Source: Gammaproteobacteria bacterium
GTDB lineage: Bacteria > Pseudomonadota > Gammaproteobacteria > Tethybacterales > CBDBMS01
Direction of reading: 5' to 3'
Assembly (NCBI GenBank): GCA_965207545.1
Contig: CBDBMS010000003.1
Span: 216,634-280,633 of the forward strand
DNA length: 64,000 nt
In this document: one piece after another, positions 1-64,000 of the stretch
Layout of the letters: each line of letters begins with the position of its first letter
Numbering within the stretch: position 1 is the first letter of the stretch
Program-made: the position numbers and the translations under genes
The notes under the pieces: model-generated
What the model was told of the DNA's origin: nothing
The model's input: the letters and a program-made list of their open reading frames with translations, nothing else
Database searches by the model: none

Positions 1-587
1 ACGATGAATTCGGTTGATCCATGGGCTGGTGTCGACGGATCTGAATTGAGTGGGTCAAAACGAGCTATCTTCCCATTTTCCAAGCACGGTGTGATGCGGG
101 CCATCAGGGTATCACCACCCCTGAATCGGGATCCTCCGCCAGAGTACTTGCGGTGGCTACTTGCTGAAGCCATCCTAAGGTTTGGGGTTAAGGAGGCCAT
201 GCCGACAAACGGGTACATGGTTCCGCGCTCAAGATGAACAGCGGGATTCAACAGCACAGCGTCGCTAAATGGCATGTTACGCCACTCATTGCAAAGCAGC
301 TCAACCCCGTTTTTTGCAATATGCTCAAGCAGAGCATCGCTATCAAGATCCTTATACAGAAGTAGATCGACCCGTTGGGGGATCGATAGGTTCTCCATGG
401 CATCGGCAAGCATGGCCTGATCCGTTAAGGTCAGGCGGTCGCCGAACAACGCCAAATCAACATCTGAAGTGGTAGTGAATGTCTCCATAGCCCGGGAACC
501 AAACAGAACCGCCCCATCCACCCGGTTGTTTTCGGCGAGAACGCAGATAATGGCGTCCCAGTGTTTCTTTTTAAGGCCGTAGGTCAG
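1..587 (-). CDS. hsdS: MNT (minimal nucleotidyltransferase) domain fused to type I R-M specificity subunit HsdS; 3' end runs off the window
   Basis: Manual translation of the minus strand from CTG at 587-585 (overlaps the HEPN TGA; GGAG 8 nt upstream) gives 195 stop-free codons. It reads ...AVLFGSRAMETFTTTSDVDLAL (GSx10DxD MNT motif)...VDLLLY...HIAKNGVELL, then NEWRNMP...GSRFRGGDTLMARITPCLENGK...HGSTEFI (typical HsdS TRD motifs). Absent from the ORF track because there is no stop in the window. Confidence 0.85.
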   Translation of the reverse strand, partial: MTYGLKKKHWDAIICVLAENNRVDGAVLFGSRAMETFTTTSDVDLALFGDRLTLTDQAMLADAMENLSIPQRVDLLLYKDLDSDALLEHIAKNGVELLCNEWRNMPFSDAVLLNPAVHLERGTMYPFVGMASLTPNLRMASASSHRKYSGGGSRFRGGDTLMARITPCLENGKIARFDPLNSDPSTPAHGSTEFI

Positions 588-991
588 AGCTTCTTCTCCA
601 GAGTTTGATGAAGCCTGCGCAACATGGGGTGGTACTGTTCCTTGATCAGGGCTTCTACTTTCCTCGCCTTTTCTTCCTGATAGATATGGCTCATCTTGTT
701 GCGGTTTTCAAGTGCGTTAAGAAAATATTCGCAGTCATCCTCATCAAGATACTCCGACTCGAAACCCTGGCGAATCACGGCGCGCGGACTTTTCATGTCA
801 TACCCTTCTATGAAAAGAAAAGCCTTTAGCGTTAACCATGCAAGTTCGTAAGTGAATATGAACGTTTGGATCAGTCCGGTCCGTTCGAGACTGGTGTATG
901 AAGCCATGTTGCAGGCGTCGTCCAAATGGGAAAGTGCCTTGCTGAAGCTGTCAAAGCGTTGCTTCCAGCGCTGTTCGTCGGTATTACTCAC
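584..991 (-). CDS. HEPN-domain protein, HI0074 nucleotidyltransferase substrate-binding family (putative RNase toxin)
   Basis: RWKQRF..F.KAL, GLIQTF.FTYELAW, SPRAVIR and the Rx4H motif RNKMSH-IY; start overlaps the hsdM stop codon. Confidence 0.88.
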
Positions 992-2610
992 GATTTTTCG
1001 TCCCAGAATTCGAGAATCTTCATGTTTTCCCTGATTTCCGCATCCAGCCGCGCTCCTTCAGCTTGCTGTTCGCGGAGTTTGGAAACAAGCCTTTGCATCT
1101 TCTCCGTGAACGGCTCACCGTCATCCTCCTGCGCTTCCGCGCCCACATAGCGTCCGGGGGTGAGTACGTGGTCGTGCCTGCGCACCTCATCCAGCGGAGC
1201 GCTCCTGCAAAAACCGGGAATGTCAGCATATCCGCTCGTATCCTTTCCGCCCCGCCACGAATGGTAGGTTCTGACGATGCGGGCGATGTCGCCGTCAGTC
1301 AGTTCGCGGTGAGTGCGATCGATCATGTGACCGAACTTGCGGGCGTCAATGAAAAGCATTTCGCCGCGACGGTCACGGAACTTGCCTTTCCGCCGGTTCC
1401 GGGAGAGGAACCACAGGCAGGCTGGTATCTGGGTCGAATAGAAGAGCTGGCCGGGAAGGGCGACCATGCAGTCAACAAGATCCGCTTCGACTAGGTTTTT
1501 TCTGATCTCACCTTCGCCTGACTGATTCGACGACATTGAGCCATTGGCGAGCACAAAGCCCGCTGATCCGGTGGGGGAGAGGTGATGGACGATATGCTGT
1601 ACCCAGGCAAAGTTGGCATTTCCCTTGGGCGGGATGCCGTACTTCCAGCGCTTGTCATCGGTGAGCCGTTCGCTGCCCCAGTCGGAGATGTTAAACGGCG
1701 GATTGGCGAGGATGAAATTGGCTTTGAGGTCGGGATGGCGGTCGTTGTGGAAGCTGTCGCCATGGGCAATTTGCCCTTCGATGCCGCGGATGGCGAGATT
1801 CATCTTCGCGAGCCGCCAAGTTGTGTAGTTTGACTCTTGACCGTAGATTGAGATATCCCCTTTGGTTCCTCTTGGGACTTTTTTGCTGTTGCCGTTGCCA
1901 GTGGCGTGCGCGCGGATAAATTCGACCGACTGTACGAACATGCCGGAGGAGCCGCAACAGGGATCGTAAACCCGACCCTCGTAGGGCTTCAGCATCTCGA
2001 CCAAGAGCTTGACAACGCAGCGGGGGGTATAGAATTCGCCGCCCTTCTTTCCCTCGGCACTGGCAAACTGGGAGAGGAAGTATTCATAGACGCGGCCAAT
2101 CACGTCCTTGGAGCGGGAATCCTCATCGCCCACCTTGATGTTGCTGATCATGTCGATGAGTTGGCCGAGCCGTTGCTTGTCGAGAGCGGGGCGTGCATAG
2201 TCCTGGGGTAGCACATTCTTGAGAGTTGGATTGTCGCGCTCGATGCCCGCCATCGCATCGTCGATGAGCTGGCCGACGGTGGGTTGACGCGCTTGAGTCT
2301 TGAGGTGTGGCCAGCGAGCCTCGGGCGGCACCCAGAAGATGTTCTTGGCGCGGTATTCGTCCGGATCCTCCGGGTCGGCGCCTTGATCTTGTTCAGCTTC
2401 GAGGCGGTCGTGCATCTCCCCGAAAGCATCGGAGATGTACTTCAGGAAGATGAGGCCGAGGACGACGTGCTTGTATTCGGATGCGTCCATCGAGCCACGC
2501 AGGGCGTCAGCCATGCGCCATAGCTCGGTTTCGTAGCCTGTTGTGGCGCCTGAACTCCTAGATTCGACATGAGAGATCCGAGTGGGCTTGCTTGGATGGC
2601 CTCGTGTCAT
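988..2610 (-). CDS. hsdM: Type I restriction-modification methyltransferase subunit M (N6-adenine)
   Basis: [42 protein letters not shown] (SAM-binding) and NPPFN (catalytic) motifs. Confidence 0.96.
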
Positions 2611-2807
2611 ATGCGATTTTGCTCCATGCTAAAGTATAAAGTCCCCCTGAAAATTGTCAGATCGGGAGCCGGTTTGGTTGGTGCCAACAAAGCCTCCATT
2701 GGCAGGATTCTTTGACTCGCTACCAGAACCCGATTTCCTTTGACCGTCCATTTTCAGAGGTGTCTTATATTCTAGCCCTTGTTGGGGGTTCAAATCCTTA
2801 TCAAATA

Positions 2808-2880
2808 CGTCCCCAAGGGGATTCGAACCCCTGTTACCGCCGTGAAAGGGCGATGTCCTAGGCCTCTAGACGATGGGGAC
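2808..2880 (-). tRNA. tRNA-Glu(TTC), no encoded CCA
   Basis: Minus strand GTCCCCATCGTCTAGAGGCCTAGGACATCGCCCTTTCACGGCGGTAACAGGGGTTCGAATCCCCTTGGGGACG: cloverleaf with TTC anticodon, followed by TAT. Confidence 0.95.
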
Positions 2881-2887
2881 ACCGTTG

Positions 2888-2960
<73 letters not shown>

Positions 2961-2972
2961 CGCGAGAGGGTA

Positions 2973-2978
2973 ATTATA
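2973..2978 (-). promoter_or_regulatory. Probable -10 box (TATAAT) of the tRNA-Ala/Glu operon
   Basis: Consensus TATAAT 12 nt upstream of the tRNA-Ala 5' end; no clear -35. Confidence 0.5.
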
Positions 2979-3075
2979 GGTTATTTGCCCTGCCACTGGG
3001 GATTCATTCTCTCTTCAAATGGCGTTGTAAGTAGAATGGCGACGACTGTATCTCTCCTGTTCTGAGCGTGTCTGC

Positions 3076-3657
3076 ATGAACCTTCAACCCTACGTTGAGC
3101 TTTGGCTGTTCGCCGCCTTCATGACGGGCACACCGGGACCGGCAAACCTGCTCATGATGTCGGCTGGCGCGAGCCATGGACTGCGGCGTTGTGTTGGCTT
3201 CCTGCTTGGGCTGCTGGTGAGCAAGGCGCTTCTTAACGTGGCCGTTGGAACGGGTTTTGCGGTACTGTTCGACAGATATCCGTTCATTGTCTACGCCATG
3301 AAAATCGGTAGTGCCGGAGTGATGATTTGGCTTTCGGTGCTGACACTCGGAGGCCGTGATTCCGGAGCAAACCGGCCTCGGATGACATTTGCGAAGGGAA
3401 GCATTGTTCATCTCGTCAATCCCAAGGCCTACGCGATGTCGATACTGGCCTGGAGCAATTTTGCGGTCGACATACCTGGGCAGGAGATGCGTTTCGCTGC
3501 CGTGGTTCTGGCGTTTGCCAGCACTCAGCTGATTGCACATGCGGGATGGGGGTTTGCCGGACAGTTGATGCGCAGGGCTCTAGGTGAGGGAGAAACCCTT
3601 CAGAGAGTGCTGGTCGGCCTCACCATTTTCGTGGTGATTGCCTCGCTTTTCATCTAA
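3076..3657 (+). CDS. LysE/RhtB family amino-acid exporter
   Basis: Hydrophobic 193 aa with TPGPAN and NPKA signature motifs. Confidence 0.88.
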   Translation: MNLQPYVELWLFAAFMTGTPGPANLLMMSAGASHGLRRCVGFLLGLLVSKALLNVAVGTGFAVLFDRYPFIVYAMKIGSAGVMIWLSVLTLGGRDSGANRPRMTFAKGSIVHLVNPKAYAMSILAWSNFAVDIPGQEMRFAAVVLAFASTQLIAHAGWGFAGQLMRRALGEGETLQRVLVGLTIFVVIASLFI

Positions 3658-3721
3658 GTGAGGATTCATACGAAGGTGCCGTTCCGGGCAAAGCCGTGCT
3701 CTTGCAGTTAGAATTCTGCCC

Positions 3722-5761
3722 ATGTCCCCGGATTCCAGAAAGATATTGGTGACGAACGCCTTACCCTATGCGAACGGCGACATTCACATAGGGCATCTTC
3801 TCGAACACATCCAGAGCGACACCTGGGTGCGCTTTCAGCGACTGATGGGCAACGAGGTTTACTATGTCTGCGCCGATGACACGCACGGAACTCCGGTGAT
3901 GCTGCGGGCATCGGAGAAGGGAATCAGTCCGGAGGAGCTGATTGGGCAGATGCATGCCGAACATGTACGCGACTTCGAGGCGTTCGGCATTTCCTATGAC
4001 AACTACCATACGACGCACAGCGAGGAGAACCGCATTCTCGCGGAGACCATCTACGGCAACCTGAAGAAGGCTGGTTTGATCGTCATCCGTGATGTTGAGC
4101 AGCTTTACGATCCAAAGGAGCGGATGTACCTGCCGGACCGCTATGTCCGCGGAGTATGTCCCCGTTGCGGCGCCAAGGATCAGTACGGCGATTCCTGCGA
4201 GTCCTGCGGAGCGGTCTATTCCCCGGCGGAACTGAAGGAGGCGTATTCGGTTGTGTCGGGCACAACGCCTGAGTGGAGGAAGACCGACCACCACTTCATC
4301 AAGCTTGGCGGGCAGGGTGACATGCTGCGCAGCTGGATCACGGAGGACATACCCGATCCGATGGGTGGCGAAGGCGCCGTCAAGCCGCGCATCCAGAAGG
4401 AGGCCCGCAACAAGCTGGACGAGTGGTTCAAGGATGGTCTCCGCGACTGGGACATCAGCCGCAACGGTCCCTATTTCGGTTTCCGGATCCCCGATACGGA
4501 GGACAAGTACTTTTATGTGTGGCTGGATGCGCCGATCGGCTACATGGCCAGCTTCCGGAACTACTGCGATCGGAACGGGGTCGACTTCGATCTTTACTGG
4601 AAGAGCGAGGAGAGTGAACTCTATCATTTCATCGGCAAGGACATTCTCTATTTCCATGCGCTGTTTTTTCCTGCGATGCTTCACAACAGCGGCTTCCGTC
4701 GTCCGACCCAGATATACGCACACGGCTTTCTCATGGTTGACGGCGAGAAGATGTCGAAGTCGCGCGGGACATTTATCACTGCGCGCAGCTACATCGAACA
4801 GGGCCTCAATCCGGAATGGCTCCGCTACTATCTGGCCTGCAAGTTGAGCGACCGCATTGAGGACGTCGATCTGAGCTTGGACGACTTCATCAGCCGGGTC
4901 AACAGCGATCTGGTGGGTAAGTTGGCGAACATACCCAGCCGCGTTTCGGGGTTTCTGATGAAGCACTTCAATGGAGAGCTTGTGCAGCCGAAGGATTCGT
5001 GGATCAAGCCTGATGCGCACCGTATCGCTTCGCTCTACGAGGCGCGCCGCTTCTCGGAAGTGGTTCCCGAGGTGATCAGGCTGGCCGAAGAGGTCAACCG
5101 CCGCTACGACCAGTGCAAGCCGTGGGAGATTGCCAAGGAGGGGATCCGGCTCTCCGAACTGCAGGAGATATGTTCCGCGGCGCTCGGGGCTTTCCGTCAG
5201 ATCTGCATACTCCTCAAGCCGATCCTTCCCCAATTTGTCGCGGAGGCCGAGAGGTTCATGGGTGTTGAGCCGCTGTCATGGGATGATCTTGCAGTTCCGT
5301 TGCCGGCCGGGCACAAGGTCGGCAAGGCTCCCCATCTGATGAAGCGCATAGAGCGCAGGATGATCGATGCTCTTTTGGATGCGAACAGGATCGGCAGGCC
5401 TGCAGCGGATGGTGACAGTGGCGGAGATGTTCCGGAGCAGGTGGCGATCGACGACTTTGCCAGGATTGACCTGAGGATCGCTGATGTCAAGGAGGCGCAT
5501 GATGTTCCCGAATCATCGAAGCTGGTCCGGTTGCTGCTTGATGTGGGCGGAACCGAAAGGACTGTGTTTGCAGGCATAAAGCGTGACTGGAAGCCCGAGG
5601 ATCTGGTTGGCATGCAGGTTGTTTTGGTCAACAACCTTGCTCCGCGCAAGATGAAATTCGGCACTTCCGAAGGTATGGTGATCGCTGCCGAATCGGAATC
5701 CGGCGAGATACAGCTGCTGATTCCAGCCGGCAGGTGCCGGAGCGGATCCCGCGTGAGTTGA
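3722..5761 (+). CDS. metG: Methionyl-tRNA synthetase
   Basis: ALPYANGDIHIGH, Zn knuckle CPRC...CESC, KMSKS and a C-terminal tRNA-binding OB domain (NLAPRKMKFG). Confidence 0.98.
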   Translation: MSPDSRKILVTNALPYANGDIHIGHLLEHIQSDTWVRFQRLMGNEVYYVCADDTHGTPVMLRASEKGISPEELIGQMHAEHVRDFEAFGISYDNYHTTHSEENRILAETIYGNLKKAGLIVIRDVEQLYDPKERMYLPDRYVRGVCPRCGAKDQYGDSCESCGAVYSPAELKEAYSVVSGTTPEWRKTDHHFIKLGGQGDMLRSWITEDIPDPMGGEGAVKPRIQKEARNKLDEWFKDGLRDWDISRNGPYFGFRIPDTEDKYFYVWLDAPIGYMASFRNYCDRNGVDFDLYWKSEESELYHFIGKDILYFHALFFPAMLHNSGFRRPTQIYAHGFLMVDGEKMSKSRGTFITARSYIEQGLNPEWLRYYLACKLSDRIEDVDLSLDDFISRVNSDLVGKLANIPSRVSGFLMKHFNGELVQPKDSWIKPDAHRIASLYEARRFSEVVPEVIRLAEEVNRRYDQCKPWEIAKEGIRLSELQEICSAALGAFRQICILLKPILPQFVAEAERFMGVEPLSWDDLAVPLPAGHKVGKAPHLMKRIERRMIDALLDANRIGRPAADGDSGGDVPEQVAIDDFARIDLRIADVKEAHDVPESSKLVRLLLDVGGTERTVFAGIKRDWKPEDLVGMQVVLVNNLAPRKMKFGTSEGMVIAAESESGEIQLLIPAGRCRSGSRVS

Positions 5762-5798
5762 TGTCGGCAGCCGACTGGGAGAAGGTTAGAATCGGAGC

Positions 5799-6749
5799 AT
5801 GAAGGTTTGCGTATTTGGAGGAACCGGCTTCATCGGTTCAGCGTTGACTGCGATGCTGGTCCGGCAGGGTCATGACGTGGTCGTGCCAACCAGAAACCGC
5901 GAACAGTGCAAGCAGGACCTCATTGTGTTGCCCACACTTGACTTGGTTCAGTGTGACGTGCTCTCACCCAAGTCGATGGACCGGATTGTCGAAGGCTGTG
6001 ACGTTGTGGTTAACTTGATCGGCATCCTGAACGAGGGAGGCCGCAACACATTCGAATCGATCCATATTGAGTTCAACCGCAAGTTGGTTGACATACTGCC
6101 ACGGCACAATGTGAAGCAGATCATCTACGTAAGTGCGATCAATGCCGCTTCCGGTGCGCCGAGCAAGTACCTGCGTAGCAAGGGTAAGGGCGAGGTGACT
6201 GTCAAGTCGGTCGGTGGGAAGGTTGACTGGACCATCATACGTCCGTCGGTCGTGTTTGGCAGCGGTGATTCGTTCACGACGCTGTTCGCTAGGCTAGTGA
6301 GCCTGTTCCCTGTCATGTTGCTGCCCTGTCCGAACGCCAAGTTCCAGCCCATATGGGTGCAGGATCTTGTACGGCTGATTTGTCTGTCGATCGGCAACCG
6401 CGAGTTCTGTGGCACCCCTCTGTCGGCTGGCGGACCGGAGGCGCTTGACCTGGAGATGATAACCGTAATGATAGCCAAGGCGCTCGGAAAAAGCCCGCTG
6501 GTCATTCCGCTTGGCACAGGATCCTCATACCTGCTTGCAAAGATGGCGGAAATGATGCCTTTCGTCGACATGCTGAGCACGGACAACTGCGATTCGATGT
6601 CTGTGCCGAACGTTTGTACCGATGGCAACGCTGCCGCGTGGCTTGATGGCTCTCTCATGTCGCTTGAATCCGAACTCCGGTTGAGACTTGGGCGAACGTC
6701 GACCTCGCAGGAGCATCTGAGCGAGATCCGACACACGGCGCGGCGCTAG
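5799..6749 (+). CDS. NAD-dependent epimerase / complex I NDUFA9-like SDR
   Basis: GGTGFIG, NLIGIL, SKYLRSK..GE, RPSVVFG and FQPIWV motifs. Confidence 0.88.
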   Translation: MKVCVFGGTGFIGSALTAMLVRQGHDVVVPTRNREQCKQDLIVLPTLDLVQCDVLSPKSMDRIVEGCDVVVNLIGILNEGGRNTFESIHIEFNRKLVDILPRHNVKQIIYVSAINAASGAPSKYLRSKGKGEVTVKSVGGKVDWTIIRPSVVFGSGDSFTTLFARLVSLFPVMLLPCPNAKFQPIWVQDLVRLICLSIGNREFCGTPLSAGGPEALDLEMITVMIAKALGKSPLVIPLGTGSSYLLAKMAEMMPFVDMLSTDNCDSMSVPNVCTDGNAAAWLDGSLMSLESELRLRLGRTSTSQEHLSEIRHTARR

Positions 6750-6804
6750 TCGGGTCCATGTTGCCGGCGGAACCCGGACAGGCAACGGTGGCAGGTCGCC
6801 AGAC

Positions 6805-8019
6805 ATGACTTCCAGAAGAGAGTCACAGGATCCCGCGGCAGGTCTGCAGTCCTATCTTGTCGGCGGTGCCGTTCGGGATCGCGTGCTTAACCTTGAGATC
6901 AAGGACCGGGACTATGTTGTTGTCGGACAGACACCTGATGCGATGGTGGCGCGAGGGTTCCTTCAGGTCGGTCAGGATTTTCCGGTGTTCATCCATCCGC
7001 TGACGGGGGACGAGTATGCATTGGCACGTACAGAGCGCAAGTGGGGCAAGGGTTACAAGGGGTTTGTGTTCCACTACTCGCCTGACGTCACGCTTGAAGA
7101 GGACTTGGCACGGCGTGACCTGACCATCAACGCCATTGCCCAGGATGCTGCCGGCAAGTTGATCGATCCCTACGGTGGCTGCAACGACATAAGGGAAGGC
7201 GTGCTTAGGCATGTCTCGGATGCGTTCGCCGAGGATCCTCTGAGAGTGCTGCGCGCTGCGCGCTTTCATGCGCGTTTCGGCTTCAGGATTGCGGACAGCA
7301 CCATGTCGCTAATGCGGCGCATAGTGAAGGAGGGTGAACTTGGCCATTTGGCGACCGAGCGCATCTGGGCGGAGATATCGAGGGGCATCCGGGAGCGGAA
7401 GCCTTCGCGCATGTTTGTGGCGCTCGAAAAGTGTGGTGCACTGTGTCACATCACGCCGGAGCTTTCCGCTGCCTGGAACTGTACTGTGGATTACGGCCTC
7501 ATGAAAGGGATGCGGTTTGGCTTGCGCGCAATGGCGTCGGCTGACAAGTGCAGCGAGAGCGGGCTTCCTCTGGGATGCAGGTTTGCCGCCCTGCTGTGCG
7601 CAGCACCTGATTCTGCTGGAGATGCGGCTATCCTTGTTGCGAATGTTTGCAAGTCGCTCAAGGTTCCGCGCAGAGTGACCAGGCATGCCGAGGCGGCCAT
7701 CAGGGCCAGGGTTCTGATTTGCCGACAGCTTGACGGTGATGGGCTGGACTGCGACGGGCTTCTCGACCTGTTGCATTCGCTTAACTGGCCCCGCGACAGG
7801 AAAATGATGGACAATGTTCTGCAGTTGCTTGAAGCCGATCTGTCGATTGACGGAGTTGCCGGAGTGAACGAGTTGGCCGAACGTTTACGGCAGGCGAGAG
7901 AGGTCTTGCAGACACCCGAAGTGAGTGGCAGGATCAGGGATATGGGTGCAACGCTTACTCCAGGCAAGGTTCGTGGAATCAGACTCGACGCGCTTCGCAA
8001 GGCAGGCCTTGGCAGCTAG
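6805..8019 (+). CDS. cca: CCA-adding tRNA nucleotidyltransferase (class II), HD domain degenerate
   Basis: YLVGGAVRD, DRDYVV, EYALARTE, DLARRDLTINA, EDPLRVLR and ERIW.E motifs. Confidence 0.93.
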   Translation: MTSRRESQDPAAGLQSYLVGGAVRDRVLNLEIKDRDYVVVGQTPDAMVARGFLQVGQDFPVFIHPLTGDEYALARTERKWGKGYKGFVFHYSPDVTLEEDLARRDLTINAIAQDAAGKLIDPYGGCNDIREGVLRHVSDAFAEDPLRVLRAARFHARFGFRIADSTMSLMRRIVKEGELGHLATERIWAEISRGIRERKPSRMFVALEKCGALCHITPELSAAWNCTVDYGLMKGMRFGLRAMASADKCSESGLPLGCRFAALLCAAPDSAGDAAILVANVCKSLKVPRRVTRHAEAAIRARVLICRQLDGDGLDCDGLLDLLHSLNWPRDRKMMDNVLQLLEADLSIDGVAGVNELAERLRQAREVLQTPEVSGRIRDMGATLTPGKVRGIRLDALRKAGLGS

Positions 8020-9176
8020 TCTCCGGTCTTCTCCTGCTCCCTCAGGAAATCGTTGCAGAAGTTCTCCGGATCGGTCCGCGCCTTGCTATCGGGATGCGTC
8101 GACAGGATGTTGAGAACCGCTTCCAGCACCAGTTGACCACCGTTCTCCGCCTCATCGTCAGCGTTGTCTGACGCCTCGTTCCTCTCCTCCTCCCCGGTTT
8201 CATTTTCTTGGCCGCTGGTGTTTTTGCCATTCCCCTCGATTTTGGACATCAGGCTGCCGATTGCTTTCGTATCCAGTCCGTTGTCCTTCAGATACAGATA
8301 GGATAGACAGTCCGCCTCGCGCTCATGCTCGCGCGAGTAGTTCATCTGCGTGAGAATGATCGGAACCGACACCAGCCCCGATATGTCCCCGGTGATCAGG
8401 CCGAAGGCGAAGCCAATAGCTGCAGCTTGTACAAGGCTGCGCAGCGAATGACGTTTCCGTACGTGCTCGATCTCATGGGCGAGAACGGCGACCAGTTCGT
8501 CGCCCTCGGCCAGCCTGTTGATTCCGTCCAGAACGATGATCTTTCCGTTTGGCAGTGCGAAGGCGTTTGCAACGCTTTGACCGTTGGCATCCATGTTCCT
8601 CAGAAGAAGTTCGAAGTCTCGCTCCCACGGCAGGTCATTGGCGATCCTGTCGAAAGTTGTGTGTATTTCCCGCTGATCTTCATCGGAAAGCTGGCTGGAC
8701 TCAAGAAATTTGGCGTCAAACTCCTCAAGCACCCGGTTTGAGGCATCATCCAGAAGATCAATCGGCAGTTTCCAGGCGATTGTGTCTGCAACCAGGGGCA
8801 CTCCCTTGATTAGGAGCGTCGCGCCGACGGCCAGTCCTAGCGTCACGGAAACCGCCAGGATGGCAAGGTTCCGTTCGAGGCAGTGCAGCAGGCCGCCTTG
8901 GCGGTTGCCTGTCTTGGCGAGGATCCCGGCAAACCCGTCGTTGTCGTTGATGATCAGTTGGGTTCCATCGGGAAAGCATACCGTTCTCGGCGTATCGCCC
9001 AGCCGCGACGAGATTTCGACGCGACGCAATGGTGCCGACACTGTGCGGCCGTCCTTGTTTCTGGCATGGATGGTCGAATCATCGGTTCTTATCCACACTG
9101 TAGCCTCGGTCCTTTTGCTCTTTAGCCGGTCGAACCAGAACGCATTGACGATGTTGGTGTCCATGGCGTTCGTCAA
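8016..9176 (-). CDS. M48 family membrane-anchored metallopeptidase
   Basis: NAFALPNG, LAHEIEH (HExxH), YSREHEREAD and STHP motifs; one TM segment; paired with the YjgN gene. Confidence 0.9.
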   Translation of the reverse strand: MTNAMDTNIVNAFWFDRLKSKRTEATVWIRTDDSTIHARNKDGRTVSAPLRRVEISSRLGDTPRTVCFPDGTQLIINDNDGFAGILAKTGNRQGGLLHCLERNLAILAVSVTLGLAVGATLLIKGVPLVADTIAWKLPIDLLDDASNRVLEEFDAKFLESSQLSDEDQREIHTTFDRIANDLPWERDFELLLRNMDANGQSVANAFALPNGKIIVLDGINRLAEGDELVAVLAHEIEHVRKRHSLRSLVQAAAIGFAFGLITGDISGLVSVPIILTQMNYSREHEREADCLSYLYLKDNGLDTKAIGSLMSKIEGNGKNTSGQENETGEEERNEASDNADDEAENGGQLVLEAVLNILSTHPDSKARTDPENFCNDFLREQEKTGD

Positions 9177-10312
9177 ACAAGGCCGACATCGAAGTCGAAG
9201 GCATCTGAAGCGGCATCTCCTATGGCGCTTTCCCTCTTGCCTTCGCTTCCGAGTATCTCCTCAAGGTTCTGTGAACCCTCCAGGTGGATGGCTATGCCTT
9301 TCGTAAGGCTGCGGGAGCGGCGGATCACGCTCCAAGGCCTCAAAAGACCTGCCGATAGCAAGGTCAGAATGGTGGTGATGAACAGCAGCAAGCCGTAGCG
9401 GCCGACACCTAGGTTGCATACAAGATGCCCTCCGTCGAATCTGATCGAGTTCAGCAGTGTTTTTGTCAGGCCGGCTCTGACAATGGAGAACATGTGGAGA
9501 AGCAGCAGAATGACTACTGTGCTCAGCACGGCGATGTTTTCGGAAAGTTTCCAGACGGCGAAGAGAACCGCCGCCGCCGCAGCTACGTAGGCCACCGGAA
9601 CGAGGACCATGTAGCCGGCATAGGGCCGAAGCCCCTGTTCGAAGCGAATCTGTAGCGATCCTAGGGAATGATTGCCCGCCAGATAGCGGTGGTACTTGCG
9701 CATGAAATAGGGTGCCATCGCCAGAATTGAAGCCAGATAGGCCAGTTCGCAAATCTCCGTCCAAGTCAGTTTCAGGGATCTTGTGCTGATGAGTTCAAGT
9801 TCGAAACTGGGGGGCAGGTGAAGAAGAAAATGGACAAGTGGCCAGGCCAGAATCATGAAGACTGGAATGAAGATCACGTAGATCGTGAGGAACGCCTTGT
9901 CAAAGAGGAAACGCACGGTGCGATAGGAGGTGTTGCGCGCATTGAAGGCCAGTCCGCGAGCCAGTAGCGGCGGCACGAGGAATGCCAGAATGAGCGAGTA
10001 GTAGGAATCAAGCGGCAGATCGCTCGAATCGAACTGATAGTTGATCAGCAGCAGGGCGCTCACGAAGGCGATCCGCGAGACGAGAATCGACAGGGGGTTT
10101 GCATGGTAGTCGAAGCGGGAGCCACACGCCTGGGTGTTGCCAAGCAGATAGCGCTTTCTGCGCACCTTGCTCCAAGCCGAATAGATGCCGAAAGTCACTA
10201 CTGAAAGCGCCGCCGTCGACATCCACAGCTTGGTGTATTCCCAGGCGTCGCCGCTGAAGCTGAATGGGTTCGCCTGCGGTTCGGGTGAGCCGCTGTGCAA
10301 GCCTTCGTTCAA
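9173..10312 (-). CDS. YjgN/DUF898 family inner-membrane protein
   Basis: FSGDAWEY.KLW, LSVVTFGIYSAWSKVRRKRYL.GNT and C-terminal AFDFDVGL; TTG start with AGGAG; typical partner of the M48 peptidase. Confidence 0.88.
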   Translation of the reverse strand: MNEGLHSGSPEPQANPFSFSGDAWEYTKLWMSTAALSVVTFGIYSAWSKVRRKRYLLGNTQACGSRFDYHANPLSILVSRIAFVSALLLINYQFDSSDLPLDSYYSLILAFLVPPLLARGLAFNARNTSYRTVRFLFDKAFLTIYVIFIPVFMILAWPLVHFLLHLPPSFELELISTRSLKLTWTEICELAYLASILAMAPYFMRKYHRYLAGNHSLGSLQIRFEQGLRPYAGYMVLVPVAYVAAAAAVLFAVWKLSENIAVLSTVVILLLLHMFSIVRAGLTKTLLNSIRFDGGHLVCNLGVGRYGLLLFITTILTLLSAGLLRPWSVIRRSRSLTKGIAIHLEGSQNLEEILGSEGKRESAIGDAASDAFDFDVGLV

Positions 10313-10393
10313 GCCGCTCTCCTGCGGTTCAGGTACCTACCCATCAGGTTCAAGTTTATCCGATTGGAATGTTTAGCCGTAGAATTGTCCCTA

Positions 10394-11434
10394 ATGGACA
10401 GTCGCAAGCTCGCAATCATTGGTGACAATTTCATCACCACGACGTCGTTGAAGAGTCATCTGCAGGCGCTGGGTGCCGACCTCGACATGCGGGAGAAGCA
10501 GTTTCCTTGGCCGGACCAGCCGATGAACTTGGTGGCACAGCACAGCGGTCTCAAGGGCCTGCGCGAGTACATGGGCGATCCGGAGGAGGTGACCGAGTTC
10601 CTTCAGGGCGTTGAGATGCTGGTCAATCACTTGGCGCCGGTTTCGGAGAGCATGCTCTCAAGCCTGCCGGACCTGAGGATGATCGTTGTCACGCGTGGCG
10701 GACCGGTCAACATCGATGCCGCTGCAGTGTCGGCCCGGGGCATACGCCTGGTCAACACGCCGGGCCGGAACGCGTCCGCGGTGGCGGAGTTCACGGTCGG
10801 CATGATGCTTGCGGAGACGCGCCTGATCCGGATCGGCCACGAGAGCCTGCGTTCCGGCAAGTGGCGTGGCGATCTCTACCGCGAGGACAACGCCGGCCGC
10901 GAACTGGGTGAACTGGCTGTCGGAATAGTCGGCTATGGACACGTCGGCACCCGTGTCGTCTCGCTTCTGCTCGCTTTCGGTGCAACGGTTCTGGTTCACG
11001 ATCCGTTCAAGAGTCTCACGGACAGCCATGAGGCGGCCGGCGTTAGGATGGTTGGGCTGGACGAGCTGCTTGGCGCTTCCGACATTGTCAGCATGCATTC
11101 CAGGCTGCAGTCGGACGGCGGCAACGTGTTCGACCGCACGATCTTCGGCAGGATGAAGCACGGCGCCATCTTCGTCAACACCGCACGGGGCGTGATGGTT
11201 GACTACGATGACCTGCATTTGGCGCTTACAGGCGGGATATTGATGTCTGCCGCACTTGACACTTACGACAATGAGCCGCCGGAGGGCTCGCCGATACTGG
11301 ACCTTCCCAACGTCACGCTGACTCCGCATCTTGCCGGTTCGTCGAAGCACACGGTCCAGGAGACTGCTCGCCGTGCCGCTGAGGAGGTGCGCCGTTATCT
11401 TGCCGGCGAGGATCCGCTCAACCCGATTCGCTGA
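10394..11434 (+). CDS. D-isomer-specific 2-hydroxyacid dehydrogenase
   Basis: NTPGRNASAVAE, GIVGYGHVG, VNTARG, AALD and TPHLAG motifs; start set at ATG 10394. Confidence 0.9.
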   Translation: MDSRKLAIIGDNFITTTSLKSHLQALGADLDMREKQFPWPDQPMNLVAQHSGLKGLREYMGDPEEVTEFLQGVEMLVNHLAPVSESMLSSLPDLRMIVVTRGGPVNIDAAAVSARGIRLVNTPGRNASAVAEFTVGMMLAETRLIRIGHESLRSGKWRGDLYREDNAGRELGELAVGIVGYGHVGTRVVSLLLAFGATVLVHDPFKSLTDSHEAAGVRMVGLDELLGASDIVSMHSRLQSDGGNVFDRTIFGRMKHGAIFVNTARGVMVDYDDLHLALTGGILMSAALDTYDNEPPEGSPILDLPNVTLTPHLAGSSKHTVQETARRAAEEVRRYLAGEDPLNPIR

Positions 11435-11525
11435 CTGCGTTCAATGTGTGCGATCAAACCAGATTGAATGCCGGGATATGGCGGAACAAAACAGAGGTTT
11501 GTGATGAGGAAAGCATGTTGCGCCG

Positions 11526-11723
11526 ATCAAAGCCACAGAGCAAACTATTGACACTTAACGCTAGCATGAAAATGTTTTCTCGATATGTTGGGTGGCTGAG
11601 TTTGAAACGTCACTGCGCAAAGAGTGCCAAATGGAGGGAATAGCCAAGGCTAGGGAGAAGGGCGTTTGTAAAGGATGTAAGGTTTCTGTTGATGCGGCGA
11701 AGGTGCGAGAACTATATGGGATG
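11526..11723 (+). pseudogene. Frameshifted serine resolvase/invertase remnant
   Basis: Joining frames gives IKATEQTIDT / NASMKMF / LDMLG / AEFETSLRKECQMEGIAKAREKGVCKGCKVSVDAAKVREL, matching the resolvase E-helix pattern (ATEQPIDT...FLDMLGVFAEFE..LR.ERQ.EGI.KAK..G.YKGR). Confidence 0.75.
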
Positions 11724-11737
11724 CTGAGACATACTTT

Positions 11738-13644
11738 GTTTCAGTTGCTGGGTAGTTGGTTATACTGTTGAACCCCAGTCATTCGTACAGTCCGAACACA
11801 GCAAATGGGGTTTCAGTTGCTGGGTAGTTGGTTATACTGTTGAACCTCAGTACACACATGACTTGACAGTTGACGAGGGTTTCAGTTGCTGGGTAGTTGG
11901 TTATACTGTTGAACCGATGGATCAAATGCCGACAATTTCAATGATTGGACTGTTTCAGTTGCTGGGTAGTTGGTTATACTGTTGAACCAGCCGCCATCGC
12001 GGCGTATGAACAGACATCCATGTGTTTCAGTTGCTGGGTAGTTGGTTATACTGTTGAACCGATTGCAATGATCGAAAACAATGAGAAGCTCCCAGGTTTC
12101 AGTTGCTGGGTAGTTGGTTATACTGTTGAACCTGAAAAATGCGATGTTGAAACGTCGCAAGGGAGTTTCAGTTGCTGGGTAGTTGGTTATACTGTTGAAC
12201 CCGTCATCGACAAAGACGACTTCCACGACCACTTTGTGTTTCAGTTGCTGGGTAGTTGGTTATACTGTTGAACCTTCCACACGCGCCGCCACCCATTTTC
12301 AATCCCAGGTTTCAGTTGCTGGGTAGTTGGTTATACTGTTGAACCGGCCACGGAACCGGCACCTGAAAAACCGGACAGGCGTTTCAGTTGCTGGGTAGTT
12401 GGTTATACTGTTGAACCATCGACGACCGCGAAAGCTTCCGCAAGCCGTGGGGTTTCAGTTGCTGGGTAGTTGGTTATACTGTTGAACCCCAGCGCACTTT
12501 TCCGGGACGGCACCAGACGCGAAGTTTCAGTTGCTGGGTAGTTGGTTATACTGTTGAACCTTGTATGCTGCAGCGATGTTTTTCAGGATGTGTCTTGGTT
12601 TCAGTTGCTGGGTAGTTGGTTATACTGTTGAACCACTGCCAACGGGCGGCCGTCAACCTCGATCTCCAGTTTCAGTTGCTGGGTAGTTGGTTATACTGTT
12701 GAACCCTAACGCACTCCAAAGTCCCTCAGAAGTAACCATCGTTTCAGTTGCTGGGTAGTTGGTTATACTGTTGAACCCGCACGCAGCCCGCCGGGAGCAA
12801 CATACGAGGTCAGCGTTTCAGTTGCTGGGTAGTTGGTTATACTGTTGAACCTTAATTGCGCTCCAGTTGCTGTACTCGGCCATGTGTTTCAGTTGCTGGG
12901 TAGTTGGTTATACTGTTGAACCTTGGCGACCCGTGCTACGTCGTCCAAAGGGATGACGTTTCAGTTGCTGGGTAGTTGGTTATACTGTTGAACCACAACA
13001 TGAAAACACAATGCGTAACGCTCGAACCGTTTCAGTTGCTGGGTAGTTGGTTATACTGTTGAACCGGGCGGCCCCAAACGACTGAACACTTTTGCGGCTG
13101 GGTTTCAGTTGCTGGGTAGTTGGTTATACTGTTGAACCCTGCGTTCTTCCGCGGCGTTCCATTTGAGCGTCCCGTTTCAGTTGCTGGGTAGTTGGTTATA
13201 CTGTTGAACCATCGCCTTGACACTAGGATACCTACGGATTTTCGGAAGTTTCAGTTGCTGGGTAGTTGGTTATACTGTTGAACCAAAGAAAATCCGCCCG
13301 CGCCTCAGAAACAATCTGTCGTTTCAGTTGCTGGGTAGTTGGTTATACTGTTGAACCAACAGTGTCTCGGCCGCGAACAGAAGAAAGTGGTGTTTCAGTT
13401 GCTGGGTAGTTGGTTATACTGTTGAACCCCGTGCAACAAAATCGCGATTATTGCGAAGCGGATGTTTCAGTTGCTGGGTAGTTGGTTATACTGTTGAACC
13501 TCTTCCTCCGGATCAGGAATAACAACAACTACAAAAGTTTCAGTTGCTGGGTAGTTGGTTATACTGTTGAACCGTTGACGCTGGGCTGATTGCCGCCATA
13601 CCCATGGGTTTCAGTTGCTGGGTAGTTGGTTATACTGTTGAACC
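11738..13644 (+). CRISPR. Type II-B CRISPR array: 27 identical 37-nt repeats GTTTCAGTTGCTGGGTAGTTGGTTATACTGTTGAACC and 26 unique spacers of 32-37 nt
   Basis: Counted directly (first repeat 11738-11774, last 13608-13644, mean period ~72 nt). The repeat 5' end GTTTCAGTTGCTG equals the F. novicida type II-B repeat start. crRNA orientation (+) is inferred from pairing with the tracrRNA. Confidence 0.99.
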
Positions 13645-13736
13645 CCCGCTCCCTGCCCCTTGTTATACAAGGAGCGGGAGGGGGGCAGGATGAAGGAATC
13701 TTCGCAAAGGATTGTTTTGCCTGAAAGGCAATTGTT

Positions 13737-13765
13737 TTGCGATGAAATTTTTTTCGTGTTATACT
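13737..13765 (+). promoter_or_regulatory. Sigma70 promoter of the tracrRNA
   Basis: TTGCGA-17 nt-TATACT with an extended -10 TGn; the anti-repeat starts 6 nt downstream. Confidence 0.75.
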
Positions 13766-13770
13766 TATGC

Positions 13771-13892
13771 ACAGTATAACCAATTGCTGATGCACTGTAA
13801 TCAGTAAAACGTATCTTGAACGGACCTCTGCATTGTGCACGTCTGCTCTTGCAGGACAAGGGACAGAAAAGCCACTTTCAAGTGGCTTTTTT
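13771..13892 (+). ncRNA. tracrRNA (type II-B)
   Basis: Starts with ACAGTATAACCAA (13 nt perfectly complementary to the repeat) plus G:U-extended pairing. Continues CTGTAATCA...TTGAACGGACCTCTG...CACGTCTG, closely resembling the F. novicida tracrRNA core, and ends in a GCCAC/GTGGC hairpin with a U-tract. Confidence 0.9.
13867..13892. terminator. Bidirectional intrinsic terminator between tracrRNA and cas4
   Basis: AAAAGCCAC-TTTCAA-GTGGCTTTTTT hairpin with A- and T-tracts on either side, lying between convergent units. Confidence 0.8.
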
Positions 13893-13901
13893 GTTGGCCA
13901 A

Positions 13902-14477
13902 TTACAGGCGGTCATTGCAAAAGTTGACATATTCACAGGCACAACATTGAACAACTGTGGCGCTGGATTCCGGTTTAAATCCGCGATGTAGCATCTGTCT
14001 TATTTCGTGAACAGTTGTCATGACTTCTTGCTGTCTGTCACCAGTCATGTTGATGACGTGCAAAATGTTGCCTTTACCCACCAGAAAGCCAACCGGGCTT
14101 GATTTGGAAAAATGTTTTTCCAACAACATAGCATAGGCCGTCAGTTGCAGGCTATCTCCACGCTTTTTGTTATTTGCCGACAGTTTGAATTCAACGGCAT
14201 AAACCGACTCGCCAGTTTCAATGGCCATATCAACGATGCCATGAATCCCAAGTTCATGGTTCTGCATCGACAAGTTGTGGTATGTCTGCCCCGATTTCAG
14301 TTTGAATCTGGATAGATTACGACGTTGCCACAGTTTTTCTTCCAGTCGATGAAAATTTTCACCCTGTTTAACCCATGAGGGCCGATGGATTGGGGTTTCC
14401 ATCAATTCCATGTAGTACACGACCCTTGGACAGTAACACCATTGGCGAATGAGGTTGACCGGTATGCTAGATAACAA
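13902..14477 (-). CDS. cas4: CRISPR-associated exonuclease Cas4
   Basis: RQWCYCPR, GIVD, VEFK, QLTAYAML and C-terminal C..CEY...C (Fe-S cysteines). TTG start at 14477 with GGAGG, overlapping the cas2 end. Confidence 0.93.
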   Translation of the reverse strand: MLSSIPVNLIRQWCYCPRVVYYMELMETPIHRPSWVKQGENFHRLEEKLWQRRNLSRFKLKSGQTYHNLSMQNHELGIHGIVDMAIETGESVYAVEFKLSANNKKRGDSLQLTAYAMLLEKHFSKSSPVGFLVGKGNILHVINMTGDRQQEVMTTVHEIRQMLHRGFKPESSATVVQCCACEYVNFCNDRL

Positions 14478-14766
14478 GATTTTCCTCCCAGTCCCTGAAA
14501 TCTTCTTCTCTGTGGCCAATAAAGTAGCTTTGTCCCCTGCCGTTGAAATTGGTGTGCGTGATGAGGATCTTATCCGTTTTTTCCAGATCGGCATTCAGAT
14601 AGCGTTTAATGGATTCCAGTTCAGCCAGAGTTAAGTAACCCCAGAATACGGATTTTTGCACGGGTTTAAGCCCATGTTTTCCCAACTCTTTGAAAATTCG
14701 TGTGCGTAGCTTGTTATCTTCCACATCATAGCTAATGAGATATTCCTGACGTAGCGGATAGTTCAT
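14467..14766 (-). CDS. cas2: CRISPR-associated Cas2
   Basis: YLISYDVEDNK.R and GLKPVQKSVF motifs; 99 aa. Confidence 0.95.
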   Translation of the reverse strand: MNYPLRQEYLISYDVEDNKLRTRIFKELGKHGLKPVQKSVFWGYLTLAELESIKRYLNADLEKTDKILITHTNFNGRGQSYFIGHREEDFRDWEENLVI

Positions 14767-14778
14767 GATTTCATCCCG

Positions 14779-15735
14779 TCACCATTTGAACAAATATGGC
14801 TTGTATGCCTTATCGCCATAAAAATGTCCGCATAGGCAGTAAACCTGCCGTTGCATGATGTGTTCAAGTCTGTGTTTCTTTTTGCGGTAGAGATATTTTC
14901 TGGCACAGGTGCGTTGGACTTCGGCAATCAGTGCTTTTTTCAATTCAGTGCCAAGAATTTTTTTGTCTTCGCTACGAGCGCGCAACTTGATAACAGCACG
15001 ATCCACGACCCAGGCGCGGTATTCTTCCATCAGGTCCAGCACCAAGGCCATCTTGCCTGGGCGTTGCCCGTGCATGATGCCAAGATAGGGTTCCAGACCC
15101 GCATTGATGATGGCATTGAGAATATAGTTGCTCAATACCGCATAACCCAGATTGAGCATGGCATTGTTGATCTCCTGGCTGCCTCTGCCTTCGCGCTTGC
15201 TGAAAGAGGAGGAAAACAGTCTTGCTGCCCGAAGTGCCTGGAAATAGGCATTGGCGCTGGCGCCTTCAAAACCCAGCACGGTCTCAATATCCTTGGCCTG
15301 TTTTGCCTTGTCGGTGTTTAACAGTAATTCCCCGGCGGCGGTTTGTAACGCCGGGTGTCGGTGATATTTGTCAAGGTGATTCAAGACTGCGCGCTGATTT
15401 TTGATTTTTGCGATGACAATTTGTTTGGCAAGAGGCAAGGTGCCCCGTTGATAGTATGCCATTTGCGTCATACGCACTGCCACAACGCCATGTTGTGACT
15501 GGCCTAGGATGGCCGAATACGTAACACCGCGAAAATCCAGAAAAAACAGCTTAATGCCACGGCTGCTGAACGCTTCAATCAAGTCACTGGAGACGCTGAC
15601 ACCACGTTTGGCAATGGCAACGGTACAGAGGCGATTAAGCGGGTAATATTGGGTTTTGCCATCCTGCCTGACTGCTAGGCGGTGACTATCCAGCCCCAGA
15701 AAGGCGCCGTAGTCACCGATGACAAGATGTTTCAC
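14779..15735 (-). CDS. cas1: CRISPR-associated integrase Cas1
   Basis: KIKNQ, LGFEGASANAYF, NAMLNLGY, GLEPYLGIMH and DLMEEYR catalytic motifs. Confidence 0.96.
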   Translation of the reverse strand: MKHLVIGDYGAFLGLDSHRLAVRQDGKTQYYPLNRLCTVAIAKRGVSVSSDLIEAFSSRGIKLFFLDFRGVTYSAILGQSQHGVVAVRMTQMAYYQRGTLPLAKQIVIAKIKNQRAVLNHLDKYHRHPALQTAAGELLLNTDKAKQAKDIETVLGFEGASANAYFQALRAARLFSSSFSKREGRGSQEINNAMLNLGYAVLSNYILNAIINAGLEPYLGIMHGQRPGKMALVLDLMEEYRAWVVDRAVIKLRARSEDKKILGTELKKALIAEVQRTCARKYLYRKKKHRLEHIMQRQVYCLCGHFYGDKAYKPYLFKW

Positions 15736-16024
15736 TATATGACTTTGGTTGCAAGTGGAAACCTATCCGGATTTTTAATGATGTCTGCGGATAAATCCAC
15801 ATCAATTTCCAGTCAGTAATAATGCTCCAAGGATGGTTCTCTACGAGGATCGCCTCAATGGGTTGCTTTTTGAACCAGGTAGAAATCTTGATAGGATAGA
15901 AACAATTCTTCATCACGCGTGAGCAACCATATTCCGTGCGGATACATGGGTGACTTCAATTTCCGAAGTGTTGTTCCCAGGCACTAGTGATCTCATGGTA
16001 GCGTTCCCTATGAGGCTTCTCGAC
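15735..16024 (-). pseudogene. Decayed DUF4160 (3' remnant, ~16024-15956) / DUF2442 (15996-15735) toxin-antitoxin-like pair
   Basis: Minus strand: ...ERYHEITSAWEQHFGN* overlapping MRSLVPGNNTSEIEVTHVSA / GIWLLTRDEELFLSYQDF / WFKKQPIEAIL / EPSLEHYY*LEIDVDLSADIIKNPDRFPL. Three frameshifts and a Trp->TGA stop. Confidence 0.75.
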
Positions 16025-16027
16025 ATT

Positions 16028-19000
16028 TCAAGCAGATTCTATCTTGAGAGGAACGCTTCTTTTATATGTTAGTGTTCTCCCATTGAGACCTTTAAGGCAG
16101 TTAAGCCAACATGTTATGAAATGCAATTGACCCTTGTCTTCAGTGGTTTTTTTGTATTGCTTATTCTTCTTATATTTTTTGTTTATGGTTTCCTGACATT
16201 TTTTGAGTTTCTCTTCCGATTCCTTAATATGCATAAAGCCAGACTTATTCTGGAAATATTTTTTACGGTCCTCTTTAATTTTATCTTTTTCATCCTTCTT
16301 ACCAACTTTCAAACCATCAATATGACAACCGTCATACATGAGGTAAAATAAATCTTCCATGGAAGGTGGTTTTTTGAAAGTGATGCGCCATTTCGAATCG
16401 TCTTTGGACATATATTTGTTTTCAATAGATTCAACATTCTTAAATTTATTACAAGGCACTTTTAATGGATACCATTTATCCTCATCAATAAAAGCACCCT
16501 GTTCCAGAAGAACGGTTTTGATTTTGTCCAGTTCTTTCAACAAAACAATATTTCGTGAGCGAAAATAAGGCGTGAGGCTGGGACAGAGTTTTCCCTGCTT
16601 ATTGCGTATTTTATATAAACCTGTACCGGCATTCCCGCTCTTTTCAGATTGGCACTGATAAATGAACTTGTTATTCCATGTTCTTCTCGCAATAAGCATA
16701 AAACTCTGTCCCTCCGATCTTATTGGCAATGAAAATTCTTTTCGTACTCTTTGGTGAGTTTGGTGAGGAAGATGTTTGTTTGCAAGAAAATGTTTTTCCA
16801 AGAAGTCAGAACAGTCACTTCCAGTACGATCCCATTCCTTATTTAATTTTTTCCATGCTCTGGACAAGGAGGGATTCGGAAAGATCGTCTTCAAGTTTTC
16901 TTCCTTATAATTAAAGTCAGGCTTACCTTCTTTAATTAAGTTCTTGCGTTTGGTGAAATACCAAAGTTTTTGGAGCTTTTTATAGGTATCTCTGTCCTTA
17001 TCCTTCCAGTTATTCGGTGTGTTCTTCGTATTAAAGTGTTCAAGCAAGAATTGCGCTACTTTTGTTTTATCAATCTCGTACAGCCGAATAGTAAAATATT
17101 TATTCCCCAACTTTTGGTTTTCAATAATAATCTTTGGCCACTGTTGCTTTTCGTTTTGGTAACCAAACTGATATTTACCTTCGTTTGGACTATAAAGGCT
17201 AACCAGAGATCCTTCTTCTTCTGGAGATAATTTGCTGCCATAGAGATAATGTTTTTTATTTTCATTTCCAGGCTCTTCTATGTCATGCTCCAAACATGAT
17301 TTGAGTGTCTTCAACTCTAAGAAGCCCTTCCAATAATGCTTCTTGTCACCTGAATCTATTTCGATCAATTTGAGAAAATGCCAGGCACGGGGATTTGAAT
17401 CAAACAGAGTTCTGTGTTCAAAAAAGCCTTCTTTCGCTTTTTTTCGTTTCAATTCCTCCCGATTCATCTTCTCTGGTTTAATTTGAATTGAATCGAAGAT
17501 AGTAGTTTTTTGAGATATCTCACCCGTATCTTTATCCACAGGCCAGAGATTGTATGAATCATTAATTTTAAGTTTGAGGCCGCCATCATTTCTGTGAGAA
17601 TCGGCCATTATGGCAAAGGCGAGTTGCGCATCAATCAGATGTGAGTAATGTAGTTGCGTTTTACCTTCTTGTTTGGTGTATTTTAATATCTCATGGCCGA
17701 TTTTTTCATATTTTTTACGTAAATCATGGATGCCGTCGCCTCGCGTATTGGATTGTGCCTCCACACCCAAATAGTCAAACGACAGCAAATGCTGCTTGTC
17801 GATCTTTTTGGCCCTTTTATACAGATTATTGGCCAGCACCTCGGCAAAATGGCGTTGCGTGCCGTTGACCAACGTTCGGTTGCGATTATCAATAGCGCTA
17901 ATGACTTTCTCGCGTAAGTCATGACCCACCAGAAACAAGGCATGACGGAAGGCTTTTTGCTGTTTTGGAGTTAGGTTGATGAAGCTGTGGTACTTCCCGA
18001 ATTTGAAATTTTCTCCTTTTTCGTCATCGATTTCTTTAATGATCCACTGTTCGATTTCCGAGTCGTCTTTGCTTGTCTCGAACTGTTTCTGTTTATATTC
18101 AGGCTTGAGATTTGCCAGTGAAAATATGTCATGTTTTTTGACTTTCTCATTGCCTTCGTCACTTGCCCAGATTAAATTTGCCTCGTCATTCAAAGTACCC
18201 CACTCGGAAGAACGAGGAATAATGTGATCCCAATCACCGTCCTTCCCTAAAGGTTTATCTGTATATGGGCATATACCCAAACTGGCCTCTCTAATGCGTT
18301 TATCCTTGCTGTCGGCAAGATTGTTCTGTCCTTTTTTTTCCGTACCCTTTGGTTTTTTACCCTTAATCTCTTTCAGGCTCGGTTCAAACTCAAAGCGATT
18401 CGATTCGGTGATAATGGGAACTCGAACTTTTCTGTCCGCTTTCAGATTTTTTTCGATCTTTTCCCATTTGTCCTTAGCTATGGCACCACCAACAATCCGT
18501 GCCATGCGCATGACAGCACCATCAATCAGGCGAGTGGGAATAGCGGGAAGGCGTTGGGCTTTGGCATGGCTTTCTGCGATGTTTTTGCTTGTAATCCTCT
18601 GCATACGCTGCGCGTTATCCACACTGCATACGGCACAGGTTTTGGCGTTGCCGCTACGCTCCTTGAATGCCAGATTGTTGATCTGGGCAAGCAGATAAAC
18701 AGCAGTGGCTGGATTTATATCCCAATGTTTGTCATTGTCATACAAAGGCTCAGTAACTTCCTGGCACAGTTTCTTCGCTCTTTTACAAAACTTATAGAGT
18801 TTAAATGCCTTATCTACTTTCGATTTGTTCACGATTTCCTTGATTTCCTTTTCGGATGGCGAATCGCTTTTCCTTTGATGATAAATGAGACCAAATAGCG
18901 TTTGGATATCCAGCTTCAAGCGTCCTCGACGGTTCTTCTGTTCTTTTGCAGCTTGGTCACAATTTGTCTTTAAAGTATCAATGCCCTTAAGCCAGTTGAA

Positions 19001-21400
19001 TAGTTTTTCATCTACTGTTTTTCCATCACGTTGCTGGACAAATTTTTCTAACTGCTTTGGAGCAATCTGCAACAAGTTTGCCAAATCCCCCAGCATCTGG
19101 TAGTGTTTCTGTCTTGGCTTGTGGTTGCAGTAGGTAAGCAAGTGATCTTTATCATCAAAGCGACCTGTATTTTCATAGCCTCGTCCGTTGATGTAACGGT
19201 ATTCAGGGTGAATGAACATCCTGCCAGCTTTGGCGCGTTGTCTCTGTTTGTAGTATTTGCAGACCAAGTGTAAAAAACTACCTTTTGCGAATATGGCACC
19301 GTTCTGGTAGTTTGTAGAAGTTTTCAAATCATCAGGCAGCTTGCTGATGGCTTCTTTCAACCTGTTTTTTGCCTTTTCTTTCTCTTCGATGGATGATTGT
19401 GATTGTCGACATTTCTTGGCATAGCTGTATATTTCATTCAGTTTAAGAGGATCTTTGACGCGATCAAAAATGAACTGGAGGATCCGGCCATCCAGTTCCT
19501 TGAGTGACCTGCGCCCTGAATCTCTTTTTAGTTCTCCTGTCTTTTCATTGCTGAAGTAGGGTAAGCCTTTGCCGCTTTCTAAGTTCTTCAGTTCTTTCTC
19601 GAAATCTTCCAAATGAACTTTGCTTTTGAGTTCTCTCAGCCACTTTTGCCACTCGGAGTAGTGATTATCCAAATATGTCGGATTGAGTATCAGGGTTTGA
19701 CAACGCGGTGGACGGCGGTTGTTGTTGTCTTGATAGGGGGGAATAGTGCTTTCGGGGTTTTTGTCTAGCCAGAACTTTATTACTGCAATCGGTATTTTTT
19801 TGTCTTTTGTTTTAATGTGGCACTCCTTGTCAGAAACGAATTTTTTCCAACATTCTTTTAAATCCTCATAATTCTGCGCATGACCTTTTGATTTCTTATT
19901 TTTGTCTTTTTCACTTACGCGCCATGCATGTAAAATCCAGTGGTCGAAGATTTGGCTCAGGCGGGCTTCTTTCCAATCATCAGATTTTTGGTGGTTTTTA
20001 TCATTGAAGTATTTACGTAGCGGTTTGAGCTCTAGATTGCTGAGGTGGCCGATCAGCTTGGAGAGTGAATCAATGGTTAAATCAGGATATTCTCCATTGT
20101 GTAATTTCTTGCAAAATCGATCTATGTAGTCGTCACCGGTGGGTGTTCCGTCTTTTTTTCTTCCCTTTGTTCTCTCGTTCTGTAAAACATCTTTTATCTC
20201 AACATAATATTTGCTGCGATGACGACCACCTGATTCCAATTCATCGAGAATCTTTTGCAGGGCAAAGGCAAGATGATGCAGGTGGTTTTTTTGCCACTTT
20301 TTTTCTGATCCAGCATCAGGAGGATCAGCATCCAATTGAGTTTTTTCTATCGAAAACGACTTCCGAAAATTCCAGATATCATCGTTTAATTCTTTTTCCT
20401 TCACCTTCAAAGCGCAGTCCTTCGGGAGGTTGTCCAAAATTTTCTGTCCTGTCGCCTCTCCTGCAAGCATGGACACAAGAGATTTCTGGGAGTTCTCGGA
20501 CCCCGCTAATGCGGCTTGACCAGCTGATTTTCCTGCAAGCATGGACACAAGAGATTTCTGGCAGTCCTGGCAGCTGTCCAAGATTTTCTGTACTTCCGCT
20601 CCGTTTGACGCTTCGCCCCCTTTCGCGCATTGCAAGTTCTGGCAACTGTCCAAAATTTTCTGTACTTCCGCTGTCTTATTTTTACTCAAATAGTTGTCCA
20701 AGTTAACTTTGTCACCCGAAGGAGTAGGAAGTAAATTTTGTACAGGCTGACCCCACTCCTTTAGAAGCCATTTGGGAAAATCAAGATTTATCTTTTTACC
20801 GACAAATTTACTCCATGGTTCTACACAATATTTCTTGAGCTTCTTTGTCTCCTTGATGACAAAAAGCTCCTTACGGATTCGTTTAGGTTCTTCATAAATG
20901 GCATCGAACATGCGCTTTATTTCTTCTTTATCTTTATTAGCCCATTCGGTTAAAGCACTGGCAAAGTCATATTCACCATTGTCGTTTGATTTAATTTTCA
21001 ATTTATCGGGTAAGCATTTATACGCTTTTTCAGGGAATCGGCTCAACACCTCAGCATCATATTCTTCAGTTAAAAAGGTGAACCCCCGGCGATTGAGCAG
21101 AAAGCTGATGGTCTGCTGAATGTCTTTATCCCAATCCAGACCGAAGTGATTTTCCCAGATTAGCTTGAACAGACGTTTGACCATCTGACGACGGTCATAG
21201 CCGCGTCGCTGGTGGCGTGCTGCGGTTCTTTTCTCCATTAACAGTGTATATTTGTCTTCATCAAGTTGGTAGACCTTGCCTTCGCCAGTTTTCCCGACAT
21301 CTTCAATAGAAGCGCCTTCCTCGTAGTGGGCAAAGTAAACCCCGGTATTTTTGGCGCCGAGGTCTATAGAGACAGGGCTGATAATAGTATTTTTGGGCAT
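16028..21400 (-). CDS. cas9: Type II-B Cas9 (Csx12-like), 1790 aa
   Basis: RuvC-I SPVSIDLGAKNTG; bridge helix RTAARHQRRGYDRRQMVKRLF; PPYQDNNNRRPPRCQ; RuvC-II IITESNRFEF; HNH CPYT...DHIIPRS...LNDEANL; RuvC-III HYSHLIDA. Linked to cas1-cas2-cas4. Confidence 0.97.
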   Translation of the reverse strand: MPKNTIISPVSIDLGAKNTGVYFAHYEEGASIEDVGKTGEGKVYQLDEDKYTLLMEKRTAARHQRRGYDRRQMVKRLFKLIWENHFGLDWDKDIQQTISFLLNRRGFTFLTEEYDAEVLSRFPEKAYKCLPDKLKIKSNDNGEYDFASALTEWANKDKEEIKRMFDAIYEEPKRIRKELFVIKETKKLKKYCVEPWSKFVGKKINLDFPKWLLKEWGQPVQNLLPTPSGDKVNLDNYLSKNKTAEVQKILDSCQNLQCAKGGEASNGAEVQKILDSCQDCQKSLVSMLAGKSAGQAALAGSENSQKSLVSMLAGEATGQKILDNLPKDCALKVKEKELNDDIWNFRKSFSIEKTQLDADPPDAGSEKKWQKNHLHHLAFALQKILDELESGGRHRSKYYVEIKDVLQNERTKGRKKDGTPTGDDYIDRFCKKLHNGEYPDLTIDSLSKLIGHLSNLELKPLRKYFNDKNHQKSDDWKEARLSQIFDHWILHAWRVSEKDKNKKSKGHAQNYEDLKECWKKFVSDKECHIKTKDKKIPIAVIKFWLDKNPESTIPPYQDNNNRRPPRCQTLILNPTYLDNHYSEWQKWLRELKSKVHLEDFEKELKNLESGKGLPYFSNEKTGELKRDSGRRSLKELDGRILQFIFDRVKDPLKLNEIYSYAKKCRQSQSSIEEKEKAKNRLKEAISKLPDDLKTSTNYQNGAIFAKGSFLHLVCKYYKQRQRAKAGRMFIHPEYRYINGRGYENTGRFDDKDHLLTYCNHKPRQKHYQMLGDLANLLQIAPKQLEKFVQQRDGKTVDEKLFNWLKGIDTLKTNCDQAAKEQKNRRGRLKLDIQTLFGLIYHQRKSDSPSEKEIKEIVNKSKVDKAFKLYKFCKRAKKLCQEVTEPLYDNDKHWDINPATAVYLLAQINNLAFKERSGNAKTCAVCSVDNAQRMQRITSKNIAESHAKAQRLPAIPTRLIDGAVMRMARIVGGAIAKDKWEKIEKNLKADRKVRVPIITESNRFEFEPSLKEIKGKKPKGTEKKGQNNLADSKDKRIREASLGICPYTDKPLGKDGDWDHIIPRSSEWGTLNDEANLIWASDEGNEKVKKHDIFSLANLKPEYKQKQFETSKDDSEIEQWIIKEIDDEKGENFKFGKYHSFINLTPKQQKAFRHALFLVGHDLREKVISAIDNRNRTLVNGTQRHFAEVLANNLYKRAKKIDKQHLLSFDYLGVEAQSNTRGDGIHDLRKKYEKIGHEILKYTKQEGKTQLHYSHLIDAQLAFAIMADSHRNDGGLKLKINDSYNLWPVDKDTGEISQKTTIFDSIQIKPEKMNREELKRKKAKEGFFEHRTLFDSNPRAWHFLKLIEIDSGDKKHYWKGFLELKTLKSCLEHDIEEPGNENKKHYLYGSKLSPEEEGSLVSLYSPNEGKYQFGYQNEKQQWPKIIIENQKLGNKYFTIRLYEIDKTKVAQFLLEHFNTKNTPNNWKDKDRDTYKKLQKLWYFTKRKNLIKEGKPDFNYKEENLKTIFPNPSLSRAWKKLNKEWDRTGSDCSDFLEKHFLANKHLPHQTHQRVRKEFSLPIRSEGQSFMLIARRTWNNKFIYQCQSEKSGNAGTGLYKIRNKQGKLCPSLTPYFRSRNIVLLKELDKIKTVLLEQGAFIDEDKWYPLKVPCNKFKNVESIENKYMSKDDSKWRITFKKPPSMEDLFYLMYDGCHIDGLKVGKKDEKDKIKEDRKKYFQNKSGFMHIKESEEKLKKCQETINKKYKKNKQYKKTTEDKGQLHFITCWLNCLKGLNGRTLTYKRSVPLKIESA
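20421..20672. repeat. Nested 72-nt-period interrupted direct repeats inside cas9
   Basis: 20459-20496 vs 20531-20568 (38 nt, 2 mismatches); 20563-20600 vs 20635-20672 (38 nt, 3 mismatches); 17-nt exact match 20431-20447 vs 20647-20663 (offset 216 = 3x72). Confidence 0.92.
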
Positions 21401-21408
21401 CAGGTTGA

Positions 21409-21449
21409 CCTCCTGGAAATTTTATTCTTTACATCTTGACAGTATAGCA
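21409..21449 (-). promoter_or_regulatory. cas operon promoter (extended -10 TGCTATACT) and RBS GGAGG
   Basis: Minus strand TGC-TATACT at 21449-21441; GGAGG at 21413-21409, 8 nt before the cas9 ATG. Confidence 0.65.
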
Positions 21450-21495
21450 CTCCTGTCTTCCTGTTTCGGATTGTTCTTTCCTATTGTTCCAGCAA

Positions 21496-22530
21496 TTAGA
21501 ACAGTCTGAACCTCTCCCCGGCCTTTCCGCCGACCTTGATGTCGTTGTTGTCCCTAACGGCCAGATGGGCCACGGAACCGAACCGTTCCGCGATGCCTGC
21601 CGCCTCTTCCGGGGACGCTATTGCCAGTGCTGTCGACAACGCATCGGCAGCGGCTGACGAATTCGTTCCGCAGGCTTGGCTGCAGATCACTGCCGCGAGG
21701 CGTGCCTGCTTGGATGGGCGTCCTGTTTCCGGATCAAGTATGTGGTGGACGGTCTCGCCGTCTGCGCCGGTGTAGTTTCGTTCAGTGGTTCCCGAAATGC
21801 TGAGCGTTTCGCCCGGCATGAGCGTGACGGTGCCGATGATTTCCGAATCCGCGGCGAGCCTGATGCCCACGCGCCACGGCTGGCTATCTTCCGCATGGCC
21901 GAAGGCGGCGACGACACTTCCGTAGCTGAGCAGGGCGTTTTCAATTCCGGCCTCCGCCAGGATGCCTCGCGCAACATCCAGTGAGTATCCCTTCAGCATG
22001 CCGCTGAAGTCGAACTGCACGTTTTCATGCGCTGCAGTGACGCTTCCGTTCCTGATCTTGACGGAGTCCATTGTCGGGAGGTTGGCAAGATAGGCTTCAA
22101 GCCCCTGTGTCTGCGCACTGGACGCATCCGGCCTGTTGCTGTGGAACCCCCACATCGCAAACAGTCTGCCGAGTGCGGGATTGAAGAGCCTGTTCGAGGC
22201 CTCCTGGAATCCCGTGCACATTGCGATCACGTTCTCCATGGCTCTGCTGACCTTGAAGGGCAGGGCTTTCTGCCTGATCGCCGTATTGAGGTGTTGCAGT
22301 TCGCCCGTCTTCCATGGATGAAAGGTTTCGTGCATTTGCCGTGCGCTCTCGAGGATCCGGTCGATTGCGGCGTTTGCCAGCCTGGTGTCGGCATGGCGAA
22401 CGGTGACATCGAGACGTGTTGCGAACACGAAGGCGCTGCGCATAACGGTTGTGTCACGGGAGGACTGGCAGGCCTGCAGCAGCAGGCCTGCCAGTAGGAT
22501 CAGGCCTGCCGCGCGCGGCAGGCAATGCAT
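21496..22530 (-). CDS. apbE: FAD:protein FMN transferase (ApbE family lipoprotein)
   Basis: Lipobox LQAC, FNPALG, FDFSG.LKGY, HHILDPETGRP and ADALSTA motifs. Confidence 0.88.
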   Translation of the reverse strand: MHCLPRAAGLILLAGLLLQACQSSRDTTVMRSAFVFATRLDVTVRHADTRLANAAIDRILESARQMHETFHPWKTGELQHLNTAIRQKALPFKVSRAMENVIAMCTGFQEASNRLFNPALGRLFAMWGFHSNRPDASSAQTQGLEAYLANLPTMDSVKIRNGSVTAAHENVQFDFSGMLKGYSLDVARGILAEAGIENALLSYGSVVAAFGHAEDSQPWRVGIRLAADSEIIGTVTLMPGETLSISGTTERNYTGADGETVHHILDPETGRPSKQARLAAVICSQACGTNSSAAADALSTALAIASPEEAAGIAERFGSVAHLAVRDNNDIKVGGKAGERFRLF

Positions 22531-23450
22531 TCGATGAAGCGCTCGGCGCAGTTGTGACCTGTCTGGTCCAGGATTTCCCGCATGCAGGTTGGGCTTGTGA
22601 TGTTGATCTCGGTCAGGCGGTCTCCGAGGATGTCGAGACCGGCGAGCAGAATCCCCTGGGCGGCAATGTCCTGTCCGACCGTCTCGGCGATCTTGCGCTC
22701 GGTTGCGCCGAGCGGTTCGGCGATTGCCTTGGCGCCGGCGGCGAGGTTCCCCCTGAAGTCCCCCTCCTGCGGAACACGGCGAAGCATGTACGGTTCGGGA
22801 GTTCCGTCGATAACGAGAACACGCTTGTCGCCGTCCTTGGCGGCAGCGACTGTTTGCTGTGCCATGACCATGGAAATGCCATCTTCCGTCAGTTCGGCAA
22901 CGGTCGAATCAAGATCGGGGTCGCCGGCTGGCGAGATGTGCACTCCGCTTCCGCCCATGCGCCCGAGCGGCTTGACCACGCATCCCCTGTGCTCTCGGTG
23001 GAATGCGCGTATCCGCTCCGCATCAGACGTTACCAGGGTTTGCGGTGCGAACTGCGTATACCGCAATGTGGCCAGTTTCTCATCGAACATGGCCAGCGCA
23101 TCCGGCCTGTTGAACACCAACGTGCCTTCGCGCTCGGCGAGCCCCAGAAGCTGCACACACCTGAGATAGGCCATGTCGAACGGAGGATCCTTGCGCATGA
23201 CGATGGCGTCCATGTCGCCGGCTTTTGCATTGCTGCAGCTTTCGATGACGGTGTGCCACCGTTCTCCGTTACCGGTATCCAGCCTAAGGCTTTCGAATCG
23301 TGTTTCACGCCCGGAGGCGCATATCGAACCGTAAGGGATGGCGTGGACTTCGTGACCAGCGGAGACCGCCGTTCTCATCATCAGGATGGAGGTGTCCTTC
23401 CATTCCTTGAGGGAGTCAAGCGGGTCGAGAACGAACCCGATTTTCGTCAT
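22500..23450 (-). CDS. gshB: Glutathione synthetase
   Basis: MRKDPPFD, KPLG.MGG, GDKRV, RGNLAAG and LTEINITSPTC motifs. Confidence 0.96.
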   Translation of the reverse strand: MTKIGFVLDPLDSLKEWKDTSILMMRTAVSAGHEVHAIPYGSICASGRETRFESLRLDTGNGERWHTVIESCSNAKAGDMDAIVMRKDPPFDMAYLRCVQLLGLAEREGTLVFNRPDALAMFDEKLATLRYTQFAPQTLVTSDAERIRAFHREHRGCVVKPLGRMGGSGVHISPAGDPDLDSTVAELTEDGISMVMAQQTVAAAKDGDKRVLVIDGTPEPYMLRRVPQEGDFRGNLAAGAKAIAEPLGATERKIAETVGQDIAAQGILLAGLDILGDRLTEINITSPTCMREILDQTGHNCAERFIECIACRARQA

Positions 23451-23491
23451 GGCCCGTCGAACGGCGCACGCCGCGGGGATCCTGCGCAGGT

Positions 23492-24142
23492 TTACTCGAT
23501 GACCGCCACGTCGACGGCGATTTTGACCTCGCTTCCGGGATCGTGATCAAGCACATCGGTGAAGATATTGCCGCCGTAGGAGTACTTGACCGTGTAACCG
23601 GTGATGATCTTCTTTTCACGTTCATGGGTCTTGCAGACACTGACGCGCTTGTAGCCATCCTTGGATGTGGCTGTCTCTGGATTCTCGATGTTCCCTCCGA
23701 CGATCTTGCCGATAAGGGCTCCGGTGGCCGTTGCCGCAGTCTTTCCGGATCCCTTGCCGACATTGTTGCCGACCAGTCCGCCGACTACTGCGCCGACGAT
23801 CTCGCCCTGCCCCAGCCCTTCGTTGTCGGGATTGAGCACTTCGGAACCGATCACCGCTCCCACCGCTGCCGCCGCGTCACGTCCCGAACCCTTGCCTGCG
23901 GCGGATCCTGCAGCTCCGCCAACCAGTCCGCCGACCACCTGGTTGATGGTGTCATTGCGCTTCGCATACGGATCCGCTTTTCGCAGTTGCGTAGTGCATG
24001 TCTCGTAGGGCTCGTATGCCGTTTCGACGACTGGCGTGGAGGAGATGACCCTGGCAGTCTTCACCACCGTGCCGGCGGTGGCAGACATGGCTCCAGTGAC
24101 TGCAATTGAAGTGGCCAGCATGGCCGTTGCGGTTCTTTTCAT
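23492..24142 (-). CDS. Exported glycine-zipper 2TM protein with two zipper motifs
   Basis: Signal peptide MKRTATAMLA...; GG.VGG.AG..GKGSG twice; C-terminal GYTVKYSY; start at ATG 24142 with AAGG RBS. Confidence 0.82.
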   Translation of the reverse strand: MKRTATAMLATSIAVTGAMSATAGTVVKTARVISSTPVVETAYEPYETCTTQLRKADPYAKRNDTINQVVGGLVGGAAGSAAGKGSGRDAAAAVGAVIGSEVLNPDNEGLGQGEIVGAVVGGLVGNNVGKGSGKTAATATGALIGKIVGGNIENPETATSKDGYKRVSVCKTHEREKKIITGYTVKYSYGGNIFTDVLDHDPGSEVKIAVDVAVIE

Positions 24143-24299
24143 TGCCTTCCCTTTTCTGTGATTCCTATTGTATATCGGTTTTGTCGTTTCACACTCCACG
24201 CCCCGTGCAAATTCCTATCATCCTAAACCTAACAGGACTTGTTAGAAGTGTGGCTTGTCTGTAATCATAGTCCTAAACATATCAGTCAGTTATATGAAT

Positions 24300-24334
24300 G
24301 TAGTGAAAAGTGGTAAAAAGGGGGATATTGTGGT
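24300..24334 (+). promoter_or_regulatory. MraZ operator boxes upstream of the dcw cluster
   Basis: GTAGT/GTGGT/GGGGG/GTGGT boxes at an exact 10-nt period (24300, 24310, 24320, 24330) just upstream of mraZ. Confidence 0.75.
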
Positions 24335-24361
24335 AAAATTTTCTAGGAAAGGAGATTCAAG

Positions 24362-24808
24362 GTGTTCCGGGGAGCGGCAAAATCCAAACTAGACAGCAAA
24401 GGCAGAATGATGGTGCCCAACAAGTACCGTCAGGCGCTTGGCAATTCAGGCGAGGAGATCATTCTGACCGGTCATCCTGCAGGATGCCTGATGCTCTTCA
24501 GGATCGACGCCTTTCTGGAGCTTGAGAGCAAGATACTGAAGCTTCCTGATTCAAGCGAGCGGGCTCTGTACAACAAGCAGGTGGTGGTTGGCTACGCAGA
24601 CCAGATGAAGCTCGATTCGTACGGCAGGATTCTGATCAACTCCGAACTGCGCGACCATGCCGGTCTTGCCAGGGAGGTTTTGCTGACCGGCATGAACGTA
24701 CATGTCCGACTGTGGGACGAAGCCTATTGGAGGAACTTCTGCCAGCGCATGAAAGGGCAGGACAGTCCCGAGCCCCCTCCCGGCTGGGACGATTTCTCCT
24801 ATCTCTGA
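24362..24808 (+). CDS. mraZ: Division/cell wall cluster transcriptional repressor MraZ
   Basis: MFRG...LDSKGR and LDSYGRILI (two DxxGR motifs). Confidence 0.95.
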   Translation: MFRGAAKSKLDSKGRMMVPNKYRQALGNSGEEIILTGHPAGCLMLFRIDAFLELESKILKLPDSSERALYNKQVVVGYADQMKLDSYGRILINSELRDHAGLAREVLLTGMNVHVRLWDEAYWRNFCQRMKGQDSPEPPPGWDDFSYL

Positions 24809-24818
24809 TGGCGGAGCG

Positions 24819-25694
24819 GTGCATGTTCCGGTACTGCTTCATGAAGCTGCAGAGCGTCTGGTTCACCGCCCTGACGGGGTTTATGTCGACTGTACCTTTG
24901 GCGGTGGCGGACACTCAAGGGCGGTTCTTGGGCTTCTCGGTGCGGAAGGGCGGTTGCTCGCCCTCGACTGGGATGCCGAGGCGCAGGAACGGACAGAGGC
25001 TCTCTCCGACCGTCGGTTCCGCTTCGTCAGGGCCAGTTTCGCGACCCTCGGCGAGGTGCTTGATGCCGAGGGGATCGGCACGGTCGACGGTGTGCTTCTT
25101 GATCTCGGTCTTTCGTCCTTTCAGCTTGCACATGCCGCCCGCGGCTTCTCTTTCGCCAGCGACGGTCCGCTTGACATGAGAATGGATTCGCGACTCAGCC
25201 GCACCGCCGCCAACGTGGTCAACAGCATTCCGGAGAAGGAGTTCGCCGACCTGCTGGCGAGTCTCGGCGAGGTAAGGCAATCTCGGCGGCTGGCGCGCAA
25301 GCTGGTTGCCAGGCGCAAGGACCGGAAGTTTTCCTCGACGCTGGATCTGGCGGATGCGGTCTGCTCGGTTGTTCCCCGCACAGGACGCCTGCATCCGGCG
25401 ACAAAGGTGTTTCAGGCGCTGCGGATCTTCGTCAACGACGAGCTCGGAAATCTTCGTGCCGGACTGGCGGTTGCCGCAGAGCGGGTTGCCGGCGGCGGCC
25501 GGCTTGTGGTGATCAGCTTCCATTCGCTTGAAGACCGCGTGGTCAAGAATTTCATGCGTGGCGGAGGCGGTCAGAGCGCGCCGTTCAGGAGGGAAGGCGA
25601 CCTGATACGTCCGTCCGGCGAGGAGACGCGGCGCAATCCCCGTGCGCGCAGCGCGCGCATGAGAGTGGGCGTCCGGGTTGCGGCAGCGTCATGA
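24819..25694 (+). CDS. rsmH: 16S rRNA m4C1402 methyltransferase
   Basis: HVPVLL, DCTFGGGGHS, DLGLSS.QL, HPAT.VFQALRI.VN.EL, FHSLEDR and NPRARSA motifs. Confidence 0.96.
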   Translation: MHVPVLLHEAAERLVHRPDGVYVDCTFGGGGHSRAVLGLLGAEGRLLALDWDAEAQERTEALSDRRFRFVRASFATLGEVLDAEGIGTVDGVLLDLGLSSFQLAHAARGFSFASDGPLDMRMDSRLSRTAANVVNSIPEKEFADLLASLGEVRQSRRLARKLVARRKDRKFSSTLDLADAVCSVVPRTGRLHPATKVFQALRIFVNDELGNLRAGLAVAAERVAGGGRLVVISFHSLEDRVVKNFMRGGGGQSAPFRREGDLIRPSGEETRRNPRARSARMRVGVRVAAAS

Positions 25695-25969
25695 GAAGCC
25701 GCGTCGTTCTTTATGTGTTGCTGCTTCTCATATTCTCAAGCTCTATCGCTCTCGTGGACGTCAGGTTCAAGGGGCGCGCGCTGAACGCCGCTCTTGCCGA
25801 GCTGGGCGCTGAAGGAAGGAACCTTCGGCGGGAGAATCGCCGGCTGCAGATCGAACTGACGACGTTCAGCGACCTGCGCGAAGTTCACGGCCGCAGCGTC
25901 AAGGAACTTGGCATGGTGTTTCCCCGGATAGTCGACGGCACCATGATGCTTGTTTCGCCAAGACGATGA
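25691..25969 (+). CDS. ftsL: Cell division protein FtsL
   Basis: N-terminal TM, coiled coil and LGM..P motif; located between rsmH and ftsI. Confidence 0.85.
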   Translation: MRSRVVLYVLLLLIFSSSIALVDVRFKGRALNAALAELGAEGRNLRRENRRLQIELTTFSDLREVHGRSVKELGMVFPRIVDGTMMLVSPRR

Positions 25970-27705
25970 TCATTGATCTCAAGGAGAAGCCTCGCGTCCG
26001 GCTGTGGAGATCATGGCGGGTGGCGTTGCTGGTTAATGCGATTCTGCTTTCGTTCGGATGTCTGCTTGCCGGTGCGGTCGCATTGCAGCTGTATCAGGAG
26101 CAGTTTCTTGAGAAGGAGCGGAACAAGCGCTATGAAAGGGTGATCAGGACCCAGGGCGAGCGTGGCGTCATTTGGGACCGGACCGGCCGCCCGCTGGCTG
26201 CAAGCGCACCGGTCTTTTCGATTCATGTCAACCCCGTAGCGTTCCGCGAGTGGGCGGAGAAGCGTACCGCTGACGGCGGCGAGACGGCGATCGCCGAACT
26301 GGCCCGCGAACTCGGCAAGCCGGCTGGCGAGCTGCTCCGCGTGCTTTCGCAGGACCGCCGTTTCGCCTATCTCAGGCATCATCTGTCGCCGGAGGAGGCG
26401 GAGAGTGTCCGTGAACTTCGGATTGGCGGGATTGGCATGGAGCAGAAGTTCACCCGCTTCTATCCAAGCGACTACCTGGCCGCCCAAGTGGTCGGGTTCA
26501 CCAACTACAAGAACGAGGGCGCCGAAGGCATCGAGCGGTCGCGGGACCGGGTGCTGCGCCAGGCGAGCGGCCAGAGAAGGGTTTTGCGCACGGCAAGACA
26601 GGAAGTGCTTGAGGAGTTCGACCATTCGCCCCCGATCGATGGAAACGACATTGACCTGACCATGGACTTGCGTTTGCAGTTCCTCGCCTATCTTGCCTTG
26701 GAGAAGGCGGTGAGTCATCATCAGGCCAAGTCGGGAAGCGTTGTCCTGCTTGACGCGCTCGACGGCAGCATCATTGCGATGGCGAGCTATCCGACCTACA
26801 ACCCAAACACGCGGACAGGCGATCCGTCATCCCGCCGCAGCCGGGCGCTGCAGGACGTTTTCGAGCCCGGTTCGACCATGAAGCCCCTGGTTGCCGCGAT
26901 GGCGATTGAGCATGGGCTGGTGACCCCATCGACGGTTCTTCCGACATCCAAGCCGTTGCGCTACGGCAAGTACGTCATTGATGACGAGAAGATCCGAGAG
27001 GACCTTACGGTGGCGGACACGATCATGCGCTCCAGCAACGTTGGCGCGGTCTCGATGGTCGAGATGCTTCCATCCGACCTTTTCTGGCAGACGCTGCACG
27101 ACGATTTCGGTTTCGGGCGCAAGGTCGGCATTGACTTTCCCGGTGCGGCGGCGGGTCTGCTCCGACATCACGAGGACTGGTATCCGGTGGACAAGGCGAC
27201 CCATGCCTATGGCTACGGCCTGTCGATCTCGCTGTTGCATCTGGCGCGCGCTTATCTGGTGTTTGCCAACGACGGATTCATACCGGCGCTTCAGCTGATC
27301 GAGGGCGAGGACATCGGAAAGGAGCGCCGCGTGTTCAGCCGGCAAACGATGGATCAGGTCGTTGCGATGATGGAGCGCGTGGTCACCGGTGAGCGGGGCA
27401 CTGCGCCGAGGGCTGCCGTCCCCGGCTACTTGGTGGCGGGAAAGACCGGCACCACCTACAAGAACCGCAACGGCCAGTACAGCGACAAGGGCTATCAGTC
27501 GCTTTTCGTCGGCCTTGCTCCGGCAAGCGATCCGCGGTTTGTTGCCGCGGTTTTCATTGATGAGCCGACCAGGAACGGTTACTACGGCGGCACGGTGGCG
27601 GCTCCTGTATTTAGCGAGCTGATGGAGCATGCTCTCCGCCTCTATGCAGTCGACAGCGATGCGCCACTCGCCGAAGTCGAGGTGGCTTCGGCCAAGGGAA
27701 ACTGA
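25966..27705 (+). CDS. ftsI: Penicillin-binding protein 3
   Basis: RG.I.DR, EPGSTMK (SxxK), SSNVG and GKTGT motifs. Confidence 0.96.
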   Translation: MIIDLKEKPRVRLWRSWRVALLVNAILLSFGCLLAGAVALQLYQEQFLEKERNKRYERVIRTQGERGVIWDRTGRPLAASAPVFSIHVNPVAFREWAEKRTADGGETAIAELARELGKPAGELLRVLSQDRRFAYLRHHLSPEEAESVRELRIGGIGMEQKFTRFYPSDYLAAQVVGFTNYKNEGAEGIERSRDRVLRQASGQRRVLRTARQEVLEEFDHSPPIDGNDIDLTMDLRLQFLAYLALEKAVSHHQAKSGSVVLLDALDGSIIAMASYPTYNPNTRTGDPSSRRSRALQDVFEPGSTMKPLVAAMAIEHGLVTPSTVLPTSKPLRYGKYVIDDEKIREDLTVADTIMRSSNVGAVSMVEMLPSDLFWQTLHDDFGFGRKVGIDFPGAAAGLLRHHEDWYPVDKATHAYGYGLSISLLHLARAYLVFANDGFIPALQLIEGEDIGKERRVFSRQTMDQVVAMMERVVTGERGTAPRAAVPGYLVAGKTGTTYKNRNGQYSDKGYQSLFVGLAPASDPRFVAAVFIDEPTRNGYYGGTVAAPVFSELMEHALRLYAVDSDAPLAEVEVASAKGN

Positions 27706-27711
27706 CGTGAC

Positions 27712-29175
27712 ATGCCTGGAACCGAAGATGGAATCGAGCTTGCGCGGATCGAGAGTGAACTCGGCATGCAGATAGTCTCACTCTCGTGCGACTCGCGCCT
27801 GACACAGCCGGGTGACGTGTTTCTCGCCTACCCGGGTGCGGACTCGGACGGCCGCAGGCACGCCGGAGAGGCGGTCCGGGCAGGTGCAGCAGCTGTTCTG
27901 TGGGATCCTGACGGTGCAGACGGAAATCCGGACTGGGGCGTGCCCAGCCTGCCGCTACCCGGCCTCAGGAAAAACTCAGGGCATCTGGCCGCCGCAGTCT
28001 GTGGCGACCCAACCCGGGACATGCGCATCATTGCGGTCACCGGAACCAACGGCAAGACCACCACCGCCTGGTTCACCGCCATGCTTCTGGCCAATCTTAC
28101 GGACAGCGACGTTGGATACTTCGGCACGGCCGGGCAGGGGGTGATGGGTGCGCTGGAGCCGTCGTCGCTAACGACACCGGATGCCATCTCGCTGCAGAAA
28201 GGCTTCCGGCGTTTGGCAGACCGGGGAATCCGGCATGCTGTCATCGAGGCGTCTTCGCACGGCATATGCCAGCACCGGTTGGAGGGAACCGCCTACGACG
28301 TGGCCGTGTTCACCAATCTTAGCCGTGACCATTTGGACTATCACGGAACACAGGAGGAATACGCCCGTTCCAAGGAGATGTTGTTTGAGCGTGATGGGCT
28401 TGAGGCGGCCATTGTCAATGCCGATGACCAGTTCGGCAGGGCGCTTGCTGAACGTCTTGACGGCAAGGTCATTCTTGGAACCTATGGGTGCGAAGGGTCG
28501 AGAGTCCGCCTGCTTCGGATTGGATACGGTCAGGGCCGGATGTGTGTTGGCGCCGAGCTTGACGGAAGGGAACACGAATGGAGCATGGGGATCTGTGGTG
28601 CGCACAATGCGCACAATGCGGCTGCAGCCATGCTCGCTGTGCGGCTGTGCGGCTTTCGCTGGGGGGAAGTGCTTCCAGCCATGGAACGGCTGGAGCTGCC
28701 CCCTGGGCGTCTCCAACGTGTCACTTCCAAGGCGGCGGGACCGGCGGTCTATGTCGACTATGCCCATACGCCATATGCGTTGGAACAGGCGCTTTCGGGT
28801 CTGCGCAGCATGCACCCTTCCGCACGGATCATGTGCGTGTTTGGATGCGGAGGCGACCGGGACCAAGGCAAGCGATCCGAAATGGGCCGTGTTGCACGGG
28901 ATTGTGCGGACCGGGTCTGCATAACCTCCGACAATCCCAGAACGGAGGATCCCGCTTCGATCATGCGTTCGGTCCGGGAAGGGGCCGGAGACGGCGCACT
29001 CATGGTTGAGGACCGGGCGCAGGCGATCTTTGCCGCGGTTAGGGAGTCCGCTTCGGGGGACGTGGTGCTTGTGGCCGGCAAGGGACACGAGAGGTTCCAG
29101 CTGGTCGGTGACCGGAGACTGCCGTTCGACGACGTTGCGGTTGCCGAAGCGGCTCTTGCGGAGGCGGGAACGTGA
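27712..29175 (+). CDS. murE: UDP-MurNAc-dipeptide--DAP ligase
   Basis: VTGTNGKTT, DYAHTP, FGCGGDRD, SDNPR (mDAP specificity) and AGKGHE motifs. Confidence 0.96.
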   Translation: MPGTEDGIELARIESELGMQIVSLSCDSRLTQPGDVFLAYPGADSDGRRHAGEAVRAGAAAVLWDPDGADGNPDWGVPSLPLPGLRKNSGHLAAAVCGDPTRDMRIIAVTGTNGKTTTAWFTAMLLANLTDSDVGYFGTAGQGVMGALEPSSLTTPDAISLQKGFRRLADRGIRHAVIEASSHGICQHRLEGTAYDVAVFTNLSRDHLDYHGTQEEYARSKEMLFERDGLEAAIVNADDQFGRALAERLDGKVILGTYGCEGSRVRLLRIGYGQGRMCVGAELDGREHEWSMGICGAHNAHNAAAAMLAVRLCGFRWGEVLPAMERLELPPGRLQRVTSKAAGPAVYVDYAHTPYALEQALSGLRSMHPSARIMCVFGCGGDRDQGKRSEMGRVARDCADRVCITSDNPRTEDPASIMRSVREGAGDGALMVEDRAQAIFAAVRESASGDVVLVAGKGHERFQLVGDRRLPFDDVAVAEAALAEAGT

Positions 29176-30527
29176 TGCCGCTTGATTTCGTCATTGACAG
29201 CACCGGCGGATGTCTGGCGCCTGGCGTGCCGCCGCCTGCGGAGGTGTCTGGCGTGTCGATCGACACGCGCCGGCTGAAAGCCGGCGAACTGTTTGTTGCG
29301 CTTCCAGGGACGCGTTCCGACGGACACGCCCATCTTGCTGATGCCGCCGGCCGCGGAGCCGGAGCCGCGGTGGTTGAGCGCCTGGATGGCGATCACGGAG
29401 GACTGCCTCTTGTACAGGTTGCGGACTGCGCAACGGCGCTCGCGGCGATGGGCGCGGCATGGCGGCGCAGGTTCGACCTGAAGGTGGCTGCCGTCACCGG
29501 ATCGAACGGGAAGACGACCGTCAAGGGGATGATACTCTCGGTGATGCGCGCCGAACTCGGCGCAGATGCGGTTTGCGGAACCGAGGGCAACCTGAACAAC
29601 CATCTGGGCGTTCCGCTGACCCTTCTTGGCATTGGGCCGCATCATTTGTGCGCAGTGGTTGAGATGGGCATGAGCGGACCCGGAGAGATCGCCTCGCTGT
29701 GCTCGATGGCGGCGCCCAGCGTGGCGATCGTCAACAACGCGCAGCGCGGACATGTCGGTTCCGTCGTTGGCGGACTCGAGGGCGTTGCATGCTGCAAGGG
29801 GGAGATCGTGCAGGGAGTCTCTTCCGATGGCGCCGTTGTGCTCAACATGGACGATCCGTTCTTCGGGATGTGGAGCGACATGGCCGCCGGCCGCCGCATC
29901 CTGGGTTTTTCGGCCAGTCGCACTGACGCATTTGCCAGGCTGGAGGCGAAGGGTGGACGGACACTGATCGCTGTTGGCGATCTCCAGCCGTTCGAGGTCG
30001 AGTTGAAGGTGTGGGGACAGCACAACCGCATGAATGCGCTTGCCGCTTGCTGCGCGGGGTACGCTCTTGGCGCTTCGGGCGAGGCGATTGCCAAGGGGCT
30101 GTCGTCCTTCGAGGGCGTGCCTCGGCGCATGCAGGTGCTCCGGGGAGCCGGAGGGATGACCGTCATCGACGACACCTACAATGCAAATCCTGACTCCGCA
30201 ATTGCGGCAGTCCGTGCGCTTGCGGAACGGCCGGAGCGCCGCAAGCTGCTGGTCCTTGGCGACATGCTTGAACTCGGCGCCGAGGCTGAGGCTCTTCATG
30301 CGGAGGTGGGCCGCGCAGCGGCCGGACTCGACGGGCTGTTCACTGTCGGCGAGTTCAGCCGTGCGGCTTCTGCCGAATGCGGAGGCATGCACTTTGCGGA
30401 CAAGCCGAGCCTTGCGGAACATGTCGTTTCGCTGGCGTCATCCGACACGGTTGCGCTGGTGAAGGGATCGAGAGGCGCGGCGATGGAGGACGTGGCGGAT
30501 GTTCTGGCGGCGCGGGATGAAGGCTGA
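29172..30527 (+). CDS. murF: UDP-MurNAc-tripeptide--D-Ala-D-Ala ligase
   Basis: VTGSNGKTT, NLNNHLGVP, DTYNANP, GDMLELG and KGSRG motifs. Confidence 0.96.
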   Translation: MMPLDFVIDSTGGCLAPGVPPPAEVSGVSIDTRRLKAGELFVALPGTRSDGHAHLADAAGRGAGAAVVERLDGDHGGLPLVQVADCATALAAMGAAWRRRFDLKVAAVTGSNGKTTVKGMILSVMRAELGADAVCGTEGNLNNHLGVPLTLLGIGPHHLCAVVEMGMSGPGEIASLCSMAAPSVAIVNNAQRGHVGSVVGGLEGVACCKGEIVQGVSSDGAVVLNMDDPFFGMWSDMAAGRRILGFSASRTDAFARLEAKGGRTLIAVGDLQPFEVELKVWGQHNRMNALAACCAGYALGASGEAIAKGLSSFEGVPRRMQVLRGAGGMTVIDDTYNANPDSAIAAVRALAERPERRKLLVLGDMLELGAEAEALHAEVGRAAAGLDGLFTVGEFSRAASAECGGMHFADKPSLAEHVVSLASSDTVALVKGSRGAAMEDVADVLAARDEG

Positions 30528-31612
30528 TGTTGTACCACTTGGCGCTTGAACTCAGGGAGCACTACGGCGTGTTCAATCTGTTCAGCTACGTGACTACCCG
30601 GGCGATGATGGCGACCGTGTTCGCGCTGGCGTTCGGCCTGCTGCTTGGCTCGCGGTTCATCCGTGTGGTGCAGAACTCCGGCAAGGGCCAGCAGGTGCGT
30701 GAAGACGGGCCGCCGAGCCATCTCGTCAAGCGCAACACTCCGACCATGGGCGGTATCGTAATCATCGCCTCGATGCTGCTTTCGTCGCTGCTGTGGAGCA
30801 ATCTTGGCAACATCTACTTCTGGATCTGCTTTGCGGTTGTTCTTCTGTTCGGCTTCATTGGCTTCATTGACGACTACAGCAAGATGTCGCGTGGTTCGTC
30901 CAAGGGCCTCTCGATGCGCAAGAAGCTGGCTCTGCAGAGCATGTTCGCTGTCGGCGTGCTGTCGGTTGCCGCGTTCATGACGCCGCTTAGGGAGCACTAT
31001 CTGCTGTTCATACCCTACTGGAAGGACCTGCTTCTGCCGATCGGCGCGGCCGGGTTCATGGTGCTCGGCTACTTCACTCTTGTCGGCAGTTCGAACGCGG
31101 TCAACCTGACCGACGGTCTGGACGGCTTGGCCATCATGCCGTGCGTGATGATCAGCGGCGGTCTCGGCGTGTTTGCCTACGTGACCGGACATGCGGTTTT
31201 TTCCGAATATCTTGGCATTCCGTTCATAGCCGGTGTCAGCGAACTGGTCATATTCTGCGCCGCGCTCTCCGGAGCGGGCCTCGCTTTCCTCTGGTTCAAC
31301 GCCTATCCGGCCGAGGTGTTCATGGGTGACACCGGCTCGCTGGCGCTCGGCGCCGCTCTTGGCATGGTCGCCGTCATAGTGCGCCAGGAGGTGGTGTTCC
31401 TGATCATGTCGTTCGTCTTCGTCGTCGAGGCCGTATCGGTCATGGTCCAGGTGTTTTCGTTCAAGTTGACCGGCAAGCGTGTGTTCCGCATGGCGCCCCT
31501 GCATCATCACTACGAACTCAAAGGATGGCGGGAAAACCAGGTGGTGGTGCGTTTCTGGATCATCACGTTCGTTCTGCTGCTCGTCGGGCTGTCGGCCCTC
31601 AAGGTGCGATGA
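30527..31612 (+). CDS. mraY: Phospho-MurNAc-pentapeptide transferase
   Basis: TPTMGG, NAVNLTDGLDGL, FMGDTGS and MAPLHHHYE motifs. Confidence 0.97.
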   Translation: MLYHLALELREHYGVFNLFSYVTTRAMMATVFALAFGLLLGSRFIRVVQNSGKGQQVREDGPPSHLVKRNTPTMGGIVIIASMLLSSLLWSNLGNIYFWICFAVVLLFGFIGFIDDYSKMSRGSSKGLSMRKKLALQSMFAVGVLSVAAFMTPLREHYLLFIPYWKDLLLPIGAAGFMVLGYFTLVGSSNAVNLTDGLDGLAIMPCVMISGGLGVFAYVTGHAVFSEYLGIPFIAGVSELVIFCAALSGAGLAFLWFNAYPAEVFMGDTGSLALGAALGMVAVIVRQEVVFLIMSFVFVVEAVSVMVQVFSFKLTGKRVFRMAPLHHHYELKGWRENQVVVRFWIITFVLLLVGLSALKVR

Positions 31613-33000
31613 GCGGGCTTCCGGACGTGCTCGTCGTCGGCCTCGGCATGACCGGCCTGTCGCTTGCGCGTCACTGGGGCGGAAAGGCCGGCACGCTGAA
31701 AGTCATGGATACGCGCGAGGCTCCCCCCTGTCTCGGAACGCTGCTTGACGAGATGCCCGGGGTTGCGTTTGAGCAGGCGCCAATGGAACGGATTGTTGAG
31801 ACTGCGGCGCGGCATGATGTGGTCGCCTTGAGCCCGGGTGTCGCCGCGGTCTCCTTTGCCAACTGTGGAGCCGACGTGGTCGGCGATGTCTCGTGCTTTT
31901 TCGAGGCGCTCCGGCAGTCCGGCCGCGGCTCGCTGCCGCTTCTCGTCGCCGTGACCGGAACCAACGGGAAGAGCACTCTGGTCGGCCTGGCCAACCACAT
32001 TCTCCGCAGCGCCGGCCGCGACAGCGTTGCGATCGGCAACATAGGCGTGCCTGTGCTTGACGCCCTTGCCGGGTGGAAGCGCAGCGACGAGTGGCCCGAG
32101 ATTGCAGTCGTCGAGGTGTCGAGCTTCCAGCTGGAAACCGCAAGAGAGCTCGACACCATGGTCGCCGTGACGCTCAATGTCAGCGAGGATCATCTCGACC
32201 GGCACGGTTCGCTAGCGGAATACGCGATGCTCAAGGAGCGGATCTATGGAGGCGCCCGCGTGGCCGCCATCAACCGGAGCGACATCTTTTGCGCCGCCAT
32301 GAAGCACAGCTGCCCTTCGGAGATCGGCTTTGCCGAACGGGCGGCTGACGCGAAGCACGGTGACTGGCTTGCCGAGGATGCAATGCCCGGTGTGCCGCCG
32401 GTTCTGAGAAGGAACGGTGACCGCTATGAGTTGGCGGAGATCGACAGGGTCTCCTTTCCGCTCGTCAACGTTCTTGCGGCATTGGCGGTGACCGAACCGT
32501 TCGGTCTTGACACCGCTGGCCGGATCCGGGCGATCGGAACCTTCCGGCCGCTTCCGCACCGGATGAGTCATGTCGGCACGGTGGGCGCCGTCACGTTCTA
32601 CGATGATTCAAAGGCGACCAACGTTGACGCCGCCATTGCGGCAATGCGCCGTTTCGATGACGGCCTTTCCGTGATCATCGCCGGTGGCGACGCCAAGTCG
32701 CAGCAATTCAGCCGCCTCGCGCACGCCGCGCACGGACGGACCGCACACTTCGTGCTGCTTGGCGCCGATGCGGACCTGATTGCGCAGGCGCTTGACGAGG
32801 AGGGCGTTCCGAGCGTCCGTGCGCAGGGCATGGAGGAGGCGGTCGCCCGGGCGTTCAGCCTGGCTCCGGATTCCGGCCGTGTGATTCTGACTCCGGCCTG
32901 CTCCAGCCTCGACATGTATTCCGGCTTCGCCGCGCGGGGCGAGGACTTCGCCGGCTCGGTCCGGTCATTGCGCGAAAGCCATGGAGAGTCCAATGCCTAG
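31609..33000 (+). CDS. murD: UDP-MurNAc-L-Ala--D-Glu ligase
   Basis: GLGMTG, SPGV, TGTNGKST, EVSSFQLE and DDSKATN motifs; ATGA overlap with mraY. Confidence 0.95.
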   Translation: MSGLPDVLVVGLGMTGLSLARHWGGKAGTLKVMDTREAPPCLGTLLDEMPGVAFEQAPMERIVETAARHDVVALSPGVAAVSFANCGADVVGDVSCFFEALRQSGRGSLPLLVAVTGTNGKSTLVGLANHILRSAGRDSVAIGNIGVPVLDALAGWKRSDEWPEIAVVEVSSFQLETARELDTMVAVTLNVSEDHLDRHGSLAEYAMLKERIYGGARVAAINRSDIFCAAMKHSCPSEIGFAERAADAKHGDWLAEDAMPGVPPVLRRNGDRYELAEIDRVSFPLVNVLAALAVTEPFGLDTAGRIRAIGTFRPLPHRMSHVGTVGAVTFYDDSKATNVDAAIAAMRRFDDGLSVIIAGGDAKSQQFSRLAHAAHGRTAHFVLLGADADLIAQALDEEGVPSVRAQGMEEAVARAFSLAPDSGRVILTPACSSLDMYSGFAARGEDFAGSVRSLRESHGESNA

Positions 33001-34174
33001 GATCTTTCGGTTCAAGGACTGGGTCCGCCCCGATCTTGCGATGACGGCTTCGGCGGTGATCCTGTTTGCTTTCGGTCTGGTCATGATCCAGTCGTCAACG
33101 GTGACGATGGTTGACGGGGCGTTCCTGACGAGCTATTTCGTGAAGCAGATGGCGATCGGCATCGCCAGCTTCGCGCTTGCCGCGCTTTCCTACCACTATG
33201 TCGGCATGTCGTTCTGGCGGCGGCACTCGCCTCATCTTCTGGTTTTTGGTCTCGCGCTTCTGGCGCTGGTCCATGTGCCCGGCGTCGGCGTTTCGACCAA
33301 GGAAGGGGTGAACCGGTGGCTTGACCTTGGGCTGATGACCTTCCAGCCGGTTGAGGCGGTCAAGCTGTTTCTGATACTTTATCTTTCGGCGTACTGTGCG
33401 CGCCACAACAGCGGCATGCGCCGCCTGAACATCCTGCTGCCTGTTGCGGCCGTGTGCGTGCTTCTCGTGTTTCTTCTGCTGTCGCAGCCGGACTACGGGT
33501 CATCAGTGATCCTGGTGACGATCGCCATGGTGATCGTCTTCATAGCCGGCGCCAGGCTGGCGCACTTCATGCTCGCCGGCACCTTGGCGTGTGTTGTCGC
33601 GGCATTCCTCCTGCTATCGAGCCCCTACCGGCTGGCCCGCCTAGCCGCGTTTCTCAAGCCGTTTGACGATCCGCTCGGAGCCGGCTACCACCAGACGCAC
33701 TCGCTGATGGCGTTCGGCAGCGGAGGCTGGACCGGAACCGGCCTCGGGCTGAGCGTCGAGAAATGGCATCATCTTCCTGAGGCGCACAACGACTTCATCA
33801 TCTCGGTGATCGCCGAGGAGTTCGGTTTCGTTGGCTTTACAGTGGTGCTGTTGCTCTACGTCGTCTATGTTGTGCGCAGCGTGGTGGCCGCCGAGGATGC
33901 GCTTGCCCGCGGCGACCGGTTTTCGCACTACGTCCTGATTGGCATAGCGACCCTGTTCTCGCTACAGGTGTTCATCAACATCGGCGGCAACCTGGCAATA
34001 CTGCCGGCCAAGGGCCTGACCCTGCCGCTTGTCTCCTACGGCGGCAGCAGCCTGCTGGTGAGCATGATCATGGTCAGCATCGCGCTGAGGGCGGTGCGCG
34101 AGCAGACCGTCCCGGAGGAGCTCGGAATCCGCGGGAAGTTCAAGAGGCCGGAGGTGATGCCGTGGATGCGATGA
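32993..34174 (+). CDS. ftsW: SEDS peptidoglycan glycosyltransferase FtsW
   Basis: RWL, FQPVE..K, QPDYG, LPEAHNDFI and GLTLPLVSYGGSS motifs. Confidence 0.95.
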   Translation: MPRIFRFKDWVRPDLAMTASAVILFAFGLVMIQSSTVTMVDGAFLTSYFVKQMAIGIASFALAALSYHYVGMSFWRRHSPHLLVFGLALLALVHVPGVGVSTKEGVNRWLDLGLMTFQPVEAVKLFLILYLSAYCARHNSGMRRLNILLPVAAVCVLLVFLLLSQPDYGSSVILVTIAMVIVFIAGARLAHFMLAGTLACVVAAFLLLSSPYRLARLAAFLKPFDDPLGAGYHQTHSLMAFGSGGWTGTGLGLSVEKWHHLPEAHNDFIISVIAEEFGFVGFTVVLLLYVVYVVRSVVAAEDALARGDRFSHYVLIGIATLFSLQVFINIGGNLAILPAKGLTLPLVSYGGSSLLVSMIMVSIALRAVREQTVPEELGIRGKFKRPEVMPWMR

Positions 34175-35241
34175 CATTCGTCGTCATGGCCGGCGGAACC
34201 GGCGGCCATGTTTTCCCCGGTCTTGCGGTTGCGGACGAGTTGTGCCTGAGAGGACACAAGGTTGCCTGGATGGGCTCGTCTTCCGGCATCGAGGGGCGCG
34301 TAGCCCCCAAGGCGGGATACGACATCTGTGAAATCACCTATTGTTCGCCGCGTGGCCGCGGCCGGATCCGGGCCCTGCTTGACCTGTGGCGTGCAGTCCG
34401 CGAGGCGACCCGTTCGATCCGCCGGCTCCGTCCTTCGCTGCTGATCGGCATGGGCGGCTACATGTCCGTTCCCGGCGGTCTTGCGGGCCGGCGAGCCGGT
34501 GTGCCGCTGGTCATACATGAACAGAACGCGCTTGCCGGCAAGGCCAACCGGCTGCTGGCGCGATTCGCCAAGCGGTCTCTCGTTGGCTATCCGGGATCTT
34601 TCGGAGGCTCCGTCAAGGACGGGACAACGGTGCATGTCGGCAATCCCGTGCGCAAGGGGTTCAGCGAGGCGCCGGAACCGGACGTGCGCATTAAAGGGCG
34701 CAGCGGTCCGCTCAGAATCCTGGTCGTCGGCGGCAGCCAAGGCTCACAGTTCCTTAACGAGCGCATCCCGGAGGTGGTTGCAGAAATGGACGCGGGTGCC
34801 CGGCCCGAAGTGGTCCACCAGTGTGGCGCAGGCAATCGCGGCACGGTGGAGAACGCCTATCTTGAGCGCAGCGTCCAGGCTACGGTCCACGAGTTCATCG
34901 ACGACATGGCTCGTGCAATGGCCGAGGCGGATCTCATGGTGAGCCGCTGTGGAGCAGCGACCTTGGCAGAGATGTCGGCAGTTGGCCTCGGCTCGGTTCT
35001 TGTTCCTTATCCGCATGCGACCGAGCAGCACCAGTTGATGAATGCCCGGCACTTTGAAAACGAAGGTGCCGGCATCGTCGTTGAGCAGAGCGGGTTCGAC
35101 GCCGCAGGCCTGGCTCGTCGCCTGGCCGGGATTGGCCGTGGCGAGACGCTCAGGATGGCGCAGGCAGCCCGCCGCGTCAACCCCGCTGATTCGGCACGGC
35201 GCATCGTGGATCTCTGCGAGGAGGTGGCGCGTGCGGTATAG
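34171..35241 (+). CDS. murG: Lipid II synthase MurG
   Basis: AGGTGGHVFPG, HEQNA, GNPVR, GGSQG and HQ..NA motifs. Confidence 0.96.
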   Translation: MTFVVMAGGTGGHVFPGLAVADELCLRGHKVAWMGSSSGIEGRVAPKAGYDICEITYCSPRGRGRIRALLDLWRAVREATRSIRRLRPSLLIGMGGYMSVPGGLAGRRAGVPLVIHEQNALAGKANRLLARFAKRSLVGYPGSFGGSVKDGTTVHVGNPVRKGFSEAPEPDVRIKGRSGPLRILVVGGSQGSQFLNERIPEVVAEMDAGARPEVVHQCGAGNRGTVENAYLERSVQATVHEFIDDMARAMAEADLMVSRCGAATLAEMSAVGLGSVLVPYPHATEQHQLMNARHFENEGAGIVVEQSGFDAAGLARRLAGIGRGETLRMAQAARRVNPADSARRIVDLCEEVARAV

Positions 35242-36613
35242 GATCAGGAAAATCCACTTTGTCGGCATCGGCGGCGCAGGGATGTCCGGCATCGCCGAGG
35301 TGCTTCGCAACCTCGGCTACAAGATCAGCGGATCCGACGTGACCGAAAGCGTCACCTGCGATCGGCTGCGTAAGCGCGACATTGACGTGCGCATCGGCCA
35401 TGCCGCCGCCAATGTCGACGGAGCCGATGCCGTGGTGTTCTCCAGCGCCGTGCCATCCGGCAATGTGGAGCTGGCCGCCGCACGCCGCCAAGGCATACCG
35501 GTGGTTCCGCGCGTGACGATGCTTGCGGAACTGCTGCGGCTGAGGCAGGGGATCGCGGTCGCCGGCACACACGGCAAGACCACGATCACAAGCATGATCT
35601 CGCACATCCTCAACGAGGCCGGCCTTGACCCCACATTCATCATCGGCGGGCTGCTGCGCCGTATCGGCCGCAACGCCAAGCTGGGCGCCGGCGAGTTCAT
35701 CGTGGTCGAAGCTGACGAGTCGGACGCGTCGTTCCTGAACCTGCACCCGGTGATATCGGTCGTGTCGAACGTCGACAGCGATCACCTGCAGACCTATGGC
35801 CAGGACTTCCAGTGCCTAAAGCGGGCGTTCGTGCGGTTCATGGAGAACCTTCCGTTCTACGGTCTCGCCGTGGTGTGCTTCGATGACGAGCATGCGCGCA
35901 GCTGCGCCTCGATGTGCAGCCGGCGCATCGTCTCCTACGGCATCAGGAGCAGGGATGCTGACTTCCGTGCAACCGACCTGCGTTTCCACAACGGCCACAG
36001 CACCTTTACGATGCACGGTCCGGTGTCAGGCAGGTTCAAGGTGCAGGCTCGCGGCATGCACAATGTGCTCAACACGCTGGCCGCCGTTGCAGTCGCGCAC
36101 GAGATCGGCATTTCCAAGACGCACATAGCGCGGGCGCTGAAGAGCTTCGAGGGCATCGCACGGCGGATCGAGGACCACGGTGAACTGGTTCTTGACGGAA
36201 AGCGGTTTGAACTGGTCGACGACTACGGCCACCATCCGACCGAGATGGAGGCCACCATTGATGCCGTGCGGCGTTCGTGGCCGAAGAAAAGGCTGGTCGT
36301 GGTGTTCCAGCCTCACCGCTACTCCCGCACGCGCGACGTGTTCGAGGGACTCGCCGGAGCGCTGTCGCGCCCGGATGCGCTGGTGCTGATGGAGGTCTAT
36401 CCGGCGGGCGAGGAGCCGATACCCGCCGCCAGCAGCGAAGCGCTCGCAAGGGCGATCCGCATGCGCGGACAGGTCGAGCCGGTCTATGCGAAGACACTCG
36501 ACAAGGTGGTTTGCCATCTTCAGGGCGTACTGCACGATGACGACGTCGTGCTGACCTTGGGTGCCGGATCGGTTGGGCAGATACCGGAAATGATCAAACA
36601 GGCATGTACATGA
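35231..36613 (+). CDS. murC: UDP-MurNAc--L-Ala ligase
   Basis: IHFVGIGGAGMSG, AGTHGKTT, EADESD, DDYGHHPTE and FQPHRYSRT motifs; GTG start at 35231. Confidence 0.96.
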   Translation: MRYRIRKIHFVGIGGAGMSGIAEVLRNLGYKISGSDVTESVTCDRLRKRDIDVRIGHAAANVDGADAVVFSSAVPSGNVELAAARRQGIPVVPRVTMLAELLRLRQGIAVAGTHGKTTITSMISHILNEAGLDPTFIIGGLLRRIGRNAKLGAGEFIVVEADESDASFLNLHPVISVVSNVDSDHLQTYGQDFQCLKRAFVRFMENLPFYGLAVVCFDDEHARSCASMCSRRIVSYGIRSRDADFRATDLRFHNGHSTFTMHGPVSGRFKVQARGMHNVLNTLAAVAVAHEIGISKTHIARALKSFEGIARRIEDHGELVLDGKRFELVDDYGHHPTEMEATIDAVRRSWPKKRLVVVFQPHRYSRTRDVFEGLAGALSRPDALVLMEVYPAGEEPIPAASSEALARAIRMRGQVEPVYAKTLDKVVCHLQGVLHDDDVVLTLGAGSVGQIPEMIKQACT

Positions 36614-37536
36614 TGGCGCCGGCAGATGCAGGCGGTCCGCTAGCAGGCTGCGGACTCGCAGGACGTTGGACCGAAGACTATCCGATGTCAACGATCAGCA
36701 GCTGGCATGCAGGCGGCGGCGCCGAATGGCTCTACGAGCCGGCCGGAGTCGGGGATCTCGAGAGGATGCTCGGCGCCGTGTACAGCGTGATGCCGGTTCT
36801 TGCAATAGGCCGCGGGACCAACCTGCTTGTCCGCGACGGTGGAGTCAAGGGGACGGTGGTCAAGGCGGATTCCGTGCTGAATCGGCTTGAGACCGATGCC
36901 GACTCCGGCGAGGTTGTTGCGGGTGCAGGCGTACCCTGTCCCAAAGTTGCAAAGGAGTCGGTCAATGCCTCGCTGCGGGGAGGCGAATTCCTCTGCGGCA
37001 TACCCGGAACGGTTGGCGGAGCGCTTGCGATGAATGCCGGATGTCACGGCTCCGAGATCTGGGACGTGGTGTATCGTGTCGGCATTGTTGACATGCAGGG
37101 CCGGAGCCTGGAACTGGAGCCGTCGGCGTTCGACATTGGCTACCGCAGCGTCAGGTGGACCGGAGGCGAAGGCTTTCTGTTCAAGTCGGCGCAGCTCGCC
37201 TTGGAACGCGGTGAACGCGCCGAGGGCAGGACGGCCATGAGCCGGTTCATGAACCTTCGCAGGCGGACGCAGCCGCTGACGCTTCCGAATTCCGGATCGG
37301 TTTTCCGCAATCCTCCCGGCGACAGTGCAGGCAGGCTGGTCGAGGAGTGCGGCCTCAAGGGATTGCGTATCGGCGATGCGCAGATATCGGAGAAGCACGC
37401 CAACTTCATCGTCAATCTTGGCGCTGCCACTGCCGCCGACATCGAGGCGCTTGCGCTGCGTGCGAGGGAGCAGGTGCTTGAGCAGACCGGCACGGCCTTG
37501 GAGTTGGAGGTCAGAATTGTGGGAGAGCCGCAGTGA
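36604..37536 (+). CDS. murB: UDP-N-acetylenolpyruvoylglucosamine reductase
   Basis: GRGTNLLV.DGG, GIPGTVGGA..MNAG, GSVFRNP and KHANFIVN motifs. Confidence 0.95.
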   Translation: MYMMAPADAGGPLAGCGLAGRWTEDYPMSTISSWHAGGGAEWLYEPAGVGDLERMLGAVYSVMPVLAIGRGTNLLVRDGGVKGTVVKADSVLNRLETDADSGEVVAGAGVPCPKVAKESVNASLRGGEFLCGIPGTVGGALAMNAGCHGSEIWDVVYRVGIVDMQGRSLELEPSAFDIGYRSVRWTGGEGFLFKSAQLALERGERAEGRTAMSRFMNLRRRTQPLTLPNSGSVFRNPPGDSAGRLVEECGLKGLRIGDAQISEKHANFIVNLGAATAADIEALALRAREQVLEQTGTALELEVRIVGEPQ

Positions 37537-38453
37537 GCCGCTTCGGCAAAGTGGCGCTGCTGCTTGGCGGCAAGTCGCCGGAGCGCGAAGTGTCGCTGAT
37601 GAGCGGCCGCGAAGTGGGCGCCGCCCTGCGCCGGATCGGCTACGACGTGGTCGAGTTCGACACCGGAGAGCGGCCGGTGTGCGATATCCGCGGCGAAGGG
37701 ATCGACGCCGCGTTCATCATTCTGCACGGAGGCAGCGGCGAGAACGGCGTGATACAGGGTGTGCTCGGGGAGTGCGGCATTCCGTACACCGGCAGTGGCC
37801 ACTGCGCCTGCGCGCTGGCCATGGACAAGCACTATTCCAAGATGATTTGGCGCTCGTCGGGCATTCCGACGCCGCCCCATTGCCTGCTGAAAGCCGCTGA
37901 TGCAAAGGGGCTTGAAGAGGCGGCGGACACGCTCGGGTTCCCCATGTTCATCAAGCCGAGGAAAGGTGGATCCAGCGTGGCGACAGCCCGGATTGACGCC
38001 GTCAGCGGCTTTGCCGACGCCGTCCGGAACATCCTTGCGCTTGGTGATGATGCGATGGCGGAGCCTTGCATTTCCGGCAGCGAGATCACGTTTTCGATCC
38101 TGGGGGAAAGGGTGCTGCCGTCGATCAGGATCGCCACGGACAACGCCTTCTATGACTACGAGGCGAAATACCTCTCCGACAAGACATCCTATGTATGCCC
38201 CAGCGGTCTTGACGACGGGACCGAGAAGAAGCTGGGCGCCATGTCGCTTGAGGCGTACCGTCTGCTGGAATGTGCAGGATGGGGCCGAACCGACCTCATG
38301 CTTGAGGAGGATGGAACCGTACATGTGCTCGAGGTGAACACCGTGCCGGGAATGACCACGCATTCGCTGGTGCCGATGGCGGCCAAGGCGGTCGGCATCG
38401 GGTTCGACGAGCTGGTCGGGACGATTATGGAAGACGCGCAGGTGACGAGATGA
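37533..38453 (+). CDS. ddl: D-alanine--D-alanine ligase
   Basis: GGKSPEREVSL, LHGG.GE.G, FYDYEAKY and LEVNTVPGMT motifs. Confidence 0.96.
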   Translation: MSRFGKVALLLGGKSPEREVSLMSGREVGAALRRIGYDVVEFDTGERPVCDIRGEGIDAAFIILHGGSGENGVIQGVLGECGIPYTGSGHCACALAMDKHYSKMIWRSSGIPTPPHCLLKAADAKGLEEAADTLGFPMFIKPRKGGSSVATARIDAVSGFADAVRNILALGDDAMAEPCISGSEITFSILGERVLPSIRIATDNAFYDYEAKYLSDKTSYVCPSGLDDGTEKKLGAMSLEAYRLLECAGWGRTDLMLEEDGTVHVLEVNTVPGMTTHSLVPMAAKAVGIGFDELVGTIMEDAQVTR

Positions 38454-39151
38454 GAAAGGGGATTGCAGGCTTCGTGGCCGCCACCGTGCTGGCCGTCACC
38501 GCTGTGGCGGGCGTCGAAGCCTGGAACGGGTTCAAGGTGCGGGAGATCGTGCTCGGCAGCAACGTGGACAGCGAACTGCGCGAGCAGGTCAGGGCCGTTG
38601 TCGAAGAGGGGGGCGACTCGCTGCTCTCGCTGGATCTCGACAAGGTGCGCACTCGTCTCAACGGGCTGAAGAACGTGCGCTCCAGCAGCGTGCGCCGCGT
38701 GTTGCCGGACCGGATCGCAGTTGACATGGAGGAGCATCAGCCGCTCGCAAGATGGGAGCCTGGCGGGCTTGTCAACGTGCAGGGCGAGATGTACTCCGGC
38801 ACCACGGACCGCTGGCTGCCGATATTTCGCGGACCGGGGTCGCGTCTTCCGGAAATGGCTGAATACTACTTCTATGCGCGACACCTGCTCGGCTCGGCCG
38901 GAAACGGCCTGCAGGTCGTACAGTTGCATTTGAGTGATCTTGGCGAGTGGAGCATGTTCCTCGACAACGGCTGGATCCTCAATCTGGGATCCCACGACGC
39001 CTATGCCAGGCTCAAGCGGTTTGTGGAGACCCGTACGGAAATCGTGCGGCGCTTTGGCGAGGTCTCCTACATCGACCTCCGCTATCCGAACGGAATGGCG
39101 GTGCGCGGATCAATTGCAACAATTCAACAGGAAAAGGAGAATGTCAGATGA
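38450..39151 (+). CDS. ftsQ: Cell division protein FtsQ
   Basis: N-terminal TM, POTRA-like VRRVLPD and C-terminal YIDLRYPNG; located between ddl and ftsA. Confidence 0.9.
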   Translation: MRKGIAGFVAATVLAVTAVAGVEAWNGFKVREIVLGSNVDSELREQVRAVVEEGGDSLLSLDLDKVRTRLNGLKNVRSSSVRRVLPDRIAVDMEEHQPLARWEPGGLVNVQGEMYSGTTDRWLPIFRGPGSRLPEMAEYYFYARHLLGSAGNGLQVVQLHLSDLGEWSMFLDNGWILNLGSHDAYARLKRFVETRTEIVRRFGEVSYIDLRYPNGMAVRGSIATIQQEKENVR

Positions 39152-40356
39152 AAACGGGTTTTGCCGGCAGGGAAATGCTTTCGGTGGTGGACTTGGGCCA
39201 GTCGAAGTTCGTGGTTCTGGTTGCCGAGATGGTGTCGGACCACAACTACAGCGTGGTTGGCTACGGAGAGAGCGTTGCGGCGGGCATTCAGAAGGGAAAG
39301 GTCATCAACATCGACGAGATGGTCGAGGCGCTGGGACGCGCTGTCAAGAAGGCCGAGGTAATGTCGCACTCGAAGATCGAGAGCATGTATGTGGGGATAT
39401 CGGGCCACTTCGTGCGCGGCTGTACACACGGGGCGGCGACCTACATATCCGGCGACACCGTTGTGCAGCGCGATGTCGACCAGGTGATGCAGACTGCGCA
39501 GGCTCACGAACTGGTCGACGGCGAGGAGCGCATACTTCATGTGCTTGAGCAGTGCTTCGCGATCAACCATCGGAACGGAATACGCAAGCCGCTTGGCATG
39601 GAAGGGGTTCTGCTTGAGGGCAACGCCCACGTGATCTCGGTCGACGCAAACGTGGTGGCCAACATCGAGCGTTGCTTCCATAGCGCGGGGTTTCCGCCGC
39701 TGCGGATCATGTCCAACCATTTGGCGTCGGCCTCTGCGGTGCTGACGCAGGCGGAAAAGGATCTCGGAACCATACTGATCGACTTCGGCGCCGGCGTGTG
39801 CGACATCGCGGTGTTCCAGTCCGGGGTGCTCAGCCACATTCACGCGGTTGACCATGCCGGCGACGAGATCGACAGTGACATCGCCAAGACGTACCGCATA
39901 TCGGTTGCGGAAGCTGAACGTAGGAAGCGTGAAAAGGGATCCGCGACCGAGGCGGGTGCGGAATCCGGCGCGGGCCATGGCGAGGAGGCGCGTGAGGCGA
40001 ACATACTGTCGATGGTTATCCAGAGCAGGGCCGAGGACATCATGGGGCGGATCAACAAGTACATCAAGGAGTGTGACTTCGGAGCAAACATTTCCGGCGG
40101 CGTCGTTCTCACCGGCGGAGGGGGCCGGCTGGCGAACATCGAGAGGCTTGCGAGCGAGGTGATCGCTCTTCCGGTGCGGATCGGATTTCCCACCTACGCC
40201 GGCGAACATGCGGACATGCTCAATGGTCCCGAGTACGCTTCGGCTCTTGGTCTTGTGGAGATGTGCAAGGGCATGGCGTCGCCCGTGCCGCGCCGCGGAA
40301 ACGGTCTTGTTTCACGCGCCAAGACCGTGATGAACAACATGTTTCAAATCGACTAA
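39148..40356 (+). CDS. ftsA: Cell division protein FtsA
   Basis: VDLGQSK, PLGMEG, LIDFGAG, GVVLTGGG, PVRIG and a C-terminal amphipathic helix; ATG at 39148. Confidence 0.93.
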   Translation: MKTGFAGREMLSVVDLGQSKFVVLVAEMVSDHNYSVVGYGESVAAGIQKGKVINIDEMVEALGRAVKKAEVMSHSKIESMYVGISGHFVRGCTHGAATYISGDTVVQRDVDQVMQTAQAHELVDGEERILHVLEQCFAINHRNGIRKPLGMEGVLLEGNAHVISVDANVVANIERCFHSAGFPPLRIMSNHLASASAVLTQAEKDLGTILIDFGAGVCDIAVFQSGVLSHIHAVDHAGDEIDSDIAKTYRISVAEAERRKREKGSATEAGAESGAGHGEEAREANILSMVIQSRAEDIMGRINKYIKECDFGANISGGVVLTGGGGRLANIERLASEVIALPVRIGFPTYAGEHADMLNGPEYASALGLVEMCKGMASPVPRRGNGLVSRAKTVMNNMFQID

Positions 40357-40377
40357 CCAGAAAAAAAAGGAGAAACA

Positions 40378-41514
40378 ATGGATTTCATAGAAGAGCAGCG
40401 CGACGGCGCAGTCATCAAGGTCTTCGGTGTCGGCGGTTGCGGCGGGAACGTTATCAACACCATGGTGGCGCAAGGCCTGGAGGGCGTCGACTTCGTGGCG
40501 TTGAACACGGACCTTCAGGCGCTCAACAACGTGCGCAACTCCGAATGCGTGCAGCTGGGAGCACAGATCACGCGCGGACTGGGTGCCGGCGCCAAGGTCG
40601 AGCTGGCAGAGCAGGCGGCGCGCCAGGATGCCGACCGGATCCGCGGACTGATCGAGGGAACCGACATGCTGTTCATAACGGCTGGCATGGGCGGAGGAAC
40701 CGGAACCGGCGCAGCACCGGTGATAGCGGAATTGGCTTCCGAACTGGGCGTGCTCACCATTGCGGTGGTGACGCGCCCGTTCAAGTTCGAGAGCCGGGAG
40801 AAAAAGGCCTCGATGGGGATCCGGAACCTGGCACAGCATGTGGATTCCCTGATCGTCATTCCGAACGACCAGCTTACAAAGGTGCTCGGCGGCGAATTCA
40901 AGGCGAAAAAGGCGTTCGAGGAGTCGGACAAGGTGCTCTACGGAGCGGTGTCCGGCATTTGCGAGGTGATCTACAAGCCGGGCTGGATCAACGTCGACTT
41001 TGCCGATGTGCGGTCGGTCATGTCCCAGACCGGCATGGCGATCATGGGTTCCGGCTCTGACCGCGGCGTGGAACGCGCTTCACGTGCGGCGCAGGATGCC
41101 ATCGAATGTCCGCTGCTTGAGGACTACAGCCTTGAGGGGGCCAAGTCACTGCTGATCAACATCGCGGCATCCGAGGAAACGCTTAGCATGGCCGAAGTTC
41201 AGGAGGTTCAGGAGGTGATCAAGCGTGACGTCAGCGCCGAGGCCGAAATGTTCTTTGGAACCGTGTTCGACTCCGAATTGGGGGACGAGCTTCGCGTCAC
41301 GGTCATTGCCACAGGACTCAAGAATCCTCACATTGAGGAGGTCAGGAAGCCGGAGAAGGCGGTTGCCGTCGGAGGCGCGAGACTGTTGGGTTCCGGCGTA
41401 GGCGGCGTGTTTGGCAGCGGAAGGCGCGAGAACCAGCAGAAGAACCTGGAGCTTGACTATGGCGAGGGAGGGAAGGACAAGATCCCATCCTTCCTGCGCA
41501 AGCAGATCAGCTGA
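40378..41514 (+). CDS. ftsZ: Cell division protein FtsZ
   Basis: GVGGCGGN, GMGGGTGTG, INVDFAD, VTVIATG and C-terminal IPSFLRKQ. Confidence 0.98.
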   Translation: MDFIEEQRDGAVIKVFGVGGCGGNVINTMVAQGLEGVDFVALNTDLQALNNVRNSECVQLGAQITRGLGAGAKVELAEQAARQDADRIRGLIEGTDMLFITAGMGGGTGTGAAPVIAELASELGVLTIAVVTRPFKFESREKKASMGIRNLAQHVDSLIVIPNDQLTKVLGGEFKAKKAFEESDKVLYGAVSGICEVIYKPGWINVDFADVRSVMSQTGMAIMGSGSDRGVERASRAAQDAIECPLLEDYSLEGAKSLLINIAASEETLSMAEVQEVQEVIKRDVSAEAEMFFGTVFDSELGDELRVTVIATGLKNPHIEEVRKPEKAVAVGGARLLGSGVGGVFGSGRRENQQKNLELDYGEGGKDKIPSFLRKQIS

Positions 41515-41535
41515 AACTCACTATAATCCGCAGCC

Positions 41536-42447
41536 ATGTCAGAAAGACAGCAGACCATCGGCGAGCGCACGGACGTCTACGAAGGGCTTGCTCTCCACAC
41601 GGGCCGGCTGACCAGGATGTCGCTGGCGCCTGCGCCGGTCGACACCGGGATCGTGTTCAGACGCACCGATCTTGGTTCGCAGACCGATGTTCGCATCGGC
41701 GCCGACAAGGTGAGCGAAACCCGCCTGGCGACGACGGTGGCGTTTGGCAAAGCCAGTGTCCAGACGGTGGAGCATCTGCTGTCGGCGCTGTCGGTTCTGG
41801 AGATTGACAACGTCCTGGTCGAGGTCGACGGCCCCGAGATGCCTTGCATGGACGGCAGCGCCATTCCGTTCGTGCTGATGCTCAAGGATGTGGGCGCTGT
41901 CGAGCAGGAGCGGTACAGGCGCATGATACGGATCGCCCGAACCGTTGAGTTCAGTGAAAGCGACGGCAGCGGACCGCCCAAGTGGGCGCGTTTCAGTCCC
42001 TACGAAGGCACGCGCTACAAGGTGCGGATCGACTTCAGCCATCCGTATATCAGATCGACGGACCAGACCGCGGTGTTCGAGTTCGGGGAGGACTACGAAA
42101 GGAAGATCGCCAAGGCGCGGACGTTTGGTTTTGTCAGCGAGCTTGAGACATTGCTCGACAGCGGACTCGCTCGCGGCGGCTCAAGCGAGAACTGCATCGT
42201 GCTCAACGGCAGCAGGCTGCTTGACGGTGCGGTGCTACGCTATCCTAACGAGTTCGCCAGGCACAAGCTGCTTGACGCCATAGGCGACTGCTACGCCTGC
42301 GGCCATCGCATCATTGGCGAGTACGAATCCTACAAGCCCGGCCACCGGGTCAACAACATGCTTTTGCGCAAACTTCTGCTTGAGGAGAGCGACGCCTGGA
42401 GCTGGATCACGGCCGATGGGCCGCAGCCTGTCATTCGGCAACAGTAG
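41536..42447 (+). CDS. lpxC: UDP-3-O-acyl-GlcNAc deacetylase
   Basis: RQQTI, G.ALHTG, TVEHLLSAL, ARTFGF and RHKLLDAIGD motifs. Confidence 0.96.
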   Translation: MSERQQTIGERTDVYEGLALHTGRLTRMSLAPAPVDTGIVFRRTDLGSQTDVRIGADKVSETRLATTVAFGKASVQTVEHLLSALSVLEIDNVLVEVDGPEMPCMDGSAIPFVLMLKDVGAVEQERYRRMIRIARTVEFSESDGSGPPKWARFSPYEGTRYKVRIDFSHPYIRSTDQTAVFEFGEDYERKIAKARTFGFVSELETLLDSGLARGGSSENCIVLNGSRLLDGAVLRYPNEFARHKLLDAIGDCYACGHRIIGEYESYKPGHRVNNMLLRKLLLEESDAWSWITADGPQPVIRQQ

Positions 42448-43240
42448 CAGCAAGTTCCGCGCATGCCTTGGCATAGCCTTCCGGCGCTCCGCAGTCGAAG
42501 CATCGGGCATGTTCCAGAGCCACAGGCGTCACGCGGGTCCGTCCCGCGAGCATTCCGACCGCATCGGTAAGCTGCATTTCGCCCTCCTTTTTCGGCAATT
42601 CGCCAAGCAGGCCGAAGATCTCCGAGTCAAGAACGTATCTTCCCAGAACGGCCCAGTTCGACGGTGCGTCCCCGGGGCCGGGCTTCTCAACCAGCCGGGT
42701 GATGCGCTGAACGCCCTCCGCTCCCGATATCCCGGCTATGCCGTACCTGTGAGTCCTCTCCGGCGGAACCTTCATGAGCATGACGCTGTTTTCGCTGTTG
42801 GCAGTCATTGCCGCCATCCCTTTGGCGGCAGGGTCAATCAGCATGTCCGGCAGCATGACGGCGAACATCCGGTTGCCGACCGGATTCTGCGCCTGCAGCA
42901 CCGCATGTCCGAGCCCCCTGGGCTCCTGCTGCACTATCGCCCTGAAACAGGCGTTTCTGATCAGGGTCGACGCGTATGCGCAACGTTCGGGGCTGCCGGG
43001 CGCAAGCGCCCTCTCCAGAGAGTCTGAGGACGAGAAATAGTCCATGAGCCGCTGATCGCCGGGTCGCACGACAAATACGAACTCCTCTATGCCGGCGGCC
43101 AGCCCTTCCTCGACAACATGGTGGATGACGGGCTTCATTCCAACGGGAAGCAGTTCCTTTGGGACGCACTTGGTCAGCGGCATCATCCTCGTGCCGAGAC
43201 CGGCCGCCGGTATGACGGCAACCTTGACGGAGCCGGTCAT
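42431..43240 (-). CDS. galU: UTP--glucose-1-phosphate uridylyltransferase
   Basis: IPAAGLGTR..P.TK..PKE, Q.EPRGLGHAV, VEKP and GEMQLTDA motifs. Confidence 0.9.
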   Translation of the reverse strand: MTGSVKVAVIPAAGLGTRMMPLTKCVPKELLPVGMKPVIHHVVEEGLAAGIEEFVFVVRPGDQRLMDYFSSSDSLERALAPGSPERCAYASTLIRNACFRAIVQQEPRGLGHAVLQAQNPVGNRMFAVMLPDMLIDPAAKGMAAMTANSENSVMLMKVPPERTHRYGIAGISGAEGVQRITRLVEKPGPGDAPSNWAVLGRYVLDSEIFGLLGELPKKEGEMQLTDAVGMLAGRTRVTPVALEHARCFDCGAPEGYAKACAELAATVAE

Positions 43241-43944
43241 CCGTTTTGCGGAGAGGCCCCGTCCGCTGCGCAGACCCGTCCCACCCAGCCGTTGAGCGCC
43301 TGCGTTTCCTCAAGCGATATGGTGTGGTCGATCGGATATTCGCGGTATTCCGGGTCGAGGCCAAGTTCGCGCAGCAGTTCGCAGGAATCCTGCGCCGCCT
43401 GGACAGGAACGATCGGATCACGCGTGCCGTGCGCCATGAACACCGGAACCTGTCCGGCATGAGGGGACATCTCTCCCTTGAGAGTGTCGGCGAGTGGAAC
43501 GTAGCCTGAAAGGCAGGCGATCCCGCCTATCCTGAACGGCAGCCGAAGCCCGGTGTGGAGCGCCATTGCGCCGCCTTGGGAGAAACCGGCGAGGACGATT
43601 CGCTCCGGTGCGATCCCGTTGTCGACTTCGCGCCGGATCAGGAGGGTGATCGCTTTGCACGAGGCGCGTATGCCTTCGGCATCCTGGTCCGCCTGCAGGT
43701 CGATGCCCACGATGTTGTACCAGGCCCGCATGACCATGCCTCCGTTGACGCCGATCGGCCGCTTGGGCGCATTCGGCAGCACCGCGTCGACTCTTTTCAT
43801 CGCCGGCAACTGGTGCACGAGCGGCGCAAGGTCGTTGCCATCCGCACCCAGTCCGTGCAGGACCACGGCGCGGAATGCCTGTCCGGCGGAATCCTCGCGC
43901 TCGATGCGGATTGTTTCCAGAGCGTCTTCAGTCTCTTCCGTCAT
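43237..43944 (-). CDS. Phospholipase/carboxylesterase (alpha/beta hydrolase)
   Basis: LHGLGADG, MRAWY, GFSQGG (nucleophile), HGT.DPIVP and catalytic His; ATG at 43944. Confidence 0.92.
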   Translation of the reverse strand: MTEETEDALETIRIEREDSAGQAFRAVVLHGLGADGNDLAPLVHQLPAMKRVDAVLPNAPKRPIGVNGGMVMRAWYNIVGIDLQADQDAEGIRASCKAITLLIRREVDNGIAPERIVLAGFSQGGAMALHTGLRLPFRIGGIACLSGYVPLADTLKGEMSPHAGQVPVFMAHGTRDPIVPVQAAQDSCELLRELGLDPEYREYPIDHTISLEETQALNGWVGRVCAADGASPQNG

Positions 43945-44497
43945 ACCTCTCTCCAATGGATGCGAACAGGCGGTCCCAGTCGAATGCGTCGCCAGGATCC
44001 GTCTTTCTTTGTGGCGCAACATGGCAGTGACCTGCAAAGCAGGTGATCGGATAGCGTGCGGCAAGCAACCGTCCGAGTTCGGCCAGCGTGTCGTACTGGG
44101 CGTTCTCGAACGGCGTGGAATCGGTGCCTTCGAGCTCTATCCCGATTGAGAAGTCGTTGCAGTCGTCGCGGTTCCGGTGGCTGGATTCTCCCGCGTGCCA
44201 GGCGCGCCGGCCACAAGGCACGAACTGGACGGTTTCGCCAGTGCGGCTGATCAGGAAGTGGGACGAGACCTTCATTCCCGCAATTTCCTGGAAGGACGGA
44301 TGCGCCTGCGGATCAAGACGGTTTGTGAACAGAAGCTCGATGTCGCCGGTTCCGAACTTTCCCGGCGGCAGCGAGATGCAGTGAATGACGGCCAGCGATA
44401 TGTCTATCCCGTCCGTCCGCCTGTTGAAGTTGGGTGACGGAACCTGCCGTGCGCCCTTGAGCAGTCCGTCCGCCGTGATGGGTTCCAGTCCGGTCAT
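43928..44497 (-). CDS. ampD: 1,6-anhydro-N-acetylmuramyl-L-alanine amidase
   Basis: SPNFN.R, HCISLPPG, VSSHFLI, RAWHAG, GIELEG and RKTDPG motifs. Confidence 0.94.
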   Translation of the reverse strand: MTGLEPITADGLLKGARQVPSPNFNRRTDGIDISLAVIHCISLPPGKFGTGDIELLFTNRLDPQAHPSFQEIAGMKVSSHFLISRTGETVQFVPCGRRAWHAGESSHRNRDDCNDFSIGIELEGTDSTPFENAQYDTLAELGRLLAARYPITCFAGHCHVAPQRKTDPGDAFDWDRLFASIGERYDGRD

Positions 44498-45237
44498 GAC
44501 TGCCTCTTGAACCGTGTTCGTGCGCGCTCAAGATCCGCCATGGTGTCGATCCCGAAGGACTGGTCCTGTGTCACCGCTACCGCCATTGACCTGCCGTGCC
44601 AGAGGATGCGTAGCTGTTCGAGCTTTTCGATCTCCTCGTCCGGCGCCGGCTGCAGACCGGTGTACTCGTGCAGAAAGGAGACACGGTAGGCGTAGATGCC
44701 GTGATGGATCAGCGTTCCCGGCGGAACCGCACCAGGCTTGTCGCGGTTATGGGGTATCGGCGCACGGCTGAAGTGACGTGCCATTGAACGGGAGTCGACG
44801 ACCACCTTGACCGCATTGGGATCGACATACTCGTGCTCGCCGGCGGGTCTTGCCGCAGTGGCGCAGTGTACGTCGGGACTGTCGGCGAGGGTATGTGCAA
44901 CGGCGTCTATGGTGTCCGGATCGATGAACGGCTCGTCCGCCTGTACAACCACGACCATGGCCTCGTCGTCAAGACGGCACAAGCTGGCTGTCTCCGCGGC
45001 CCTTGAGGTTCCCGAAGTGTGGGTTTCGGTCATCAGGTGTTCGGCGCCGGCCTGTTCAGCGATCGGCGCAAGAGACGGATCGGACAGTGCCGCCACGACC
45101 CGGACCGCCGTCGATTTCATGGCCTGCTCAAGGGTGCGCTGCATGACGGGCTTGCCGCCGACATCCAGCGAAAGCTTCTCCGGAAGCCGCCGCGAATGCC
45201 GATGGCAGGGCACGATGACCGTGAAACCGACGCTCAC
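44494..45237 (-). CDS. kdsB: 3-deoxy-manno-octulosonate cytidylyltransferase
   Basis: SRRLPEK, HTSGT.R, VQADEP, FSRAPIP, GIYAY and EKLEQLR motifs. Confidence 0.93.
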
Positions 45238-45425
45238 TTCTCCCGTTTCCCGACCTCTTCCCCGGACACTGTCCGCGCCTCGTCAGGGAGCATCACCGGA
45301 ACACCGTTGATGACCGGATAGGCAAGCCGGTCCGCTGCGCACACCACCTCGCTGTCCTGTCTCTTGTAGGCCAAGGGTCCCTTGCAGATGGGACAGACCA
45401 GGATTTCAAGTATCTTTCGGTTCAT
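45234..45425 (-). CDS. Trm112-family protein (YcaR-like)
   Basis: [13 protein letters not shown] and LAYPV..GVPVML; canonical position between lpxK and kdsB. Confidence 0.92.
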
Positions 45426-46434
45426 AAGCCAGCGAAGCGACCGTTGCGACCACGGTGCTGTCGACAGTGTGGACAACATTCCACTCGAGGCATCGACGGT
45501 CGGCGAAGCTGCGGCATTTTACCGCATCCTTTGCGGTCATGACGATGTGGTCGGCGGTGATGCGGAGCAGATCTTTGTCTTGGTACGGGTGATGGTCAGG
45601 GAACGCGATGCGGCTGTCCAGAATGAGGCCTGCGGCCTCGAGTGTGTCAAAGAACCGTTCGGGGTTGGCTATGCCGGCGATGGCGACGATTTTCCCCTTG
45701 AGTTCGTCGGCGCCGATCTCGGTCCGGTCGCTGTCGAGGCGCAGAAGGCGGGACGACATGACCTTGATTGCCGCAGCGTCGTCCGGTCGTCCGGTTACGA
45801 GGTTGACGCTGTTGAGCCGCGAGCGTGGCTCGCGCAGCGGTCCTGCCGGCATCGGCCAGCCGTTGCCCAAGCCGTAGTTCGGGTCGATCACGGCTATTTC
45901 CCAGTCCCGGCCGAGAGCCATGTGCTGAAGTCCGTCGTCACTGATGATGATGTTGGTTGCAGGATGCCTTTCAAGGAGCATTCTGGCAGCCAGCGCGCGG
46001 TTCGCGCCGACGCAGACCGGAGCCTTCGTCTCACATCGTACCAAAAGAGGTTCATCTCCGCACGTGGCGGCTGCCATGTCCGGCTCGACCATCGTTGGCC
46101 GGGTTGCGTCGCCGCAGTATCCGCGGCACACCACGCCGGGATGAAGGCCGGCAACCGCCAGTTGACGGGTCAGGGCAATTGTGAAAGGGGTCTTGCCGCC
46201 GCCGCCAGCCGTTATTCCGCCAACAACCACGACCGGAACCGGCATGCGATGCACACGCAGAACACCGGTCCTATAGCATAGCCTCCGAATTGCTGTGGCG
46301 AGTGCGAAGAGGGCGGAAATCGGCAGCAACAGCAGGTTGACGGGACCTTTGGATCTCCAGAAGGTTCTCAGCGACACGGGCTCGGTCCGGATATTGGCAA
46401 GTGATGCCTGCGGTTTTGCAAAGTCAGGGGGCAT
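45406..46434 (-). CDS. lpxK: Tetraacyldisaccharide 4'-kinase (start uncertain)
   Basis: [39 protein letters not shown] and FPDHH motifs. Confidence 0.93.
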
Positions 46435-46894
46435 TATCGCACCTTGGCAAACGGAATGCACCGCTGTCCGTCCGGAATGTTGGAATGGCATATGCGTGAA
46501 CAAGGAGAGCATCAGCGTTGTGGAAATGCCGGTTGTGCAGTCGGCGGGGTCTGTCCCGGACCGGTTTACGGTTTACGGTGCGCACTTCAACTTGGTTTAT
46601 CGGTCGCAAGACTGGACGGGTGTCCCTGTGCGCCGGAGCCTCTGTCAACATGGCGACTGGGGAGACCGTGCATTTTCTGCATGATGAAGGGCTCGGAACA
46701 GGGATTGGCCTTGATGTCCGTGGGTGGCGGCGGGTGTGCGCCGGCCTTCCGGGTATGCCGTACAACTCCAAGGGTGTAAAATGCTGTTGCGTGTTGCATG
46801 GCAAGTTTGATGCGCATCAAGTGGCGTGGAGGTGCGTGTTGCGTTCTCTCCATGCGGCGGACAGGTGAAGATGCAAAAGAAAGGAGAAAGGAGC

Positions 46895-47959
46895 ATGACG
46901 GAAAAAAGAGGCTTGAGCGAACGGCTGAACAGTGACGGCGTTTTGTGTGCCGAGGGGTTCCTGTTCGAAATGGAGCGGCGCGGCTATCTTGCATCAGGCG
47001 CATTTGTACCCGAAGTGGCGCTGGAGTTTCCCGAAGCGCTACGGAACCTGCACGTTGATTTCCAGCATGCGGGGAGCGATGTTGTTGAGGCGTTCACCTA
47101 CAACGGTCATCGGGAGAAGATGCGCGTCCTCGGCAAGGAGGATATGCTGGAGCCGCTCAACCGAAGCGCCTTGAAGATTGCCCGGGAGGTTGCGGACAAT
47201 GTTCCGGCAGGGACGGAGCCGAACCTGATGGCGGGCAACATCTCGAACACAAACCTGTGGGAGCCTGACAATGTGGATTCCCACAAGATGGTGCGCGCCA
47301 TGTTTGACGAGATGGTCGGATGGGCTGCCGAGGAGGGGGCCGACTACGTCATAGGTGAAACGTTCTACTATGCGGGCGAGGCGCTGTGCGCCCTGGATGC
47401 AATCAAGGCGGGCGGACTCGAAGCCGTCGTCACACTTGCCCCGATGGCGGGTGAGGAGATGAGGGACGGCCGCGGCATAGTGGACACCTGCAAGGAACTT
47501 GAGCAGAAAGGTGCCGTGGTTGTCGGCATGAACTGTTTCCGCGGTCCGGAGACGATGATGCCTTGGGTGCGTGAGATCAGGAAAGCTGTCAAGTGCCATG
47601 TGGCCGCGCTTCCGGTGACGTTCCGCACTACGGAGGAGCACCAGACTTTCTTCAACCTTCCTGACAACAACGGCTGCAAGTGTCCGGCACCTCACGGGCG
47701 GCCGTTTCCGACGGCCTTGGATCCGGTGCGCACAAACCGCTACGAAATCAGGGCTTTCGCTGCCGAGGCGTGGAAGCTTGGCGTGAAGTACCTGGGCGTG
47801 TGTTGTGGAGCGGCGCCGACGGATATTCGCGAGGTGGCTGAGGCCATGGGCAGGATCCCTCCGGCCAGTCGGTTCAGCGAGGACATGTCGCGCCATTTCC
47901 TCTACGGCTCGCACGACCGGATACTCACAAGCATGAAGGAACTTGGCAAGACTGCCTAG
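46895..47959 (+). CDS. Homocysteine S-methyltransferase family protein (betaine-homocysteine methyltransferase-like)
   Basis: AEGFLFEMERRGY, AGSDVVEAFTY, and Zn ligands GMNC and GVCCG; strong AGGAG RBS before ATG 46895. Confidence 0.88.
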   Translation: MTEKRGLSERLNSDGVLCAEGFLFEMERRGYLASGAFVPEVALEFPEALRNLHVDFQHAGSDVVEAFTYNGHREKMRVLGKEDMLEPLNRSALKIAREVADNVPAGTEPNLMAGNISNTNLWEPDNVDSHKMVRAMFDEMVGWAAEEGADYVIGETFYYAGEALCALDAIKAGGLEAVVTLAPMAGEEMRDGRGIVDTCKELEQKGAVVVGMNCFRGPETMMPWVREIRKAVKCHVAALPVTFRTTEEHQTFFNLPDNNGCKCPAPHGRPFPTALDPVRTNRYEIRAFAAEAWKLGVKYLGVCCGAAPTDIREVAEAMGRIPPASRFSEDMSRHFLYGSHDRILTSMKELGKTA

Positions 47960-48042
47960 CGTGCGTACCGTGACAGGAAAGGCGCCAGATTGCCGCACCG
48001 GGAGTTTTCCGCTCACCTTGGTGAGTTAAGTTGTGATTCGTC

Positions 48043-49275
48043 GTGGACATCCGGCTAGCTGAAGGCTTTGCCGGCAAGGCAGGAGCCGAGGCGGCCGCAC
48101 AGGAGATCAGAAAGTGCGTTCATTGCGGAATGTGTCTTGCCAGCTGTCCCACCCACCAGTTGTGGGGAAACGAGCTGGACAGTCCCCGCGGCCGAATTTA
48201 CCTGGTGAAGTCCGCCCTTGAGACGGGCGCCCCCAACGAGACCTTGCGGTTGCATCTGGACCGATGCCTGACCTGTCGTGCGTGTGAGACCGCCTGTCCC
48301 TCGAATGTCGGTTATGCGGCGATAGCGAACCAGGGCCGGGAGATTGCCTCCGGACTGGACAGGCCTCGCGGACTGGCGGAGCGCATCAAGCGTTTCATTC
48401 TTGTCGAGATTGTGAGCCGTCCCCGTGTATTCAGGTTGCTCCTGTCCGCAGTTCGTCCGTTCCTGCCGCTGAGTCCCGCACATGCGAGGATGTTCGGGCC
48501 GTCTGCCCGTTCCGCGAAGCTGGAACGCCCTCCGTCCGCCGGAAAGAGAAAGAAGTTTGCTCTGTTCCCCGGCTGTGTGCAGCAGGTAGCGGGGATGTCG
48601 ACCAATCAGTCCCTGATCAACGTGTTTGCCGCCGCCGGCATTGATGTCGAGGTGATTGACAGTCCTTGTTGCGGGGCGTTGCATCACCACATTGGACTGC
48701 ATGGTCGCGCCAAGCGTGTCATGCAGAGCAACATGGACAAGGTGTGCAAACGGCTTGAGAGCGGCGATTTCGCCGGCATTGTGATGGCCGCCAGCGGATG
48801 CGGCCTGATGCTGAAGGAGTATGCCAGCTGTTTCCGCGGCGACGAAAGGGAGAAGGAGGCTGAACTGTTCAGCAGACATGTCAAGGATCCTGTCGAAGTG
48901 GTGGACGCCGAGTGGAAGAGCCTGGAAGGCCGGCTCCGGAGGAAGGAGCCGGGCAGCAGGGTGGTCTTTCACTCTCCATGTACGTTGCAGCATGGGCAGT
49001 GTCTTGGCGGGCTCGTGGAGAGGATGCTGATCCGTGCCGGCTTTGATCTCCAAGAGGCCGAGGACGGAGAAACATGCTGCGGAGCGGCCGGAAGCTACTT
49101 TCTTCTCTATCCGAAAACGGCGGAAAGACTGAGAAGGCATAAAACCGGCGCTCTTCTGGCCAAGGCTCCGGAGACTGTGCTCTCGTCGAACATTGGGTGC
49201 ATCATGCACATCAGGCAGGGAACGGACATTCCGGCAAGTCACTGGCTTGATGCGTTAGCCGATCGGATCCAGTGA
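48043..49275 (+). CDS. glcF: Glycolate oxidase iron-sulfur subunit
   Basis: CVHCGMC...CPT, ELDSPRGRIY, CLTCRACETACPS, two CCG domains and SNIGC. Confidence 0.88.
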   Translation: MDIRLAEGFAGKAGAEAAAQEIRKCVHCGMCLASCPTHQLWGNELDSPRGRIYLVKSALETGAPNETLRLHLDRCLTCRACETACPSNVGYAAIANQGREIASGLDRPRGLAERIKRFILVEIVSRPRVFRLLLSAVRPFLPLSPAHARMFGPSARSAKLERPPSAGKRKKFALFPGCVQQVAGMSTNQSLINVFAAAGIDVEVIDSPCCGALHHHIGLHGRAKRVMQSNMDKVCKRLESGDFAGIVMAASGCGLMLKEYASCFRGDEREKEAELFSRHVKDPVEVVDAEWKSLEGRLRRKEPGSRVVFHSPCTLQHGQCLGGLVERMLIRAGFDLQEAEDGETCCGAAGSYFLLYPKTAERLRRHKTGALLAKAPETVLSSNIGCIMHIRQGTDIPASHWLDALADRIQ

Positions 49276-51251
49276 CGGCAGCGCCGGATGAAATGCTGTG
49301 GGTCCCGTCCCCTGAACAGGTTGAGGGTTCCCAGATGCGGAGTTTCATGAACCATGTGAACCGTCTGCATTCGTCCAGCCTCCGTCTGCATTCCGATCTG
49401 GAACAGTGGGCTCTTGCCAACAAGGAAATTTTTTGGCGCGAGCTTGTCAGCTGGAGCGGCATCATCTACGAAGGCGCAGCGGAGCCTGTCCTTGTCGACG
49501 GCGACGACTTCCTCAAGTCGAGATGGTTTCCGGAACTTCGGCTGAACTATGCCGAGAACATGCTGGCCGGCGATCCGGACGAAATAGCGGTCATCGACTG
49601 GAACGAGGACGGCACTGCGCGCCATGTTACCCGGGGGGAACTTGCCGCCGCAGTGTCCTGCATTGCCCTTCGGCTAAGGGAGTGGGGTGTGGAGCCCGGC
49701 GACAGAGTGGGAGCCGTGGTTTCCTGTTCCTGGGAGGCCATCGCCTGCCTGCTTGCGTGCGCATCCCTTGGAGCTGTCTGGAGCAGCTGTTCGCCTGACT
49801 TCGGGAGTTCGGCCATTCTGGACCGGCTTGGCCAGATATCGCCGAAACTGGTCTTCGCCGTTGACGGCTACCGGTACAACGGCCGAAGAATTGAGACCTT
49901 CAGCCGCACAGTCGACGCAGTCGGCGGCATCGGATCGGTGGAACGGATTGTCAGGCTGAACTATCTTGGTGACGTTCCGGACTACGGTTCGGCCGTCAGT
50001 TTCGAGAGTCTTCTTCAAGACGCGCCAAAGGGTGGTCATGAGCATGTGAGGGTTCCATTCGACCATCCGCTCTACATTCTGTTCACGTCCGGAACAACGG
50101 GCAAGCCGAAATGCATCGTCCACGGTCACGGCGGCTCGTTGGTTGAGCATGTGAAGGAGCATCGGCTACATGTGGATTTGCGACACGGAGAGCGGATGTT
50201 GTACTTCACCACATGTGGCTGGATGATGTGGAACTGGCTGGTTTCGGGTCTTGCATCCGGTGCGACCGTTTGCGTATTTGACGGTTGTCCGCTAGGCAGG
50301 AGCCCGGACATCCTGTGGCAGATGGCCGAAAGGGAAAGGATCGGCGTTTTCGGCACAAGCGCCAAGTATCTTGCCGCACTTGAGAAGTCTGGCATTAGTC
50401 CTAGGCGGAGTTTTGACCTCAAGCCGCTGAGGGCTGTTCTGTCGACTGGCTCACCTCTCGCTCCGGGCTTGTTTGACTATGTCCATCGCGAGATCAAGAG
50501 GGATGTGCACCTACAGTCGATATCGGGCGGGACAGACATTGTGGGCTGCCTTGTGCTTGGCTCTCCGATGCTGCCAGTCCGTAGGGGCGAGATCCAGTGC
50601 GCATCGCTTGGCTACGACATTCAGGTGTACGGCGACGACGGCAGTCCGCTGACAGGAAAACAGGGTGAACTGATATGCCGGAGTTCGATCCCCAACAAAC
50701 CTCTCTGTTTCTGGGGCGACGACGGCACGAGATACCGTTCTTCCTATTTTGAGCGTTTTGACGGAATATGGACTCACGGCGATTATGCGACCAAAATTGC
50801 CCATAATTCTGAACAATTAGGCACTTATCATAGTATCATAATACATGGGCGTTCGGATGCAACGTTGAACCCTAGCGGGGTTCGGATAGGCACATCCGAA
50901 ATCTATGGTTGTGTTGAACGGTTTGAGGAAATACAGGAGGCGTTGGCTGTATCAAAAAATGTTGGGGATGACGAGGAGATAATTCTGTTCATTGTGATGA
51001 AAGAAGGATTTGAGTTTACAGATCATTTGTGCAAAAAGATACGTACAGATATCTCTGGTAGCCTGAGTTTCAGGCACGTTCCTCGTTGGATATACAGCGC
51101 TCCTGACTTTCCAAGAACGCGGAGTGGCAAGATAGCTGAACTTGCGGTCAAGGCTGCCGTTGAGAACAGAATACAGAATCAAAGAGAGTTCGCTGGCTTG
51201 GAAAATCCTGAGGCGGTTGAATTCTTTATAAACAGGTCTAGAAATGGTTGA
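49272..51251 (+). CDS. Acetoacetate--CoA ligase
   Basis: LNYAEN, WSSCSPDFG, FTSGTTGKPKCIVH, WMMWNWL, SISGGTD, GRSDATLNP.GVRIG and TRSGK motifs. Confidence 0.92.
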   Translation: MTAAPDEMLWVPSPEQVEGSQMRSFMNHVNRLHSSSLRLHSDLEQWALANKEIFWRELVSWSGIIYEGAAEPVLVDGDDFLKSRWFPELRLNYAENMLAGDPDEIAVIDWNEDGTARHVTRGELAAAVSCIALRLREWGVEPGDRVGAVVSCSWEAIACLLACASLGAVWSSCSPDFGSSAILDRLGQISPKLVFAVDGYRYNGRRIETFSRTVDAVGGIGSVERIVRLNYLGDVPDYGSAVSFESLLQDAPKGGHEHVRVPFDHPLYILFTSGTTGKPKCIVHGHGGSLVEHVKEHRLHVDLRHGERMLYFTTCGWMMWNWLVSGLASGATVCVFDGCPLGRSPDILWQMAERERIGVFGTSAKYLAALEKSGISPRRSFDLKPLRAVLSTGSPLAPGLFDYVHREIKRDVHLQSISGGTDIVGCLVLGSPMLPVRRGEIQCASLGYDIQVYGDDGSPLTGKQGELICRSSIPNKPLCFWGDDGTRYRSSYFERFDGIWTHGDYATKIAHNSEQLGTYHSIIIHGRSDATLNPSGVRIGTSEIYGCVERFEEIQEALAVSKNVGDDEEIILFIVMKEGFEFTDHLCKKIRTDISGSLSFRHVPRWIYSAPDFPRTRSGKIAELAVKAAVENRIQNQREFAGLENPEAVEFFINRSRNG

Positions 51252-54200
51252 CGAACAAAAACCAAAATCAAGAGTCTTCGGAAGATTCGCAAAGCAGAAG
51301 CCATCCCTACTGGATGAAATGAAGGGTTCGGATAAGGCGAAACAGCCGGCCGATGCTTCTTCGGTTGCGAAGCCTCCACCGCTTCCCACTCCCGTGGCAG
51401 ATGACAGTTCAACACCTGCCGAACAGCCAGCCGCCGCTGCAGCCCCAGCCACTCCGCCCAGGCAGTTTGGAGGTGTGAAGCCGCGGACTCCCATGATGGG
51501 TGCTCCAGGAAACCCGGTTCCGAAAGAATTTCAAGCGACTCCGCCCAAGGCGACTATTCCCCCTAAGCCGCCTGCGGCGCCGGCTTCCGAGCCTGCAGCG
51601 CCTGCGGCCAAGATGACTCCCCCCAAGGCGCCGGTGCCGCCGGCTGCGGCGCCGGCTTCCAAGCCCGCGCCTGCGGCTCCTGCACCCACCCCGGCTGCCC
51701 CAGCTGCGGCTCCTGCACCCAAGCCTGCGCTCACTCCGCCGGCTGCGGCGCCGGCTTCCGAGCCCGCGCCTACGGCTCCTGCACCCACCCCGGCTACCCC
51801 AGCTGCGGCTCCTGCACCCAAGCTTGCGCTCGCTCCGTCGGCTCCTGCGGCGCCGGCTTCCGAGCCCGCGCCTACGGCTCCTGCACCCACCCCGGCTGCC
51901 CCAGCTGCGGCTCCTGCACCCAAGCCTGCGGCGGCACCTGCGCCCACACTCGCAGGGGGCTCTCTTGCCTTTGCCCAAAAGGGTTCTTCCGGCCAGAAGA
52001 TGGGCCGTGCCGCGGTAGCTCCCCCGCCCATGCCTGATCGCCCGAAAGATACGTCGGCACCCAAGCTTGCCAAACGGTCTGCAGCTGCACCTTCCCCAGA
52101 TGACCTCTCCTCTGATGTTGCAGAAGAGGCGGCTGTAGCATCCCCAGTCTTGGCACAGGCCGCTCCCCCCGTTGCAGAAGTTCCCGCGGCTGAAGAGGCC
52201 ATCCAATTCCCGAAAGCGCCACCCGTGAAGGGAATCACAATACCGTCGCGCGGCACCATCTCGGGAGAAGGTGATTTAAAGGATTCACATACAAGTTCCG
52301 TTGACATGGATGAGGTGCTGAAACAGATCAAGGAGGATTCGATCGGCACCCGTGTGGTCCAGATTTCCCAGGCATACTCCCTCCTGTCGACACATTGGAT
52401 CAAGGAGCACAAGGGCATGGTCATCGCCATCTTCCTGGTCGTGGTCGTGGTCGTGGGAGGCATTAACGCATTTAACACCTTTTATCCCCGGTATCTGGAG
52501 GAGAAGGCCCTGACGGCGTATGAGAACGACCTCTACCAGGAAGCAATCGATGCCGTTGAGGACTACCGGAAATACGACACCGATAATTTCGGCCTTGTCT
52601 ATCTTTTGGCTCGTGCCAAGCTCAAACAGGGGGATTTTTCCGGCGCCCTTGACGAGTTCAACCTGTTGTCCAGTTTCAGCGATGTTCCCAACCAGGCTGA
52701 TGTAGACTTCTACTTCTACCAGGGACTGATCGGACACGAGAGCGTTGAGGACGCACTCCGGAATCTGGCACGTGCACTCGAAGCTGATTCCAACCACCTA
52801 CCATCAAGGCTTCTAAGGAGAATCTACGGCGCCATGGCATCGAGCAGCCTTAGCAGCGAGATTGTAGATCAGTATCTGGGCGAGGTAAAGCAGATTGACC
52901 GTCTTGATGGTGAGAAATACGTCGAGCAGCTTAATGTGATGCTTGTCTATCTATTGGAGCACTCAGAGAGAATATTCGGGACAATCAGGCCGATAAGTGC
53001 ACGCCCTCTCCAAGTGAGAGATATCTCGGGCGTTGGGGTTGGATTCAAGAACGAATACACAGTTGACATGTCGGGCATTGTTGAGAAAGATGTCTACGAT
53101 CCTGCGCACATCGTTGATGTGCTCAAGTTTCTTGCTATCCAGATGGGTGGAAACTACGAGGATAGCGAACTGGGCTATCTGGCCGGGATTTTTGCCGACC
53201 AGTACACAAAGCGGGCTGACTACCATCTGGGAGGGTTCCTTGCCGGCGTATATGCGGCGTCCCAGCTGGATTACAGCGATGCGTACAAGTTCTTCGACCA
53301 GGTTTCCCAGGCATATTCGGGGGATCCGAGCGTTCTGCTGAACAAGGCGACGGCACGCCTGTTCAGCACGCCTGATGCGTTCATCCTGTCCTTCGATGAC
53401 TACAACAACGTGCTCACTGTCGAAACAGAAAACGTTCTTGGCCTCAACAACCGGGGCTTCATCAATCTCTGGTTCACCGACAACCTGAACAAGGCGAAGC
53501 AGGACCTCGCAAGGGCAATGAAAGTCGCCCCCGATGACATTTCCGTCATCTACAATCTCGCCCAGACCCACCATGTTGCCGGGGAGAACAGCGATGCGGT
53601 TCCGCTGTTCGACAAGGTGGTCGAGCAGAATCCCGTCTATGGAAACGTTTATCTTTACAGAGGCCTTAGCTATAAGGCCACAGGTCAGCTTGAAAAGGCA
53701 GTCAAGGACTTCAATGACTTCAAGATCCAAGACCCGCAGAGCGTTGAGCCCTATGTCCAGAACGCCATCTTGTTCGATGACAGCGCCGGCTACAAGCTGG
53801 CAATCAGGGAGTTGACCAAGGCTCTTACCATCAAGCCGAATGATGACAGGATTGAAACCATTCTGGCGGATTTCTATCTCAAGGCCGACCGCATATTTGA
53901 TGCCGAGAGGTTGCTTGAGAGTATCGGCGATTCGGACAATCCCAGTATCAGGCTTCTGAGAGGCAGACTGCTTCTCAGCCAGGAGGATCCAAGTGCGGAG
54001 TCGGTGCTCAAGACCGTCTACGACGAGTATCTTGCCACCCCTGAGCGGGAAAGGCTGCAGAACGTGGAGGTGTTCATCTACTATCTGGATGCGCTGCTGT
54101 TGAACAACAAGGTCGACCTGATGGTTGATGTGGCATCAGCCGCTCCGGCAGACCTCCAGAATGACATTGAGATACTGAAGCGCCAAGCAACCGCACTTAA

Positions 54201-55155
54201 CAAGAGAGGCAATGCGACCGAGGCTCTCGGCTTTGCTCGCCGTGCGCTTGAGATTGACTCGCTCGACTTCGGGGTGCAGGTCGTACTTGGAGACATCTAT
54301 TCGGATACCGGACGCTTCCAGGAGGCGATCTCGACCTTCGAGACCGCACAGAGAATCAAGCCCGAATCGGTTGATGTGCTCTACAAGCTTGAGAGCCTTT
54401 ACGACCTGTTGAACTCGAACGAAAAGCTGAGCTACATCAAGGATCAGATCGCGCGGGTGGAGAGCCAGCAGGTTCTGCAGGCTGAAAGCAAGGATGTCCT
54501 GAACGACATAGTCGCGTCAGGGTCAGTGGCAGGAGAGAATGTGCTGCAGAACGAGGCCCAGGTTCAGCGTCTGAGAGAATCAATAGAGCAGATCAACGAG
54601 AAGCTAGCTGACAATCCCGGGGAGGCAGTGCTTTACTACAACCGCGGCGTGGTTGAGCTTTCAATCGGAGACAACACTGCGGCGGTCAACAGCATGCAAC
54701 AGGCCGTAGAGATTGATCCGGACAATGCTGACTATCAGATGGGTCTTGCGCAGTCGTACAGCAGGGCTGGCTTGTACTCCGATGCGGTTGGAACGCTGAC
54801 TGACGTGATTACGGCCGATCCCAACCATTTCGAGGCTGTTTTCAACCGTGCTGTTGCCTATCATAACGCCAAGGATGTCGTGAACGCTGTCAAGGACTAC
54901 ACCACGGCGATCCGACTCAACCCGGGGTATGCCAATGCCTACTACAACCGGGGCGCCATTCTGGTTTCCGCCGGCGACTACTATCGGGCGATTGAGGAAT
55001 TCACCCGCGTCATTGAATTGCGCAACAGCGACATCAAGTCGTATCTGGCGCGTTCGCAGGTGTATCGCCTGCTTGGCGACACCGAAAAGGCGGATCGGGA
55101 TCTTGAAGCAGCCAGAATACTTCGTGCCTCCGCGAGCGGAGGCTCTTCACAGTAG
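51244..55155 (+). CDS. Large single-pass membrane TPR protein with a Pro/Ala-rich N-terminus (1303 aa)
   Basis: Low-complexity PA-rich region, one TM helix (MVIAIFLVVVVVVGGI), then many TPR motifs (e.g. AYYNRG...A..DF..AI.LNP). Confidence 0.85.
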   Translation: MVDEQKPKSRVFGRFAKQKPSLLDEMKGSDKAKQPADASSVAKPPPLPTPVADDSSTPAEQPAAAAAPATPPRQFGGVKPRTPMMGAPGNPVPKEFQATPPKATIPPKPPAAPASEPAAPAAKMTPPKAPVPPAAAPASKPAPAAPAPTPAAPAAAPAPKPALTPPAAAPASEPAPTAPAPTPATPAAAPAPKLALAPSAPAAPASEPAPTAPAPTPAAPAAAPAPKPAAAPAPTLAGGSLAFAQKGSSGQKMGRAAVAPPPMPDRPKDTSAPKLAKRSAAAPSPDDLSSDVAEEAAVASPVLAQAAPPVAEVPAAEEAIQFPKAPPVKGITIPSRGTISGEGDLKDSHTSSVDMDEVLKQIKEDSIGTRVVQISQAYSLLSTHWIKEHKGMVIAIFLVVVVVVGGINAFNTFYPRYLEEKALTAYENDLYQEAIDAVEDYRKYDTDNFGLVYLLARAKLKQGDFSGALDEFNLLSSFSDVPNQADVDFYFYQGLIGHESVEDALRNLARALEADSNHLPSRLLRRIYGAMASSSLSSEIVDQYLGEVKQIDRLDGEKYVEQLNVMLVYLLEHSERIFGTIRPISARPLQVRDISGVGVGFKNEYTVDMSGIVEKDVYDPAHIVDVLKFLAIQMGGNYEDSELGYLAGIFADQYTKRADYHLGGFLAGVYAASQLDYSDAYKFFDQVSQAYSGDPSVLLNKATARLFSTPDAFILSFDDYNNVLTVETENVLGLNNRGFINLWFTDNLNKAKQDLARAMKVAPDDISVIYNLAQTHHVAGENSDAVPLFDKVVEQNPVYGNVYLYRGLSYKATGQLEKAVKDFNDFKIQDPQSVEPYVQNAILFDDSAGYKLAIRELTKALTIKPNDDRIETILADFYLKADRIFDAERLLESIGDSDNPSIRLLRGRLLLSQEDPSAESVLKTVYDEYLATPERERLQNVEVFIYYLDALLLNNKVDLMVDVASAAPADLQNDIEILKRQATALNKRGNATEALGFARRALEIDSLDFGVQVVLGDIYSDTGRFQEAISTFETAQRIKPESVDVLYKLESLYDLLNSNEKLSYIKDQIARVESQQVLQAESKDVLNDIVASGSVAGENVLQNEAQVQRLRESIEQINEKLADNPGEAVLYYNRGVVELSIGDNTAAVNSMQQAVEIDPDNADYQMGLAQSYSRAGLYSDAVGTLTDVITADPNHFEAVFNRAVAYHNAKDVVNAVKDYTTAIRLNPGYANAYYNRGAILVSAGDYYRAIEEFTRVIELRNSDIKSYLARSQVYRLLGDTEKADRDLEAARILRASASGGSSQ
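51637..51930 (+). repeat. ~3 tandem copies of a 99-102 nt coding repeat (PPAAAPASEPAPTAPAPTPAAPAAAPAPKPALT)
   Basis: Near-identical units begin at ~51637, 51736 and 51835. Confidence 0.9.
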
Positions 55156-55201
55156 AGGATTCCTAGAGAGCCACAGAGCCATGCCTTTCCTTGTGATGAG
55201 A

Positions 55202-56413
55202 CTAGGGGGCATTGGCAAGTTCGACGCATATTCCTTTCAGGAACGGAAAGTGATATGCGCCTGCGAGGGCAAAGCGTTCCATTGCGGAACCCAGAGTTTT
55301 GCAGTCTCCGGTTATGTGTGTTGCAACGGAGCCGACAACACATGACAAACCTGCGGTTCTGATCCTGCGCTGGAGTTCGTAGCGGCTCAGTGCCGCACTG
55401 TCGCCAGGATCGCTGAGCCGAAGGCAGGTGCGCGCAAGCTGTCTGCAGTCCCCTAGACCCAGGTTGAGACCCATGCCGGCCAGTGGATGGAGGACATGGG
55501 AGCTGTCGCCTGCGAGAACGATCCGGTTCGATACCGTTCTGTAACGCCAAAGCCTGGATAGGGGGTGGATCTTGACGGGACTGGCCACCTCGAAATCACC
55601 TGCCATCCCGGACGTCCGCTCGCCAAGATCATGTGCGAGTTCCGCGGGCGACTGTCCATGCATTTTTCCGGCAAGATCCGTCGGAAGCGACCATACGACG
55701 GAATATTCGAAACTGGAAACGGGAAGGAGAGCTATGACATCGCACCGACCCAGCCACTGCCAAGCGGTTCTTTGGACGTCTCTCCGCATCATCACCCTGA
55801 AGGTTGCCGAAGAGTGTCCATAGCTTTCGGCCTTTCCGGCAAATCCGGCTTCACTGGCGGTTTTCGAGTTTGACCCGTCCGCCCCTATGGTCAGTTTCGC
55901 CTTGATCCGGGTTCCGTCGTCGGCCACTGCGACACATGTTTTCTCTCCGCACTCCAGGCTGTGAAGTCTCGCATTGAGACAGGTTATTCCGTGGCTCTCC
56001 GAAATCTTCCGGTTGACTTCATCGGACAACAGCCTGTGCGGAACGATGTGACACAGTTCACTTCTTCCGCTTGCCACCGCATGGAACGACATCTCTCTGC
56101 CGTCAAGGCCGAACACCCGCATCCTAGCTACGCGGCCGGCATCTTTCAGGTCAATTCCCAGTTGCTGAAGCCACTCCATGGAGGATGCGGCAAGCGCGTA
56201 GTCAGGTCCGCCAGAGTCTGTCTCCGGCCCTAGGAGTGCCACCTTTCGATCCGTGCCGGCGGCGGCCAGCGCAGCCGTGCATCCGACGAGACTGCGTCCG
56301 ACGACGAGCACATCGTGGCTTTTCACGGGAACCGTGTCATGTCGCCGGCTTTTCGACCTTTGTTTTCGTGGTTTCGGCACGGTCGAGCCAGCATTCGGCG
56401 GGCGTACTTTCAT
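55202..56413 (-). CDS. UbiH/UbiF-family FAD-dependent hydroxylase (start 56413 or GTG 56326)
   Basis: DVLVVG.SLVG, IGADGSNS, AWQW, LLP, SVVWS and GDSSHVLHPLAGMGLNLG motifs. Confidence 0.85.
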   Translation of the reverse strand: MKVRPPNAGSTVPKPRKQRSKSRRHDTVPVKSHDVLVVGRSLVGCTAALAAAGTDRKVALLGPETDSGGPDYALAASSMEWLQQLGIDLKDAGRVARMRVFGLDGREMSFHAVASGRSELCHIVPHRLLSDEVNRKISESHGITCLNARLHSLECGEKTCVAVADDGTRIKAKLTIGADGSNSKTASEAGFAGKAESYGHSSATFRVMMRRDVQRTAWQWLGRCDVIALLPVSSFEYSVVWSLPTDLAGKMHGQSPAELAHDLGERTSGMAGDFEVASPVKIHPLSRLWRYRTVSNRIVLAGDSSHVLHPLAGMGLNLGLGDCRQLARTCLRLSDPGDSAALSRYELQRRIRTAGLSCVVGSVATHITGDCKTLGSAMERFALAGAYHFPFLKGICVELANAP

Positions 56414-56505
56414 GCAGATCATTATAGGCCTATCAGAAGCTGGCACCGTGTTGGAGCATGGTTTTGCAGCGGGCTTTGCATCAGGGTGTCAGGTACAATT
56501 AACGA

Positions 56506-59256
56506 ATGCCAGTTGAACTGCCCAAGCACTTCGAGCCTTCTGAGATTGACCTGAAGTGGAACCGGCGCTGGGAGTCTGGCGGCGTGTTTTCCTCAGAGGT
56601 GCGTGAGGGTCGCGAGCCGTATTCGATTGTGCTTCCGCCTCCGAACGTTACCGGGACTCTGCACATGGGTCACGCGTTCCAGCACACGCTGATGGACGCC
56701 TTGATCCGCAAGGCCCGGATGGAAGGCAAGAACACGCTGTGGCAGCCTGGCATCGACCATGCGGGCATAGCAACCCAGATCGTCGTCACGCGCGAACTGG
56801 AGAGGGAAGGCATTGATCCTGCTTCGCTTTCGCGCGAGGAGTTCATGCGCCGCATATGGAAGTGGAAAGAGAACTCAGGTTCGACGATCTCCATCCAGAT
56901 GCGTCGGCTGGGCGCCTCCTGCGCATGGAACCGGGAGCGTTTCACGATGGACGAAGGTCTTTCCAGGACCGTTACGGAGGTGTTCGTCAAACTCTATCGG
57001 GACGGCCTGATCTACCGCGGCAAGCGTCTGGTCAACTGGGATCCGGAACTTCTGACTGCCGTTTCCGATCTGGAGGTGGTTGCTGAGGAGGAGGATGCGA
57101 CACTGTATCACGTCCGCTATCCGTTTGCCGACGGTGACGGACATGTGGTGATAGCGACGACTCGGCCGGAGACGATCCTGGCTGATGGAGCAATTGCGGT
57201 GCATCCGGATGATGAGCGCAACCGGCACCTGGTTGGAAGAACCGTGTTTGTGCCGTTGTGCAACCGCGAGATCCAGGTGATAGCCGACGGGTTCGTCGAC
57301 CCTGATTTTGGCTCCGGCCGCGTCAAGATCACTGCGGCACACGACTTCAACGACTACGAGTGTAGCCGGCGCCATCCTGAAATACCGGTCATTGTGCTGA
57401 TGACGCTTGACGGGCGCATGAACGAGAACGCGTTGCCGAAGTACCAGGGCAAGGACCGGTTCGAGGCGCGCAGGCTCATCATTGAAGACCTTGAGAAGGA
57501 GGGGCTGCTGGAGAGACAGGAGCCACACCGGCACAGTCCGCCGCGCGGCGACCGGTCAGGGGTCGTTCTCGAGCCGATGCTTACCGATCAGTGGTTTGTC
57601 AGCACCCGCGCACTGACTGATGCGGCGCTCAACCTGACCCGGTCAGGCAGGCTCAGGTTCGTTCCGGAGAGATGGCGCAATGTGTACGAACAGTGGCTTG
57701 AAAACATAGACGACTGGTGCATTTCGCGGCAGCTGATATGGGGACACCGCATACCGGCATGGCACGGCAAGGATGGTGAGATATTCGTTGCGCACAGCGA
57801 GGAAGAGGCATGCGAACTTGCCGGGAACCGGTCTCTCGTCCGCGATCCGGACGTTCTTGACACTTGGTTCTCATCCGCACTATGGCCGTTCTCGACGCTT
57901 GGCTGGCCGGATGTCGAGGATCCGCACTTCAAGACGTACTTTCCGACTTCGGTGCTGGTCACCGGATTTGACATCATATTCTTCTGGGTCGCACGCATGA
58001 CCATGATGTCGTGCCACTTTCTGGACGAAACCCCTTTCCGGGAGGTCTATGTGACTGGACTGGTGCGTGACGCACGCGGCGAGAAGATGAGCAAGTCGAA
58101 AGGGAACACGCTCGACCCGCTTGATCTCATTGACGGCATCAGCCTGGACGGCTTGGTGGAAAAGCGGGTTCACGGGCTGATGAACTCGAAGCAAGCCTCG
58201 TCCATAGAGAGAAAGACGCGCGAGGAATATCCCGAAGGAATCCCTGCATTTGGCGTTGACGCGCTGCGCATGACATTTGCGTCATACGCTTCGTATGGAC
58301 GCGACATAAAGTTCGACATGGGTCGCTGCCTAGGCTATCGCAACTTCTGCAACAAGCTGTGGAACGCATCACGGTTCGTTCTGTCCGAAGCCACCCGGTC
58401 CGGCGGGCTTGAGGGCGTGTGTGATCCCACTCTGGCGGACCGGTGGATTGCAAGCAGGCTTCAGAGAGCCGAAAGCGAGATTGTCAACGCGTTCGCCGTC
58501 TACCGCTTTGACACGGTGGTTCAGGAAATCTATCATCTGGTCTGGGATGAATACTGCGGTTGGTACCTTGAGATGGCCAAGTTGCAGATACGGCAGGGAA
58601 CCGAGCCGCAGGCCCGTTCGGCGCGGCTGACGCTGATCGCCGTGCTTGAGGCGATTCTCCGGCTTGCCCACCCGCTCATGCCGTACATCACCGAGGAGTT
58701 GTGGGGGAAGGTTGTGCCACTCCGTGCCACAGGCGGAACCCCCGACACGATAATGGGTGCGCGCTATCCGGAACCGGATCCCGGGATGATCGACGAGGAG
58801 GCCGAATCCTGGATGGTCAGCCTGAAGGAGCTGGTTGAAGGTTGCAGAAGGATTTGCAGCGAGCGCGACATATCCCGCCATTCGAGGTTTGAGGTAGCAG
58901 TCCAAGGCGGCGAGGAGGACATTGGACGCTACGAGCCCTGGTTTAGCGGCCTCACCCACGTGGCATCCGTTCTCCACAAGGAATGGGATGACGAAGTGTT
59001 GCCGCGGTTCAACGCCGCGGGAATGCAGGTGACGGTGCGCATTGAGAGCGATCCTGCCGAGGATCTGCAGCGGCTTCGCAAGTCGCTTGCCCAGATGGAG
59101 AAGGAGATGGATGCCGTGAAGAACAAGCTGGGCAATCCGAAGTTTGTCGAACGGGCCCCCCAGGAAATTGTTGCGGCTCAGAAAGCGAAGCGTGAGGAAC
59201 TGGAAGGGGACATGGCCATGACAAGAGAGCGGATTGCCGCATTGGAGGCACACTGA
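56506..59256 (+). CDS. valS: Valyl-tRNA synthetase
   Basis: PPPNVTGTLHMGH, DWCISRQL.WGH, KMSKSKGN and a C-terminal coiled coil. Confidence 0.98.
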   Translation: MPVELPKHFEPSEIDLKWNRRWESGGVFSSEVREGREPYSIVLPPPNVTGTLHMGHAFQHTLMDALIRKARMEGKNTLWQPGIDHAGIATQIVVTRELEREGIDPASLSREEFMRRIWKWKENSGSTISIQMRRLGASCAWNRERFTMDEGLSRTVTEVFVKLYRDGLIYRGKRLVNWDPELLTAVSDLEVVAEEEDATLYHVRYPFADGDGHVVIATTRPETILADGAIAVHPDDERNRHLVGRTVFVPLCNREIQVIADGFVDPDFGSGRVKITAAHDFNDYECSRRHPEIPVIVLMTLDGRMNENALPKYQGKDRFEARRLIIEDLEKEGLLERQEPHRHSPPRGDRSGVVLEPMLTDQWFVSTRALTDAALNLTRSGRLRFVPERWRNVYEQWLENIDDWCISRQLIWGHRIPAWHGKDGEIFVAHSEEEACELAGNRSLVRDPDVLDTWFSSALWPFSTLGWPDVEDPHFKTYFPTSVLVTGFDIIFFWVARMTMMSCHFLDETPFREVYVTGLVRDARGEKMSKSKGNTLDPLDLIDGISLDGLVEKRVHGLMNSKQASSIERKTREEYPEGIPAFGVDALRMTFASYASYGRDIKFDMGRCLGYRNFCNKLWNASRFVLSEATRSGGLEGVCDPTLADRWIASRLQRAESEIVNAFAVYRFDTVVQEIYHLVWDEYCGWYLEMAKLQIRQGTEPQARSARLTLIAVLEAILRLAHPLMPYITEELWGKVVPLRATGGTPDTIMGARYPEPDPGMIDEEAESWMVSLKELVEGCRRICSERDISRHSRFEVAVQGGEEDIGRYEPWFSGLTHVASVLHKEWDDEVLPRFNAAGMQVTVRIESDPAEDLQRLRKSLAQMEKEMDAVKNKLGNPKFVERAPQEIVAAQKAKREELEGDMAMTRERIAALEAH

Positions 59257-59268
59257 TCTCCACAGCTT

Positions 59269-60531
59269 ATGGGCGGCACTAGAGCCGCTCTCACCGGGGT
59301 TCCGGTAGCGATGGCAATTGGGATCTTGGGCTCGCTTGCAGCCACGCTGTTCATCGTTAGCATCGAATGGCTCAACGACAGGCTGCTCGGAGCCGACGGA
59401 CCTGCTGGACCACTGACGGTCCTGCTTGCACCGGTGGCGGCAGGCCTGCTGGTTGGCTGCATTATCCGGCTGGTGAAAGGTCAGCCTTTCGTGACGCTTG
59501 TTGACGTGATCCAGTCGTCGCAGACGAGAAGCGACCGGTTCTCGTCGCTCCGCATGCACCTGTACTCGATATTGGCGTCACTGGTTTCGCTGGGAGGCGG
59601 GGCATCTGTTGGCCAGTATGGTCCGCTCGCGCACATCGGCTCCTGTCTGGGCTACCTTCAGTGGAGATGGACACGGCTGCTCAACCGTCGTCTTGCCTTG
59701 GCGAGCGGAGCGGCCGCGGCCATTGCCGCCGCCTTTCATGCACCTCTTGCCGGCATGGTCTTTGCACAGGAGGTCATCGTCAGGAACTACTCGTTCCGCT
59801 CCTTCTTCCTCATCGCCATCGCGTCACTGTCGAGTTATCTGTTCTCTACGCATGTCCTTGCCCGCGAGCCGTTCCTGCCGATCGCGCAGATGTCCGGGTT
59901 CGATCTTCAGGCGGCACTCTTCCTTGTCCTGATCGGAATCGGTTGCGGGATGTTTGCCGCACTGTTCATATATCTCACGCTCAGGCTGCAGGATCTGGCT
60001 GCGGCGTCCCGGCTGGCACCGCACTGGCGCCCCGCCGTGGGCGGTCTGGCGGCTGGGATTGTCGCCCTGCTGACGGTGCCGGACATCCTGGGGGTCAGCA
60101 AGATGATATTGGTGCGTTCGGTTTCGGATTTCAACTACGAAATGGGCTCCGCACTCTCGGCGCTTGCCGGCAAGCTGCTGGCAACAGTCGCCTGTCTGGG
60201 AATGGGGTTTGCCGGCAGCGTAGTCAGCCCATCTCTGGCGATGGGTGCGTTGCTCGGAGTGGCGTCGGGGATCGCCCTTGACACACTTCCTTTCCTGTCG
60301 GTTCCCATGCACGTGTGGGTTGTGTGCTGCATGTTTGCCGTGACATGTCCAGCGATTGGCGCGACACTTAGCGGAGTGCTCATCGTTCTTGAGCTGACAC
60401 AGAACTACCAGCTTGCCCTGGCGGCGTTGCTGAGCATCGTTCCCGCCAACCAGGTGATGATCGCACTGCTTGGCGGATCTTTCTATGACCTTCAGCTAAG
60501 AAGGCGTGGCCATCGGACACGCCCGGCCTGA
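59269..60531 (+). CDS. ClC-family anion channel/transporter, non-canonical
   Basis: GGASVGQYGP, AAFHAPLAG.VFA.E, SPSL..GA..G and ELTQNY motifs; highly hydrophobic. Confidence 0.85.
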   Translation: MGGTRAALTGVPVAMAIGILGSLAATLFIVSIEWLNDRLLGADGPAGPLTVLLAPVAAGLLVGCIIRLVKGQPFVTLVDVIQSSQTRSDRFSSLRMHLYSILASLVSLGGGASVGQYGPLAHIGSCLGYLQWRWTRLLNRRLALASGAAAAIAAAFHAPLAGMVFAQEVIVRNYSFRSFFLIAIASLSSYLFSTHVLAREPFLPIAQMSGFDLQAALFLVLIGIGCGMFAALFIYLTLRLQDLAAASRLAPHWRPAVGGLAAGIVALLTVPDILGVSKMILVRSVSDFNYEMGSALSALAGKLLATVACLGMGFAGSVVSPSLAMGALLGVASGIALDTLPFLSVPMHVWVVCCMFAVTCPAIGATLSGVLIVLELTQNYQLALAALLSIVPANQVMIALLGGSFYDLQLRRRGHRTRPA

Positions 60532-60636
60532 ACAGGGGAAACCGGTCCGGCAATGGCGGTTCCGCCATGAGGTTCTTGAAGCCTGAAGGGAAAATTAGGT
60601 TAACATTGAACAGTGCCGCTAATGTGGCGGAAAGAC

Positions 60637-61695
60637 ATGTTGAATGATTCAAGGACAGTGCCCGGGGGCCATGCCCCCACGACGACCCGCGCCGACAGCC
60701 GGCACGCAGACGGAACGCTGATTGACCACTACGGCCGCAGAATCACTTATGTACGCCTTTCCGTGACCGATCGTTGCGATTTCCGGTGCCGCTACTGCAT
60801 GCCGATGCATGTGGAGTTCCTGCCGAAAAGCGAGGTGATGCCGCTGGAGGACTGTCTGCGTGTGGTTCGCGCCTTTGCCGGCCTAGGGGTCGAGAAGGTG
60901 CGCATCACGGGAGGCGAGCCTCTGGTTCGCCGCAACGTGCTCTGGCTTCTGGAAAGGATTGCCTCGGTTGAGGGGATCCGCGAGCTGACGCTGACGACAA
61001 ACGGCTCGCAGTTGGAAAGGATGGCGCAGGACATCGCCGCTGCCGGCGTTTCACGAATCAACATATCGCTCGACACGCTTGATGCCGGCCGGTTTCGCGA
61101 ACTGACCCGGGTTGGGGACCTATCCAAGGTTCTGGCAGGCTTGGAGGCGGCAAGGAAGGCCGGTTTCAAGGGCATCAAGATCAACACGGTGATGATGCGC
61201 GGAGTCAACGATGACGAGATTGCCGGCCTTGCCCGCTTTGCCGTTAGCCGTGGTCTTGACATTTCGTACATTGAGGAGATGCCGCTAGGCGATGTCGGCC
61301 ATGCGCGCAGCAAGAGCTATGTCAGTTCTGACGAGGCACTGGAGGCGCTGGCGGGGGAATTTCCACTCGAGAGAACCGATTTCACCACTGGCGGGCCAGC
61401 CCGCTACTGGAACGTGACGGGAACCGGTTCGCGGATCGGGTTCATATCCCCGCACTCGCACAATTTCTGTGATTCCTGCAATCGGGTTCGTGTCAGTTGC
61501 ACCGGAGAGTTGTTTCCTTGTCTGGGCCAGAATGAATCGATTGATCTCAAGCCCGCCTTGCTGGCGGGCGCAGACGAAAGCGTGTTGCGTGACCGCATTG
61601 CAGGGGCGATGGATATCAAGCCGAAAGGGCATGACTTTGATCTGCAGGAGCCGGTTGCAAAGGTGGTCCGGTTCATGTCCCACACGGGCGGTTGA
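60637..61695 (+). CDS. moaA: GTP 3',8-cyclase (Moco biosynthesis)
   Basis: RLSVTDRCDFRCRYCM, TGGEPL, FCDSCNRVR...CL and C-terminal GG. Confidence 0.96.
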   Translation: MLNDSRTVPGGHAPTTTRADSRHADGTLIDHYGRRITYVRLSVTDRCDFRCRYCMPMHVEFLPKSEVMPLEDCLRVVRAFAGLGVEKVRITGGEPLVRRNVLWLLERIASVEGIRELTLTTNGSQLERMAQDIAAAGVSRINISLDTLDAGRFRELTRVGDLSKVLAGLEAARKAGFKGIKINTVMMRGVNDDEIAGLARFAVSRGLDISYIEEMPLGDVGHARSKSYVSSDEALEALAGEFPLERTDFTTGGPARYWNVTGTGSRIGFISPHSHNFCDSCNRVRVSCTGELFPCLGQNESIDLKPALLAGADESVLRDRIAGAMDIKPKGHDFDLQEPVAKVVRFMSHTGG

Positions 61696-61697
61696 CC

Positions 61698-62558
61698 ATG
61701 ACGTCAACCTCTAGGCGGCGGACTTCCCAACCCGTCTGTTCAGGCGTCGAGGCCACAGTCGGAGCACAGGCCGTTGACGAGCGGGGAGCGAGCCGGACAG
61801 TCAGGCTCCCATGTGAGCATTCGCTTGCGCTTTATGTTGACCGGCACGAGGTGGTCACGTTGATGACCATGGGCCAGGCTCCGAAGGAGCTTGTTGTGGG
61901 ATACTTGCGCAACCAGCGCCTAGTCATCTCGGTTGACGAAATCGTCTCGGTTGACGTCGACTGGGAGGTTGGCGCCGCCGCAGTCAGAACCAGATCCGGG
62001 ATCTCGGCAACGGCTCTTGAACGCCGCACGGTCACAAGCGGCTGCGGTCAGGGAACCATGTTTGGCGAGCTGCTTGACGGTCTCGGCAGCGGGGAGTTGA
62101 GGCGCAGCCGTCCATTGGGGAGGCAGGAGCTGCTTGATGTCCTGAGATGCATGCGGGAGCTTGACACCGTCTACAAGGTTGCCGGCGCCGTGCATGGCTG
62201 TGCGCTGTTCACAAGAAGAGGCGGCGATGTGGAGATGCTGATTCATGTCGAGGATATCGGCCGGCACAATGCCGTTGATGCGATTGCCGGCTGGATGTGG
62301 CTGAGCGGCATTTCCGGCGATGACTGCGTTTTCTACACGACAGGCCGTCTCACGTCGGAAATGGTCATCAAGTGTGTCCAGATGGGGATACCTTTCCTGG
62401 CGTCGCGTTCCGGCGCCACCGGAATGGGCTATGAAATCGCCCGCAGAACGGGTGTCACCATGATAGCGCGCGCAATCAATGCACGGCACCAGATACTTTC
62501 CGGCATCGAGCATTTCGACGTTGCAGAGCATGGTGAATTAGAATCAGTCAAAGATTGA
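61698..62558 (+). CDS. fdhD: Formate dehydrogenase accessory sulfurtransferase
   Basis: TSGCGQG, GAVHGCAL, EDIGRHNAVD and TGRLTSEMV.K motifs. Confidence 0.94.
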   Translation: MTSTSRRRTSQPVCSGVEATVGAQAVDERGASRTVRLPCEHSLALYVDRHEVVTLMTMGQAPKELVVGYLRNQRLVISVDEIVSVDVDWEVGAAAVRTRSGISATALERRTVTSGCGQGTMFGELLDGLGSGELRRSRPLGRQELLDVLRCMRELDTVYKVAGAVHGCALFTRRGGDVEMLIHVEDIGRHNAVDAIAGWMWLSGISGDDCVFYTTGRLTSEMVIKCVQMGIPFLASRSGATGMGYEIARRTGVTMIARAINARHQILSGIEHFDVAEHGELESVKD

Positions 62559-62570
62559 TGAAGAGGTAGT

Positions 62571-63167
62571 ATGGACATCAAGAAAATGAACATGAGCGCG
62601 GTGGTTCTGACCGGAGGCAAGGGCCGGCGGTTCGGCAACAACGACAAGGGACTCCAGAAGATGAGCGGACGTCTTTTCGTCGAGTGGATGATCGACCGCG
62701 TCAGCCCGATGGTTGACGAGATTCTGATCAGCGCCAACCGGCATGCGGACCGCTATACCAAGCTGGGGCACGAGGCGTTCAAAGACGAATATCCGGATTT
62801 TCTCGGTCCGCTCGCCGGGCTGCATGCCGCCATGGGCAAGGCCAAGCATGACTGGATACTGACGGTGCCGTGTGACTCTCCGCTGTTTCCGCAGGAGATG
62901 GTTGAGCGCTTCATCGAGGAGTTGCGCAAGGAAGATGCCTGGATTGCGGTGGCCAAGTCAGGGCCGCGTCTTTATCCTGTTTTCATGATGTGTCCGAAGC
63001 AGTTGCGTGACGACTTGGGCTCCTACCTTGACAAGGGCGGCCGCAAGATCGAGACCTGGTATGAGCAGCACAAGCACGTGATCATTGACTTCGACCAGGA
63101 CAAGGCGTTCACCAACATCAACGAGCCGTCCACCATACGCCAAATGGAGATACTCCTGCGCAGGTGA
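62571..63167 (+). CDS. mobA: Molybdenum cofactor guanylyltransferase
   Basis: LTGGKGRRF...DKGL, GPLAG, VPCDSP and F.NIN motifs. Confidence 0.94.
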   Translation: MDIKKMNMSAVVLTGGKGRRFGNNDKGLQKMSGRLFVEWMIDRVSPMVDEILISANRHADRYTKLGHEAFKDEYPDFLGPLAGLHAAMGKAKHDWILTVPCDSPLFPQEMVERFIEELRKEDAWIAVAKSGPRLYPVFMMCPKQLRDDLGSYLDKGGRKIETWYEQHKHVIIDFDQDKAFTNINEPSTIRQMEILLRR

Positions 63168-63784
63168 GCGGCTTCCGGAAGACGGCTTTTGCCGTTGCGG
63201 CACCGTTTCTGATGGCGCTTGCGGGCTGCCTGTCCCAGGATCCGGAGCCGCTTGCAAAAATAGGAAAGGAACAGGTGATTCTTGCCTTTGGCGACAGCCT
63301 GACTTCCGGCGTGGGCGGAAACGGCCAGTCCTATCCCGGCTTTCTTGAAGACATCGTGGGGTTCAGGGTGGTCAGTTCGGCCGTTCCGGGAGAGATGAGC
63401 ACCCAGGCGCTAGCCCGTTTTCCGGCGGTCATGGAGGCGGTGAAGCCGGCACTGGTGATACTTTGCACAGGAGGAAACGACATCCTGCGCAAGACCGGCG
63501 ACGAGACGATGGAGCGGAACATCCGCGAGATGATCCGTCTTGCCAAGGGGAAGGGCGTTGGCGTGGTGCTGCTCGGCATTCCAAAATTCTCGGTGTTCAG
63601 AAGCAACCATCCGGTCTACGAAAGGATTGCCAGCGCCGAGACCCTATGGCTAGAGGACGAGGTTCTGAAGAGGGTGTTGCACGACGACAGCCTCAAGTCG
63701 GATCTTGTCCATCCCAATGCCAAGGGTTACCGCGTGATGGCCGAGGCGGTTGCGGCGCTGTTGCGAGAGGCGGGTGCAATCTGA
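63164..63784 (+). CDS. GDSL/SGNH arylesterase lipoprotein
   Basis: Lipobox LAGC, FGDSLT, GGND and DLVHPN motifs. Confidence 0.9.
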   Translation: MSGFRKTAFAVAAPFLMALAGCLSQDPEPLAKIGKEQVILAFGDSLTSGVGGNGQSYPGFLEDIVGFRVVSSAVPGEMSTQALARFPAVMEAVKPALVILCTGGNDILRKTGDETMERNIREMIRLAKGKGVGVVLLGIPKFSVFRSNHPVYERIASAETLWLEDEVLKRVLHDDSLKSDLVHPNAKGYRVMAEAVAALLREAGAI

Positions 63785-64000
63785 TGAAGGCTTCGAGAAG
63801 CGTGTTCGAATGCGCAAGCTGCGGCAATGTCTCTCTCAAGTGGCAGGGTCAGTGTGTCTATTGCGGCGACTGGAACACGTTGGAAGAAAGGTCCGAGGAC
63901 CAAGTCGAGCGCCGCGTGCCTTCGGTGACAGTCAAGCTGGGCGAGATCGATGCCGAATCGACACGGCGGTTACGTTCAGGCATGGACGAGTTCGATTCGG
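63784..64000 (+). CDS. radA: DNA repair protein RadA/Sms, N-terminal part (runs off the window)
   Basis: Manual translation MKASRSVFECASCGNVSLKWQGQCVYCGDWNTLEE...RLRSGMDEFD: C4 zinc finger of RadA. Confidence 0.9.
   Translation, partial: MKASRSVFECASCGNVSLKWQGQCVYCGDWNTLEERSEDQVERRVPSVTVKLGEIDAESTRRLRSGMDEFDS

Follow-up and report, generated by a model that had tools for sequence, protein, structure and literature searches.

The cas9 gene of a type II-B CRISPR-Cas locus in a gammaproteobacterium of the order Tethybacterales contains 216 extra nucleotides, which most likely arose when the II-B Cas1-Cas2-Cas4 module integrated spacers off target in three nested events. In cas9 itself, we observed split repeats of array-like geometry, unique parts unrelated to their neighbors, and 72 residues that are absent from relatives; elsewhere in the genome, we observed the same signature at five loci, with donors for three of the five inserts. 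An earlier interpretation made from the letters alone (the sequence-only reading) had proposed ectopic spacer integration at this site, and the analyses described here support that proposal.

We analyzed a 64,000-nt window, the whole stretch of DNA to which coordinates without a prefix refer. Within it, cas9 (16028 to 21400, minus strand) is a 1,790-aa open reading frame without interruption, and its product matches the TIGR03031 equivalog for type II-B Cas9/Csx12 (E = 1.1e-178), scoring 596 bits where 399 are required. The Pfam model for the Cas9 alpha-helical lobe (PF21069) spans residues 55 to 935, and among PDB entries the first 600 residues are most similar to FnCas9 (5B2O, E = 3e-100). 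Adjoining cas9 downstream, all on the minus strand, are cas1 (14779 to 15735; TIGR00287, E = 4e-59, 200 bits with the cut-off at 71.7), which encodes the presumed integrase of the II-B locus, cas2 (14467 to 14766; TIGR01573, E = 1.1e-7, 32.1 bits against 24.5), and cas4 (13902 to 14594; TIGR00372, E = 4.9e-26, 91.7 bits against 65). By its Csx12-kind Cas9 and its cas1, cas2, and cas4 genes, the locus is thus predicted to be a type II-B CRISPR-Cas system. The array (11738 to 13644) consists of 27 identical 37-nt repeats and 26 spacers of 32 to 37 nt. Between cas4 and the array lies an anti-repeat-like stretch (13765 to 13801; 23/37 identities to the reverse-complemented repeat), a tracrRNA candidate with promoter-like hexamers beside it on both strands. 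Array periods range from 69 to 74 nt and equal 72 nt in 9 of 26 cases, in agreement with the earlier equation of the cas9 period with that of the array. None of the 26 spacers matched the organism's own genome, and no protospacer was found for any of them. The genome also encodes a second cas1, part of a complete type II-C cas9-cas1-cas2 set at C3:1322017-1326671. The II-C array has 36-nt repeats, 30-nt spacers (29 nt in 2/15), and a period of 66 nt (65 in two cases); 36-nt repeats, 30-nt spacers, and a 66-nt period describe the other arrays of the genome in general (II-C and VI-A).

The split repeats occupy codons 243 to 327 of the cas9 frame, with all elements on the minus strand. Nearest the 5′ end of the gene is X1 (20635 to 20672), which encodes AEVQKILDSCQN and is 92% identical to X2 (20563 to 20600), with 35/38 positions matching in register on the coding strand. 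Between these two copies of duplication B lies the unique 34-nt insert sB (20601 to 20634; 21/34 G+C), translated within ..LQCAKGGEASNG.. in the protein. X2 would double as the upstream member of the oldest duplication (event 1). It overlaps by 6 nt with Y1 (20531 to 20568, encoding ..QKSLVSMLAG), a copy of duplication A made mostly of the oldest insert, s1. Y1 and the second copy recovered by the repeat search, Y2 (20459 to 20496), are 95% identical, with 37/40 matches across unit positions 33 to 72, and they enclose the unique 34-nt insert sA (20497 to 20530; 20/34 G+C; translated within ..KSAGQAALAGSE..). The putative downstream copy of the oldest duplication, X3 (20419 to 20456), is 68% identical to the reference copy, lies in a series of copies with start-to-start spacings of 144 and 72 nt, and has a 17-nt exact run in common with X1 at 20431 to 20447. 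Its identity to X2 is 26/38, and among ∼20,000 random pairs of cas9 38-mers, identities peaked at 23 and none reached 26; this identity suggests the oldest event.

Both cas9 duplications measure 38 nt (35 to 38 nt once chance end matches are allowed for), with 34-nt inserts and a 72-nt period; the putative oldest duplication is ∼38 nt long, likewise with a 34-nt insert. In the protein, this arrangement appears as a 24-residue periodicity with repeated peptides (QKILDSCQ and QKSLVSMLAG). The G+C content of sA and sB is 59 to 62%, similar to array spacers (mean, ∼0.55) and unlike cas9 as a whole (0.41), and only 4.1% and 1.9% of 34-nt windows in cas9 are as G+C-rich as 20/34 and 21/34, respectively. 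These results reproduce what the sequence-only reading had described: repeats A and B of 38 nt around a 34-mer, an older third copy with a 17-nt exact match, and 34-mers much richer in G+C than the gene. Its placement of the repeats in the REC lobe is consistent with the PF21069 match and the FnCas9 alignment. The cas9 repeats were missed by Tandem Repeats Finder, as is to be expected of interrupted repeats. All three putative events fall within one 250-nt stretch of cas9.

Comparison with other Cas9 proteins indicated that the site is empty elsewhere. In a first alignment, 39/39 relatives were without the 72 residues. In a larger set of 120 homologues, 116 have 17 to 28 residues at the site where the present protein has 93; among the remaining four, three have no residues in the span and one (P0071) is misaligned. 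Relative to homologues, the protein therefore carries exactly 72 extra residues (3 × 24, or 216 nt), which matches the expectation that relatives would be shorter by multiples of 72 nt. The ancestral motif, single in relatives, is divided across the repeats: its ..AEVQKILD start is on the first copy and its ..ILDNLPKD end on the last, X3, where relatives have ILDSLPD. The nearest relative in the databases searched is 48% identical over residues 100 to 500. Because these databases contained no close relative, cas9 alleles with zero, one, or two units were not seen. The single shorter protein found, P0121, was considered as a close fragment and rejected at only 39% identity.

The sequence-only reading had also suggested a genome-wide search for duplications of about 37 plus 35 nt, and this search revealed five further loci of the same geometry. 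We scanned the 1.66-Mb genome for isolated interrupted direct repeats. With a threshold of at least 29/34 identities and spacings of 40 to 139 nt, such repeats were detected only at spacings of 70 (one), 72 (three), and 73 nt (two). With at least 29/37 identities, six loci were detected at spacings of 69 to 74 nt versus three across 59 other spacings. Outside spacings of 69 to 74 nt, the genome has ∼0.05 isolated repeats per spacing value at the 29/37 threshold; the cas9 repeats are far beyond chance. At the five loci outside cas9, the duplications measure 37, 36, 37, 37, and ∼35 nt and the inserts 36, 37, 35, 33, and ∼37 nt, compared with a II-B repeat of 37 nt and II-B spacers of 32 to 37 nt. 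Across all eight events, duplication lengths (35 to 38 nt) and insert lengths (33 to 37 nt) fit the II-B repeat and spacer. Coming from outside cas9, the scan provides the main support for integration, both strong and independent.

The duplicated pieces belong to host genes, including cas9, a PhoD-like gene, an ankyrin gene, and a GRDP-like gene; two sites are intergenic. Compared with the CRISPR repeat, the targets show no likeness (mean best identity, 13.5/37; null, 13.3; P = 0.39). In the PhoD-like gene (Pfam PF09423), a 73-nt insert at C3:207272-207381 splits the gene into two frames and doubles the peptide VNVCILSGDVHM; orthologues in 3/3 genomes are colinear, with one copy of the duplicated segment and no insert. 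The GRDP-like gene has three CWHxC motifs versus two in one orthologue, which is consistent with an insertion but uncertain, as the tail is strongly diverged. For the ankyrin gene and the two intergenic sites, the orthologue search found no usable sequence. Every insert in a gene that is still open is 72 nt long (5/5), and the other three, which are free of frame constraint, are 73, 73, and 70 nt. Given that 11/26 array periods are divisible by 3, five of five at 72 nt in open genes has a P value of 0.014. The idea that only frame-preserving events survived thus found support, and selection for reading frame probably filtered the events.

Three of the five inserts outside cas9 copy distant chromosomal DNA, with identities of 37/37, 34/37, and 34/34. 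The donors lie in ftsH-like, dehydrogenase-like, and coupling-protein-like genes (names read from translations of the open reading frames). CGG follows directly 3′ of all three known donors in one orientation. Three such flanks would arise by chance with a probability of ∼1e-4 if CGG is required and 3e-3 if NGG suffices; neither figure takes account of the 1-nt uncertainty at the borders. The PAM of FnCas9 is NGG. For the C-terminal 400 residues of the present Cas9, the PAM-interacting part, no sequence match was found in the PDB. Self-derived DNA accounts for 3/5 isolated inserts versus 0/26 array spacers. At the remaining two loci outside cas9, which are older, the search for a donor gave no match. 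The proposed comparison of the cas9 34-mers with phage, plasmid, and host DNA yielded neither donor nor PAM: the three cas9 inserts had no match in the organism's own genome, in 50,697 phage records, or in 72,556 plasmid records, and sA and sB were absent as exact 34-mers from IMG/VR and JGI metagenome contigs, a search that would miss a donor diverged by one base. The cas9 inserts may derive from foreign DNA.

We considered whether the cas9 repeats could have a more ordinary origin. Two 38-nt copies 72 nt apart would make a good substrate for slippage, and the period is a whole number of codons; a 72-nt (24-codon) tandem duplication by slippage or unequal crossing-over, followed by divergence and patchy gene conversion, might leave a mosaic in which units have just half of their length in common. 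In the Gly/Ala-rich parts, faint similarities between peptides (GGEASNG, AGEATG, and AGKSAG) are legible. However, the shared halves are 92 to 95% identical while the unique halves are at chance level. sB matches the in-register part of the next unit at 8/34 positions (null mean, 9.1) and sA that of its neighboring unit at 12/32 (null mean, 8.5; P = 0.13), and in-register identities for the unique halves are 8/34, 9/34, 10/34, and 12/32 overall, against 35/38 and 37/40 for the repeated halves. The whole-unit homology that slippage predicts is missing, and only complementary halves are common to the units. The earlier claim of half-sharing units was thus borne out by the lack of full-length 72-nt homology, and the 34-mers have no match elsewhere in cas9 or the genome. 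Plain tandem duplication is ruled out, since the unique halves resemble their neighbors no more than chance predicts. Tandem duplication also cannot supply three novel 34-nt segments, of which relatives have none, and it leaves unaccounted for the five other loci of the same geometry and the inserts from distant genes. We therefore regard even its elaborated version as very improbable and close to refuted. Of the four contrary outcomes named by the sequence-only reading, three were checked, and none was found. Mis-joined reads or a chimeric bin could be suspected in a three-contig assembly of an uncultured organism, particularly as short-read graphs break at a 31-nt exact repeat. Nevertheless, contigs from three public runs match 20000 to 21100 with 0 differences, although these runs represent two samples of one study, probably the source of the assembly, and any allele in which pair A is deleted would be invisible in a 31-mer graph. 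A single contig piece (Logan; 20460 to 20560) bridges Y2, sA, and Y1, and another covers both copies of pair B. Together with the 1,790-aa frame, open throughout, and the same signature at five unrelated loci, these observations make an artefact extremely unlikely.

A genuine insertion process could still have had a different agent. The targets look unlike CRISPR repeats, the cas9 inserts have no known donor, and the catalyst is presumed; a non-CRISPR process that copies ∼35 nt into a break with ∼37-nt staggered ends (filler-DNA capture in repair, template switching, or an unrecognized mobile-element enzyme) might therefore be envisaged, with the II-B geometry arising by coincidence. We consider this quite improbable: the lengths of the II-B repeat and spacer are matched at 8/8 events, CGG follows all three known donors, and known transposons and casposons generate much shorter target duplications. 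Among CRISPR enzymes, the second Cas1-Cas2 pair is a candidate, given that the genome has two cas1 genes and a complete II-C cas9-cas1-cas2 set at C3:1322017-1326671 whose 36-nt repeat is within 1 nt of the duplications. However, its own spacers are 30 nt with a period of 66 nt, whereas the ectopic inserts are 33 to 37 nt, and the scan, which covered spacings of 40 to 139 nt, detected no isolated repeat at a spacing of 66. Attribution to the II-C pair is highly unlikely.

Integration by the II-B module, with Cas1-Cas2 as the presumed catalyst, would proceed as follows. In canonical acquisition, the integrase would join a prespacer of ∼35 bp to both ends of the leader-proximal 37-bp repeat by attacks staggered by 37 bp, and gap repair would then duplicate the repeat. 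Off the array, the same chemistry would produce a target-site duplication of ∼37 bp plus an insert of ∼35 bp, adding ∼72 bp in total. In cas9, event 1 would have placed s1, now read as ..QKSLVSMLAGE.., between two copies of the stretch that encodes AEVQKILD..; event B would later have struck this target again, in the upstream copy, and so produced X1-sB-X2; and event A would have used a target shifted by 32 nt, which took in the end of X2 together with most of s1, to give Y1-sA-Y2. This order is our most plausible reconstruction. Each event would add 72 nt (24 codons) without a stop, which would leave the cas9 frame intact and make the inserts part of the alpha-helical (REC) lobe in the protein. 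On balance, we think it probable that the II-B module is an insertional mutator that places spacer-sized pieces in ordinary DNA across the genome at a low level, that the cas9 site resembles a nascent array within an open reading frame, and that the integrase has in this way been reshaping the REC lobe of the Cas9 of its own system. A 72-nt module landing in a tolerant loop or helix would contribute 24 new residues, and the site would resemble a nascent array in that one target served for two events, the newest insert is at one end, and the third event was offset. A bolder and less likely proposal is that the insert was kept because it changes how Cas9 behaves, for instance how it handles guides or targets or whether it evades an inhibitor.

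The closest precedent is off-target integration and neo-CRISPR formation by the Escherichia coli type I-E system (Nivala, Shipman, and Church 2018, via PMC6698737, PMC7054753, and bioRxiv 10.1101/148544). In these accounts, Cas1-Cas2 likewise places a spacer outside the array with duplication of a repeat-length target, and reuse of one site could seed a new array. The E. coli work, as described there, relied on over-produced Cas1-Cas2, whereas the present events would be natural, fixed in a genome, and due to a type II-B system with Cas4; beyond what those accounts describe, donors and a PAM-like CGG are identifiable here, and 5/8 events have become protein sequence in frame, including three in the effector gene. 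Canonical type II acquisition involves a Cas1-Cas2 integrase, duplication of the leader-proximal repeat, and PAM choice by Cas9 or Cas4 (PMC13034035; bioRxiv 10.1101/2025.06.12.659315 and 659244). The loci described here share with it a repeat-length duplication, a spacer-length insert, and, for the three inserts with known donors, a source beside a PAM-like CGG, but unlike in canonical acquisition, the target has no likeness to a CRISPR repeat, there is no leader, and 3/5 isolated inserts are self-derived. Isolated or mini CRISPR arrays have been proposed to originate, among other ways, by off-target acquisition (Shmakov et al. 2020, as cited in PMC13142298). Like such arrays, these loci have two or three "repeats" and one or two "spacers" far from a leader; unlike them, the repeats are pieces of host genes rather than copies of a CRISPR repeat. 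Functional crRNAs from these loci seem unlikely. As in transposon and casposon duplications, a staggered integrase attack with gap repair would duplicate the target, but the insert is a 33- to 37-nt fragment without ends or genes of its own. A duplication (∼37 nt) as long as the insert is also unlike the duplication lengths of known transposons. The 24-residue period and repeated peptides recall in-frame protein tandem repeats, from which the cas9 units differ in sharing complementary halves while their other halves are unrelated.

Until now, integration of spacers off target has been observed chiefly in the laboratory, with over-produced E. coli Cas1-Cas2 and in in vitro systems, and has been invoked for the origin of arrays. 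No paper on natural in-frame events of this kind was found in the literature searched, in which Nivala 2018 and Shmakov 2020 figured as cited by others; natural, translated, in-frame spacer integrations, including those in cas9, appear to be new. If this interpretation is true, the genome holds a natural record of at least eight fixed events at six loci, in which self-derived donors beside a PAM-like CGG can be identified, one gene was knocked out, and five events were made into protein, three of them in cas9. The fidelity of type II-B integrase in nature and the cost of its misfires would now be testable, as would the features that mark an off-target site and the question of whether self-DNA is sampled routinely and purged only from the real array (0/26 versus 3/5 self-derived). 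Repeat-length duplication with a spacer-length insert would provide a signature with which to search all CRISPR-bearing genomes, and integrase misfiring could be tested as a general, datable source of 24-residue protein insertions.

The cas9 gene occupies window positions 16028-21400 on the minus strand as a single open frame of 1,790 codons. Its product matches TIGR03031, the equivalog model for type II-B Cas9/Csx12 (E = 1e-178), and residues 55-935 are covered by a Pfam model of the alpha-helical lobe; a PDB sequence search with the last 400 residues returned no match. The cas1, cas2, and cas4 genes lie downstream of cas9 on the same strand, followed by an array in which 27 identical repeats of 37 nt alternate with 26 spacers of 32 to 37 nt. 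Array periods range from 69 to 74 nt, with 72 nt in 9 of 26. The G+C content is ∼0.40 to 0.45 across the cas locus versus ∼0.6 in its flanks. Searched as a whole against phage and plasmid collections, the array gave no match. A weak repeat-like stretch (19/37; 11682-11718) lies 56 nt ahead of the first array repeat, and promoter-like hexamers occur on both strands next to an anti-repeat-like stretch (23/37; 13765-13801) in the interval from cas4 to the array. These features fit either orientation of the array, either leader side, and either direction of the tracrRNA.

Within cas9, a repeat search recovered the two interrupted 38-nt repeats and the older copy that had been described from the sequence alone, all on the minus strand. 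Pair A (20459-20496 and 20531-20568) is 95% identical and pair B (20563-20600 and 20635-20672) is 92% identical; a third copy of the pair B repeat (20419-20456), 68% identical, lies 216 nt from the first and shares an exact 17-nt run with it. Denoting the duplicated stretches X and Y and the unique 34-mers of pairs A and B sA and sB, the successive 72-nt units of the coding strand read X+sB, X+Y, sA+Y, and X3 onward. Adjacent units resemble each other only in part: units 0 and 1 are identical at 35 of 38 positions in the first part and 8 of 34 in the remainder, and units 1 and 2 at 37 of 40 positions in the last part and 12 of 32 in the first. Since random pairs of cas9 segments average 9.1/34 and 8.5/32, the unique parts are unrelated to their neighbors. 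The similarity of the oldest copies, X2 and X3 (26/38), was not reached in any of ∼20,000 random pairs of cas9 38-mers, for which the maximum was 23. The 34-mers, with G+C contents of 20/34 and 21/34, rank in the top 4.1% and 1.9% of cas9 34-nt windows. Contigs built from the reads of one study support the assembled structure, although these are 31-mer contigs to which a deletion allele at pair A would be invisible.

To determine how this region appears in relatives, we searched residues 100-500 of Cas9 against 5.8 billion proteins and recovered 182 homologs, the best only 48% identical over this segment. The sequence-only reading had predicted relatives lacking 72, 144, or 216 nt at this site; when the top 40 were aligned, each of the 39 relatives lacked exactly 72 residues (216 nt). 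Among 120 other fetched proteins, 116 carried 17 to 28 residues across the span that holds 93 in this Cas9; three of the remaining four had none, and one (P0071) was misaligned. Relatives carry a single conserved motif at the site (..YLN.Q.PEVA..ILDSLPD), the start of which falls on the first repeat copy and the end on the last copy in this Cas9. The gap in relatives and the split motif together indicate that the extra DNA amounts to 216 nt, or 3 × 72, is specific to this lineage, and lies within a conserved helix of the REC lobe. The alignment to FnCas9 (5B2O) likewise flanks the insert, covering query residues 5-171 and 341-596. A hunt for intermediate alleles among shorter proteins gave one match, 39% identical, and a DNA search of 40 related genomes for a closer cas9 gave none. 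In the alignment, part of the N-terminal region of the misaligned homolog P0071 (1,990 amino acids) seems to occur twice (..HLAFALHKI..SGG.HRS.., followed again by ..EEYDA..FP.EA..), suggesting another type of duplication, large and internal to the protein.

These features most likely arose through three nested integrations of 72 nt each. In event 1, a target X would have been duplicated around the oldest insert, s1. Event B would have used X again, at its upstream copy, and event A a target offset by 32 nt that spans the end of X2 plus the greater part of s1. The divergence between copies gives the order: event 1 (12/38 differences) is old, and A (2/38) and B (3/38, one of these differences being a later change shared by both) are younger. 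At the isolated loci described below, copies differ at 0 to 5 positions. The source of the younger inserts was sought in several collections. Window positions 20419-20672 had no blastn match at E ≤ 1 in phage and plasmid collections, and exact searches of IMG/VR and JGI metagenome contigs did not contain the 34-mers. In blastn-short searches of the 34-mers against their own genome, only chance matches of up to 16 nt were seen. Because this last search would have detected a donor on the chromosome even at a few percent divergence, inserts A and B likely came from a foreign or lost source.

We scanned the whole assembly (1.66 Mb, three contigs) for direct repeats at every spacing, masking the three CRISPR arrays and five tandem or low-complexity direct-repeat regions before counting. 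At a threshold of at least 29/34 matches and spacings of 40 to 139 nt, isolated repeats occurred only at 70 (one), 72 (three), and 73 nt (two). At least 29/37 matches placed six loci at spacings of 69 to 74 nt versus three across 59 other spacings. Interrupted duplications of ∼37 plus 35 nt, as named in the sequence-only reading, were found at five loci besides cas9, all on contig C3 (whole-contig coordinates). Two are in frame: C3:84065-84173, in a gene for a GRDP-like protein (duplication of ∼35 nt, 30/35 identical; insert of ∼37 nt), and C3:1341164-1341272, in an ankyrin protein gene (37 nt with 3 mismatches; 35-nt insert), where the insert sits at the junction of two ankyrin repeats. A third, C3:207272-207381, shifts the frame of a PhoD-like gene (exact 37-nt duplication; 36-nt insert). 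The other two are intergenic: C3:902349-902457 (36 nt with 1 mismatch; 37-nt insert) and C3:1542563-1542669 (exact 37-nt duplication; 33-nt insert).

Duplication and insert lengths at these loci coincide with the repeat and spacer lengths of the II-B array. In the II-C and VI-A (Cas13a) arrays of this genome, repeats measure 36 nt and spacers 30 nt; the whole-genome scan found no isolated repeat at the corresponding 66-nt period. The proposed survival of only frame-preserving 72-nt events also held: all five inserts in genes that are still open add 72 nt (P = 0.014, given that 11 of 26 array periods are multiples of three), whereas the three free of frame constraint add 73, 73, and 70 nt. Of the six loci, two fall within 25 kb of cas1 of the II-B locus (P = 0.013, a post hoc comparison), which hints at integrase activity in the vicinity of its gene. 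We also considered likeness of the targets to the CRISPR repeat, which was nothing above chance; the GTTTC..CAAC ends of the C3:902349 locus therefore carry no weight.

Donors were identified by blastn-short of every insert against the genome itself, in which a second place had unexpectedly matched the PhoD-like region in a DNA search. The insert at C3:207309 is identical to C3:166076-166112 (37/37), that at C3:902385 is nearly so to C3:55965-56001 (34/37), and that at C3:1542599 is identical to C3:1041150-1041183 on the opposite strand (34/34). From ORF translations, the donors read as parts of ordinary genes: ftsH-like, dehydrogenase-like, and coupling-protein-like. In one orientation, CGG directly follows each of the three donors; the chance for three sites is ∼1e-4 for CGG and 3e-3 for NGG, somewhat higher with the 1-nt border uncertainty at two of them. 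The PAM of Francisella novicida Cas9 is NGG. None of the 26 array spacers matched their own genome, as would be expected if spacers from self DNA are taken up but kept only where they are unable to guide Cas9. Oriented by the donor CGG, GGA immediately precedes the left target copy at C3:207272, 902349, and 1542669; three sites share any one trinucleotide with a chance of 3e-4 per position examined, and GGA was noticed post hoc. This flank was not seen at the older loci. An 11-nt word, CAATTAGCGGT, is common to the C3:1542563 insert (1542599-1542632), its donor, and the II-C repeat (C3:1326741 onward), possibly by chance.

For the PhoD-like gene, orthologs from three related genomes (38 to 48% identity) align in frame -3 until ..VCILSGDVH. 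and then, starting at the peptide's second copy, in frame -1; in the orthologs the peptide is single and the insert absent. These alignments show the locus as it would be expected before and after a 73-nt integration, in which an exact 37-nt duplication plus 36 nt from the ftsH-like gene produces the frameshift. For the GRDP-like gene, one ortholog ends after two CWHxC motifs versus three here, a motif count that appears consistent with insertion, with a tail too diverged for residue counts. No ortholog was picked for the ankyrin insert, as this family is too large and repetitive, and no relative matched the C3:1542563 site. At C3:902349, four relatives matched only a conserved 44- to 49-nt piece (C3:902542-902591; 80 to 98% identical) ∼85 nt from the insert, which gave no empty site. 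On the minus strand, this piece reads as the candidate 3' half of tRNA-Lys, and it may be an attachment-site remnant; ARAGORN and Rfam made no call on it.

This small genome contains many ankyrin genes, and its FtsH is 74 to 79% identical to betaproteobacterial FtsH (including those of Rhodocyclaceae, Thauera, Gallionella, and Nitrosomonas). Three CRISPR-Cas systems (II-B, II-C, and VI-A) are encoded in its 1.66 Mb. The II-C set (C3:1322017-1327760) comprises a Cas9 of 1,133 amino acids, cas1, cas2, and an array with repeats of 36 nt and spacers of 30 nt; the VI-A Cas13a has its own 36/30 array (C3:1058623-1063590). The latter array contains runs of identical consecutive spacers (C3:1062495-1063220; blocks of three, repeated), and beyond it lies a 73-nt unit in about three perfect tandem copies (C3:1063583-1063800). 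A G+C-rich 99-nt tandem repeat (window 51637-51930; 2.9 copies, 94% matches) probably encodes a Pro/Ala-rich protein repeat. Contig C1 (23,509 nt) is built from a 7,531-nt unit present head to tail in ∼3.1 copies (98.4% identity at this offset) and could represent a small circular element that the assembly rendered as a concatemer.

According to passages in PMC6698737, PMC7054753, and bioRxiv 10.1101/148544, Nivala et al. 2018 found off-target integration in Escherichia coli overproducing Cas1-Cas2, suggested that new arrays can arise in this way, and reported circumstantial signs in two other species. That isolated arrays may originate, among other routes, from off-target acquisition is stated in PMC13142298, citing Shmakov et al. 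2020. Promiscuous integration is described in vitro and, through a citation, for a V-C mini-integrase (PMC13769266, PMC13034035). Supplements aside, the literature searched yielded no account of such events occurring naturally and in frame, whether in coding genes or in cas9. Fitting less well with the integration reading, one cas9 segment would have been struck three times with no overall likeness of its targets to the CRISPR repeat. The evidence supports the sequence-only interpretation of the cas9 insertions, and we consider it likely that they are off-target spacer integrations. For the genome in general, off-target integration is very likely, and the PhoD-like gene looks like a very recent knockout by the same process.
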